In this document: positions 1 through 64,000 of the stretch, one piece after another
How positions within the stretch are numbered: the first letter of the stretch is position 1
Layout of the letters: the number at the start of each line of letters is the position of its first letter
DNA from: Mobula hypostoma
Lineage: Eukaryota
DNA length: 64,000 bases
NCBI RefSeq assembly: GCF_963921235.1
Contig: NC_086097.1
Span: 15,748,001-15,812,000 of the forward strand
Reading direction: 5' to 3'
Translations under genes and position numbers: made by a program
The notes under the pieces: generated by a model
The model's database searches: none
What the model saw: the letters and a program-made list of their open reading frames with translations, nothing else
Told to the model about the DNA's origin: nothing

Positions 1-500
1 ATGACTCCATTTCTCATCAATCTCACCGATTAAAGTGTCGAGGAAGATTGAAACATTAAGGCAACCGCGGAAAGCGAGCAAGTGTTCAGGCCGTCTACCA
101 GCCTCTTGCTGGCTGCTGCAAGAGGAAGGTGAATGCGTGCAATGGTCTCTCACTTGTTGCTCCTGGAAGAAATTCCCTGTGTTTGAATGATCTCTCTTTC
201 CCTCAGTGCTGTCGGAGGATGGTACCGATATTCCAGGCCTGAAGTTTGTAGACTGGACTAATGAACACTGAACTAAACTGAATATGGACGCTTTCAATGT
301 TGTGTTTTATTTTCTGTGTTTTTGCTCATTCTTTCTTGTTGCCATTTGTGTGAATTGTTTTTCTTTGCATGTGGGGGGGGCGGAGTGGGGCTGATGTTTT
401 TCTTTGAACTAGTTCCATGGTTGTCTTTGTTTTGTGGCTGTCTGTGGGAAGACAAATCTTGGGGTTGTATGCACACTTTGACAATAAATCCTTTGAATTT
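1..500 (+). mobile_element. Non-autonomous retroelement with Rex1/Babar-type 3' tail (5' end outside window)
   Basis: 3' end gtggctgtctgtgggaagacaaatc...actttgacaataaatcctttgaa matches tails at ~51230-51295 and ~37365-37445. Confidence 0.5.
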
Positions 501-509
501 TATACTGTA

Positions 510-908
510 CAGTGCTGTGCAAAAGTCTTAGGTACCCTAGATTTTTTATATGGTTTCAGGTGGCAAGTCCTCCACAGAGTCCTAATCTCAACGTCATTGA
601 GGCTGTCTGGGATTACATGGAGAGACAGAAGCAAGCGAGGCAGCTAAAGTCTGCAGAATTGTGGCAAGTTCCCTAAGATGCTTGGAACAGCCTACCAGCC
701 GATTTTCTTACAAAACTGCATGACAGTGTACCTAAGGGAATTGATGCAGTTTTAAAAGCAAGGGGTGGTCACACCAAATTTTGATCTGATTTAGTACTTT
801 TACTGTTTACTGCTCTTTATAGTAATTTTTTTGATATTTAGAAACTTTTCATTTGATTATTTAATTGCAGATCTTTTTCCACGTGCCTAACACTTTTGCA
901 CGGTACTG
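510..908 (+). mobile_element. Tc1-family internal-deletion derivative (~400 bp)
   Basis: TA at 508-509 and 909-910. 26-bp TIRs (510-535 and 883-908, 22/26 match). Internal Tc1 transposase C-terminus PPQSPNLNVIEAVWD...DAVLKARGGHTKF. Confidence 0.9.
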
Positions 909-1301
909 TATCAGATTTTCATTTAATGTTTTAAGAAACGCTGGAGGATGAGCAGAGTCTAGAGCATAAGTGGGGAGGATTGCAAGCTCAGGCTAGATAA
1001 TGAGACACAAGACTGCAGCTGCCAGAGCAACTAACAATCTGCTGGAGGAATTTAGCAGGTCGAGCAGCAAAAAGTCCCCAGCAGACTGTCTGCTGCTCCA
1101 GGAAATCAGAACATTTGATTTTGCAGTTGGTGCCGGAGAAAATCGTTGGGACAAGTCAAGCTGTGTGGTATTGATCTGAAATGAGCTGAAATGTTCACCA
1201 AGATGTCCAGCTCTACGCCCATTTTACAGGGGCAGATCCCACGGCATGCTCTGCAGAGTTGAGAGTGTGGGACAATATTTGAAATGTTTCCTGTTCTTTA
1301 G

Positions 1302-1428
1302 ATATCGATGAGTGTGAGACGGGTAACCACACTTGCCAAGAAGAACAAATCTGCTTCAACATTCCAGGGACGTACAAGTGCCTGGACCCGGTGCGCTGCC
1401 AGGATCCCTACATACAGCTGAATGAAAA
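1302..1428 (+). CDS. FBLN5: Fibulin-5, third-last coding exon (last calcium-binding EGF-like domain)
   Basis: Acceptor ctgttctttag ends at 1301; donor AA|gtaag at 1429. Phase-1 start gives (D)IDECETGNHTCQEEQICFNIPGTYKCLDPVRCQDPYIQLNE(N), a cbEGF pattern matching fibulin-5 DINEC...CIDPIRCEEPY. Not in the ORF track. Confidence 0.95.
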
Positions 1429-1561
1429 GTAAGAACTCTGATGGGCAGCTACATGGCAAAGCAGCATATTAGCTAAGAGGGAACTCAAGCTCGTTAGGAG
1501 ACAGGAAGCTGAATATTATGCTCCATAATGTTTTGCTGCATGTTATAGTTTAGTCCTGAAC

Positions 1562-2340
1562 ACTACAGCATGGAAAAGGGCCTTTCAGCACATCTAAACT
1601 GTGCTGAACTATTAACCTGCCTAGTCCCATCTACCTGCACCTGGATCATAGCTCTCCATACTCCTCCCATCCAAGTAACCATCTAAGTTACTTTTAAATG
1701 TTGAAATCAAACCCAGATCTATTACGTGCACTGGCAGCTTTTTCCACATTCTCACCACCCTCTGAGTGAAGAAGTTTACCCTCGTATTCCGCTTAAATAG
1801 TTCACCTTTCTCCCTTAACCCATGACCTCTAGCTCTAGTCTCACCCAACCTCAGTGGAAAAAGTCTGATTGCATTTACCCTTTCTATATCCTTCATAATT
1901 TTATATACCTCTACCAAATCTCCCCTCTTTCTTCTACGCTCTAGAGAATAAAGTTCTAACCTATTCAACCTTTCCCTATAACTCAAGTCCTCAAGTCATG
2001 GTAGTGCCCTTGTAAATTTTCTCTGCATGCTTTCAATCTTGTTGATATTGTTCTAGTAGGTAGGCAACTGAAACAACATACACAATACTCCAAATTAGTC
2101 CACACTAGCGTCTTATACAGCTTCAACACAACATCCCAACTCCTGTACTAAATACTTTGATTTGTGAAGGACAAGGTGCCAAAAGTTTTCTTTATGACCT
2201 TAATCTACTTTCAAGGAATTATGGATCTGTATTCCCATATCCCTCTGTTCTACCGCAATCCTCAGCAATTCTTTCCTATGCCAGGATATGGCGTTCTCCA
2301 TTCAATGGATTCTGGGTTTGTTATTCATTTGCGCTGTATC
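1562..2340 (-). mobile_element. CR1 LINE, 3' fragment
   Basis: ORF 1621-1986 (YRERLNRLELYSLERRRKRGDLVEVYKIMK...NFFTQRVV) is the CR1 ORF2 C-terminus, followed by the CR1 3' UTR. Confidence 0.9.
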
Positions 2341-2384
2341 CATTCGCCTTCCCAGATTTCACATTACTTTAATTCAAACACAAG

Positions 2385-2720
2385 TAGAGCCAATGCCTTG
2401 CAGCACCAGAGTCCTATGTTCGATCCTGACCTCGGGCCTTGCCTGCGTGGAGTTACTTTGTTCTCCTTGGGGGTTTCCTCTGGGTGCTCTAGTTTCCTAC
2501 CCCATCCCAAAATTGTGAGAATTGATAGGTTCATTGGCGACTGTGAATTCCCCTTGGTGTGTAAGTGAACGGTGGAATCTGGGATGTGGGGGGGTGTAGT
2601 TGATGGGGATATGGCCTCAGTAAAATGATATTAATTTAAAACTGGCGTGGATAAGTATTTAACTGTCAGCATAGACTTGATAGGATGAAGAGGCCTGTTT
2701 CAGTGTCACTATTAACCTAC
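2385..2720 (+). mobile_element. V-SINE / HE1-like SINE
   Basis: B-box-like gttcgatcc, V-domain-like gggtttcctctgggtgctctagtttcctacccca, CR1-like tail. Confidence 0.75.
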
Positions 2721-3299
2721 AACAAGAGCACAAGCCGACCTCATCCATCATCCATGTTCCTCAGGTATTGTTTACTACTCAGGCCATCCTAATGCCAACA
2801 AAAGAAGCCATGGGAGGCAGAAAGGCCTAGTAATCCCATCATAAGGGCAGGCCTAAGAAAGCACTGACCATGAAATAACTGTGACTAAAGAATTGTTAAC
2901 CATCAGGGGCCTCCCATTACGTTCAGTAACATTCAAAATTATTGAAAATAGTTATAAAATTCCTGTTTTTTAAAAAACAGAACAATTAAAACTAATAAGA
3001 ACTATTAAATTATGAAGTAAACTCGATTAATCCAAAGAAATAATGATTAGCTTGTACTTACATTTCTTCTTTGCAGCCATTCCTCTTCTTTCCAATACCT
3101 ACTGTTCCTGTGATCGATTTATTGGATTTTATTCTTGTCAATAGGAATCAACATATTTTAATTCTTATTTTTATACAGTACATAGTATTACAGTAAAGCT
3201 TCCAGGGAACCTGATCACCTTAAAGAGAGCACAGGAAGTAGACCAAGGTCAGAGAGGGCAGAAAATGGCCTTCTGCTGTCATTGAAAGGGAGCATGGGA

Positions 3300-3515
3300 G
3301 TTGTGTATTAATATTTCAATAATATTTGTGTAATCTTGTTTATATATTGGTTGGCCATTTAAATAATTCATTGTGGGTTATATGTATAAATATATGATTT
3401 GCATACATTATCACATTATTATGATACAGGCGCGCCTTTACGTAACCTCAAAGTTAGACCTGTATTTCGGACTCCCATGTCTTCTTTTGAATTAGATTAA
3501 TGTTTTGAAGTTACA
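3300..3515 (+). mobile_element. LTR fragment (same family as 34651-34867)
   Basis: aatatttcaataatatttg...taattcattgtgggttata...ttttgaagttaca aligns by eye to the LTR at 34651-34867. Confidence 0.55.
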
Positions 3516-3520
3516 TGATG

Positions 3521-3706
3521 AATAAACTGTCAACATTTTGGGCTGAGACCCTTCTTCAGGTCCTATTGTAGCACACACAAAATTCTGAAGAAAATCAGCA
3601 GGTCAGCGGGTCAGACAGCATCTATGGAAATGAATGAACAGCTGAAGTTTCAGGCCGAGATTCTTCATCAGAACCTGAAGAAGGGTCTCCGCCCAAAATG
3701 TCAACT
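3521..3706. mobile_element. Penelope-like 3'-end (pLTR) fragments with degenerate hammerhead motifs
   Basis: Three motifs related to 61883-61918: ~3527-3562 (-), ~3640-3674 (-), ~3673-3706 (+). Confidence 0.7.
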
Positions 3707-3730
3707 ATATATATAGATATAGATAGATAG

Positions 3731-4086
3731 GGGAGGTAGTGTTCGTAGACCGTTAAAAAATATGATAGCAGAGGTGAAGAAGCTACTCCTAAAATGTGGA
3801 GGCTACCTCTTCAGGCTCCTGTGGTCCTCCCTGATGGTAGTAACGGAAGAGGGCATGTCCCGGATAGTGACCATCCTTAATAATGGATGCCACCTTCTTG
3901 GGGCACCACCTTTTGAAGATGTCCTCGATGGTGGAGGTGGTTATGCCTGTGATAGAACCAGCTGAGTTTGTGACCCCCAGCAGCCTCTTTCAATCCTGCA
4001 CGTTGGAGCCTTCGTACCAGCTCCCGGTCAGAATGCTCTCACCACACACCTGTAGGAATTTGCCGGAGTCTTTGATGCCATTGTGA
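3731..4086 (-). mobile_element. Rex1/Babar LINE fragment
   Basis: Reverse strand resembles the Rex/Babar C-terminal region (...KGGIHY*GWSLSGT, homologous to ASIIKDPHHPGH in other copies). Confidence 0.65.
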
Positions 4087-4176
4087 ACCAAATAAGCATG
4101 GACTTCTCTGTTGCGGCTACAATGAGAGGAATTCATTGTAAAATCCATTAATTATTGTATTCTCCCTGTGTTACAG

Positions 4177-4372
4177 TCGGTGCATGTGCCATGGAGACAA
4201 CCCTGGATGCACAGATCAGCCATTCACCATTCTGTACAAATACATGGACATGGTGTCGGGAAGGAGCGTCCCCTCAGATGTCTTCCAGATGCAGGCCACA
4301 GCCCGCTATCCCGGAGCATACTACATCTTCCAGATCAAATCCGGGAATGAAGGCAGAGAGTTCTACATGAGG
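4177..4372 (+). CDS. FBLN5: Fibulin-5, penultimate coding exon (end of EGF and start of fibulin C-terminal domain)
   Basis: Acceptor tctccctgtgttacag ends at 4176; donor AGG|gtaagc at 4373. AA+T completes Asn in phase. Translation RCMCHGDNPGCTDQPFTILYKYMDMVSGRSVPSDVFQMQATARYPGAYYIFQIKSGNEGREFYMR is diagnostic of FBLN5. Confidence 0.97.
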
Positions 4373-4974
4373 GTAAGCGGTGGCTTCTGTCATTACACTG
4401 AACAACGCTACTACTGATCCAGAATGAAAATGGGAACTTTTTACTAGTAATAAAATTCTGTAGCAAACACAGCTAGCCTAACCCCTCCACAACACCATCC
4501 CCCCACCTTAAATTTGAATCAAAATATATTTTACACCAACTTTATTACCCAGTCTTCTTTAAACTCTTTAAAGGCGGGTTCTTTGGCACTCTGTGAGTTC
4601 ACATGCCTATAACTACTGATGAAACTCAAAGCCAGGAGACACAAAAAAGTTGGAAATCAAACTACCCCTTTATTCAGTAAAAACACGCAACTACAAAATC
4701 TGAAACTCAAAGCTCAACTGTACATCCCAAAGCATGACTGTTTAAATGGTTTACCAAAGAACACTCAAGAGGTTGATTGGAATAATGACCAATCCGTGAA
4801 AGTCAGCTTGGAATTAGTTGTCTGCTGACCAATAGGCATTGGTTGTTTTGGCTCACCATAACACCGTCTGGTGTCTCCAGCTGAAAGTGGTCACTTCAGG
4901 CATCGTTCCTTCATCATAGCCACTTCTCCACCCTCTGAACCCACTTACACTTCATCCAGACGGATGACTGTAGT

Positions 4975-5470
4975 CATTGCTGAGGCCATACTTGGAGCAG
5001 TTTTTACACATTTGGTCACCCTGATATACGAAAGACATTGTCAGGCTGGAGAAGGCACAGAAGACACTTACAAGGATGCTGTCTAGAGTATAGGGCCTGA
5101 GTTATAGGGAAGGGTTGGCTACGCTGGATCTTTATTCCCTGGAATGCAGGAGAATAAGAGGAGAACTCAGAGATTTATATAATCATGAGGGATATGAATT
5201 TGATGGGTGGTCAGTCTTTTCTCCAGGGCTAAGGATTAAAAAACTAGAGGGGCACAGATACAGGATAAAAGAGATGAGATTAAAGAGCGGTAACTGGTTT
5301 TCATAGAAGGTAGTGAGTACCTGGAATGAGCTGCCAGTACAAGTGGTCTTGACGAGTTCAATGCCATATTTAAGACGCATTTGGATAGGTACATGGAGTG
5401 GAGGAGCTTGGAGGATTATGGGTCAATGGTGGTCAATTGTGGTTGGCATGGACCAGTTGGTCTTAAAGAA
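4975..5470 (+). mobile_element. CR1 LINE 3' fragment
   Basis: LDLYSLECRRIRGEL and STWNELP motifs, then the CR1 3' UTR running into the minisatellite. Confidence 0.8.
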
Positions 5471-5880
5471 ATCTAGCAGGGATGATGTTGGGGTTGGTAT
5501 GGACCAGTTGGGCTGAAAGTGAACTAGCAGGGATGATGTTGGGGTTGGTATGGACCAGGTGGTCTGAGAGAGGACTAGCAGGGTTGATGTTGGGGTTGGC
5601 ATGGACCAGATGGTCTGAAAGAGGACTAGCAGGAAGATGATGGGGTTGGTATGGACCAATTGGTCTGAAAGAGATCTAGCAGGGTTGATGTTGGGGTTGG
5701 CATGGACCAGATGGTCTGAAAGAGGACTAGCAGGGACGATGTTGGGGTTGGCATGGACCAGTTGGTCTGAAAGAGATCTAGCAGGGATGATGTTGGGGTT
5801 GGTATAGACCAGTTGGTCTGAAAGAGATCTAGCAGGGATGATGTTGGGGTTAGCATGGACCAGATAGGTTGAAAAGCCTG
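5440..5880 (+). repeat. Minisatellite, ~8 copies of a 51-52 bp unit
   Basis: Unit gatgatgttggggttgg(c/t)atggaccag(t/a)tggtctgaaagagatctagcagg; successive starts at 5481, 5532, ~5583 and onward. Confidence 0.95.
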
Positions 5881-6289
5881 TCTTACTTCCTCCTGATTCA
5901 GGGTACACCTTGCACAAATCCAAATAATGATGCCAGCCTTCCAGAAACTTCCTGGTGTATCTCAGAATCAGTCAGAATTGGAAGACAGCGAAAAACCGAG
6001 AGAGAAAATACTTGCAGGTTCTGATTGCAGAGGACTCTTGCGGTCCAAGTGCATAGCTGACTGAAAGTGGCGGCAGAATTCAATCCGGTGGTTAGGACAG
6101 CGTATGACATGATTGCCATTATTGGGCAATGCCCTGAGTCAAAAAGAAACATATGCACAATAATGAGAAACAATGAGAGAACAGTTTGCCTGAAGTTGAA
6201 TAATTTGACATTAGTTCCTGAGGGTCATAAAGCAGCAATTCACTTGCACTTGTTCCTGCCTAGTCTACTGCACTGGCATTCACAACATC

Positions 6290-6690
6290 GCCTCAGAAGA
6301 TAAGGAGTTGTTCCTCTAGATTTTGTTGAGCAACAGTAGGGGCCCCAGACAGGCAATTTGTGACAGGAGTGGGATTGAGGATTAAAGTGGCTTGCTGCAG
6401 GAAGATCAGGGGTTTCCCCTGTGGGCAGAGCCTGTATTTTGTTTCTCCAGTGTAGAGACCACATTGTGAACACCAAATGCAGTGGATGAGATTCGATGAA
6501 GTTCAGGGGAATCGCTGCTTTGTCTGAAATGAATGTTTGAGTGCCTGGATGGCGGGAAGGACAGAGGTGATTGAACAGGTCCGGCCTCAACTTTGGTTGC
6601 ATGGGAAGCTGCCATGACACTTGCTTCTTCCAATTTAGTCCACTGCATTCAGTGTCCGCAAGGGCTGCATTCTTCCAGCATTTTCAGGTT
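6290..6690. mobile_element. Old Penelope-like GIY-YIG fragments in inverted arrangement
   Basis: Minus strand DLPAASHFNPQSHS (cf. DLPVATHFNSTSHSH at 61400). Plus strand SSNLVHCIQCPQ (cf. STGVIYCVRCSR). Confidence 0.6.
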
Positions 6691-6760
6691 TCCATGTAGT
6701 CTGAATGGTTTGTTAATATCATTACTAAATAAGATTTTCGCTTTCTTCACAAACCTGCAG

Positions 6761-6922
6761 CAAACTGGGCCCGTCAGTGCTACAGTGGTGATGACCCGTC
6801 CAATTAGAGGGCCTCGAGACATTGTGTTGGACCTGGAGATGGTCACCGTGAACACCGTCATCAACTTTCGCGGGAGTTCAGTAATCAGACTGACAATCTT
6901 TATATCTGAATACACGTTTTAA
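6761..6922 (+). CDS. FBLN5: Fibulin-5, last coding exon to stop codon
   Basis: Acceptor ctttcttcacaaacctgcag ends at 6760, phase 0. QTGPVSATVVMTRPIRGPRDIVLDLEMVTVNTVINFRGSSVIRLTIFISEYTF* matches the FBLN5 C-terminus. Confidence 0.97.
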   Translation, partial: QTGPVSATVVMTRPIRGPRDIVLDLEMVTVNTVINFRGSSVIRLTIFISEYTF

Positions 6923-7175
6923 AGCCGTTGGGTTTCCCAGGGCTAGAGGTTCTACATCTATGTTTTATTGAGTGAATGTGTCACTGTTGTTGCTAAGGCA
7001 GAAAGCTGCTTTCGATAATACATTGTAACTGTATAGATTCTTAATTCTGTCTGCTTTTCTCCCCTGGCTGGGTCAGAGTTATTGTACAGCTACCCATGAA
7101 TAGAAATGCGATGCCTTCAAGCAGCAGTATATTCAGGAAGGCATTGTGATGTCCTTAGCCCTTGTTTATCCATTA

Positions 7176-7315
7176 GGATGTAAGACATAGGAGCAGAATT
7201 AGATCTTTCGGCCTAGTGAGTCTGCTCCAACATTTGATCGTGGCTGATTTATCTGCCCTCTCATCCCCATTCTCCTGTCTTCCCCCCATGACCTTTGGCA
7301 CCCTTATGTCAATCA
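7176..7315 (-). mobile_element. CR1 3' UTR fragment
   Basis: aagacataggagcagaattag...catccccattctcctgtcttcccc is shared with CR1 ends at 10470 and 18790. Confidence 0.7.
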
Positions 7316-7621
7316 AGGATGACAACAGTATATAAAAGGCTAGAGAGAATTGTCAAGAGCAATTTTTATAATATATACGTATTTGAGTTTTGTGAAATAG
7401 TTGGCATAATTAAGGCTAATTTTATGATCCGTCAGTCACTACAGTGAGAACTAGTTGGCCCTCTCCCTGATTGTTGCAATTCCGAAAACAAAAGAGCAAA
7501 TCTCAATGGCATTAGTTAGGTAATCCCAGGACTTCGCCCAGGTAGAAATGAAATAACAAAAACCTAATACTCTGCGACGTGGCAGACAACAATCTCATGA
7601 GCAGCGCAAGTGTGACCTGCA

Positions 7622-7797
7622 AGCTCAATTTCAACATTTAAGAGAAGTTTGGATAGGTACATAGATGATAGGGATATGGAGGGCTCTGGTCTCAGTGTAG
7701 GTCAGTGGGATTAGGCAGTTTAAATGGTTCAGTATGCACCAGATGGGCCAAGTGGCCTGTTTCTGTGCTGTACTTTTCTATGACTCTGTGACTCTAT
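7622..7797 (+). mobile_element. CR1 3' end fragment
   Basis: acatttaagagaagtttggataggtac...gggccaagtggcctgtttctgtgctgta...(tgactcta)n tail. Confidence 0.7.
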
Positions 7798-9299
7798 GGC
7801 ATTGACACCCCTATCCTTGTTAGTGGTAAATGCTGTAGGGGTTGAGATGTGCCCTTAAGGGTCCAAGTCCAAGTCTTTGGACTGAGAAGAGCACAAAATC
7901 ATTACCTAACTTTTGTGACAGATGATATCCTCACTATCATTGTCCGCACAACACTGAACAATCTCCATACCCACACCTACATGATTAATCATTAGTTACA
8001 CCCTTCAGGTTGAATAGAGTTTTGATAAATTATGAACTTTGTTGTATATAGAAGAATTATGGTTCCACAAGCAGCCTGGTATAGTGTGTTATACTCTGAG
8101 ATCATTACGAGCATTATAACAGGGGTTACCCATTATTAAGGACATTGTAGTTCGAAGAAGACAGTACAAAGTCCCAGGGGAGAATTTTTTTTCTTATCTT
8201 GTATTTCACATTTTGTGAAGGAGAAGTGGAAGTGGAGTTAACAAATATTAAATCAAAAAGAAAGATAAGACCCTGGATAAGAAAGAGGAAGGGAATTAGT
8301 GGGCTTGCTCCTTCAGTCACCCAGAACAGTCGCAGAGTTCATAAACAAGAAGCTGGAAAATCCAGAGTAACACACACACAATGCAGGAGGAACTCGCCAA
8401 GTCAGGGAGCATCTGTGGAATTAAATAAAGAGTCAGCGCTTCGGGCTGGGGCCCGAAGAAATGTCAACTTTTTATTTTATTCCTTTCCATAGAAGCTGCT
8501 CAGCCACTGAGCCACAGTGTACTACAGTGTAGAGGGAGGGTGAATCAATATCTACATACCAAGATCAGTCCCTGAATAACACAAAGATTCATGTATTTGT
8601 CCTGCAGCTCAAAACTCTGGAATCTGACATCTGCAGTTAATAAATGCCCAACACAATGCTGTCAGGCATAATATCACAAAAGGTTTCAGATGCCTCAGTC
8701 ACCGTGAGACATTGATCATCTCATCTGCATTACTTCAAATCTGCGCTCTTTGCCTTCAGATATTTTCCTTTTGTTCAAAGCAACGGGTATCTATATTAAT
8801 CACAGAAACCTGGAGCCACCCTGTAAAATCCTAAACAAGCATGGTGACTCATAAAGAGCTTAATGGCAGACTATTATATTGCCACCCATATTACACGTTG
8901 CTTCAGGCAGTAACAAGTGGCCTGATTCTGCAGCAGATAAAACACTGAAGTCATGGAACGACGTTGGTTAATTAATTTCACCCAACTAACAATACATCCT
9001 TATTGTCTCAAGTATGTCACCATTTTGTAAAGCAAACTCTTCTATAGTTCTTCCTAGCATCTGCTATCTTCCTAACTTGGTTCTCAATTTGTGATGTTGT
9101 AACAACAACAATAACTTGACCTAATGTCCCACCTCTAATGTAGTGAAATGTTCCAGGACGCTGAACAGAATTGTTGCCGAGTGAGGTTATTTGACAGCGA
9201 AATGAGGGCGGATAGTGAAAGGCTCAATCAAAAGGGTAGCTTGGTCAGACCTTTTAAAGGAGCTGAGCGAGGCAAGTAGTTAGAGGTCCTTAAGACCCT

Positions 9300-9670
9300 T
9301 CAAAGTTCAAAGTAAATTTATTATATGTCACTGAATCCTACCTTCAGATTTGATTTCATGAAGACATTTACAGGAAAATAAAGAAATACAATTGAATTTA
9401 TGAATGACTATAAATAACAAAGACTGACAAACAACCATTGTGCAAAAGGAGACAAATTGTTCAAGTAATAAAAAAAAGAGTAAAAGATAACACTGAGTTG
9501 TAGAGTCCTTGCAAGAGAGTCCATAGGCTGTGGAGTCAGCGAAGTTATCTATGCTGGATCAGGACCCTGATGGTTGGAGGGTGTAAACAGTTCCCGAACC
9601 TGGCGCTGTGGGACCTACCTCCTGCCCGATCGCCGTAGCGAGAAGAAAGCACGGCCTGGTTGCTGTTCTC
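9300..9670 (-). mobile_element. Rex1/Babar 3' end
   Basis: caaagttcaaagtaaatttatt tail and ctgatggttggagggtgtaaacagttcccgaacctgg (reverse strand ...FGNCLHPPTIR). Confidence 0.7.
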
Positions 9671-9713
9671 GCTGGTTGGAGTTCAAATCAGGTCCACATT
9701 CTCAGGATCTAGA

Positions 9714-10390
9714 TTAGATTAGATTATGAGAACACTCAGTCCTCTTTTTATTGTCATTTAGAAATGCATACATGCATTAAGAAATGATACAATGTTTCTC
9801 TGGAGTGATATCACAGAAAACAGGACAAACCAAAGACTAACACTGACAGAACCACATAATTATAACATATAGTTACAGTAGTGCAAAGCAATACAATAAT
9901 TTGATGAAGAACAAACCATGGGCATGGTAAATAAAGTCTCAAAAGTCCCCGAGTCGATCGACTCCCGAGTCCCCAATAGCAGGCGGCAAAAGGGAGAAAC
10001 TCCCTGCCATAAACCTCCAGGCACCAACAACTGCCGATGCCTTGGAAGCAGCCGACCACAACCAACACTGAGTCCATCCGTCTGAAAACTTCGAGCTTCC
10101 GACCAGCCTCTCCGATACAGCCTCCCGAGCGCCTTTGACTTCACCCCGGCCGCTGAAACACGCAAAGCCGAGGATTTCGGGGCCTTCAGCTCCGGAGATT
10201 CCGATTACCACACAGTAGCAGCGGCAGCGAAACGGACATTTCAGAACTTTTCCAGATGTTCCTCCGTGCTCTCACATCTGTCACCATCAAATCAGGATTG
10301 TGCACGGTCCCCTACTTGACAGATAACAGACATCATCACTAAAGTGGCCGCGTGCACTGCCGTCGCGCCGCCATCTTCTCCTCCCTCCCT
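9714..10390 (-). mobile_element. Young CpG-rich non-autonomous retroelement (~680 bp)
   Basis: Flanked by tctaga (9708-9713 and 10391-10396). Minus-strand 5' end ggagggaggagaagatggcggcgcgacg; (AATCT)n tail. Confidence 0.65.
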
Positions 10391-10461
10391 TCTAGAAGGT
10401 TTATGTGAGTGTAAGAAGTTAAGAGGGATGAGGGATTGATAGTGGAGATTGAACTGGTAGT

Positions 10462-10672
10462 AAGACCACATGACTATACGACATTGGAGCAGAATTAGGC
10501 CATTCGGTCCATTGAGTCTACTCCACCATAGCATCATGGCTGATTTATTACCCCTCTCATCCCCATTCTCCTGCCTTCTCCCCATGACCTTTGATGCCCT
10601 GACTAATCAAGAACCTACCAACCTCTGCTTTAAATATGCCCAATGACTTTGCCGCCAAGCTGTCCATGGCAA
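10462..10672 (-). mobile_element. CR1 3' UTR fragment
   Basis: gacattggagcagaattaggccattcggtccattgagtc... Confidence 0.7.
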
Positions 10673-11420
10673 GCACTGTGTAGTGTGTGCATGGGTCTTG
10701 GAGCTACAAAACACAGATGTTTGGAGGAGACCAAGTTTATGTAGGATGGTGTTCCACCAGAATAATCTTATCCATCAGCTCCAATCGTCGTGGTTTCCAT
10801 GCCATTGGAATCAGTTGGTTGATTTGTGAAGTATCATGTGCTTCTTGGAGTGCAACATCAAGTGCACATTAAACAAATACACGCACAGGCGTCTTCACCC
10901 TGTGGGCCACTTCCTCAGAACGAAGACCATAACCCTCAACCTCGAGGGATAGCCACGACAATGACAACAGGTAACAAAGCCATAGATAAGACCACCCAGT
11001 AACCATTTGAACTGAGACACCAATAGGGTTAGCAATGTTACGGAGAGAGGTAGACTTACAAAGATGTGCCAAATGGCCTAATTCTGCTCCTATGTCTTAT
11101 GGTCTTATCTCAGCACTCAAACCCTCCCAGTGGTACAACCAGTCTAGGCCAGCTTCATTCAGCCTTCTGGATGGCCAGAGAGCTGAATGTGTGGCAGGAC
11201 CAAAGACAATGGCTGCCAACTTCACCATATTTATTCATTGTATATTTCTGCTTAACAAATCTGAGGCAGTGCAGTAGCTCACAGAGGTGCCAGACAGAAA
11301 GAACCAAGAGTCAACAGGGGAGACGAGAAAGTGTCCTTGAATGATATCGGCAAACATTAGAATACAGATGATAATCGAAAGCCCAAAGGGTGGATCCATG
11401 GAAGATTGAGAGCTCCACTC

Positions 11421-11690
11421 CAGCATAGTGAGTACCATGACGCTATTACAGCTTGGAGTGTTGGACTTCGGAATTCAATTCTGACAGTGTCCATAAGGAG
11501 GTTGTACATCCTCCCCGTTGAACGAGAGGGTTTCCACCGGGTGCTCTGGTTTCCTCCCACAGTCCAAAGATACACCGTTATCAGGTTAATTGGTCATTGT
11601 CAATTAGGCTAGGGTTAACTAGGAGAGTTGCTGAGTGGTGCAGATTGATAGGCCTGTTCTACGCAGTGTCTCTTAAATAAATAAAATAAC
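11421..11690 (+). mobile_element. V-SINE / HE1-like SINE
   Basis: V-domain gggtttccaccgggtgctctggtttcctcccacagtccaaaga and (TAAA)n tail. Confidence 0.75.
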
Positions 11691-12114
11691 ATAGACAATC
11701 TGAAGGTAACGACAAAGGAATGAGCAGAGAATTCTTCATGGGCGTTGCCCTGGCTACCTTTTGGTAAGAATGAAACCAAGAGAGACCGGCTCTATCTGAC
11801 TGGAGGAAGAAGAGATTCAGGCCAACAGACTTGGAAGGATAGGTTACCACTGACACAGATTGTAATGAACGCCATTCACGATTTTGATAAGCCAGTTCAA
11901 TGCTGTGACAAGGCCAGGTCCTTTGATCTCTCTCTCTCTCTCCCTTCCTTTACAATGACAGAAAATGATCAGGATCCAGAAACTCGTTGTTAATAAGAAA
12001 ATAGCCTAAAAATATGTAAAAGTAGTATTTAATGTGATTTTTAAATTGATAAAACTGTTTATATTATAAAAAATTGACTGAAATATCTTTCTTATACAAT
12101 GGAATTTGTAATAT

Positions 12115-12846
12115 ACTTATTTATTTAGGAATATAACACGGAGTATGTCCTTCCTGTCCTTCAAGCCACACCTCCCCAGCAAACCCTCTCCCTTTTCTTT
12201 TGCCTGTTATACTGCGGGCAGAGGACAGCAATGAAGGTTTTCCGTCTGTGGTGTGTCAGGGCTTTCTTCATCATGCCAGTAGCTTCCTCTCAATATTCGC
12301 CACTGTCAGGCATTCAAGTCATGGGTGGAGACTCAGGAATACCATTGGACTCAGACATAGAAGGATTTTTCATTGCTGTTTCCATAACAATTTTGTTTTA
12401 CCGGTCAGGGTTGTTAGCCCTGAGCTGAACCCCCAAACCTGGAGGACCAGTGACCACTCTCAGTCTGACCTCTACCCTTTGACCTGTTTGGCATGAGTGA
12501 CCCTACCAAGAGCCAAAGCATAAACTCCTGACTTTATGGTGGGCTCCAGCCAACGTAGCTCTCCAGGTCATTGAGGTATGTAAGGCTCCAAGCTTGTAGT
12601 CCTCTTGCAGGCCCACACAACCCCACAGCCCTGATTAACGCTAACCTAATCACAACACCCATTTAACCTGCCCGGTACATCTTCGGACTGTGGGAGGAAA
12701 CCGGAGCACCCAGTGGAAACACAGGTATTCCACAGCAAGGATGTACAGACATTCCTGACAGAACGGCGCCGGAATTGAACTTCGAGTTCCGGAAGGCCCC
12801 AACTTGTATTGGTATTGCACTAACTGTTATGCTACTGTGGCACCCA
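12115..12846 (-). mobile_element. V-SINE split by an RTE-derived element (12200-12610, minus)
   Basis: V-domain reverse complement cttcggactgtgggaggaaaccggagcaccc at ~12681. The insert is homologous to 17461-17890 and 38190-38580. Confidence 0.7.
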
Positions 12847-13134
12847 ATGGTATAACCATTTAAAATACATGGACAGGGACATTGTTGAAACTCAGTCAGA
12901 AACGCAATTTCCATAAATCCCCTTTCTTATCCAGAGACTTCATTGAAGCAGGAATCCTTATCAGTCAAACAATGTTTAAGGATCTTTTTGTTATTCAAGT
13001 GTGTTTACAAATAGAAAAGACAAACTGAGCCCATCAGCACACAGAAAAAAATGATAATGAATCTTCTCAATGAGATTTTTAAAATGAAAAACAATCATAT
13101 ACAGTTGAACAGACATTTTTTACCTATAGGAAGA

Positions 13135-13445
13135 AGTCAAAGTTGAGTTTATTGTCATTTGCACAAGTGCAGGTATGCACAGGTACAATAAAAATCTTAC
13201 TTGTGGCAGCATCACAACCACATAACACCAGAGCATTCGAAACAGAAACATAAATAAAATATACGTCATTTTTTACAAGAAAAACACAATTAGAACAAAA
13301 AAAGCTTTCATTTTGGAGCAAAGTGGTCATAAATTTGCTAAACTGTGGAGATTGCATTATTTCGGTCAGGAATGGAATGGTTGAGGAGAGTAGCTGTTCC
13401 TGAGTTTCTGCTGTGAGACTTCAAACTTCTGTACCTCCTGCCCAA
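13135..13445 (-). mobile_element. Rex1/Babar-type 3' tail
   Basis: agtcaaagttgagtttattgtcatttgcacaag...ttgtggcagcatcaca tail. Confidence 0.55.
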
Positions 13446-13799
13446 TGGAAATGATATATATCCAAATATTGTATATCGACATGAAACTTTGGGAAGGCTA
13501 TTTGTTTCCTCATCTGGATGGTACCTAGTCCTCCCACTTGAGAAGAATGGAACTCGTCCAGAGTAATGTTATGCATATCATAGTCCTGATGCAGGATGGC
13601 AACCAGAGATGTTGTCCTCCCCTCAGCTTCACTGATGCTGAATTTCTCCTGCATTTTGTCCTTTGCTCCATCTTCCAGCATCTGCTGTCTCTTACTTTCT
13701 CCACGGGTGCACGTTTCTGGTGAACCAATGGGGAAATCAATCTCCCCAGTTGCCAGTGGGGGAGTTTTGTTCTCCCTATCACACGACTCTCCCAAAATG

Positions 13800-14720
13800 C
13801 CGTTCTGTAAAAGTCTGGTTAGATCACATCCTGAGTACTGTTGCAGTTCTGATCGTCTCGTTATCAGAGAGATGCGCAAACTTTAAAGAGGGTGCAGACG
13901 GGATTTACCAAGATGCTGCCTGGATTAGAGAGCATGGCCTAATGGGGAAAGGTTGAGCGAGGTAGGACTTCCCTCTTTAGAGCAAAGGAGGACGAGAGAT
14001 AACTTGGTAGAGATGTATACGACGACAAGAGGCATAGATCGAGTGGGCAGACAGAGACTTTTTCCCAGGGTTATCTGTTAGAGGAGAAAAGTTTAAAGGA
14101 GATGGCACAGGTGTGGTAAGTGCTGAGAATGTACTGCTGGAAGTGGTTATCAACATCATTATGTGTCGTGTTGTATGACATCATTATAATGTGCCATGTT
14201 GTACGACGTAGGCAGTCATGGTCTGTCCATGACTATGACTGTTCTTGGTAATTTTTTCTACGGAAGTAGTTTGCCACTGCCTTCTTCTGGGCAGTGTCTT
14301 TACAAGATAGGTAACCCCAGCCATTATCAATGCTCTTCAGAGATTGTCTGTCGTCATCCATGGTCGCATAATCAGGTCTTGTTATATGCACCAGGTGCTC
14401 ATACGACCATCTACCACCTGCTCCGAAGGCTTCATGTGACCCCGATCCAGGGGCTAAGCAGGTGCTACACCTTGCCCAAGGGTGACCTGCAGACTAGCAG
14501 AGGGAAGGAGCACCTTACACTTCATTTGGTAGAGACATATCACCATCCTACCACCCGGCTGAAATATTAAGAGACTCTTAGATCGGTGCACGGATAAAAG
14601 AAAAATAGATGGGTTATGAGCTGTGTAGGAGAGAAGAGTTAGATTGAGGAGTTGATTTAAATGTCAGAAAAAGCATTGTGATGAAAGGGCCCATACTATG
14701 CTGTACTGTTCTACGTTCTA
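13800..14720 (+). mobile_element. CR1 3' fragment interrupted by an RTE-type SINE-like element (14149-14556, minus)
   Basis: KSLVRSHPEYC motif; the CR1 resumes after 14557. The insert contains gaagtagtttgccactgccttcttc, an RTE/BovB-type 3' motif. Confidence 0.7.
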
Positions 14721-15254
14721 TAACACCAGCAGTTACGCAACATTCAAAATTCACTTATAATGAGATTTTCAACCTCGGTGGTCTGATAAATGCTGATTTA
14801 CATTTACTGGTAGATATTGTAAAGGCACTGTTCAGTATTAGCATCTCAAGTAAAAGCAGAATTCGCATGCCCTAAATCACTGTATTTTTGTGCTGTCATC
14901 CAGCCAGAAGAGGGAGTCAGTAACAACAGGCTCCCAGTTGCTACAGGACAGCCAGGTTTTATATTGCTATTTTTCCTAAAACCGTAATTTTTAAAAGACC
15001 AACATTCATGGTACATGCTTTATCTTCTTGATGATCTCTCATGTAAGTGGGATCACTCCAAGATATTATGGAGGTCACGCACATTCCACGCCCAGAGACA
15101 GGAGGCTTCACCTACCTGTCGGTCCAAAGAAGTAGTACTTCCTTGAACTGCACGCATTTCATCAGTTAACCAACTAATTGTTCTTCACTAATCTGTACAA
15201 GTTCCTCTGACAAACGTCCCATCTCAGTAGCACTCTCCTATTGCCCGCCTATCA

Positions 15255-16562
15255 TTATCAGAATCAGGTTTACTATCACTGAACTGTCGCCAAAAGTACT
15301 TTGCAGCAGCAGTGCAGTGCAATGCATAATATATACTATAAATTATAATAAGAAATATATTTTAAAAATTTAAATAAGTAGTGCAAAAATAGAGCAAAGA
15401 AATTGTGAGGTAGCGTTGATGTCTGCTCAGAAATCTGATGACGAAGGGGAAGAAGCTATTCCTAAAACATTGAGTGTATGTCTTTGGACTCCTTCCATTC
15501 CTTGCATTTGGAGGAGTGTTATATATAGTCTGCTGTGTCACGTGAGGAGCTGACTCCAAAGATTGTGCTTGTCGGGGTACACGCTGAGAACTTGTATCGA
15601 TAGAAATAATGAGATTAAAAACTAACTAAAAATATCACTTTCACAAGGAAAAGTAACGATATTCTTCTGTCAAGTAAAGTCAAAGTAAATTTTATTATCA
15701 AAATACATATATGTCACCGTGTACATGAGAGATTCATTTTTCTGTGGGCATACTTGGTAAATCTATGGAATAGTAACTGTAACAGGATCAACCAGAGTGC
15801 AGAAGACAACAAATTGTGCAAATGCAAATATAAGCAAATGGCAATAAATAATGAGAACATGAGTTAATGAGATAAAGACTCCTTAAAATAAGATAATTGA
15901 TTATGGGAACATCTCAATGATGGGGCTAGTGAGTGTGGTTATCCCCTTTTATTCAAGAGACTGATGGTTGAGGAGTAGTAACTGTTCTTGAGCCTGGAGG
16001 TAAAAATCCTGAGGTTTCTGTATCGTCTACATGATGGCAACAGCTAGAAGAGGGCATGACCTGGGTGGTGGGGATCTGTGATGATGGATGCTGCTTTTCT
16101 ATGATAGCATTTCATGTAGATGTGCTCAATAGTTGGGAGGGCTTAACCAGCCAAATCCACCACCTTTATGTAGGATATTTTGCTCAAAGGCATTGGTGTT
16201 TCCATACCAGGATATGATACAGCCAGTCAATACACACTCCACGACACATCTGCAGAAGTTTGTCAAAGTTTTAGATGTCATGCCGAATCTCTGCAGACTC
16301 CTGAGGAAGTAGAGGCATTGTCATGCTTTCTTCTCAATTGTATTTACGTGCTGGGTCTTGACAGGTCCTCTGAAATAGAGACACCCAGGAACTTAAAGTT
16401 GCTGACCTTCTCCACTTCTGATCCTCCAGTGAGGACTGGCTCATAGACCACTGGTTTCCTTCTTCTGATGTCCACAATCAGTTCTTTGGTCTTGCTGATG
16501 TTGAGTGACAGGTAATTGTTATGACACCTCTCAGCCAAATTTTCAATCTCCCCCCCTGTGTG
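15255..16562 (-). mobile_element. Rex1/Babar LINE 3' fragments (15255-15500 and 15670-16562)
   Basis: ORF 16344-16658 EIENLAERCHNNYLSLNISKTKELIVD...VEKVSNFKFLGVSISEDLS; ORF 15362-15559 FRNSFFPFVIRFL. Confidence 0.85.
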
Positions 16563-16669
16563 CAGTTCCACAACTGAAGGTCTTTCTCTCAAGGTTATTT
16601 TCACAAACAACATTAGGGTGATCCACAAGGCTTCTTTAACACCAGAATAACCCAACACACAAGTGGAAA

Positions 16670-16880
16670 TCCAAATAAAAGTGCAGATGCTGGAAATCTA
16701 AAATAGAAATAGAAAATGCTGCAAATACACAACAGATCAAGCCACAGCTGCAGGAAGAGAAGCAGAATTGATGGTCCTGGTAGAAATTTCTTTTACGGGA
16801 ATCAAATGTTAATTCTGTTTCTCTTCCCACAGATGCAGTCTAACCTGCTGAGTATTTCCAGTATTTTCTGTTTTTATTTT
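16670..16880. mobile_element. Penelope-derived short hairpin element
   Basis: aaaatagaaatagaaaatgctgcaaatacacaacag is inverted against ctgctgagtatttccagtattttctgtttttatttt; contains tgcagatgctggaaat. Confidence 0.6.
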
Positions 16881-17170
16881 AACACAAGAGCAATTTCTGG
16901 TCTCTGGTATTTTACCTTCTGAGATTTTGCCTTTTCTTTCCTCATTCTTGCAAATTATTTCCTTGATGTTTATAAGAATTTCAGTAGAACGTTTACAATA
17001 GCCCTCAGGTATATCAAACTTTACTACGTACACCAGTTTTTGTCCTTTCTTTGAAAGAGAAACCATCTAATTATTTATGTGGCAGGAAATACTCTGTATA
17101 ACACATTCAGGGAGACTTAATAAAAAACTGAGAAGAACTCACTTGAAAGAACCGCATTGAAAATCAATCA

Positions 17171-17330
17171 CAAACAAGAGAAAATCTGCTGATGCTGGAA
17201 ATCCAAGCAACACTCACAAAATACTGGAGGAACTCAGCAGGCCAGGCAGCATCTATGGGAAGGAGTAAACAGTCGACATTTTGGGCACAGATGCTGCTGA
17301 GTTCCTCCAGCATTTTGTGTGTGTTGCTTA
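17171..17330. mobile_element. Penelope-derived short hairpin element with 11-bp TSD
   Basis: Perfect TSD aaaatcaatca (17160-17170 and 17331-17341). Arms aagcaacactcacaaaatactggaggaactcagcag and ctgctgagttcctccagcattttgtgtgtgttgctt. Confidence 0.8.
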
Positions 17331-17460
17331 AAAATCAATCATTTGACTGACATAATCCATTCCAGGAAGTAATGCACAGCAAGTTACAGGATACATTTGA
17401 AAAGGAACCTAAAATCCACACGGGCGTCTTTATTTATGCAGTGTGTTCACTTTCCTCCAA

Positions 17461-17890
17461 AACGACCACAACCTTGTCGTGGTTTGGAGTGCATCAACGA
17501 ACCAGAGAGCTGTGCCGGCTGGAGTCAAGGCCCTGTGCTTTGGCTCTTGTTAGGGTTACCCATGCCAAACAGGTCAAAAGGTAGAGCCCAGACCAAAAGT
17601 GGCCCACGGTCCTCCGGGTTTGGGGGTTCAGCTCAGGGCTATCAATACTAACTGGTCAAACAAGACTGTTGTAGAAACAGCAATGAAAAATCCTACATCT
17701 GTCTGCAGTGGTATTCCTGAATCTCCACCCAGGACTTGCATGGCTAACAGCAGTGAAAACTGAGAGGAAGCTACTGGCAAAATGAAGGAAACCCTGAACA
17801 CCACCAAGACCTAGTCTGGCCAAGAACAGACAGAGGTGGAGGACCTTCATTCTGCCCTAAACGCCAGCGGCATAATGGGCAGTAAGTACT
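17461..17890 (+). mobile_element. Bipartite RTE-derived non-autonomous element
   Basis: RTE-type 5' motif accacaaccttgtcgtgg; 3' LAKNRQRWRTFI-like end and agtaagt tail. Confidence 0.65.
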
Positions 17891-18483
17891 GGCATGTAAT
17901 TTGAATGGCCTTTTTTTGCCTTATGCTCTCTGATAGTAGAGGTCACTTGTGGATACTTTAATTAATCTGTCTGTTAAGGCCCTCACCAATGCAATCCTCT
18001 TCAACCAAAGGACATGCTAAAACCCAGAGGATATGCTAAAATATAGCACTTACATTTTAGCATATGGTATTTAAATATATAATTTGTTTACATTCAAGGA
18101 AGATAAAAATTAATATTTATTTATATAAAAACATTGCATCCTCCTATCACTAGTTGCTTTATAATATTCCCCATTAGAGAGGAAGGTGCAAAGTACTATC
18201 TGAATTTTCCCTGACCAATGTCTACTTGTGCTGTTGCAGGATCCTAATAGATGAAGAGTACTTGGCATGACATGGGTAAAATTTATTTTATTAATTCTCC
18301 CTGGAGTCTTTTGGTCCGACAGGGCAAAATGTTGAGAGGATGTTGGAAGTTTTGTCTGTGCAAGTTGACACTATTATGGACAGTTTATCTTGAGCCTTTA
18401 AGGTGTTCTGTTCATAAACTATTAACCAAATTGCTCCGTTTCATGAAAGTTGTTGCTTTGCAACAGCAGTACAGAGCGAGACA

Positions 18484-21400
18484 TAATCTTTATGCGCCGT
18501 GTTGTATGACATGGCAATTATGGTCTTCCATCTTTCCCTAATCTGAGAAGAAGCAAAGGATTGTTGCCCATGGGGAAGACCTCCCCACCACAACACCCAC
18601 ACCCTCACCCTCACTCTCCTCCCCATCCATGACCATGATTGTTCTTGGCAAATGTCTCTACAAAAGTGGTTTGCCATTGCCTTCTTCTGTGCAGTGTCTT
18701 TACAAGTCGGGTGACCCCAGCCATTATCGACACGCTTCAGAGATTGTCTGCCTGGTGTCAGTGGTTGCATAACCAGGACGTCTGATATAAGAACATAAGA
18801 TATAGGAGCAGAATTAGGCCAATCAGCCCATCGAGTATGCTCGGCAATTCCATCATGGCTAATCCCAGATCCGACTCAACTCCATATACCTGCCTTCTCA
18901 CCATATCCTTTGATGTCGTGACTGATCAGAAAACTATCAAATTCCACCTTAAATATAACCATGGACTTGGCCTCCACTGCATTCTGTGGCAGAGCATGCC
19001 ACAAATTCACCACTCTCTGGCTGAAAATATTCCCTTTTACCTCTGTTCTAAAAGGTCACCCCTCAATTTTGAGGCTGTACCCTCTGGTTCTAACCATAGG
19101 AAACATCCTCTATCTAGCCCTTTCAACAATCAGTAGGTTTCAATGAGATCCCCACGCATTCTTCTAAATTGCAGTGAGTACAGGCACAAAGCTGCCAAAT
19201 GTTCCTCATATGTTAACTCCTTCATTCCCAGAATCATCCTCGTGAATCTGCTCTTGACTCTCTCCAATGACAACAAATCATTTCTGAGATATGGGGCCCA
19301 AAACTGTCGACAATACTTCAAGTGCGGCCTGACTAGTGTCTTATAAAGCCTCAGCATTACTCCTTGCTTTTATTCTATTCATTTTGAAATAAATGCCAAC
19401 ATTGCATTTGCCTTTTTTTTTCCACAGACTCAAACTGTAAATTAACCTTCTGGGAGTTTTGCATAAGTCCCTTTGCACCTCTGTTGTTTGAATTTTCTTC
19501 CCATTTAGATTAATAGTCTGCACTATTGTTTCTTTCACCAAAATACATTATCATACATTTCCCAACACTGTATTCCATCTGTCACTTTTTTGCCCATTCG
19601 TCCAATCTAAGTCCTGCTGCAATCGCATTGCTTCCTCAGCACTACCTACACCTCCACCTATCTTTGTATCACCTGCAAACTTTGCCACAAATCCATCAAT
19701 TCCATTATCCAAATCATTGACAAACAATGTGAAAAGTAACGTCCCAATACTGACACCTGAGGAACATCACTAGTCATTGAAAGCCAACCAGAAAAGCCTC
19801 TCCTTATTCCCACTCAATGCCTCGTGCCTGTCAGCTATTCCTCTCTCCATGCCAGTATCTTTCCTGTAATACTATAGGGTTTTACCTTGTTAAGCAGCCT
19901 CATGTGTGGAACCTTATCAAATACCTTCTGGAAATTCAAGTAAATGACATCCATTGCCGCTCCTTTGCCCACCCTGCTTGTTACTTCCTCGAAGAAGTCT
20001 AACAGATTTGTCAGGTAAGATTTCCATTCACAGAAACCATGCTGACTTTGACTTACTTTATCATTAGTCTCCAAGTACTCCAAAACCTCATCCTTAATAA
20101 TAGACTCCAACACTTTCCCAAGCACTGAGGTTAGGCTAACTGGCCTATAATTTCCTTTCTTTTATCTTCCTCCCTTCTTAAAGAGTGGAGTGATATTTGC
20201 AATCTTCCAGTCCTCCGTGACCATGCCAGAATCAAGTGATTCTGGAAATATCATGACCAATGCATCCGTTATCTCTTCAGCAACTGCTCTCAGGACTCTG
20301 GGATTTAGTCCATCTGCTCCAGGTGACTTATCCACCTTAAGACCTTGAAGGTTGCCTCGCACTTTTTCCTTTGTAAAAGCAATGGCACTCATTCCTATTC
20401 CCTGACACTCATGGACCTCTGACAAACTGCTAGTGTCTTGTGCAGTGAAGCCAGATGCAATGTACCCATTAAGTTCATCTGCCATTTCTTTGTCCTCCAT
20501 TACTACCACACCAGCATCATTTTCCAGTGGTCCAATATCAATTCTCACCTCCCTTTCACTCTTTATACAACTGAAAAAACTTTTAGTATCCTGGTTTATA
20601 TTATTGACTAGTTTGCCCTCATATTTTATCTTTTCCCTTTTTATAGCTTTTTTAATTGAACTTTGTAGGTTTTTGAAAGCTTTCCAACCATCCAACTTCC
20701 CACTCACTTTTGCTACCTTATATGTCCTTTCCTTGGTTTTTATGCAGTCCTTAACTTCCCTTGTCAGCCACGGTTGCCTAGACCTGCCATTTGAAAACTT
20801 TTTCTTCCGTGGGACATACTTAACCTGCAACTTGTGAACTATTCCCAGAAACTTCACCCATCTCTGTTCTGCCATCATCCCTGCCAGTAACCTCCTCCAA
20901 TCCATCTGGGAAAGCTCCTCTCTCATGCCTCTGTAATTCCCTTTATTCCATTGCAATACTGATACATGTGACTTATGTTTCTCCCTTTCGAATTGCCGTA
21001 TAAATTCAATCATATTATGATCACTGCCTCCTAAGGGTTCCTTTAAGCTGACCAATAAGATCTGGGTTATTACACAACACCCAATCTAAGATAGCCTTTC
21101 CCCTAGCAGGCTCAAATACAAGCTGCTATAAAAAGCCATCTCATAGGCATTCAACAAGTTCCCTCTCTTGTGATCTGATGCCAACCTGATTTTCCCAATC
21201 CCTTTGCATATTGAAGTTCCCCATTACAATTGTGTCATTACCCTTATTACATGCCTTTTCCAGCTCCCATTGCAATCTCAACCCCACTTCTTGGCTACTA
21301 TTTGGAGGCCTATAATTTTTTTTACCCTTGCAGTTTCTTAACTCCACTCACAAAGATTCAACATTCTCTGACCCTGTGTCACTTTTTTCTAAAAATGTAA

Positions 21401-22720
21401 TTCCATCTCTTACCAACAGAGCCACACCACTGTCTGTGCCTTCCTGCCTGTCCTTTCGATACAAAGCATATCCTTTGATGTTAAGCTCTGAACTATGGCC
21501 TTCTAACAGCCACGACTCAGTGATGCCCACAACGTCATACTGACCAATCTGTAATTATACCACAAGTTGGTCCACCTTTTTCCAAATGCTACGTGCATTT
21601 AAAAACAGCACCTTCAGTCCTGCATTCTTCGCCCTTATGAATTTTGCCTCTGTGGTACAATTATACTCTATGCTCTGTCTGCCCTTCCTTGCATTCATGT
21701 TACACCCACCATCTACTTGTAAACCTGCTGGCTTATCCTCATACTGGTTCCCATCCCCTTGCCATATTAGTTGAAACCACTCCCAGCAAGAATATTGGAC
21801 CCCTCCGATTCAAGTGCAACCCGTCCTTTTTGTACAGGTCACACTTGCCCCAGAAGAGGTCCCAATTATCCAGAAATCTGAATCCCTGCCCCCTGCTCCA
21901 ATTCTTCAGCTACGCATTTATCTCCCTCCTCATTCTATTCCTATCCTCACTGTCTTGTGGCACAGGCAGCAATCCCAAGATTGCTACCCTTGAGGTCCTG
22001 CTTCTCAGCTTCTAATTCTTCTAACTCCCTATATCCTTTCTCAGAGCCTCCTCCCTTTTCCTACCGATGTTGTTGGTACCAATATGACCTCCATTGTTAC
22101 CATGACCTCAGCTGCTCACCCTCTCTTTTCAGGATATTGTGAACGCGTTCAGAAGCATTGTGGACCCTGGCACCTGAGAGGCATACTACCATCCGTGTTT
22201 CCTTTACACATCCTCCTTACTATAGAGTCCTCTATTACTGCTGCCATTCTCTTCAGCTCCTTATCCTTCTGAGCCACAGGGTCAGACTCAGTGCCAGAGG
22301 CATGGCAGCTGTTGCTTCCCCCAGGTAGGTCGCACCCCCACCAACAGTACTCGAAATGAAGAGCTTACTATTGAACGGGACAGCCACAGGGGTGCTCTCC
22401 ACTATCTGATGTTCTCCCTTCCCTCTCCCGACAGTCACCCATTTAGCTGTCTCCTGTAGCCTTGGAGGGACCGGCTTCCTGTAGCTCCTGTCCATCACCT
22501 CTTCACTTTCCCTAACAAGCCAAAGGCTGCTCATACGAACATCCACTACCTGCTCCCATATGCACCAGTTTCTCATACGACCATCCACCACCTGTTCCCG
22601 TGACCCTGGCTGGGGGATAAGCAGGTGCTACACCTTGCCCAAGGGTGACCTGTAGGCTAGCGGAGGGAAGGAGTGCCTTACGCCTCCTTTGGTAGAGATG
22701 TATCTCCACCCCTCCATCCT
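18484..22720 (-). mobile_element. RTE-type SINE-like element (18484-18789 and 22558-22720) split by a CR1
   Basis: The two halves join into the same sequence as 14149-14556 (...ccaggacgtctgatat | atatgcaccag...). Confidence 0.75.
18790..22557 (-). mobile_element. CR1 LINE, ~3.8 kb, decayed ORF1 (esterase-type) and ORF2 (APE-RT)
   Basis: GITESWL...GYALYRKDR (APE), LGGSDHNMIEF, KSPGADG, SQHGF...FQKVFDKVPH (RT), LYKTLVRPHL. ORF1 FLDNWDLFWGKCDLYKKDGLHLN at ~21800-21890. Confidence 0.95.
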
Positions 22721-23089
22721 AAAATTTACTTTAAGTTGCAAAAGCAAACAAATAAGTGCAAAAGAGGAATAGTGAGTTCATGGACCATTCGGAAATCTGA
22801 CGGTGGAGGGAAAGGAACTGCTCTTAAAATGTTGGGTGTGGGTCTTTGGCTCCAGTAAATCCTACCTGATGTTAGTAACATTGAAATCACCATATACGTC
22901 CTGTTACCTGTCCATTGGAGATGATCCCTCCACCCTCCTTCCAATTTAAAGATACTTTCTTGTTTCCCCACGTCCGATGAGGAGGTTTAATTTCAAATGT
23001 TAATTCTGCTTCTCTCTCCACAGAGTCTACCTGACCTGCTGGGTGTTTTCATGTCAGTTTTTCCAATATTTTCTAATTTGCAAAGGGGA

Positions 23090-23722
23090 GGTTGAATAGA
23101 TTTGGAGTTTATTCCCAGGAGTATTGGAGAATAAGGGCAGATTTGATAGAGTAATCCAAAATTATGAGGGGTGTAGATAGGGTAAATGCAATCAGGCATT
23201 TTCAACTGAGTTTGGGTCAGACTAGAACTAGAGGTCATAGTGTAAGGTTGAAAGGTGAAATATTCAGAAACATAGAAACATAGAAAATAGGTGCAGGAGT
23301 AGGCCATTCAGCCCTTCAAGCCTGCACCGCCATTCAGTATGATCATGGCTGATCATCCAACTCAGAACCCTGTACCTGCCTTCTCTCCATACCCCCTGAT
23401 CCCTTTAGCCACAAGGGCCATATCTAACTCCTTCTTAACTATAGCCAATGAACTGGCCTCAACTGTTTCCTGTGGCAGAGGAAATTTAAGGGGAAAATGA
23501 GGAGGAAGTTCTTCACTCAGTGGATGGTGTGAGTGTGGAACGATGTGCCAGTGGAAGTGGTAGATGTCTGTTCAATTGCAATACTTAGGAGTGGTTTGAA
23601 TAAGGACTTGGATGGGAAGGATATGAAGGGCTATGGTCCAGGTACAGATTAATGGAGTTAGGCAGAATATTGGTTCAACATAGACTAGATGTGCTAAAGG
23701 GCCTAATTCTCTATACCTCTAT
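23090..23722 (+). mobile_element. CR1 3' fragment with a nested young CR1 tail (23266-23480, minus)
   Basis: The nested part is nearly identical to 32113-32325. Confidence 0.8.
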
Positions 23723-25709
23723 AAGTGCCACAGGTTAAACTAATCTTATTGCAACATCTAATGCTGGTTTGAATGCTGTTGTACAGCATTCTTACAAAAA
23801 ATCTGCGGAATTTTCAATTCTTTCAATGTAGTTATCTGGCGAGAATCCTGTCATCAATTTCAAAATGATTGAAGAAGCATAAATTCCTTGATTAAAGTAT
23901 TTCCCTGTCTGCTGTAGCAATCACTAACTCAGGGATTGTTGATTAATTCCCTGGAATAATGACACATGATTTTGGAGACTATGTATTGTTTACTTGTACT
24001 GAGTTAGCCCTTGCCTAGCTGTTCTGAGCTATAGTCCGAAGGTGTGAGTACCAGGCAACACATTTACAAACCTGAAAAATAAAACACGTTTTAATGAAGG
24101 GCTAGGTATCTCGGACATGAATTTCAATGTTGGGACAATTGCCAATATAGTGCTGGTTCCACCACAATAGTATTATTACAGCATGTGCTTTAGAGTGTTG
24201 TAGAATTTCTAGGTATGAATATAACACACCTTTCATGGGCAAATAGAAGAAGTTTTTTTCATGAAATAGTATGTGTGAATGTTATCAATGTGGCAAATCC
24301 TTCCCTGATGCAAATGACTGTTGGTTCAAAGAAAGTGTTTGTAGAAAGTGTCACAGACAAGGCCACAGAGAGAGAGTGCAAGTCAGACAAACAGTACAAC
24401 CAAAGAGAAAAAACACACAGAGTGAGAAGTTTCAAACACAGAACTAAACAAATGCATAAAGTGATTGAATATGAAACTGAATCAGACAACACAGGGTCTG
24501 ACAAAAGAGATCTGTCACGCCTAGAACTGCATAGCGTTGCTGAAGTAGATCGCAAAATCATCTGGATCACAACCGATATCTCTGTTGTAAAGCTGAAAAT
24601 GGATCTGGACGCAGGGTCAGCTTTATCTGCAGGGTAATTTCAGAGGCTGATTTCAACAGACTGTTTCCTAAGCTACCTGTAGATAAGACCTCAGTGATGC
24701 TAAAGACCTATACAGGTGAAAAATGTCTACCAAAGGCAAACTGAAAGTGAATGTGATGCATGGAAGCAAAACACAGCAGTTAAAGTTTTATGTGTTGAAA
24801 AGTGGAGGGCCAGCACCTTTTGGCCGTGAATGGTTGAGAAAAATCCAACTAGGCTGGCACACAGTCAAAACTCTCAATCTGTCATCAGTAGGCAACTGTA
24901 GCCCAAATGGTAGCACTAACCAGAGACTGGCACTGCTGCTTAATGCTGATGAGAAGGTTATTGGTAAACTCAAAGGCATGAAGGCCAGAATTGAACTGGA
25001 TGAAGCAGCAACACCTAGATTTCATAATTCATGTCCAGTACCTTATAAACTACATCCTAAAGTGGATTCTTAACTTCAGAGCTTGGAGGCCTCTGGCATT
25101 CTATTCAACATAGAGTGGAGTGATTGGGCAGCACCTATTGTCCCTATGATCAAGAAGGGGACGGCTGGACCTACTCACATACGCGGAAACTCAAAGTGAA
25201 CATCAACCCTGTGCTGCGTACTGTGCAGCATCCCCTGCCCCGAATAGAAGACATTTTTGCATCTTTGGCAGGAGGAGAGATATTCTCAAAGATTGACTTG
25301 TCACAAGCTTATCTGCACATAGAGATTGAGGAGTCAATAGGTCAATAGGTACATTTAATGTCAGAGAAATGTACGCAATATACATCCTGAAATTCTTTTT
25401 CTTCACAAATATCCATGAAAACAGAGAGCCCCGATGATTGATGACAGTTAAATGTTAGAACCACAAAACTTCCCCGACTTCCCCTCCCATAAACAAGCAG
25501 CAGCAAAGCAACAACCCCCGCACCCCCACCAGCAAAAAAGCATCAGCGCCCTCCACCGTGCACTCAAGTGTGCAGCAAAGCATCAATAAAGACACAGACT
25601 TGCAGTACCCCAAAAACTACTCATTCACCCAATAATTCAACATACCACAGGTTCTTCCTCTCCCTAATAAGGGGAAAAGAGGTGTCCCCATTTCACATTG
25701 AGAGGAGAG

Positions 25710-25749
25710 ACAGTCCTGATGAAGGGTCTCGGCCCGAAACATCGACTGT
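25710..25749 (+). ncRNA. Minimal type-I hammerhead ribozyme motif in a Penelope-like fragment
   Basis: ACAGUC-CUGAUGA-AGGG UCUCGG CCC-GAAAC-AUC-GACUGU. Core intact; AUC instead of GUC, probably CpG decay. Confidence 0.6.
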
Positions 25750-25811
25750 ACTTCTTCCTAGAGATGTTGCCTGGCCTGCCGCGTTCATCAGTAACTTTTA
25801 TGTGTGTGGCA

Positions 25812-27027
25812 GGTAACTATAGGCAGGATAGAGGGGAACAGATGGACATTATTTACCTGGATTTCCAAAAGTCATTCGATAAGTTGCCACATGAAAGACT
25901 TACCCGTAAGATAAGAATGCATAGAGTTGTGAGTGATCTTTTAGCATCAATACAGTAACTAATAGAAAGCAACGAGTTGGAATACATGGGTGTTTCTCTG
26001 TTTGGCAATCAGTGGTGAGCAGTGTGCCACAGGGATCGGTGCGGGGCCAGCAACTGCTCACAATATACATTAACGATCTGGAGTATCTGTGGTATCTAAG
26101 TTTGCTGAGTTAAGTGGAAAATCAAACCGTGCAGAGGATACGGAGAGTCTGCAGAGGGATATAGATAAGTTAAGTGAGTGGGCAAGGGTCTGGCAGATGG
26201 AGTACAATGTTGGTAAATGTGAGGTTGTTCACTTTGGAAAGGAAAATGGCAGATCAGATTATTATTTAAATAGTAAAAGATTGCAGCATGCAGCCATGCA
26301 GAAGAACTTGGGAGTGCTTGTGCATAAATCACAAAAGGTTGGTTTGCAGGTGCAGCAGGCTTTCAAGAAGGCAAATGGAATGTTGGCCTTCATTGCGAGA
26401 GGGATTGAATTTAATAGCAGGGAGGTTATGCTGCAACTGTACAGGGTACTGGTGAGGCTACATCTGGAGTACTGCGTGCAGTTCTTGTCTCCTTACTTGA
26501 GGAAGGATATATTGGCTTTGGAGGTGGTACAGAGGAGGTTCACCAGGTTGATTCCAGAGATGAGGGGGTTAGACTATGAGGAAAGACTGAATTGCCTGGG
26601 GCTGTACTCACTGGAAATCAGAAGGATGAGAGGAGATCCTTTGGCAACACTTAAAATTATGAAAGGGATAGATAAGATAGAGGCAGGAAATTTGTTTCCA
26701 CTGGTAGGTGAGACTCGAACTAGGGGACATAGCCTCAAAGTTCAGGGGAGTAGATTTAGGATGGAGATGAAGAGGAACTGCTTTTCCCAGAGAGTGGTGA
26801 ATCTGCAGAATTCTCTGTCCAATGAAGCAGCGGAGGCTATCTCAGTAAATATATCTAAGATAAGGTTGGATAGAGCTTTGCATAGTAGGTGAATTAAGGG
26901 TTATGAGGAAAAGGCAGGCAGGTGGAGGTGAGTCCATGGTCAGATCAGCCATGATCTTATTGAATGGCGGAGCAGGCTCAATGGGCCGGATGGCCTACTC
27001 CTGCTCCTATTTCTTATGTTCTTATGT
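25812..27027 (+). mobile_element. CR1 LINE RT-to-3' fragment
   Basis: [16 protein letters not shown]; 267-aa ORF 26089-26892 (SKFA...WQMEYNVGKC...YRVLVRLHLEYCVQF); (ttcttatg)n tail. Confidence 0.93.
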
Positions 27028-27939
27028 AACCAGAAAATGTGTCAAAACTCAGATCATAGTTGGGCCTTGTAAACTACTACCAAAGGATTCTCCCAAATCT
27101 TGCTACAGTGCTGCACCCATTGAATACATTATTACAGACAGGAGCAAAGTGGGAATGGTCAGAAAGATGTGAAAGAGCATTCAAGGAAACAGTCTGCTAC
27201 CCAATTGCAAAGTTGTGCACATTTCCTAGGAACCCACTCTTGTGACATAAAGCTCAAGGGTAACAAACAACCCAGCAACTCAGACCAGCCAGGTGTGTTC
27301 TTTGGCTGAGCATCCAAGTTGGCTCCTGGTAGCATAGCTGCAAGAACCAGACCATTGATGTGGAGATCATACATGAAAGCATCATGTGGACCAGATGCTA
27401 GATACTCAGCCTAAGAACACACCTGGTTAGGCTGCGTCCAACAAGATGGACACATTATATTCGCCCCTCAGTGATCATGTCACGAATAGCAACGTGTCAC
27501 CGGCAATAGAGAAAGTTGTCTTTGATAAGACACCTGCTAAACCAGATGTCACTCCACAGGTCCAGAGGTGCTATCCTGAGAGAAACAGAGCGCCACCCAA
27601 AAGATTGGATCTTTAGTATAGTGAAGTTAGTTATGGACTGTGATTTAAAAAAAAATTCAATCAACAGTGTTTTTGCGAAAGCATGTTTATTTGGACAAGG
27701 TCTGTTAAAGGAAATTGAATGTTTTGTTACATATACAGTTTTATGTTACATTAATCTAAAGGAGGAGGAAGTGTAATGTACAGATTTTAGTGCAATGACT
27801 TCCCTTTCATTAATTATTTACTGATAACTTACACATGCGCATTAATTTGTTACTCTCTCTGCAAAGTCGATATACATATTAACTTCACCTCTGAGTGTGT
27901 ATTGTTATTTATTTGATATGTAGTTGCACAGGCACAACA

Positions 27940-28330
27940 AGTTATTCAGACCAAACAGCAGAATGGGAAGAAATGTGATCTAAATGACTTTGACCATGGG
28001 ATAATTGTTGGTACCAGACGGGGTGAGGATCTCAAAAACTGCTGAACTCCTGGGATTTTCGCACACAACCATCACTAGAGTTAACAGAAAAGCAACAAAT
28101 ATCCAGTCAGTGGTAGTTCTGGAGGTGAAAATCCCTTGTTAATGAGAGAGGTCAGAGGAGAATGGCCAGACTGGTTCAAGCTAACAGGAAGGCAACAGTA
28201 ACTCGAATAACCACAGGTTACAACAGTGCTTTGCAGAAGAGCATCTCTGAATACACAACATTCAAGTGGATGGGCTACAGCTGCGGAAGACCATGAACAT
28301 ACACTCAGTGACCACTTTATTAGGTACCTG
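27940..28330 (+). mobile_element. Tc1-family fragment (transposase N-terminal HTH region)
   Basis: KCDLNDFDHGIIVGTRRG...SKTAELLGFSHTTITRV; TIR-like cactcagtgaccactttattaggtac at ~28302. Confidence 0.7.
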
Positions 28331-28564
28331 AGTGTCTGTGTGAGTACAGTACTAGAGCAGTTAATAAATGGGTTCTTGTTCTGCTTCTGCATATGCTGAT
28401 TGGACATATGAGGTCTGTAAACTTTTCCTGGTTGTTTCCCCATGGCCATGATTGTCTCTGGCTTCCTCCTCTGGGATATAATTACTTCAACAATGAAGGC
28501 TCCTTGGCCCTGTGATGTGCAGGATCTCTTTTACATGTAGCTCCATTCAGCCTTGTATCACTTG

Positions 28565-29310
28565 TAACATTTGGACACTAGTAATAATTACATCAGGCTG
28601 CTGTTTATTGACTACAGCTCAGCGTTCAACACAATCATACCCTCAGTTCCAATCAACAAGCTCCAAAACCTGGCCCTCTGTACTCTGCAACCGGATCCGT
28701 GACTTCCTCACCAGGAGATCAGTCCTCCTTGCTCAACACCGGTGCACCTTAAGGATGTGTGCTAAGCCCATTGCTCTACTCTCTACACCCATGATTATGT
28801 GGCTTGGCGTAGCTCAATAAATTTGCTGACAGCACAGTTATTGGTGGCAGAATTTCAGATGGTGACAAGGAGGCTTATAAGAGCAAGATGGATCAGCTTG
28901 TTGAGTGGTGTTCCAGCAACAATCTTGCACTCAATCGCAGAAAGACCAAGGGATTGATTGTGGACTTCAAGAAAGGGAAGTTGAGGGAACACACACCAGT
29001 CTTTATCAAGGGATCAGAAAGGAAAAGGGTGAGAAATTTCAAGTTCCTGAGGATATATCCTGGGCCCAACATATCGTTGCAATTACAAAAAAGGCACGAC
29101 GGTGGCTATATTTCATTCGGAGTTTGAGGAGATTTGATATGTCATCCAAGACACTTGTAAATTTCTGTAGATGTACCATGGAGAGCATTGGAACTGGTTG
29201 CATCACCATCTGGTGTAGAAAGGCCACTGCACAGAACTGGAAAAAGCTGCAGAAAGTTGTAAACTCAGTCAGCTCCATCATGGGCACTAGCCTCCCCAGC
29301 ATCCAGGAGA
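28565..29310 (+). mobile_element. Rex1/Babar RT fragment
   Basis: [52 protein letters not shown]. Confidence 0.85.
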
Positions 29311-30065
29311 GTGGTAGGCACATGGAACAACCTGCCAAGGGTGATGTTGGAGACAAACACATTAGAGAAATTTAAAAGACTCTTAGATAAGCACAGGTAT
29401 GATAGAAAATTAAGGGCTATGAGGGACGGATGGTTTAGATTGATCTCAAAGTAGATTAAAAGGTTGGCACATCACGGGTCGAAAGGCCTCTGTTGTTCTA
29501 TATTGACAGAAACAGGCCCTTTAGCCCAAGTCCTATGAAGTACAAAGTTAATTTTATTATTAAAGTACATATATGTCACCATTTATAACCCTGAGATTCA
29601 TTTTCTTGTGGGCATACTGTGGCCACATCATCTGCACCATCTTGTTCACCCGCCTATGCTGACCAAGGCCTTACCTGAGCTAATCCCATTTGCCTGCTGT
29701 TGGCCCATATCTATCTAAATCTTTCCTATCCAAGTACGATTCATTCTGACAGCTCGTTCTACATACCCACCAACCTCTGTGTGAAAAATGTGCCTGTTAG
29801 GTCCCCTATTCATGGGAAATAGCTTGCGCCCATCCACTTTATCCATACTCCTCCTGATTTTATATACCTCTAAAAGAATAACCCTTCTCCACAAGAAAAT
29901 TGGTCCAATCCAATCCAGTTTCTTCTTATACTTAAACTTTCCAGTCCTGGCAACAGCTTTATGAATATTTTTTGCACCTTCTCTAACTTAATCATATCCT
30001 TCCTTTAGATTGTGACTGGAATTGCACACAGTACTTCAGGTGTTATCTCAACTGTTAACTGACAT
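29310..30065. mobile_element. CR1 3' ends, tail-to-tail (plus 29310-29500, minus 29505-30065)
   Basis: Both match CR1 3' regions seen elsewhere in the window. Confidence 0.6.
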
Positions 30066-30069
30066 CCCA

Positions 30070-31275
30070 GTTTCAAAGTTCAAAGTTCAAAGTAAATTTA
30101 TTACCAAAGTACAGATACTTCACCCTGAGATTCATTTTCATGCAGCCATACTCAATAAATCCAATAACCATAACAGAATCAATGAAAGACCACGCCAACA
30201 GGATGGACAACCAGCGCGCAAAAGACAACAAGCTGTGCAAATACAAAAAGAAAGAAAAAAAAAGAACATAATGATAACAAATAAATAGGCAATAAATGTT
30301 AAGAACATGAGATGAAGAGTCCTTTAAAGTGAGTCCATAGGTTGTGGGAACAGTTCAGTGATGGTGCGAGTGAAGTTATATCCTCTGGTTCAGGAGCCTG
30401 ATGGTTAACGGGTAATAACTGTTCCTGAGAAGAGAGCATGATCTGAGTGGTGGGGGTCCCTGATGATGGATGCTGTTTTCCTGCAACAACCCTCTAGGTA
30501 GATGTGCCCAATGGTGGGCAGGGTCTTACCTGTGATGAACTGGGATCTATCCATTACTTATTGTAGAATTTTCCACTCAAGGGCATTGGTGTTTCCATAC
30601 CAGTCTGAGATGCAGCCAGTCAATATACTTGCCACCGCACATCTATAAAAGTTCGTTAAAGTTTAGTTGTCTTGCCAAGTTTTTGCAAACACCTAGGGAA
30701 GTAGAGTTGCTGCCTTGCTTTTATTGTAATTGCACTTAGGTGTTGGGCCTAGGACAGGTCTTCTGAAATGATAACACTGAGAATTTAAAGTTGCTAACCC
30801 TCTCCACCTCTGATCCCCCAATGAGGACTGGCTTATGGACCTCTGGTTTGCTCCTCCTGTAGTTAATAATCAGCTCCTTGGTCTTGCTGACATTGAGTGA
30901 GAGGTTGTTGTTGTGGCACCACTCGGCCAGATTTTCAATCCCCCTCCGATATGTTGATTCTTTGCCACCATTGGTTCAGCCAACAACAATGATGTCAACA
31001 GCAAGCTTAAATATGGCACTGGAGCTTGTGCTTGGCTGCAAGAGTTATAGGTATGAAGGGAGTAGATCGGGGGGTAAGCACACAGCCTTGCAGTACGTCA
31101 GTGCTGATGGAGATTGTGAAGGAGACGTTGTTTCCAATCCAAACTGACTGAGGTCTGCAAGTGAGGAAATTGAGGATCCAGCTGCACAATGAGATACTGA
31201 AGTCAAGGTCCTGACACTTATTGATTAGTTTTGAGGGGATATTAGTACTGAATGTCGAGCTATAGTTCATGTAGT
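30070..31275 (-). mobile_element. Rex1/Babar RT-to-3' fragment
   Basis: SSTFSTNIPSKLINK...LCSWILNFLTCRPQSVWIGNN; tail (tttgaac)n. Confidence 0.85.
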
Positions 31276-31932
31276 TCTTGCCCCAACCTATGAAACACAG
31301 CATATAATATGTTTCATTAGCACCAGTTCACTGGTGGTGGTGTTACCATTGTCTTAAGCTTGGCTGGTGGTTACCTATACCAACAATCGTATGTGTCACA
31401 CTTAATTTGGAGGGACAAGCATCACAAATAAAGTCATTTCCTTGATACAGCAAGTCTAATCTAATTTCACAGTGCAGTACAGAAAGAACTCAATACACAA
31501 CATTTCCAGCCCTCTGTGCAAAGAAGTTTAGACTCATCTCACACCCGAAGTAACACATTCCATGACATCTAGGTCAGCGATGATAAATCCGATTCTGAAC
31601 TGAATGATCTCTTATCTGGATACCACATCCCTGGTTCTGAACTCTTCACTGAGTTAAAGTAAACTCTCATTCTCTGTGGAGTCAATTTCTCATCAAACCT
31701 TCTATTTAATTCCCTACTGCTGGTGGTTCTGTGCCAAGATCACAAGATTTTGGATTCAATCCTTCAAATTTTCAGCCTCCTAAGTTCTCCTTCGTCCTTT
31801 TGAAATACTTCTTATGGCTTCCTTGGAGCTTTTAGTTAACTACATAGTGTCTCTTCATGTGGCTCAGCTATGGGTTATCTATTTTAGTTTTAGTTTATTT
31901 ATGCTATTTCATTTAGCAATACAGGCCCTTCT

Positions 31933-32990
31933 TGTTATGTTTTGTAACTCCAAAACAGGAAAGTAATCGAAAAAAAACATGGAGCCAAGAATGTGTGTCT
32001 TAGTTTTGTTTTTACTTTAAACATGCATATTTGTAGTGGTAACATGATGACTTATGCCTTTCGTGTACTTTTACATGTAACCCACAGTGAATTATTTAAA
32101 CAACTAGGAATGAAACATAGAAACAAAGAAAATAAGTGCAGGAGTAGGCCATTCGGCCCTTCGAGCCTGCACCGCCATTCAGTACGATCATGGCTGATCA
32201 TCCAACTCAGAACCCTGTACCTGCCTTCTCTCCATACCCCCTGATCCCTTTAGCCACAAGGGCCTTATCTAACTCCCTCTTAAATATAGCCACTGAACTG
32301 GCCTCAACTGTTTCCTGTGGCAGAGAATTCCACAGATTCAGCACTCTCTGTGTGAAGAAGTTTTTCCTCATCTCAGTCCTAAAAGGCTTCCCCCTTTATC
32401 TTCAAACTGTGATCCCTCGATCTGGACTTCCCCAACTTTGGGAACAATCTTCCTACATCTAGCCTGTCCAATCCCTTTAGAATTTTATACATTTCAATAA
32501 GATCCCCCCTCAGTCTTCTAAATTCCAGTGAGTATAAGCCTAGCTGATCCAGTCTTTCATCATATGAAAGTCCTGCCATCCCAGGAATCAATCTGGTGAA
32601 CCTTCTTTGTACTCTCTCTATGGCAAGAATGTCTTTCCTCAGATTAGGGGACAAAAACTGCACACAATACTCGAGGTGTGGTCTCACCAAGGCATTGTAC
32701 AACTGCAGTAGTACCTCCCTGCTCCTGTACTCGAATCCTCTTGCTATGAAAGCCAGCATACCATTCGCCTTTTTCACCGCCTGCTGTACCTGCATGCCCA
32801 CTTTCAATGACTGGTGTATAATGACACCCAGGTCTCGTTGCACCTCCCCTTTTCCTAATCGGCCACCATTCAGATAATAATCTGTTTTCCTGTTCTTGCC
32901 ACCAAAGTAGACAACCTCACACTTATCCACATTAAATTGAATGCTTCATCAAACAATATATATGCAATATTGCTCAAATATTACGGATGT
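31933..32990 (-). mobile_element. LTR (minus) split by a young CR1 (32113-32938, minus)
   Basis: LTR end tgttatgttttgtaactc is the reverse complement of 34850-34867. CR1 ORF 32379-32930; gaatg duplicated at 32108-32112 and 32939-32943. Confidence 0.75.
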
Positions 32991-33219
32991 GTTATAGTAT
33001 TCTATATAATACACAGTATTCCATCTGCCACTTTTCACCCATTCTTCCAATTTGTCTAACTCCTGCTACAATTGCATTGCTTCCTCAGCACTACCTACCC
33101 CTCCACCTATCTTCATATCATCCACAGACTTTACCACAAAGCCATAAATTCCATGATCTAAATCATTGACAAACAATGTGAAAAGCAGTGGTCCCAATAC
33201 TGACCCCTGAGGAACACTT

Positions 33220-34867
33220 GGTCTGGTGGCCTGGAATAGATCAGTAAATTGATTAACCTTCCATGTACCGTTCAGAATGCCAACATGTCCAGATGTCCAG
33301 AAGATGCCAAGAGCAATGCCTCTTCATCCCTGAGAAGGCATGCATTGCCCTGGTAGAGGATTCATGTGGATTTTGCTAGTCCATTCATGGGCACAAATCC
33401 CTTGGTATTAGTGGATGCACTTACAAAGTGGCCAGACGTGTTCCTAACAGGCCCCACTGCAACCTTACACATCGTTGACATGCTGAGAAGGGTCTTCTCA
33501 AGGAGTACTAGAACGCTTAGTCAGTGACAATGGACCAGTTTGTTGTGGAACAGTTTCAGCCATTCCTGAAAATGAATGGAATAAGACATATTACATCTGC
33601 ACTGTGCCTCCCAGCTGCAAATGGTTCTGTGGGAAAGTTTGTCCAGAGTCTAAAGAACACTTTGCTAGCAATTCAGCAGTGCACACTACACTGACAGTAA
33701 ATCAGAAGTTCGCCAATTTTCTCCTTGCTTTTTGCAATCCCGCACACTCCACAACCAACAACTCACCAGCTATGCTGTTCCTGGGTTGTCCCTTGCACTC
33801 ACAGTTGGATCTTCTCAAACCCAGACTCAGGAGTATGCAAAGTTCAAAGTTCAAAATAAAACTCATTATCATAGTATGTACATGTCACCGCCTACAACCC
33901 TAAGATTCTTTTTCTGCTGACTGTAAACAGGATCAGCGGATAACAAACTGTACAAATGTAGATAAAAATAATTAGCAATAAATAACAAACATGAAATAAC
34001 AAGCTAAAGAGTCCTTAAAGTGAGAGTATCCATTGTGGGAGCAGCAGAAATAGAATGAATGTAGTTATCCCCATTGGTTCAAGAGCCTGATGGTTGAGGG
34101 GTAGTAATTGCTCTTGAACCTGGTGGTGTGAGTCTGGAGGCACCTGTACCTTCTACCTGATGGCAGTAGTGAGAAAATAGCATGGCCTAGGTAGTGAGGA
34201 TCTTTGGCGATGGATGTTGCTTTTCTACGGCAACTTTTCATGTAGATGTGCACAATTATTGGGAGGGTTTTACCTTTGATGTACTGGGCCGGATCCACTA
34301 CCTTCTGTAGGAATTTCCACCCAAAGGCATTGGTGTTTCCATACGAGGCTGTAATGCAGCCTTTCAGCACACTTACCACCACATATCTATAGAACTTTGC
34401 AAGGTTTTTGATGACATGCCGAATTTCCGTTGACTCCTCAGGAAGTAGAGGCGCTGTCACGCTTTCTTTGTAATTATGTTTATATGGTGTGTCCAGGACA
34501 GGTCCTCTGAGATAGTGACACCCAGCAATTTAAAGTTACTGACCCCCTCCACCTCTGATCCACCAATAAATGCGTGTGTGTGTGTGTATGTGTGAATCAA
34601 TTGAGATGTATTCTATATTGAGTTGGACTTTATTATTAAGCAATGAGGAGTGTTACTTAATATTTCAGTAATATTTGAGTTATGTATATTGTTTGATTAA
34701 GCATCCTTTGTTTACATAATTCATTGCAGGTTATGTGTAAAAGTATGTGAATGGCAGATGTCATTATGTCACCAGGTCACATGTGAGCACATCACTAAGG
34801 TAGAACAAAAGATCCCTGGCTCCTGTTTTTTTCTTTTAATTAGTTTTTCGAGTTACAAAACATGGCA
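33220..34867 (+). mobile_element. Gypsy integrase fragment and 3' LTR (34651-34867), interrupted by Rex1/Babar (33838-34565, minus)
   Basis: WWPGID, RIHVDFASPFMG...LVLVDALTKWPDV, LVSDNG, FLKMNGIRHITSA; purine tract gaggag before TG. Confidence 0.8.
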
Positions 34868-35264
34868 AAAATTAATCAATAAGGAAGGGTTGAGTTGTTC
34901 CCCAATCTCAACAATTCACTTCCAAAAGTTTTGTCACAATGTGCTGTTGATTATGGTGTGTCCTCCAAATGCTTGGCCGTTGTATAGTTTTCAATCAGCA
35001 TATTGGATGTCATTTCAGAAGCTTGTTTGTGAAGTGGAGAGGAATATGCAGCATGCAAGGGAATTCCCAGGAGCATGGCTTTCTATGAACAATTCTGTAA
35101 GCAAACATGAAGACCTTAGTCCTATTCATGAGTTGATGCAAGCAAAATTCCAGACAACAATGCACAAAGTTTGCCACACAGCTTATCAGTGAAAAGTTTA
35201 CAAGTAAATTACCAAGATCAGAGAACAATTCAACCTGATCATCAACCACCATGTGACCATCTAC

Positions 35265-36260
35265 ACATAGAACCATAGAAACTACAGCACAGAAACAGGC
35301 CTTTTGGCCCTTCTTGGCTGTGCCAAACCATTTTCTGCCTAGTCCCGCTGACCTGCACACGGACCATATCCCTCCATACACCTCCCATCCATGTATCTGT
35401 CCAATTTAATTTTAAATGTTAAAAAAGAACCCGCATTTACCACCTCGTCTGGCAGCTCATTCCATACTCACACCACTCTTTGTGTGAAGAAGCCCCTAAT
35501 GTTCCCTTTAAACATTTCCCCCCTCACCCTTAACCCATGTCCTCTGTTTTTTTTTTTCACCTTGCCTCAGTGGAAAAAGCCTGCTTGCATTCACTCTATC
35601 TATACCCATCATAATTTTATATACCTCTGTCAAATCTCCCCTCATTCTTCTACGATCCAGGGAATAAAGTCCTAACCTATTCAACCTTTCTCTGTAACTG
35701 AATTTCTCAAGTCCTGGCAACATCTTTGCAAACCTTCTCAGCACTCTTTCAACCTTATTTATATCCTTCCTGTAATTTGGTGACCAAAACTGAACACAAT
35801 ACTCCAGATTCGGCCTCACCAATGCCTTATACAACCTCATCATAACATTTCAGCTCTTATACTCAATACTTTGATTAATAAAGGCTAATGTACCAAAAGC
35901 TTTCTTTACGACCCTATCTACCTGTGACGCTACTTTTAGGGAATTTTCTATCCGTATTCCCAGATCCCTCTGTTCCACTGCACTCCTCAGTGCCTTACCA
36001 TTAACCCTGTATGTTCTACCTTGGTTTGTCCTTCCAATGTGCAATACCTCACACTTGTCTGCATTAAACTCCATCTGCCATTTTTCAGCCCATTTTTCTA
36101 GCTGGTCCAAGTCCCTCTGCAGGCTCTGAAAACCTTCCTTGCTGTCTACTACACCTCCAATCTTTGTATCATCAGCAAATTTGCTGATCCAATTTACCAC
36201 ATTATCATCCAGATCATTGATATAGATGATAAATAACAATGGACCCAGCACTGATCCTGC
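35265..36260 (-). mobile_element. CR1 LINE RT-to-3' fragment (young)
   Basis: GSVLGPLLFIIYINDLD...SKFADDTKIGG; LYKALVRPNLEYCVQFWSP; one frameshift near 35845. Confidence 0.95.
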
Positions 36261-36261
36261 A

Positions 36262-37445
36262 TTATTTCCACTAATCAATGCGCTCTAAGTCCTCGGCCTC
36301 AATACCATCCCGTGCAACTGGATCCTCACTTGGAGACCCAGTCAGTTTGGATTGGTAATAACATCTCCTCCACAATCGCCATCAGCGGAGATGCACCACA
36401 AGGCTGTGTGATTAGCCTCCTGCCCTACTCACTTTATACTTATGATTATGTGGCCAAGTGCAGCTCCAATGCTATATTCAAGTTTGCTGATGACACCACT
36501 GTTAGTGGCTGAATCAGAGGTGGTGACGAATCAGCATTTAGAAGGGAGATTGAAAATCTGGCTGAATGGTGCCACAGCAATAACCTCTCACTCAATGTTT
36601 GCAAAACCAAAGAGCTGATTATCGGCTACAAGAGGAGGAATATAGAGGTCCATCAGCCAGTCCTCATGAGGGGATCAGAGGAGTAGTGGGTCAGCAACTT
36701 TAAATTCCTTGTTGTTATCATATCAGAGTATCTCTCCTGGATCTCGCACATCAGTGCCTTTACAAAGAAGGCATGGCAGCTCTTCCACTTCTTTAGAAGT
36801 TTTCACTGAATCAGCAAGTCATCTAAAACTTGGACAAATGTCTATAGATGCCTGGTGGAGAGCGAAGTGACCGGTTGCAGCCCGACCTGGTATGGGTACA
36901 CCTGTGCCCTTTAGTGGGAAAACCTACAAGTATTGGATACAGCCCCATCCATTACAGTAAAGCCCTCCCTACCAATGAACACATCTACATGGAATACTGT
37001 TGCAGGAAGTCAACATCCATCATCAAGGACACCCACCATCCAGGCCATGCTCTCTTCTCACTGCTGCTGTCAGGAAGAAGGTACAGGAGCCTCAGGACCC
37101 ACACCACCAGGTTCAGGAACAGTTATTGCCCCTCAACCATCAGGCTCTTGAACCAGAGGGGATAACTTCAGTCACCCCAACACTGAGCTGATACATTAAC
37201 CCATAGACTCACCTTTAGGAACTCTACAACTTATGTTCTTGATATTTATTGCTTATTTATTACTATTATTCTCTTGTGCTTGCATTGTTTGTTGTCTTTT
37301 GCACATTGGTTGATGTGTATCCTGTTTTTCACTGATTCGATTGTTTCTTGTATTTAATATGAATGCCCACAAGATAATTAATCTCAGGGTAGTATATGGT
37401 GGCATATATATACTTTGATAATAAATTTACTTTGATCTTTGAAGC
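36262..37445 (+). mobile_element. Rex1/Babar RT-to-3' fragment
   Basis: GDAPQGCVISLLPYSLYTYD...KFADDTTV; TSIIKDTHHPGHALFSLLLSGRRYRSLRTHTTRFRNS. Confidence 0.9.
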
Positions 37446-38189
37446 TTTGATAAGATAGACTCTTGACCTCATGATGTATCTCGTCATGAATCTGCTCGTT
37501 TTTGCCGGGCTGCACTGCACTTTCCCTGTAACAGTAGCACTTCATTCTGCATTCTTTCAATACTTCCCCTTGCACTATCACAATGCACTGATGCGATGAA
37601 ATGATCTGTATGGATGGCATGCAAACAAAGTTTATCACTGCACCTCGGTATGTGACAGTAATACACAAACTATCAATTAGCTTAAAGAGTTTGGCACAAT
37701 ATCATGGGCAGGATGGCCTGTCCTGTGCTGTATCGTTCTATATGCTATGTAGCGTTTCTAAACCCCAACGTCCCTGGAACACATTCTAAGCGTTCTAAAC
37801 ACATTCTTTTCACCCTGGGAAAACACTCTGACTGTCTTCCCTTTGAGGCTCTTTTTCTACCAAGGTCAAGTTTATAAGCTATCAAGAGATGAGGTACAGG
37901 GATCCTGGAGAATATTTAAAACACATACAGCAGGAATTTAACTTGTTGGGCTGGTTAAAGATGTATTCTAAATATGTCCTGATATAATGCAACTTGAATT
38001 TGTAAGTAAAAAGTTAATAGATAATGCAAGTATTATTTATGACTCAATGCTGGTAGTTAGATAATAGACAATTCAAGATTACCATTATATAGGATGTTTA
38101 TCATAGGCATACAAGAGAGTTTTTCCTGTCAATGTTTCTTTACCCAACCGCAGTAAATTGTAATTTCACAATATGCATTCTTTGTTTTC

Positions 38190-38580
38190 TTTTGCCCATT
38201 ATGCAGCTGGCATTTAGGGTAAAAATAAAGGTCACCCATCTCTAGCTTCTATCATTGAGAGTAGCTTTCTCTCAGTTTTCACTACTGAATGTGTTTTGCA
38301 AGTCCTGGGTGGAGACTCAAGAATACCATTGCGCGCAGATGTAGAAGCATTCTTCATTGCTGTTGCTGTACCAGTTTGGTTTTACCAGCCAGGGTTGTTA
38401 GCCCTGAGCTGAGCCCCCGAACCTGGAGGGTCAGTGGACCACTCTTAGTCTAACCCGTTTGGCATGGGTGACTCTACCAAGAGCCAAAGCATAAAGTCCT
38501 GACTCGAGCCAACATAGCTCTCCAAATCATTGAGGCATGCAAGCCTCTAAACTATGAGGAGCTTGTGATTCTTTTGGAGG
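38190..38580 (-). mobile_element. Bipartite RTE-derived element
   Basis: Homologous to 12200-12610 and 17461-17890. Confidence 0.65.
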
Positions 38581-38972
38581 TACAATATGTATTACTTGGA
38601 CTTTACTTTAATAGCTGATCTGGCTGTTCAATGACTAGCTACATTGTCTTGCTGACAATGAGGGAAAGGTTGTTGCCTAGAAACCATGACACCAGGCTCA
38701 CTCTCTCTTTCCTCTACTCTGTCTCATCATTGTTTGAGATTCAACACTGGTGCGACCTGAAAACTTGTACATGGATTTAGAGCAGAATTAAACAACACCT
38801 TAGTAAGTATATAGGTCAAAATCTATCATTAACCAGGCCATGTTACCTTCTTACAGCTACCATCAGGCAGGAGGCATAGAAGCCTTCTGTCCACACCATC
38901 TGGTTTATGAACACTTACTTTGTTGTTAATCATTCAGCTCTTGAACTAATCTGCAAAACCGTAATCACTATC

Positions 38973-39341
38973 TGTCATGAGCCCTGCGAGCCTCTGCAGC
39001 ATTGCTGCAGGGCGCTGGTGTTCTCGGTTTCTCAAGCACCCCTGTTTACTAATTATTGTCTTAGCGAGAGTCATTAAGCCCTTGTGCTTTCTCTTTAATC
39101 TTGTCAAGTTAATTGCGACTGGCACGGGTTTTCTGCTTTGTATGATTATTTAATTTGAACTCGTGATTAGCGTGGATCGCAGAGTCCTTGTGTTGTGAAT
39201 GATTTCTCTCACGGCGTTGCTTGGTCGTATCACCGATGTTCTATTGGTTTTCCTATGTCTAACTTCTTGTTTCTGTCTCTACATCGGAGTCTGCCATTCC
39301 TCCACACCTGGGTTCAGTCATTGCCAGCGCTCACCATGACA
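38973..39341. mobile_element. Solo LTR (369 bp)
   Basis: TGTCATG...CATGACA inverted termini; 5-bp TSD ctatc/ctacc; inserted in a Rex-like tail. Confidence 0.8.
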
Positions 39342-39604
39342 CTACCTCTCTATGACCTCTTTAGCCACTTTGCATCACAATGAACTTTTTTGTTCTAATG
39401 GTGTTCTTTCTTTTATGTTGTTTTTACCTATTTTATTTAGAGATATAAGGTTTGCTGCACCACCCAGCAACCCACCTATTTAGCCCTAGCCTAATCACAG
39501 GACGATTTACAATGATTAGGTAACCTACTAACTGGTATGTCTTTGGACTGTGAGAAGAAACCGGAGCACCCAGAGGAAACTGCTGCAGTCATGGGAAGAA
39601 CGTA

Positions 39605-40347
39605 CGAGGGGTGATTGATAAGTTCGTGGCCTAAGAAAACCTAGCACATTTATTTTTCAACATTGTCCCCTCCTACATTTACACACTTAGTCCAGCAGCC
39701 ATGCTTGACCTCCAGAAAGCATCCACAGCAGGGGTGATTGATAAGTTCGTGGCCTCGGGTAGAAAGAGATGAGTTAGGGCAACACTTTCAGTACGCTGAA
39801 TGAACTCAGCAGGTCAAACAGCATCAGTTAGAAACGATGAGTCGATGTTTCGGGCCGGAATCCTTCATCAGGACTGAAGAATGAAAGATCAGGAAGGATT
39901 TGAAGAATGCTTGTAGCTTCAGTTGAAAGACCAAAGAAGAGAGTTATACAGCTCTCGTTACATGCACATGTAGGTCAACTCTTTGAGTGATTATGCAGAA
40001 AGTTTAAAGTTGATAACTCATCAGTTAATAACTCATCGGGGTGATTGATAAGTTTGTGGCCTAAGGTTGAAGGCGATGAGTTATTAACTTCAGACTTTCT
40101 GCATAACCACTCAAGGAGTTGACCTGCAGGTACATGTAATTAGAGCTCTATAATTCATCTCCTTCTACTGTAGGCCACAAACTTATCAATCACCCATCTG
40201 TGGACACTTTCTGGAGGTCGAAGATCCGTATGCTCCACGACCGCTGGACTAAGTGTGTAAATGTAGGAGGGGATTATACTGAAAAATAACTGTGCCAGGT
40301 TTTTGACTCCTTTTACCTCAGACCACAAACATATCAATCACCCCTCG
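39605..40347. mobile_element. Mariner-type foldback MITE inside a minus-strand V-SINE (~39430-40445)
   Basis: TA at 39603-39604 and 40348-40349; TIR cgaggggtgattgataagtt / aacatatcaatcacccctcg. A Penelope fragment is nested at ~39777-39935. Confidence 0.85.
39840..39875 (-). ncRNA. Minimal hammerhead ribozyme motif in a Penelope-like fragment
   Basis: Reverse strand AGUC-CUGAUGA-AGGAUUCCGGCCC-GAAAC-AUC-GACU. Confidence 0.55.
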
Positions 40348-40621
40348 TATAATCCCCTTACAGGCAAAGCTGGAATTGAACTCTGAACTCCGATGCTCCA
40401 AGTTATAATAGTGCCGTGTTAACTGCTACAGTACTGTGGCACCTGTTATATTGTTAATACCGTTGCATTACTAATTCTACGTGTTTGTGATGCTGCTGCA
40501 AGTATATTTTTCATTGCACCTGTATATAACAATAAACCTGACTTTGACTTTGACTTTAGTTTGGTAAAGGGCTGAGCATACAAAGTTCCAAGTTCTAAGT
40601 ACATTTACTATCAAAGTACAT

Positions 40622-40770
40622 CCTTTTTTTCTCCAGTCCTACTGAAGGGTCTCGGCCCAACATGTCGACTGTACTTTTTTCCATAGATGCTGCCCGGCCC
40701 GCTGAGATCCTCCAGCATTCTGTGTGTGTTGCTTGGATTTCCAGCATCTGCAGATTTTCTCTCGTTTGTG
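40622..40770 (+). mobile_element. Penelope-like 3' end with mutated hammerhead core
   Basis: cagtcctactgaagggtctcggcccaacatgtcgactg...ccagcatctgcagattttctc. Confidence 0.7.
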
Positions 40771-40799
40771 ACATCTTTATATGAGTTGGACAATCAAAG

Positions 40800-43700
40800 T
40801 CAGGGCTGTGTAAAAAGAGCTACCTTTTAATCAGGACGGTGATCAATATTTTAAAGGCAGAGTTTTGTAGCAGTTTCGCTGAGTTGGGGAACGACCAACC
40901 AGCAAGAGGGCAGACAAGTATCGCAGGTGCGGGCCGAGCGGCCATTCTTTTGGTGTGTGCCAGTCTTTAAATTGGCTTTGGCTCATCAGGCTTAGCTAAG
41001 GCCAGGCTTGGGAGAGTTAAAGTATCTTGTGAGTTACTCTCTCTCTGTTCTGATTTGTTCATTCCTCATCTGTTAGGGCAGAGTAGATTCGTGAGAATGG
41101 TTCCGGGGCAGTGTTTCGGACTCTTTGTGGGATGTGGGAAGTCTGGGAGACGTCCAATCTCCCAGACAAACACATCTGCCCCAGGTGCATTGAGATACAG
41201 CTCCTGAGAGAACGTAGCAAGGAACTGGAGCTGCAGCTCAGTGAACTTGGACTCATACAGGAGAATGAGGAGATGATAGACAGGAGCTACAGGGAGGTAG
41301 TCACCCCTAGATTGCAGGAGACAGATAACTGGGTGACTGTCAGAGAAGGAGGGGAGTGCAGAGCCAGTGTAGAGTCCACCTGTGGCTGTTCCCCTCAATA
41401 ACAATTACACAGCTTTAGATACTATTGAGGGGACGACCTACCAGAGGAGAGCCAACAGTGACTGGGGGCTTGTCTCAGAAGAGCAGAGAGGTGAGGAGGA
41501 CTGCAGTGTTGACAGGAGATTCCACAGTCAGAGGAACAAAACTGAGGTTCTGTGGATATGATAGAGACACCTAGACTCCCTAGTGCCAGGATCAGGGATG
41601 TCTTGGATTCGGTCCATGGCATTCATGTCTTGGATCAGGTCCAAGGGCAAGGGTGAGCAGACAGAGGTCTTGGGACATATTGGCGCCAATCTTAAAGGTA
41701 GACAAGGTGAGGAGGTCTTGAAGAGAGTTTCTGGGAGCTAGGTAGAAAGCTGAGAAACAGGACCTCCAGGGTAGTGATCTCTGGATTGCTGCCCATGCCA
41801 TGTACCAGTGAGGGTGAGAATAGGATGATTTTGCAGGTGAATATGTTGCTGAGAAACTGGTGCAGAAGCAGGGGTTTAGATTTATGGATCACTGGGATCT
41901 CTTCTGTGGGAGGTAAGACTTGTGCAAAAGGACTGGTTACTCCTGAACCCAAGGGGGTCCAATGTCCTTGCAAGCAGGTTGGCTGGAGTGGTTCAGATGG
42001 AATTAAACTAATTTGCAGGGGATTGGAACTGGAGTGATAGTGCAGAAGATGAGGTATGAGATGAGAAGAGAAGATTGTTTACAAAGAGAGGCAACGTGTA
42101 GTGAGATTCCTAGCAAGAAAAGGCTGATGATAGGAAAAAACTGCAGTCAACAGGATGAGTTGCAACATAAAAGGCGGGCAAAATTCAAAGGGGCAAATAC
42201 AGGACTGAAGGTGTTATAGTTAAATGTGCACAGTATATGGAATAAGGTAGCACAGTTATGGATTTGCATATATGGTGTTGTAGGCATCACTAAATCATGG
42301 CAGAAAGAAAATTATAGCTGGGAGTATAATGTCAAAGAGTACACATTGTATTGAAAGGACAAACGGGAAGGCAGAGGGTTACTCTGTTGATAAAAAAATG
42401 AAATCTAGTGAATAGAAAGAGGTGACATAGGGTTGGAAGGTGTTGAATCATTGTGGATAGAGCTAAGGGTAAAAAGACACTGATGGGAGTTATATACAGA
42501 CCCCCAAACAATAGTGAGGATGTGGTCCACAAATTACAGTGATAGATAGAAAATGCATAACAAAAGGGCAATGTTACAATAGTCATGGGGTTTCTTCAAT
42601 ATGCAAGTAGATTGGAAAAATCAGGTTGGTGCTGGATTCCAGGAGGGGGAATTTCTAGAATGGCTATGAGATGGCTTTCAAGAACAGCTTGTGGTTGAGC
42701 CCACAAGGGGATTAGCTATTCTGGATTGTGTGTTAAGCAATGGAACAGAATTTATTGGAGAGCTTAAGGTAAAACAACCCTGAGATGAAATGAGCATAAT
42801 ATGATCAAATTCAACATGAGATTTGAGAAGAAGCTAAAGTCAGATGTATCAGTATTACAGTGGAGTAAAGGAAATTACAGAGGCATGAGAAAGGAGTTGG
42901 CCAGAATTGATTGGAAAAGAACACTGGCAGGGATGACAGCAGAGCGGCAATGACTGGAATTTCTGGTAGTAATTTGGATGGCACTGGATATATACATCCC
43001 AAAGAGGAAGAAGTATTTTAAAGGCAAGATGACACACCCATGGTTGACAAGGGAAGTCAAAGCCAACATGAAAACCGAAGAGAGGCCATATAATAGAGTA
43101 AAAATTAGTGGACATTTAAAGGATTGGGAAGCTTTTAAATACCAACTGAAGGCAACTAAAAAATCATTAGGAAGGTAAAGATGGAATATGAAAGCAAGCT
43201 AGACAATAACATTAAAGAGGATACCAAAAGTTTCCTCAGATACATAAAGTGTAAAAGAGAGGTGAGAGTGGATATTGGACTGCTAAAAAATGATGCTGGA
43301 GAAGCAGCAATGGGTGCCAACGAAATGGTGCATGAACTGAATAAGCATTCTGCATCAATCTTTACTGTGGAAACACTAGGAGTGTGGTGGAAGTTCCATG
43401 TGTCAGGGATCATGAAGTGTGTGAAGATAGCATTACTAGGGAGAAATTTCGTGGGAATCGGAAAGGTCTAAAGGTAAACAAGTCACCTAGACCAGATGGT
43501 GTACACCCCAGGGTTCTGAAAGAGATGGCTGAAGAGATTATGGAAGCATTAATAATGATCTTTCAAAAATCATTAGATTCTGGAATGGTTCTAGAAGACT
43601 GGAAAATTGCAAGTGTCACTCTACTCCTGAGAAGGGAGAGAGGCAAAGTAAGGAAATTATATGCCAGTTTGTCTGACCTCAGTGGTTGGGAAGATTTTGG

Positions 43701-44740
43701 AGTCAATTGTTAAGGATGTAGTTTTGGGGAACTTGGAGGCACATAATAAAATAAGCCGTAGTCAACATGGTTTCCTCAAGCGAAAATCTTGCCTGACAAA
43801 TCTGTTGGAATTCTTTGAAGAAATAACAAGCAGAATACACAAAGAAGATTCAGTTGATGTTGTGTACTTGGATTTTCAGAAGGCCACACAGGAGGGTGCT
43901 TAACAAGCTACGAACCCATGGTAGCCAATGACCACAGAAGGACGTAGACAGATTAGGAGATTGGGCAAAGAAGTGGCAGATGGAATACAGTGTCAGGAAA
44001 TGTATAGTCATGCACTTTGGTAGAAGAAATGAAAGGGTTGGCTGTTTTCTAAATGGAGAAAAATATAAAGATCTGAGGCACAAAAGGACTTGGTAGTTCT
44101 AGTGCAGGATTCCTTAAAGATTAATTTGCAAGTTGAGTCTGTGGTGAGGAAGGCAAATGAGATGTTAGCATTCATTTCAAGAGGACTAGAACATAAAAGC
44201 AAGGATGTAATGTTGAGGATGTGCTGAACCTGGAGAGGGTTCAAAGGAGGTTCACAAAAGTGACTCGAGGATTGAACAGCTTATCTAGGAAGAGTGTTTG
44301 TTGGCTCTGAGCCTGTATTCACTAGAAGTCAGAAGAATGAGGGGTGAACTAATTGAAACCTATCGAATGATGAAAGACAGTGATAGAATGGGTGTGGAGA
44401 GGATGTTTCCTATGGTGGGTGAGTCCAGCACTAAAGGACACAGCCACAGAATAGAGAGGCGTCCTTTTAAAATGGAGATGAGGAGGAATTTCTTTAGCCA
44501 ATGAGTGGTGAATCTGTGGAATTCATTGCCAAAGGCGGCTGTGGGAGTTGTCTTTATGTATATTTCAGGCAGAATTTGATAGATTCTTGATTGGTCAGGG
44601 CGTGAAGGGATATGGGGAGGGAAGACAGGAGACTGGGGTTGAGAGGAAAGATGGATCAGCCATGATGAAATGGCGGAGCAGACTCATTTTGGGGGCCCAA
44701 GTGGCCTCATTCAGCTTCTATATCTTATGGACTTATGGTC
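40800..44740 (+). mobile_element. Near full-length decayed CR1 LINE (5' region, ORF1, ORF2 with RT deletion, 3' tail)
   Basis: ORF1 CGMWE...HICPRC...KELELQL and ISGLLPMP...LRNWCRSRG (esterase); APE-like region; [35 protein letters not shown]; (cttatgg)n tail. Confidence 0.92.
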
Positions 44741-44744
44741 TATG

Positions 44745-45445
44745 TCATGATATACTACACTGGGATTCATTTTGTTGCAGACATTCACAGTAAATACAAA
44801 GAAACACAATAGAACGAATGAAGAACTGCACACGAACAAAGACCGGCAAAAAAACCAATGTGCAAAAGACAGCGAAATGTGCAAATGGTCTTGTAGGGCA
44901 TTGGTATTGAGGGGAGCCATGCTGTTGCCTGACTTTACTAATTGTGGTCTGTTGATCAGCAAATCAAGTATCCAATTGCAGAGAGGGTCGACCTGTTTAG
45001 AGATGAGTTTCTTTGGAATCACAGTGTTGAAACTGAAGATATAGGGAATAAATAGTATTCCATCATAGATATCTTAGTTATGCAGATGATGAGGAACATT
45101 GATCGTGTGGATAGCCAGAGGCTTTTTCCCAGGGCTGAAATGGCTAACACGAGGGGGCATAGTTTTTAGATGCTTGGAAATAGGTACCGAGGGGTTGTCA
45201 GGGGTAAGTTTTTCACACAGAGAGCGGTAGGTGCATGGAATGCACTGCCGACAGCAATGGTGGAATACAATAGGGTCTTTTAAGAGCCTCTTAGATAAGT
45301 ACATGGAGCTAGAAAATAGAGGGATATGTGCTAGGGAAATTCTAGGCAGTTTCTAGAGTAGGTTACATGGTTGGCACAGCATTGTGGGCCGAAGGCCTGT
45401 AATGTGCAGTAGATTTCTATGTTCTATGTTCTATATTCTATGTTC
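44745..45445. mobile_element. Rex1/Babar fragments (minus, 44745-45070) and CR1 3' end (plus, 45075-45445)
   Basis: IPKKLISK..LCNWILDLLINRPQ; CR1 tail (ttctatg)n. Confidence 0.7.
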
Positions 45446-46011
45446 AGATGTTCCAGTGAGTGTCGGGCCATGGAGATGGAATCCACAGTACACCTGCTTT
45501 AGCAGGACCTAGATGATATATGTAATGCCCTGGTTCATATTTTTTCTCTGTTATGTTGTTCTGTTCTTTGTAAGCTGCTTGTTTAGTTTACTGTTGAAGA
45601 TAAGAGATGGGAGAATTGTGTGCCATCCAATTAGGATGACTGGATTAAGGGGAGGTTTCTGTGATGAGGGACACTAAGGTTGGGCTTGGGGCTTTTGTTA
45701 GGGGAGAAGGGAGAAGACATTGGAGAGAAGAGGTTGTAGGAGTCAACCTGGAGTGGGGCCGTAATTCGACGAAGCGCGGGGAGATCGAAAGAGGATCGTC
45801 GAAGGGAAAACTGTGAGCTCCAACTTGTGCACATTAGACTGTATAATTAAAATGGGCCCTTTTCTCTTTTTTTCGCATTTTATTTACTCCAGTGTGAACT
45901 CTAGTGTGAACTGTATTGCTGCTGATTTCCACACACAAATAAATCTAAAGGGATTTCCCCAATCAAATCGATAACTAGTCAATCAATCCATAAGCCCCAA
46001 AATTTGTTCAT

Positions 46012-46672
46012 ATCCCGGATGAGCCCCCAATTTTGTTACGAACTGTAACATTTTAGAAACAAACCAGCAGCAGTAGAGTTCACACTGGAGTCTGGTTTTG
46101 ATCTTAAAACCACTGTCTTTATTAGTATCTACTTATAATATAGCATCTTAACCAAGATAAACAAAAGTTAACAGTGTTATGTGTATGTGTGTGTAAATGT
46201 AACTCCCAAACTATTGAGCTCGGGGGAACAAGGCTTAAAGTCTTGAGATGGTAAAGTATGAAAGTTCAGTTCATCCACAGAATAAATGGTAAGAGAGAGA
46301 TATTTGTAATCCAGGGTAAATATAGAGAGAAGGCAATTACGTCGAATTCCACAGGTTCCATGATGGTAATTAATAAATATCAGTTGTCGAAAATCCTCCG
46401 TCAAGCCATTCCAAATCCACATACAAATTACCACCAGAGTGATCTATCACAGGGATGTCATCTTCAAGGGGTTACCACATAACATACCCAGGCAAGGGTT
46501 AACTTCGTGTGGTCCCATAGGACATTCCTTAATCCACTCCTATGGATTATACAAGGTGACAGCCACATATTCGATGTGCACTGGATCGATAATCAACCCA
46601 CCGTTGTGGGTATAGCAGAGTTCCAAATCCCCAGCACCGACAAGCTGGAGCTGCTACCCTTTTCCAGGTTTG

Positions 46673-46714
<42 letters not shown>

Positions 46715-46860
46715 GACTTTTGACCGTGATTGTCTGTGTCCTTGTTTTTAAAGGTAAACAAGCTGCGAGTCAGTCAGTGAACAACATCACGGTCCTGCCT
46801 CACTGAAGCACTCTTTTAAAGTGACAGTCCACAGCAAATGAAACCTGTGGGTTCATAACA
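46012..46860 (-). mobile_element. 5' LTR (46034-46860) with a tRNA-Pro primer-binding site (46012-46029)
   Basis: tgttacgaac...gttcataaca termini. Plus-strand atcccggatgagccccca matches 17/18 of the tRNA-Pro 3' end ATCCCGGACGAGCCCCCA. (TC)n at 46676-46710. Confidence 0.85.
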
Positions 46861-48031
46861 TAGAAAAGATAGAGAAATTGAAGCAAAGAGGTCTAGCGGT
46901 AGAATCGGGTGTACTGTTTGTTGCTAGTCATGAAGTCAAATTGGGTCCTCCATTTAATGAGGCAGATGTTGATAAATACTTCCAGCATTTTGAAAAGGTT
47001 GTTCAGAGTTCACAGTGACCGAAAAGGGGCTGGCTCCTGCTCAGGCAAAAGTTCAGGCAATTTTGGAGGTTCCCAGTCCAACTGGAAAAAAAGATCTCAG
47101 ATGATTCTTGGGAATGGTAGTTCTGTAAGAACTTTTCTGAGTTTGCCCTTCCATTAATTAACCTCCTGAAGAAAGGTGCGAAGTTTGTTTGGAAAGAGCC
47201 TTGTCAGGAGGCCTTTGATAAGTTGAAAGCTATCCTATGTCACCACCCTGTGCTCAGGTCACCTGACTTTGCAAAGCCATTTTCCCTAGCTGTAGCTGCC
47301 AGTGATGAGGCTGCAGGAGCAGTGTTACTCCAAAGAGATAATTATGATGATGTTGACCATCCTGTGGCTTACTTTTCCAAGAAATTTAATGGGCATCAAA
47401 GAAATTATTCAACCATAGAAATTGAATTATTATCCCTTATTTTAGCTCTGCAACATTTTGATGAGTATGTTGGTGCGACTCAGAAACCACTTGTGGTTTA
47501 CACCGATTATAACCCATTGGTATTTTTGAGTAAACTGAAAAACAAAAATAGAAGGTTGCTAAATTCGAGTTTGATTTTACAAGAATATGATCTCTCAATA
47601 ACTCAAAATAAAGGCAAAGATAATGTAATTGCCGACTTTCTGTCAGGTGTTGAACTTGCAATGTAATTTTTTTTATGGAGTGGAATTTTGATATTGGTAT
47701 ACACTCCTGCCATATGTTATATTAGTACTGTATGATAACTGTATGTATATTGTGCATTTTGTAAACTTTATACATTTGCATATTTTGTAAATTGTTGTTA
47801 AAATTTTGTTCTTAATAGATCAAAATTTTCTTTTCTTGGGGGAAGGTGTTACCTGTCCCGTGAGTATCTCGTGAGCATATCTTGTGATATTGGCATGATG
47901 TAAGTGTTGTGATAGTGGGGTGATGTGATATCACGTGATGGCATGTTCCAACCGGTATAAAAGGGGAGAGCGCAGTTTGTTGTGTAGTTGTTTTGTTGGG
48001 GAGTCACAGTCGGTGGTTACGTAATCAAAGA

Positions 48032-48085
<54 letters not shown>

Positions 48086-48605
48086 AATTGCCAACTTCGG
48101 ACGAACCCAAAAGAGTTGGGTAGAAATTAACGACGTTCTGTGATTGATGTTTGGTATGGTCCATACGGGTATTGTGGCACACACTTTTGATTAACCCCTG
48201 CATGGTCTCAGGTGTTGTGTGGTGATCACCTCAGCCGAAAGGTCAGTTTCTTTGAGAAATCTTATTCTTCATGATCTCTTTGGACAAGGCATTTCTTGGC
48301 TGGGATCTGCATCAGCAGTTTCATCTTTTCTTCATCGTTGGTTCGGGAAGTCTCTCCTCTCACTTATTTCATAAATCACTTGGACTGTATGAACTACCAC
48401 CTTAAGACTGTGTTTGAGTAAGATCTGTTAAGAATTGTCTTTAAGTTCGACTGTTTGATAACTAAAGACGCATAACACTGTTAACTTCCATTTAAGTTAG
48501 TCACTCGTTTACTTTTCTATGTTTTTGAGTAGAGGTTAATACACTTTGTTGTTTATTTATAAAAACCCGACTCAATTTCATATCTATTGCTGCTGGTGCG
48601 TAACA
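46861..48605 (+). mobile_element. Gypsy relic (Gmr1-like): gag fragment, RT connection/RNase H, PPT, 3' LTR 47847-48605
   Basis: PPFNEADVDKYFQHFEKV gag; ASDEAAGAVLLQ...HPVAYFSKKF...NYSTIE...YTDYNPL...GKDNVIADFLS; gggggaagg|TGTTAC...GTAACA; (GA)n at 48034-48080. Confidence 0.88.
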
Positions 48606-48854
48606 ATTCTATTTTTTGTGATAAAGTTAAGAACGTATTAAACAGCAAAATGGCCATTGATGTTTAAGTGATACTTTTGATCCTTTGCTAAAGCCACTAC
48701 CATGAATAATTTCAGATAAAAGAACAATATATCTTCATTCATTTCTAATAATCTTGTGCTGTCCTAATCCTGGAGGAATGTAAAGATGCTAAGGTAACAT
48801 GGAGTTCTGTTAGTAATGTGACCATATAGTTTTAGGTTCCTTAAGGATGTCATA

Positions 48855-49320
48855 GTCAAAGTAGTCGAGGTGATGGGGATAAGCTCCCATTACCTATTAA
48901 ATGCTTCCAAAGGCGTGCATCTTATTTATCCTCCAACAATCAAGTCCAGCTCCTGAACTTCACATGTTGCTTAGCTACTAAGCCCGGTGGAAATGTTTCT
49001 ACTAACAAGAGAAGGGGCAATGGCAGCCTACTGGTGTCCCACTCATGAGGAAATTTTCAGGTATAAACCCCGAGGAAAATTCTGAGACAGTCCGATGCTG
49101 AGTTCGACGCTGAGTTTAACACTGACTAGCAAGTCCTGCGATGCTGCTGGTGCCAAACTGTATCAGCCTCTGCCGGTCCTTTGGATTCATCAGCCGTGTG
49201 GAGAGGGGGAGCCTGCTACACGGGCAACAGCTTACTGTCCATATCGTACTGTCCTGGCTTGCCTATCACAGCTAGGTCATAGCATCCATGGTTGGCTCCA
49301 ACTAACGAAGGACCTCCTCA
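48855..49320 (+). mobile_element. SINE-like element with 5' hairpin; 3' part related to the SINE at 51596
   Basis: Hairpin aggtgatggg/cccattacct; shared blocks ggtgccaa-ctgtat, ggagagggg, gggcaac, atccatggt. Confidence 0.5.
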
Positions 49321-49555
49321 TATAATTCTGATAAGTAAACCAAGGATACAGCAAACCAAAGAATTATGTTGTAATGCAAATGCTCATGTTTTAGAAATAT
49401 GTCTTCCCAGAAACAGACCTGTCATGTTATTGGTTGTGATACCTGATACTGGTTGTGTCCCTGAGGTAATCGTTTGCCTGGAAATCATTGTCTGATCTCT
49501 GCCGTTTCTCAGTATACATGATTCAAAGATACAGGCAGAAAAATGGAGCCTAGGC

Positions 49556-49822
49556 CAAGTAGTTATCGATCATAACCCTACTGAGTTACAAGAGTATATT
49601 GAAAGGTCCATATGAACTATTCTTATTCCTCTTTCCTAATACTCTCATAAGTACTTCAAGTTCACAAGTACTTCAAGAAGCTATCATAAATACTATATAA
49701 GTACCCATTAGTACTTCAAGTAGTTATTGATCATAAATTTACTGAATTACAGAGTATGCTCAACGGTCCATATTGGCTATCCCTATTCCTCTTTTCTAAT
49801 GCTCTCGTAAGTACTTCAAGTT
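49556..49822 (+). repeat. Local tandem duplication (~105-bp arms, ~160-bp period) of a degraded CR1-like tail
   Basis: aagtagttatcgatcataa...ctctcataagtacttcaagtt vs aagtagttattgatcataa...ctctcgtaagtacttcaagtt. Confidence 0.8.
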
Positions 49823-49971
49823 TCAGTTCAAAATAGCAAACTTCGCCAATGATTGGAGAAAGTGTTGGTTTTGGAAGCACAATAACTTCCATCACAACAA
49901 AAACATGCAAAGTCTTTAAACTCAAACATACGGAGAGGAAGGAGATCTACAGGTAAGTTTTGTGCGAAATA

Positions 49972-50450
49972 AGAAAGAGAATGCTAAAATACAGTGCAAG
50001 TTGGACATCATCTGCAGAGAAGAACAGAGTTAATGTATCAGTTTGACTATCTTTCAATTCCACCATGGATGGTCCCAAGCCCAAGGAGGACGGTTGGGCA
50101 TGGGGCTAGCAACCCCATCCCATAAAGATGCAGTGCTATGGGAACACCAACAGAAGCTCCGAAGACCTCATCTCTGGGAGAGAAAGGATGCACCAAGAAG
50201 CTGGGCTACACCTAGAAGACTTGAAAGACTGGCCCAGGTCAGAGGACTTTAGCAAGCTGTGTTGGTAGCCTATGCCCCATTAGGGACGATGGACTTAAGT
50301 AAGTAAGTGATTGCCTTTCATTAATTCTGACATTAGCTCACCAACATGAAATATTCATTGTGTTTCTCCCTCCACAGATGCTGCCTGATTTGTTGAGTAT
50401 TTCTGGCATTCTCCATCTTGATATGTATTTCTGGTATCCACAGCTTTTCA
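49972..50450. mobile_element. Old Penelope-derived hairpin split by an RTE-derived element (~50060-50308, plus)
   Basis: catctgcagagaagaacagagttaatg vs tgtttctccctccacagatgctgcctg; the insert ends LERLAQVRGL and (taag)n. Confidence 0.55.
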
Positions 50451-50489
50451 TTTCATTTTGCCTAAGAAGTAGCTGTCATTATGGTGTGG

Positions 50490-51298
50490 ATTGTGAACTG
50501 AAGTCTTGAAGCTGCAGGACGGTTGTGGCATGGTGTGTACGGGCCAAATCGAGGCAGCAAGCCCAGGCCTGAGAGCGAGGAATGAGACGAAGTTTGGCCG
50601 CTGGAGTGGTCTTGGAGGCGATTCAAAGCAGCAGAACCGTGGTGAAGCAGATTCGAGGTGGCGGTCTGGTCCCAAGAGCGAGGAAGGACCCAAGGTTTGA
50701 TTGATGTAAGTGCCAGGCTGAATTGGAAAGGTCGGGTATAGGCCAAATAGAGGCCGCAGGGCCTGGGTGTGAGAGAAAAGAATGACCTGAGGTTTGATTG
50801 ATTTAAGCATCGGGCCAAATTGGACAGGTCGGCTATGGGCTGAATCGAGGCAGCAGGTCCCAGGCCCGAGAAACATTTTAAAACTGCCAGTCCTGGGTCT
50901 GAGAGCGAGGATCAATCCAAGGTTTGGCCAATTTAAACACCAGGCCAAATTGAACAGTTCAGAGTGTTGGGGCTGAAGGCGAGGGTCGGGTCAGCGTTCA
51001 GCTTGCTACTCCACAAGGTTTACTTGTCTCCGCACTGAACTATGGCTGTGGCCTGCAACGAATGGTCCACTGGTTGATTGCAGTGATGACTGACCTCGTG
51101 GCTGTGGCTCACTTGCATGAACTTCGGTCGCTTGCTTATTTTAATTGTTTGCATGGTTGGTTTTTTCCTGCACATTGGGTGTTTGATAGTTTTCTTTTTT
51201 TTAATTTTCATTGGGTTTGTTTGTTTTGTGGCTGCTTGTGAGAAGACAGATCTCAAGTTTGTATAATATATACATACGTTGATAATAAATGTAGACAA
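50490..51298 (+). mobile_element. Non-autonomous Rex-tailed element with internal repeats
   Basis: Repeated aaggtttgattgat(g/t)taag...ggc(t/c)(g/a)aattgga-aggtc blocks; 3' tail as in 1-500. Confidence 0.55.
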
Positions 51299-51595
51299 TA
51301 AAAAACACTGGACAACAAAGATTTTGCTTCCCGAATATATTTGGGTGTATCTTATGGATTTTGGGCTGCTGATCATGAAATCACCATGAACATCTCCACG
51401 CAGCCTCGGATCGCATGGGCAATACAAACACTTACGTCAGGATGCTGCTCTTGACTACAGTTCAGTGCTTAACACCATCATTCCTACAGTCCTGATCTAA
51501 AAGCTACAAAGCCCGGGCCTCTGCACCTCTATCCTGTGGGGAGGGGAGTGGATGGGGAGGAGGATCAGGAATGTGTGGGGGATAGTACAGTAAGT

Positions 51596-51910
51596 GTTGG
51601 CGCGTGTCCAAGTGGTTAAGGCGTTCGTCTAGTGGGTTGAAGTTCACCAGTTCGAGCCTTGGCTGAGGCAGCATGTTGTGTCCTTGAGCAAGGCACTTAA
51701 CCACACATTGCTCTGCGACATCACCGGTGCCAAGCTGTATGGGTCCTAATGCCCTTCCCTTGGACAACAACGGTGGCATGGAGAGGGGAGACTTGCAGCA
51801 TGGGCAACTGCTGGTCTTCCATACAACCTTGCCCAGACCTGCGCCCTGGAAACCTTTCGAGGTACAAATCCATGGTCTCACGAGACTAATGGATGCCTAT
51901 AAAAAAAAGA
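51596..51910 (+). mobile_element. tRNA-derived SINE
   Basis: A-box-like gtgtccaagtggttaagg, B-box agttcgagcc, A-rich tail; TSD agtacagta(a/g)gt at 51584-51595 and 51911-51922. Confidence 0.85.
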
Positions 51911-52870
51911 AGTACAGTAGGTACCTTTGAGAGAACAGTACTTTTCCAGTAAGGAATTAATGAGTTTAGGAAATAGGAACAGGCTGCAGATTTTGGTAGT
52001 GTGGTTATTGAGGAGATGAGGGGGTACCAGAGTGATTCTATGTAACAGAGAGATAGATGCTTTAGGGAGCCTACTGTCCCAACATGTGATCAGTAACGCC
52101 CTGAGAACACTGCTTGCTTCTCCTGATCGTATTGCATCACTATGGGTTCGAGTAACGGTTGTAGTTAAGCTTAAATATCCCACTCTTAAGAATGGAATTT
52201 GAAATCCCAGGCAGAGTGGAGCACAGCAGAGGAGGGTATTAAAGTTCTGCCACAATAGTGGTAGCCCGCCAGAGAATATTAAACTAACTTCTGGAATGAT
52301 AGGACCCGTGGTTATAGAGGCGATTTTCCCAATAAAATGGGTAGTGCTGTTTTTAATCCTATGAGCACAGCAATTCAATTGTTACAAGGTTTAGATTAGG
52401 TAGAAGGGGGTAGCCAGGTATGAAGGTTGGATAAACAGACAGGGAGTGGGGGGGTCCTGCATATCCCATAAATAAATTTTTTTAGCGTTGTTCAAAGCTG
52501 GTGTCCTGGAGGAGCATGTAAATGGGGTTCCCAACCAGACCCTTTATGCAACATAGAGGAAATACTGTCAGGAGAAGCGAGAGAGGTTATTGAGGGGGGA
52601 GGGTCATTCTTCAAGCCCTCTGTAAATAAGGGTTCCATTTGTCCCTTGCCAGATTCCTCACATTCCATTCAGGATTCCCTCTATCTGCACTGGAGGCTTT
52701 ACAAATGGCTGCACCTGACCTTCGCCAACAGTGGGAATCCAGGGGGTGGTTAGCACATTTGTGCCTCATTGTTGTAGGGAGGGGATCATTTGACCTGCAT
52801 CCCTCTTCCCTGTGAGTGTGAATGATTTGAATGCGAAGGAATGTGAGGTGTGGCCACAAGCCTCAGTTTG

Positions 52871-52874
<4 letters not shown>

Positions 52875-52908
<34 letters not shown>

Positions 52909-52924
52909 TGTGTGTGTGTGTGTG
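52875..52924 (+). repeat. (TG)n microsatellite
   Basis: Read directly from the sequence. Confidence 0.95.
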
Positions 52925-54871
52925 AGGGCTTTGCTTTTAAGAACCTGTAAGTGTGTTGGCCCCACCCAGTTGCTTGTTCCTTCTCAGTTGTTCTCTGATT
53001 AATGTGCTATTTCTTTGTGAGAAATTAACTGTCTGTTTTAAGTTTTTACAGTTCTACACGAAGTTTTAAAAGAAGGGGAGTACAGGCTGGGCTTTGTTTT
53101 CTGGTGTTCTAAGCTGTTACTTTGTTTCTTGTGTTTGTTTAGTTAGTTACTTTGTTTCTTATTTTCTTAGTCTGTTACATGTTTATTATGTTTTAACCTG
53201 TTATTTTGTTACCTGTTTCCCATGCAATTTGTTTTAGGGATGACATTTCACATTGGCCATATGAAATTTGAGTTTATGGAGTAGAAATTTGGGCAACTTT
53301 ATTCTGGATATGAGATACCCACATTGCAGAGGGAATTAAGCATTTGGGGAGCAATCCTAGAAGTTTTTATTTTTGTGTTTTTCTAAATACCCAGTGACTA
53401 ATCAGGAGTGAGTGTATTTGTATCTCCCTGCATAACATACTGGCAAGGTGGTGGATGCTGACTTGTGGTGGGAGATCCTGTGATATATTTCTGGGGATGG
53501 CATTTGCATTTGCAAACAGGACCAATGGGTCAGATTGCTGATTTGTATGAAGACTCCTTACTACATCACGGAATGGATGTCACTGATATTTGACAAGGAA
53601 AAAAAACTGCTGGGGTAATTATCTGGATTCTCGGGTTTTGGGATTTCAGCTAAGCTTAACCCAGAGTATGGTAGCAGCCTTAAGGGATTTGAGCCTTACT
53701 GTAATAACCCTGGTGGAGGAAGTACTTTAAGGGCTGGTATTTCCCTACATACCATGTGTATAACTGGAAAGTCCTGACACTTAAAGTGAATTCCCCACCT
53801 GACAGAGTGTGGGTGTAGTTTTATATGTCGAGTGCAGATACCAGATGCAAGGTGGATGGCAAGTGGGAGCAGGAACGGTACCCTGGGACAGCTGTGTCTG
53901 TGCCATATGCTGTTGTGAAGCTGGGCTCGTGTTGAATGCTGAATGGCACTTACTGGATATGCAGTTCCTAAGTCTCCCCGTGGTTCCCACAGGGTGGTGC
54001 GGTTGATTCGTGGTGTCGTATGTATACCACACCAGTGCCCCGGATGAGCACTTTGCCCATGCTGGTCAGAAAGAGGACTGTTACAAAGGAAGGAAGATTT
54101 TGAATGATAGCCTTTCTTAGCATGGCATGGCCAGACGGTCCTGGAAACTGATTTCAATCACCTTAGACGACCCGCCCACAAAGGATGCTGGCATTTCCTA
54201 CATTCCTGACGGGTTGAAGAACATCACTCATCTGGTTGATCATATCTCAGAGTCAGTGTATAAGATTAAGTGAGGGGATGAGCTCATTCGCTATTACACT
54301 TCAGGGGGTGGCCCTTTGAGGCTCAGGGAGGCTCATGGATGACTGTAGTGTACTGGCAGTGACTGGGTATTGTACTTTTGTGTTTTATATGCAACTTATT
54401 TGGGAGTTCACGAGAGTCATACTAGTCTGAAGCTTGAACCATCACATTTGCAGTTTTCAAGGAATGGCGTGTACTGTGAGGGGCATGGCTTATTCTGATT
54501 TTGAAAGTCACTTCCATCATGATTGGTTAGTTTAGAAACTGTGGCTTCTTTTCCCATTGGTTAGCTGCCTGGTATCCAGTTTCAAATATCCTGGGTGTAT
54601 GGAGAGCACGTGTGGAAGGTTCTTTCTCTCTTCCTTTGTTTCAGGCAAGCGGTACACATGACCATTGGGGAGGTATGCTCTGTGCACATGTTTAACTAAG
54701 TATGTGTGTTGAATGTATGAATGTTTGTTGAAAATTCAGTTTTGTAGTGTATGTAACTTGAGGAACATGAATGTTCAGTCAATTTTTTTACTGTTTGTAA
54801 ATAAATGATTAATATACTTATTTGTAGTCAGTCTTTTCTGTCTCACTTGCCAGACCTGATTCAACACTACA
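52925..54871 (+). mobile_element. Gypsy-like relic with 3' LTR 54344-54871
   Basis: Perfect 8-bp inverted termini TGTAGTGT...ACACTACA; AATAAA near 54799; KVDGKWEQERY resembles an integrase C-terminal motif. Confidence 0.7.
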
Positions 54872-55176
54872 ACCTCCCCCTGCAACTGGATCTTCAACTT
54901 TCGAACCAGAAAACCACAATCTGTATAGATTGCTAATAACATCTCCACCTCAATGACAATCAACACTAGCACACCTCAGGGATATGAACTGAGCCCACTG
55001 CTCTACTCTTTCTATACCTATAATTGTGTGGCTAGGCATAGCTCATATGCCATCTATAAATTTGCTAAAGATACAACCATCTCAGATGGTGACGAGAGGA
55101 TGTACAGGAGCGAGATATACCAACTAGGTGAGTGCTGTTGTAGCAACCTCCTTGCACTCAACATCAGCAAGACCAA

Positions 55177-57828
55177 CATAAGAACATTGGAAATAGGAGC
55201 AGGAGTAGGCCATCTGGCCCATCGAGCCTGCCCTGCCATTCAATAAGATCATGGCTGATCTGTCCGTAAACTCAGCTCCATCTACCTGCCTTTTCCCCAT
55301 AACCCTTAATTCCCTTACTATGTAAAAAACTATCTAACTGTATCTTAAATATATTTAATGAAGAAGCCTCAACTGCCTCCCTGGGCAGAGAATTCCACAG
55401 ATTCACCACTCTCTGGGAAAAACAGTTCCTCCTCATCTCCATTCTAAATCTTCTCCCCTAAATCTTGAAGCAATGTCCCTTAGCTCTAGTCACACCTACC
55501 AATAGAAACAACTTTCCTACTTCTATCTTATCTATCCCTTTCAAAATTTTGCATGTTTCTATAAGATCCCCTCTCATTCTTCTGAATGCCAGAGAATATA
55601 GTCCTAGGCGACTTAATCTCTCCCATAGGTTAAACCCTTCATCCCTAGAATCAACCTGGTGAACCTCCTCTGCACTGCCTCCAAAGCCAGTATATCCTTC
55701 CTCAAGTATGGAGACCAGAACTGCACACAGTACTCCAGGAGCGGCCTCACCAGTACCCTGTACAGTTGCAGCATGACCCCTCTGCTCTTGAATTCAATCC
55801 CTCTAGCAATGAAGGCCAACATTCCGTTTGCCTTCTTAAAAACCTGTTGTACCTGCAAGCCAACTTTTTGCAATTCATGAACAAGCACTCCCAAGTCCCT
55901 CTGCATAACAGCATGCTGCAATCTTTCACCATTTAAATAATAATCTGCTCTTCTATTATTCCTTCCAAAGTGGATGATCTTGCATTGTATTCCATCTGCC
56001 AGACCTTGGCCCACTCACTTAACTTATCTATATCCCTCTGCAGACTCTCCACATCCTCTGTACAATTTGCTTTTCCACAAAGTTTAGTGTCATCAGCAAA
56101 TTTTCTACGCTACACTCAGTCCCCTCTTCCATATCATCAATGTAAATGGTAAACAGCTGTGGGCCCAGCACCGACCCCTGCGGCACCCCACTCACCACTG
56201 ACTGCCAACCGGAGAAACACCCATTTATACCAACTCTCTGCCTTCTATCGGTTAACCAGTCCACTATCCATGCCAATACACTTCCTCCGACTCCATGCAT
56301 CCGTATCTTATTTATAAGTCTCTTGTGAGGCACCTTATCGAACGACTTCTGGAAATCCAAGTATACAACACCCACCTGTTCCCCTCCATCCACTGCACTC
56401 ATTATGTCCGCAAAGAACTCCAGTAAGTTTGTCAAACAGGACCTGCCCTTTCTGAATCCATGCTGCATCTGTCCAATGGAACCACTCCTTTCTAAATGTT
56501 TCACTATTTCTTCCTTAAAGATAGTTTCAAGCATTTTCCCGACTACAGATGCTAAACTAATTGGCCTATAGTTGCCCGTCTTTTGCCCACATCCTTTTTT
56601 AAAAAGTGGCGTGACATTTGTTGTCTTCCAGTCCGCCAGGACCTGCCCAGAGTCTAGAGAGTTTTGATAAATGATTACCAATGCGTCTACTATAACCTCC
56701 ACCAATTCCCTCAACACCCTGGGATGCATCCCATCAGGACCAGGGGACTTATCTACCTTCAGGGCCTCTAGTTTGCTCATCACTATCTCTTTACTGACAG
56801 TGATTTTTTTTTGGCATGTGCCTGCGTGCGTGTGAGTCTGTGCGTGCACATATGCATGTGTGTGTGCACATCTGCGTGCATGTGAGTCTGTGTGTGCACA
56901 TCTGCGTGTGTGTGCGTGCGTCTGTGATGGTCTTTTTCATGGCCCTTTTACAAAGCGCGGAGCGAGAGAGAGAGAGACTGCATGGCGCGCCACTCCTCAC
57001 ACAGCCATTTTGCAGTATGTTTCCCTTTATTTTACAATGTCGAGTTGCGATCTTGACACTCAATCCGGCACGGATGGAAAGCATACTTGGGAGTGGACCT
57101 GACTGGTTTAGAACCTGGGAACCTCCACTCCCGGGTACGACACTGATGTCATTGCGCCACCAGCTGGCCCTAGCGACAGTAATTTTACCGAGGTCCTCAC
57201 TTCCCATTTCATCCATAACATCCTTCTTTGGCATATTAGACAGGCTTCCACCATGAAGACCGACACAAAATAGTCGTTCAATGCCTCAGCCATTTCTTTA
57301 TCACCCAATATCAATTTCCCCTTCTAGTCTTCCAAAGGACCTATGTTGACTTTAGCCACCCTCTTCCACTTTATATATTTATAAAAACTTTTGCTAATTT
57401 TGTATTAATATTTTTATATTTTGTGCTAATTTACTTCCATACTCTATCTTCCTTTTCCTTATATGTGGTTTAGTTGTTCTCTGTTGCTTTTTAAAGTTTT
57501 CCCAATCCTCCAGTCTCCCAATACTCTTTGCGACTTTGTACACATGAGCTTTTCATTTTAATACTGTATTTTATTTCCTTAGTCACCCAAGGCTGGCTCA
57601 CCCCACACTTACTGTCCTTACTTTTGACTGGAATATACTTTTGTTGAGCACTGTGAAAAATCTCTTTGAGAGTATTCCACTGTTCCTCAACTGTCCTACC
57701 AAATAGCCTGTGCTCCCAATCCACATTAGCCAACTCTTCTCTCATCCCGTTGTATCCTTGTTCAAGCATAACACACTAGTTTTAGATTTAACTATTTCAT
57801 CCTCCATCTGAATGCGAAATTCAATCAT
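55177..57828 (-). mobile_element. CR1 LINE ORF2 (young) with a nested SINE
   Basis: 273-aa [16 protein letters not shown]...[14 protein letters not shown]...[14 protein letters not shown] accaa at 55172-55176 and 57829-57833. Confidence 0.95.
56808..57170 (-). mobile_element. tRNA-derived SINE with CA-rich 3' region and poly(A)
   Basis: Minus strand A-box tggcgcaatg, B-box-like ggttctaaacc, poly(A) end; TSD tactgacagtgatttt / tagcgacagtaatttt (13/16). Confidence 0.75.
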
Positions 57829-58483
57829 ACCAAAGAGCTGATTGTGGACTTCAGGAAGGGTAAGACTAGGAAAGACAAACCAATCCTCATAGAGGGATCA
57901 GAGGTGGAGAGAGTGAGCAATTTCAAGTTCCTGGGTGTCAGAGTCCCTGAGGACCTAACCTGGTCCCAACATTTTGATCCAGCTATAAAGAAGGCAAGAC
58001 AGCGCCTATATTTCATTGGGAGTTTGAGGAGATTTGGCTTGTCACCTAAAACACACGAAAGCCTCTACAGATGTACCTTGGAGAGCATTCTAACTGGCTG
58101 CCTCACTGTCTGGTATGGGGGTGGGGGGAGCTACCGCACAAGACCAAAGTAAGCTGCAGAAATTGTAAAATTAGTCAGTTTCATCTTGGTTACTAGCTTC
58201 CATAGTATCCAAGATATCTTCAAGGAGTGGTGCCTCAGAAAGGCAGCATCCATCATTAAGGACCCCCATCACCCAGGACATACCCTCTTCTCATTATTAT
58301 CATCAGAAAGGAGGTATATAAGCCTGAAGACACACACTCAGCAATTCAGGAACAGCTTTTTCCCCTCTGCTGTCTGGTTTCTGAATGGACATTGAATCCA
58401 TGAACACTGCCTCACTACTTTTTTATTTCTGTTTTTGCACTGCTTATTTTAATTTAACTATTGACTATAGATATATATATATA

Positions 58484-58766
58484 TAGGCTCATGAGACCAT
58501 GGATTTGCGCCTTGGAAGGTTTCCAGGCCGCAGGCCTAGGCAAGGTTGTATGGAAGACTGGCAGTTGCCCATGCTGCAAGTCTCCCCTCTCCACGCCACC
58601 GATGTTGTCCAAGGGAAGGGCATTAGGACCCATACAGCTTGGCACTGGTGTCGTCGCAGAGCAATGTGTGGTTAAGTGCCTTGCTCAAGGACACACGCAC
58701 TGCCTCAGCCAAGACGAACTAGCGACCTTCAAATCACCAGACGAATGCCTTAACCACTTGGCCACA
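58484..58766 (-). mobile_element. tRNA-derived SINE (same family as 51596-51910)
   Basis: Reverse complement aligns closely to 51600-51890. Confidence 0.85.
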
Positions 58767-60120
58767 CACTTACTGTAATTCAGGGTTTTCTTCTATATTT
58801 ATCATATATTGCAACGTGCTGCTGCCACAAAGCTAACAAGTTTCACAATATACGCTGGTGATATTAAACCTGGTTCTGGTTCTGAAATTTCACCTTTTTT
58901 TTTGGAATTGCTTATACTTGTTATTGCAATTCCTAATTCAAGTCAGTTAAAATGCTGCCCACAATGTAAGCTGAAAAGTTTTCTATCTCGTCCAGACATG
59001 CTTTGGGTTGCCAGCATGACCCACAACAATGGTGCGTTTTTATTGATTCTTCAGTGTTAAGTCTGAAAGCTGTGCCGCCACACAACGGCTGTGCCCACCC
59101 TTCAGTACCAATTGGCTGTGCAGTACACGTGAAAGAAAACTATGGAAGTTTAGAGGTGTTGTTGAAACACATACAGTACAGCAATTACAACCGGAATATC
59201 TGTGGTGATCTGAAAGTAGTCGCACTGCTACCAGGAGTGCTGCTCCGATACACCAAGTACTGTTGTTTCATTTGCAAATGGGACAGCCATGCTAAAAAAT
59301 CTCATTACATTAAAAAGGATTGGCCACTCCATAAGCAGTTGGTTCCAGGGCAGAAAAGTATGGCACATAAGCCACTTGTACACTCAAAAGAGATATTTTT
59401 GCCTCCTCTTCATATAAAACTGGGGCTTATGAAAAAATTTGTGAAAGAGCACTGAACAAGGAAAGTAAAGAATTTCGGTATCTGAGACTAATATTTCCCA
59501 GAATAAGTAATGCCAAGATTAAGGAAGGAATTTTTATTGGTCCACGAATCAAACAGGTAAACAATGACAGGCAATTTGAAGAAATTCTAGCAAGACCTTC
59601 TCATGGAAGGCCTTTAATAAAATTGTAGAAAATTGTCTTGGGAACTACAGAGCACCAAATTACATGCAGATGGTTGACAACATGCTTCAAGCATACAAAA
59701 CCATAAATTGCAACATGTCACTAAAGATTCATTTTCTGCATTCCCATTTCGACTTCTTCCCTGCAAATCTTGGCGCTGTCACACGCATGATGAAGGTCTT
59801 CACCAGGACATTGTGGTCATGGAGAAATGGTATCAGGGCAACTGGAATCCATCAATGCTGGCTGATTATTGTTGGGCACTTCAGCGAGAAGCCTCAGACA
59901 TTGAATACAAACAAAAATCAACAACAAAACATTTCAGCTTAGTTTAATTATTGCAAAGCATCTGCACCGTTATACAATTAAACACATCATATTCAATAAA
60001 AGTTAATTTCTTATTTCTTGAAATTGCCACATGATACAAGTAGCCTGAAATATATATGCAACATACATCAAAGTTGCTGGTGAACGCAGCAGGCCAAGCA
60101 GCATCTATAGGAAGAGGCGC

Positions 60121-60156
60121 AGTCGACGTTTCAGGCCGAGACCCTTCGTCAGGACT
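60121..60156 (-). ncRNA. Minimal type-I hammerhead ribozyme, mirror copy in the inverted arm
   Basis: Exact reverse complement of 61883-61918. Confidence 0.8.
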
Positions 60157-61882
60157 AACTGAAGGAAGAGTGAGTAAGGGATTTGAAAGCTGGAGGGGGA
60201 GGGGGAGATGCAAAATGATAGGAGAAGACAGGAGGGGGAGGGATGGAGCCGAGAGCTGGACAGGTGATTGGCAAAAGGGATACGAGAGGATCATGGGACA
60301 GGAGGTCCAGGAAGAAAGACGGGGGGTGGGTGGGGTGACCCAGAGGATGGGCAAGAGGTATATTCAGAGGACAGAGGGAGAAAAAGGAGAGTGAGAGAAA
60401 GAATGTGTGCATAAAAATGAGTAACAGATGGGGTACGAGGGGGAGGTGGGGCCTTAGCGGAAGTTAGAGAAGTCGATGTTCATGCCATCAGGTTGGAGGC
60501 TACCCAGACGGAATATAAGGTGTTGTTCCTCCAACCTGAGTGTGGCTTCATCTTTACAGTAGAGGAGGCCATGGATAGACATGTCAGAATGGGAATGGGA
60601 TGTGGAATTAAAATGTGTGGCCACTGGGAGATCCTGCTTTCTCTGGCGGACAGAGCGTAGATGTTCAGCAAAGCGGTCTCCCAGTCTGCGTCGGGTCTCA
60701 CCAATATATAAAAGGCCACATCGGGAGCACCGGACGCAGTATATCACCCCAGTCGACTCACAGGTGAAGTGATGCCTCACCTGGAAGGACTGTTTGGGGC
60801 CCTGAATGGTGGTAAGGGAGGAAGTGTAAGGGCATGTGTAGCACTTGTTCCGCTTACACGGATAAGTGCCAGGAGGGAGATCAGTGGGGAGGGATGGGGG
60901 GGACGAATGGACAAGGGAGTTGTGTAGGGAGCGATCCCTGCGGAATGCAGAGAGAGGGGGGGAGGGAAAGATGTGCTTAGTGGTGGGATCCCGTTGGAGG
61001 TGCCGGGTCCAACATATTATTCTCCGTAACTTCCGCCACCTCCAACGGGATTCCACCACTAAGCACATCTTTCCCTCCCCCCCTCTCTCTGCATTCCGCA
61101 GGGATCGCTCCCTACACAACTCCCTTGTCCATTCGTCCCCCCCATCCCTCCCCACTGATCTCCCTCCTGGCACTTATCCGTGTAAGCGGAACAAGTGCTA
61201 CACATGCCCTTACACTTCCTCCCTTACCACCATTCAGGGCCCCAAACAGTCCTTCCAGGTGAGGCATCACTTCACCTGTGAGTCGACTGGGGTGATATAC
61301 TGCGTCCGGTGCTCCCGATGTGGCCTTTTATATATTGGTGAGACCCGACGCAGACTGGGAGACCGCTTTGCTGAACATCTACGCTCTGTCCGCCAGAGAA
61401 AGCAGGATCTCCCAGTGGCCACACATTTTAATTCCACATCTCATTCCCATTCTGACATGTCTATCCACGGCCTCCTCTACTGTAAAGATGAAGCCACACT
61501 CAGGTTGGAGGAACAACACCTTATATTCCGTCTGGGTAGCCTCCAACCTGATGGCATGAACATCGACTTCTCTAACTTCCGCTAAGGCCCCACCTCCCCC
61601 TCGTACCCCATCTGTTACTCATTTTTATGCACACATTCTTTCTCTCACTCTCCTTTTTCTCCCTCTGTCCCTCTGAATATACCTCTTGCCCATCCTCTGG
61701 GTCACCCCACCCCCCCCCGTCTTTCTTCCTGGACCTCCTGTCCCATGATCCTCTCGTATCCCTTTTGCCAATCACCTGTCCAGCTCTCGGCTCCATCCCT
61801 CCCCCTCCTGTCTTCTCCTATCATTTTGCATCTCCCCCTCCCCCTCCAGCTTTCAAATCCCTTACTCACTCTTCCTTCAGTT

Positions 61883-61918
61883 AGTCCTGACGAAGGGTCT
61901 CGGCCTGAAACGTCGACT
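61883..61918 (+). ncRNA. Minimal type-I hammerhead ribozyme (Penelope pLTR)
   Basis: AGUC-CUGACGA-AGG GUCUCGG CCU-GAAAC-GUC-GACU: full catalytic core, stem I AGUC/GACU, predicted cleavage 3' of 61914. Confidence 0.8.
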
Positions 61919-62359
61919 GCGCCTCTTCCTATAGATGCTGCTTGGCCTGCTGCGTTCACCAGCAACTTTGATGTATGTTGCTTGAATTTCCAGCATCTGC
62001 AGAATTCCTGTTGTTTGCGTTGAAATATATATGCGTTCAGCTTCAAGCAGTCTATCATAATCACAAAAGAATTCTGAAGAAGTAACACATTTGAAAAAAA
62101 TTGCTGACCAGTAAATTCGATTGAAAGGAGAAGAAATAGAACTCCAATAACCTGGCATCTGATTGTTCAGAAATCCTGATAGTCCAGCATCTGGCTCACT
62201 CATTTGTGTCAGGAGTCCAGAGAGAAATCAGGGTATTGCAGAATTTGTTGTCTTTTGGACATTGTTGTTTGTGTGTTTTTTTAAATTGATTTTATTGGTG
62301 TTTCTTTGTATCTAAGGATTCAAGATTCAAGATTGTTTAATGCCATTTCTAGTACACGA

Positions 62360-63760
62360 TTTGTAACATAAAATGAACTGTGGCACTGACACCAATTATC
62401 ATGAAGTGCTATGAACAGTTGTTAAAGGCACACATCAAAAACTCCATTCCTGTCACGTTGGACACTCACCAATATGCTTTCTGACAGGACCTCTCTACGA
62501 CAGATGTTATAGCATCTATCATGCACCCTGACATGCCTAGGAAACACAGACACTTATGTCAGAACGCTGTTTCTTGATTTCAGTTTGGTATTCAATCCTT
62601 TTGTCCCACAGACCTCGCTGAACGAACTCCTACTCCTCGGTCTAATTACATGTCTGTACAACTGTGTACTGGACTTCCTAACCAACAGATCTCAAATAAT
62701 CAGAATGCACAACGGTTCCTCCCGCCCCATCATCCTCAACATGGGAGTCCCCTAAAGGTGGGTGCTGAGCCCTTTGCTCTACACTCTGTTCACACATGAC
62801 TGCCCAGCCAAACACCCGAGTAATTGCATGGTCAAGTTCACCGATGACATGACAGGGGTGGGGCTCATCATCAACAAAGATGAGACATCCTACAGAGAGG
62901 AAGTGTAAAAGCTCGAGGCCTGGTGCCTGGCAAATAAACTCTTCCGTAATGTCAACAAGACAATGGAGATGGTTATCAACTTCAGGAGAACTCACACCGT
63001 GTACACTTCATGATCGATGGCACAGCAGAGGAAAATGTGAACAGTTTTAGACTCCTGGGAGTGCACATCTCACACAACCACTCATGGTTTCAGAAAACAT
63101 CCTACACAATCAAGAAGGCTCACCAACACCTCTACTTTCTGAAGAGGCTGAGGGGAGCTGCACTCTGCACGTCCATACTCAGGACCTTCTACAGGTGCTC
63201 AGTAGACAGCGTCCTAACAAGTTGCATCACTGCATAGTGTGGAAACTGCACTGTGGCGGACTGGAAGGCTCTACAATGTGTAGTTAAAACTACCAAGTGT
63301 GTCATTGGCATCAGCCCTCAAGGACGTATATGCAGAAAGGAGCGGGAAAAGGGCCCATAACATCATGAAAGATCCCTCCCACCCTGCTCATGGACTGCTT
63401 GCCCCACTCCCATTACATAGCAGCCACACAGGCCCACAAGATTCAGAAGCGGTTACTTTCTCCAAGCAGTAAGGCTGATCAACACCTCCACCCTTCTACA
63501 CCCCTAACCACCACTACTTTATTACCTCCTGTCAGTTACCTTATGCAGAGGCACTCCTGCACCGAGTGTCACTTTACAGACATACAATCAACCTTTGTAT
63601 ATAAGTTATCTTATGAATATATATTTATAGTACTTTTATTATTGTGTTCTTTATTTTATTATGTTTATTTTGTGTTGCATCAGATCTAAGTAATAATTAT
63701 TTCATTTTATGTTATAATTATGTACTGGAAATGACATTACACAATCTTGAATCTTGAATT
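62360..63760 (+). mobile_element. Rex1/Babar RT-to-3' fragment
   Basis: TYVRTLFLDFS, GVP*RWVLSPLLYTLFTHDC, KFTDD, KKAHQHLYFLKRL; tail (aatcttg)n. Confidence 0.88.
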
Positions 63761-64000
63761 CTTAAATACAAAGAAACACGATAGAATCAATGAAAAAAAA
63801 CACTTAAGACAACACGGACAAACAGACAGTGTCCAAAAGACAACAAATTGTGCAAATACAAAAGAAAAACAAAATAACAATAATAATAGGTTAATAAGTA
63901 AATACTAATACATGAGTTGCAGAAGTTTGAAAATGAGTCCATAGGTTGTGAGAACAGTTCAGTGTTGGAGTGAGTGAAGTTATTCCACTGGTACAGGAGC
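63761..64000 (-). mobile_element. Rex1/Babar-type 3' region (continues beyond window)
   Basis: aaaagacaacaaattgtgcaaatac...gagtccataggttgtg matches 30220-30390. Confidence 0.7.

What the first reader, a model, noticed from the sequence alone, without database searches (positions are those of the whole stretch)
60121..61918. Mirror-image pair of intact minimal hammerhead ribozymes, one per strand, in a young Penelope palindrome
Seen: 61883-61918 reads AGUC|CUGACGA|AGG-GUCUCGG-CCU|GAAAC|GUC|GACU. This is the full hammerhead core with stem I, a 3-bp stem II, a GUC cleavage triplet and a loop-less palindromic stem III (ACGU). The identical motif sits on the minus strand at 60121-60156. Established: Penelope-like elements carry such minimal type-I hammerheads, which are thought to cleave as dimers through the palindromic stem III. 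Inference: a read-through transcript from either direction carries one ribozyme near its 3' end plus its antisense ~1.8 kb upstream. Self-cleavage would then compete with a ~945-bp duplex, a possible auto-silencing or RNA-processing switch.
Basis: partly seen in the sequence, partly recalled or inferred. Interest (0 to 1): 0.72.

Follow-up and report, generated by a model that had tools for sequence, protein, structure and literature searches.

The report
Ordinary Penelope palindrome with two hammerheads
The two mirror-image ribozyme motifs are the two ends of one recent head-to-head insertion of a very common Penelope-like jumping gene, a layout repeated at many other places in this genome, so they are likely a by-product of how the element inserts and not a silencing switch.

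Summary
Observation confirmed: identical 36-nt minimal hammerhead motifs at 61883-61918 (+) and 60121-60156 (-). They lie near the outer ends of a 1,961-bp head-to-head Penelope-like insertion (60060-62020) with a 14-bp target duplication and a one-sided 39-bp tail. The motif has 32,886 exact copies in the genome. In two samples, 36 of 100 matches and 14 of 84 insertions are mirror pairs, so the layout is routine. Opposite-strand hammerhead pairs and inverted copies are in print (PMC4209133, PMC8557442). Stem II is likely misdrawn: bulged A plus four pairs. The switch is not supported. The mirror partner is antisense and cannot supply the dimer, the duplex is far stronger than the ribozyme stems, and a cut would trim only about 67 bp. 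Side result: copies rarely begin at the predicted cut (at most 3.7% lost there), but about 29% are lost at the motif's front edge, against 6-10% in CpG-free control steps. This likely marks where the copied RNA begins. The scan found this pile-up before, in this genome and others. No cleavage or expression was shown here.

The parts
60046..60059 (.). left copy of the 14-bp target-site duplication (its last 2 nt also match the left arm end)
   Evidence: 10 of 11 paralogues of the host repeat show left and right flanks contiguous with one such stretch
60060..61002 (-). left arm: 5'-truncated PLE copy (endonuclease end, 3' UTR/pLTR), ending without the tail
60121..60156 (-). minimal type-I hammerhead motif of the left arm; predicted cut 60125/60124
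60454..61002 (-). truncated reading frame of the left arm (linker and GIY-YIG endonuclease part, no RT)
61003..61006 (.). head-to-head junction; short self-complementary microhomology shared by both arms
   Evidence: upstream continuation of the element seen in L011; junction reading is inference
61003..62020 (+). right arm: 5'-truncated PLE copy, including the 26-nt unpaired spacer 61007-61032 and the tail
61007..61585 (+). truncated reading frame: C-x4-C-x2-C linker and GIY-YIG endonuclease (PF01541, 23.4 bits, cut-off 22.6), no RT
61863..61884 (+). branch-point-like word, pyrimidine tract and two AG dinucleotides just before stem I (splice-acceptor look-alike, splicing not shown); mirrored at 60155-60176 (-)
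61868..61898 (+). predicted upstream hairpin that pairs with the CUGA core (inner pairs 0.87-0.93 probability)
61879..61885 (+). front edge of the hammerhead, where 5' ends of other genomic copies pile up
61883..61918 (+). minimal type-I hammerhead motif of the right arm; predicted cut 61914/61915
61982..62020 (+). 39-bp tail present on one arm only
62021..62034 (.). right copy of the target-site duplication
58970..60059 (+). decayed older repeat with transposase-like frames, split by the insertion; it resumes at 62021 to about 62125
   Evidence: no Pfam hit

Best explanation
This is one recent head-to-head insertion of two 5'-truncated copies of a high-copy Penelope-like retrotransposon, each carrying the family's minimal hammerhead in its end repeat, and it likely formed when both strands of one staggered DNA cut primed reverse transcription of uncut element RNA, so the mirror pair is likely a passive by-product without a locus-specific role. 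Shown: arms, single target duplication, one-sided tail, high frequency of the layout, complementary use of two 3' end sites, shared variants between arms, and no pile-up of copies at the predicted cut. Inferred: the two 3' end sites are the two reverse-transcription start sites described in vitro for an anole element; the two cDNAs were joined head to head by a short microhomology; the ribozyme, if active at all, would act as a protein-assisted dimer on tandem RNA from source copies, not on this palindrome.
For: 32,886 exact motif copies, reversed control 0. 18 minus/plus neighbour pairs within 5 kb among the first 100 exact 74-nt matches, none plus/minus. 29 of 84 sampled insertions are head-to-head (14 more could not be assessed), 14 of 84 hold the whole core on both arms, and 26 of 29 pair one short end with one tailed end. 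Arms agree at 158 of 188 polymorphic sites against 53% for random pairs; this locus 10 of 10 (49 pairs, two counted twice, sites linked). 14-bp duplication and empty-site paralogues. Only 3.7% of 19,004 copies lose the 7 nt before the cut. In 12 of 29 loci picked by an N-terminal probe, such an arm runs straight into the ORF; the ATG lies 138 nt past the cut in L039. Literature: PMC4209133 (opposite-strand pairs, dimer need, low activity), PMC11167929 (both strands cut and extended, two start sites, ribozyme not needed for insertion), PMC8557442 and PMC3846280 (inverted copy, tail, TSD).
Against: Twin priming is not shown for this family. PMC3846280 reads such palindromes as self-priming on an antisense template. 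Some pairs disagree at many polymorphic sites (L142 4 of 10, L174 0 of 2, L154 0 of 2), so not all come from one RNA, and gene conversion between arms could also raise agreement. Samples come from the first 45 Mb of one contig. A dsRNA effect of such palindromes in bulk is not excluded. Rfam has no hit.
Confidence: 0.85

Rival explanations
1. One reading: a read-through RNA chooses between self-cleavage and a ~945-bp duplex and so tunes silencing of the family.
For: Both motifs match the majority family sequence, and the arms are 99% complementary, so a read-through RNA would form long dsRNA. PLE-derived small RNAs are reported in a rotifer (PMC3846280, passages).
Against: The partner motif is antisense, so no dimer can form in cis. 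Duplex energy exceeds ribozyme stem energy about 40-fold for the central 241 nt alone, and in native flanks stem I has pair probability 0.001. A cut removes about 67 bp of duplex. The layout is generic. Monomers were inactive in vitro (PMC4209133).
Confidence: 0.04
2. The palindromes arise by fold-back: one cDNA (or an antisense template) self-primes at the truncation point and copies itself; the hammerheads are again passengers.
For: Arms share variants; short microhomology at the centre; proposed in PMC3846280 (passages).
Against: A fold-back copy should run to the primed end, yet 26 of 29 second arms stop at the other preferred end site, which is also used by solo copies. Some arm pairs differ at family-polymorphic sites.
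Confidence: 0.12
3. The motif in this youngest subfamily is no longer an active ribozyme; it is kept as a protein-binding, promoter or splice signal in the end repeat.
For: The stem II closing pair is G-U here but G-C in older copies. The core is predicted to be sequestered by an upstream hairpin. No footprint at the cut. Downstream sequence is nearly as conserved as the core (0.80 vs 0.875).
Against: All core positions, the bulged A and the palindromic ACGU are kept. A related PLE hammerhead cleaves when the element's protein is present (PMC11167929). This rival is compatible with the best explanation and concerns activity only.
Confidence: 0.3

Closest known systems
Minimal hammerheads of metazoan Penelope-like elements (Cervera and de la Pena 2014, PMC4209133; read parts 1-2 of 4: abstract, results, discussion, start of methods)
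   Same: [quoted passage not shown]
   Different: Stem II is shorter (4 bp against 7-8 bp in Schistosoma) and closes with G-U in the youngest subfamily; copy number is higher (32,886 exact against about 4,000-9,000 reported for coelacanth and frog); the pair here is 1.76 kb apart (100-700 bp reported).
EN+ PLE insertions with inverted 5'-truncated copy, 30-40 bp tail and TSD (Craig 2021 PMC8557442, Arkhipova 2013 PMC3846280, Schostak 2008 PMC2377424; passages only)
   Same: Head-to-head inverted copy, tail on one side, one TSD around the whole unit, partial tandems forming pLTRs in source copies.
   Different: Here both arms are truncated inside the ORF and no RT is left.
Poseidon element of the green anole studied in vitro (Frangieh 2024, PMC11167929; read parts 1-2 of 4: main text, start of methods)
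   Same: Two preferred 3' ends separated by the tail; insertion from uncut RNA; AT-rich target.
   Different: There the ORF starts inside the hammerhead; here the ATG is 138 nt past the cut and the protein has the Cys linker of Neptune/Nematis type.
Non-LTR retrozymes (bioRxiv 10.64898/2026.07.22.740005; part 1 of 5 and passages)
   Same: Hammerhead-bearing sequence derived from PLE end repeats.
   Different: Retrozymes are direct tandem arrays; this is an inverted pair with no same-sense partner.

Membership tests
EN+ Penelope-like element | C-terminal GIY-YIG endonuclease | tested here: met
   PF01541 23.4 bits, cut-off 22.6
EN+ Penelope-like element | RT in the same ORF upstream of the endonuclease | tested here: met
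   Absent from this truncated locus. In other copies a frame with the RT YIDD motif runs on into the GIY-YIG domain (L017); RVT_1 E=2.4e-5, below cut-off, in L011
EN+ Penelope-like element | pLTR from partial tandems, inverted 5'-truncated copy, optional 30-40 bp tail | tested here: met
EN+ Penelope-like element | RT groups with telomerase-like PLE RTs in a tree | not tested
   no reference set fetched
Neptune/Nematis clades | CX2-5CxxC zinc-finger linker between RT and endonuclease | tested here: met
   C-x4-C-x2-C in the arm frame; definition from PMC8557442
Neptune/Nematis clades | placement in the RT tree | not tested
   clade name rests on the linker only
PLE minimal type-I hammerhead | CUGANGA, GAAA and NUH core with stems I and II | tested here: met
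   82% of cells paired, slid controls 6-47%; covariation no better than shuffles (126 of 500)
PLE minimal type-I hammerhead | extra nucleotide between 9 and 10.1, G10.1-C11.1 pair, palindromic 15.2-16.2 | tested here: inconclusive
   Extra A and palindrome met; closing pair is G-U here, G-C in 11 of 28 relatives and in 5,931 exact copies
PLE minimal type-I hammerhead | self-cleavage as a dimer | not testable with these tools
   needs in vitro assay; no genomic footprint at the cut
Rfam hammerhead families | covariance-model match | tested here: not met
   PMC4209133 needed a relaxed descriptor for this class, so the miss is expected (inference)
Non-LTR retrozyme | direct tandem units each with a hammerhead | tested here: not met
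   the two motifs are inverted

The most novel reading that the evidence does not exclude
The genome records how this element's RNA is built: a major RNA species begins at the first base or two of hammerhead stem I and is copied uncut. Starting there removes the upstream strand that otherwise pairs with the core, so the start (or a splice/cut at the acceptor-like signal there) would be the on-switch of the ribozyme. Copying from the two start sites to this 5' end yields 100-140 bp strong-stop-like stubs and, when both target strands are primed, head-to-head palindromes.
Probability: 0.4. Interest if true: 0.55.

Novelty: new member of a known kind. Interest (0 to 1): 0.25.

Why it matters
The locus itself is ordinary. 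The family is useful: tens of thousands of young copies give an in vivo record of an insertion mechanism still known mostly from one in vitro study. They show that inserted RNA is almost never cut at the hammerhead, that the two arms use the two 3' end sites in complementary fashion, and that 5' ends cluster at the ribozyme's front edge. That gives a direct test of the open question of what PLE hammerheads do: map RNA 5' ends at 61883-61884 and assay cleavage with and without the upstream strand. Over a thousand near-perfect palindromes are also a likely bulk source of dsRNA wherever host transcripts read through them.

Tried and rejected
Rfam scans: no hammerhead hit; only hairpin-shaped miRNA models below cut-off on the palindrome centre, which are artefacts of the perfect fold-back. 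RNA evidence: no RNA holder listed on record; all 24 runs are contigs. Laying four runs on a tandem copy showed no GT-AG joint among the 15 best joints (144 not shown) and cannot show ends. No listed contig bridged the left junction of this locus in four runs. None of this counts for or against expression. A DNA search with the 96 nt after the motif returned nothing because common words are skipped. Cleavage-site footprint: rejected. Second pile-up at the branch-like site: at most weak, 10.3% against 6.2-8.5%, 7 of 59 arms in the sample. A spliced short first exon before the motif: no shared upstream sequence in the short copies. A different subfamily as cause of the front-edge drop: rejected for the loci read, since upstream sequences are target duplications or inverted arms; 3 of its 35 rows were long copies with point changes. 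Host gene: of 16 long frames scanned, 3 gave Pfam hits: two RT/RNase H fragments and one ALKBH8_N match like that of the LINE remnant at 62950; no host exon was identified, and short exons would be missed. The dimer-cleavage paper of Lunse et al. is not held; I saw it only as cited in PMC6765202. No earlier notes near this place. Supplements of the papers were not read and may hold cartilaginous-fish examples or end maps.

Full report
Observation. The 36-nt motif is at 61883-61918 (+) and, letter for letter, at 60121-60156 (-). A loose core pattern has five matches in the window against 0.37 expected; the other three (3647, 25716, 39847) are older relatives. The arms 60058-61006 and 61033-61981 differ at six places in about 950 columns. 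Rfam has no hammerhead hit at either threshold.

Anatomy. The insertion runs from 60060 to 62020 and is flanked by one perfect 14-bp duplication (60046-60059, 62021-62034). It split an older repeat: 10 of 11 paralogues of that repeat show the two flanks contiguous. Each arm is a 5'-truncated copy read outward from the centre: the end of the ORF with a C-x4-C-x2-C linker and a GIY-YIG domain (23.4 bits, cut-off 22.6), then the 3' UTR with the hammerhead. The right arm carries a 39-bp tail that the left arm lacks. The 26-nt spacer is ordinary element sequence of the right arm, and the arms meet at a 4-nt self-complementary word. Other copies hold the RT. In 12 of 29 loci picked by an N-terminal probe an arm like this one runs directly into the next ORF; the ATG lies 138 nt after the predicted cut in L039. 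So the hammerhead sits in the pLTR, as reported for PLEs.

How common. The genome (3.48 Gb) holds 32,886 exact copies of the motif; the reversed control has none. Among the first 100 of 7,201 exact matches to a 74-nt stretch, 18 neighbour pairs within 5 kb are minus/plus, as here, 2 are minus/minus and none plus/minus; scaled up, that is roughly 1,300 mirror pairs (extrapolation from one contig). A sample anchored downstream of the motif (99 of the first 100 of 20,257 matches) gave 84 insertions: 29 head-to-head, 14 not assessable because the arm was longer than my query, and 14 with the whole core on both arms. In 26 of 29 pairs one arm ends near window 61978-61990 and the other at the tail end near 62013-62020. 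Arms agree at 158 of 188 family-polymorphic sites against 53% for random pairs, this locus at 10 of 10, but a few pairs disagree strongly (two pairs counted twice, sites linked).

The ribozyme. In 39 of 54 older relatives anchored outside the core (15 dropped because the alignment did not reach the core's front, which favours conservation), the majority letter holds 0.875 of core positions without CpG, 0.86 of stem I, 0.83 of stem II, against 0.65 upstream, 0.67 in the linker, 0.80 downstream and 0.73 in the tail. It matches the published consensus of an extra nucleotide and a G10.1-C11.1 pair. In native flanks the active fold is not predicted: stem I pairs have probability 0.001 and an upstream hairpin holds the CUGA at 0.87-0.93.

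The switch. It needs a read-through RNA, for which I have no evidence either way. RNA started in the pLTR would run outward and hold one motif only (inference from PMC2377424). In a read-through RNA the other motif is antisense and cannot complete stem III. The central 241 nt fold at -239 kcal/mol, against about -6 for stems I and II and -1.7 for the dimer helix. The duplex would start to form before the distal motif is made (inference), and a cut would remove about 67 of about 945 bp. Monomers were inactive and dimers weak in vitro; the anole ribozyme needed the element's protein and was not needed for insertion. I rate the switch at 0.04.

Side result. Nested exact counts moving upstream in 7-nt steps gave 17,399, 15,921, 13,150, 9,299, 8,553, 7,676 and 7,201 copies: losses of 8.5%, 17.4% (step with a CpG), 29.3%, 8.0%, 10.3% and 6.2%. 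The 29.3% step is 61879-61885, the front edge of stem I, and has no CpG. Across the predicted cut only 3.7% of 19,004 are lost (CpG changes allowed there, so not strictly the same measure). In the sample 14 of 76 arms at risk start in the edge bin and 3 of 92 in the bin after the cut. Reading 30 loci, chosen because they match the motif but not the 7 nt before it, showed independent junctions: 16 of 20 rows labelled solo have an 8-15 nt direct repeat, two of them one duplicated locus, and starts fall mostly on 61883-61884. So templates are copied uncut or rejoined, and many end at the motif's first bases. A transcription start is the simplest cause; a cut in the hairpin loop, a product of the acceptor-like signal, or a stall at bound protein are not excluded. 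The upstream signal looks like an intron end (branch-like word, pyrimidines, AG; a perfect branch consensus in 3 of 30 older copies; the consensus itself is recalled), and the Drosophila virilis intron is reported to end at the front of helix I. I measured this before consulting earlier notes; the scan had already noted the same pile-up in this genome and others, while two notes report starts at the cut in other families.

Comparison with what is known. Opposite-strand hammerhead pairs are stated in PMC4209133. Inverted truncated copies, tails and TSDs are standard for EN+ PLEs. Two RT start sites and priming from both strands were shown in vitro. The linker points to the Neptune/Nematis type; no tree was built. 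My searches found no paper on the front-edge pile-up or on this family's hammerhead, but most subscription papers and all supplements were unseen.

Verdict. Real, young and ordinary: a new member of a known kind. Interest 0.25, most of it from the family-wide end statistics rather than from this locus.

Noticed in passing
L011:1925-5180 (G000:C1:519500-527500): Near-complete copy with an internal inversion: one arm starts at the inner end site and stops inside the ORF; the other has the tail joined by a 3-nt microhomology directly to that same internal point and continues upstream. It looks like L1-type twin priming on one RNA with a jump over the first cDNA.
   Followed up: partly
window 61863-61884 and 61920-61934: Two splice-acceptor look-alikes flank the hammerhead: one before stem I, one after it (pyrimidine tract, AG, then ATG), both kept as pyrimidine tracts in older subfamilies. 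Strong donor look-alikes lie in the endonuclease region near 61182, 61260 and 61277.
   Followed up: partly
window 61912-61917: The predicted cut lies at the centre of a 6-nt palindrome, giving a second possible intermolecular helix of -10.3 kcal/mol that competes with the ACGU dimer helix.
   Followed up: no
window 3647-3671 (-), 25712-25810 (+), 39847-39871 (-), 40635-40741 (+), 17198-17262 (-): Five older short remnants of related PLE end repeats; the one at about 3600-3700 is itself a small head-to-head palindrome.
   Followed up: partly
window 58970-60059 and 62021-62125: Decayed repeat with transposase-like frames (about 1,470 candidates in the genome); it resembles Zator-type DNA transposons from recall only, no Pfam hit.
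   Followed up: partly
window 62298-63855: LINE-like RT remnant (62513-63470) framed by short inverted repeats I3 and I5.
   Followed up: no
window 47121-47666 and 35850-36284: RT-associated RNase H fragment (likely LTR retrotransposon) and an RT fragment.
   Followed up: no
L039:961: In contigs of related organisms several joints lead into the first base of the motif, as expected if the same front-edge truncation occurs there.
   Followed up: no
L232 and L233 (G000:C1:13257150-13261900): Two identical short insertions with identical flanks 4 kb apart: a local duplication after insertion, or an assembly artefact.
   Followed up: no
window 56800-56930: Imperfect 10/20-nt TG-rich tandem repeat.
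   Followed up: no
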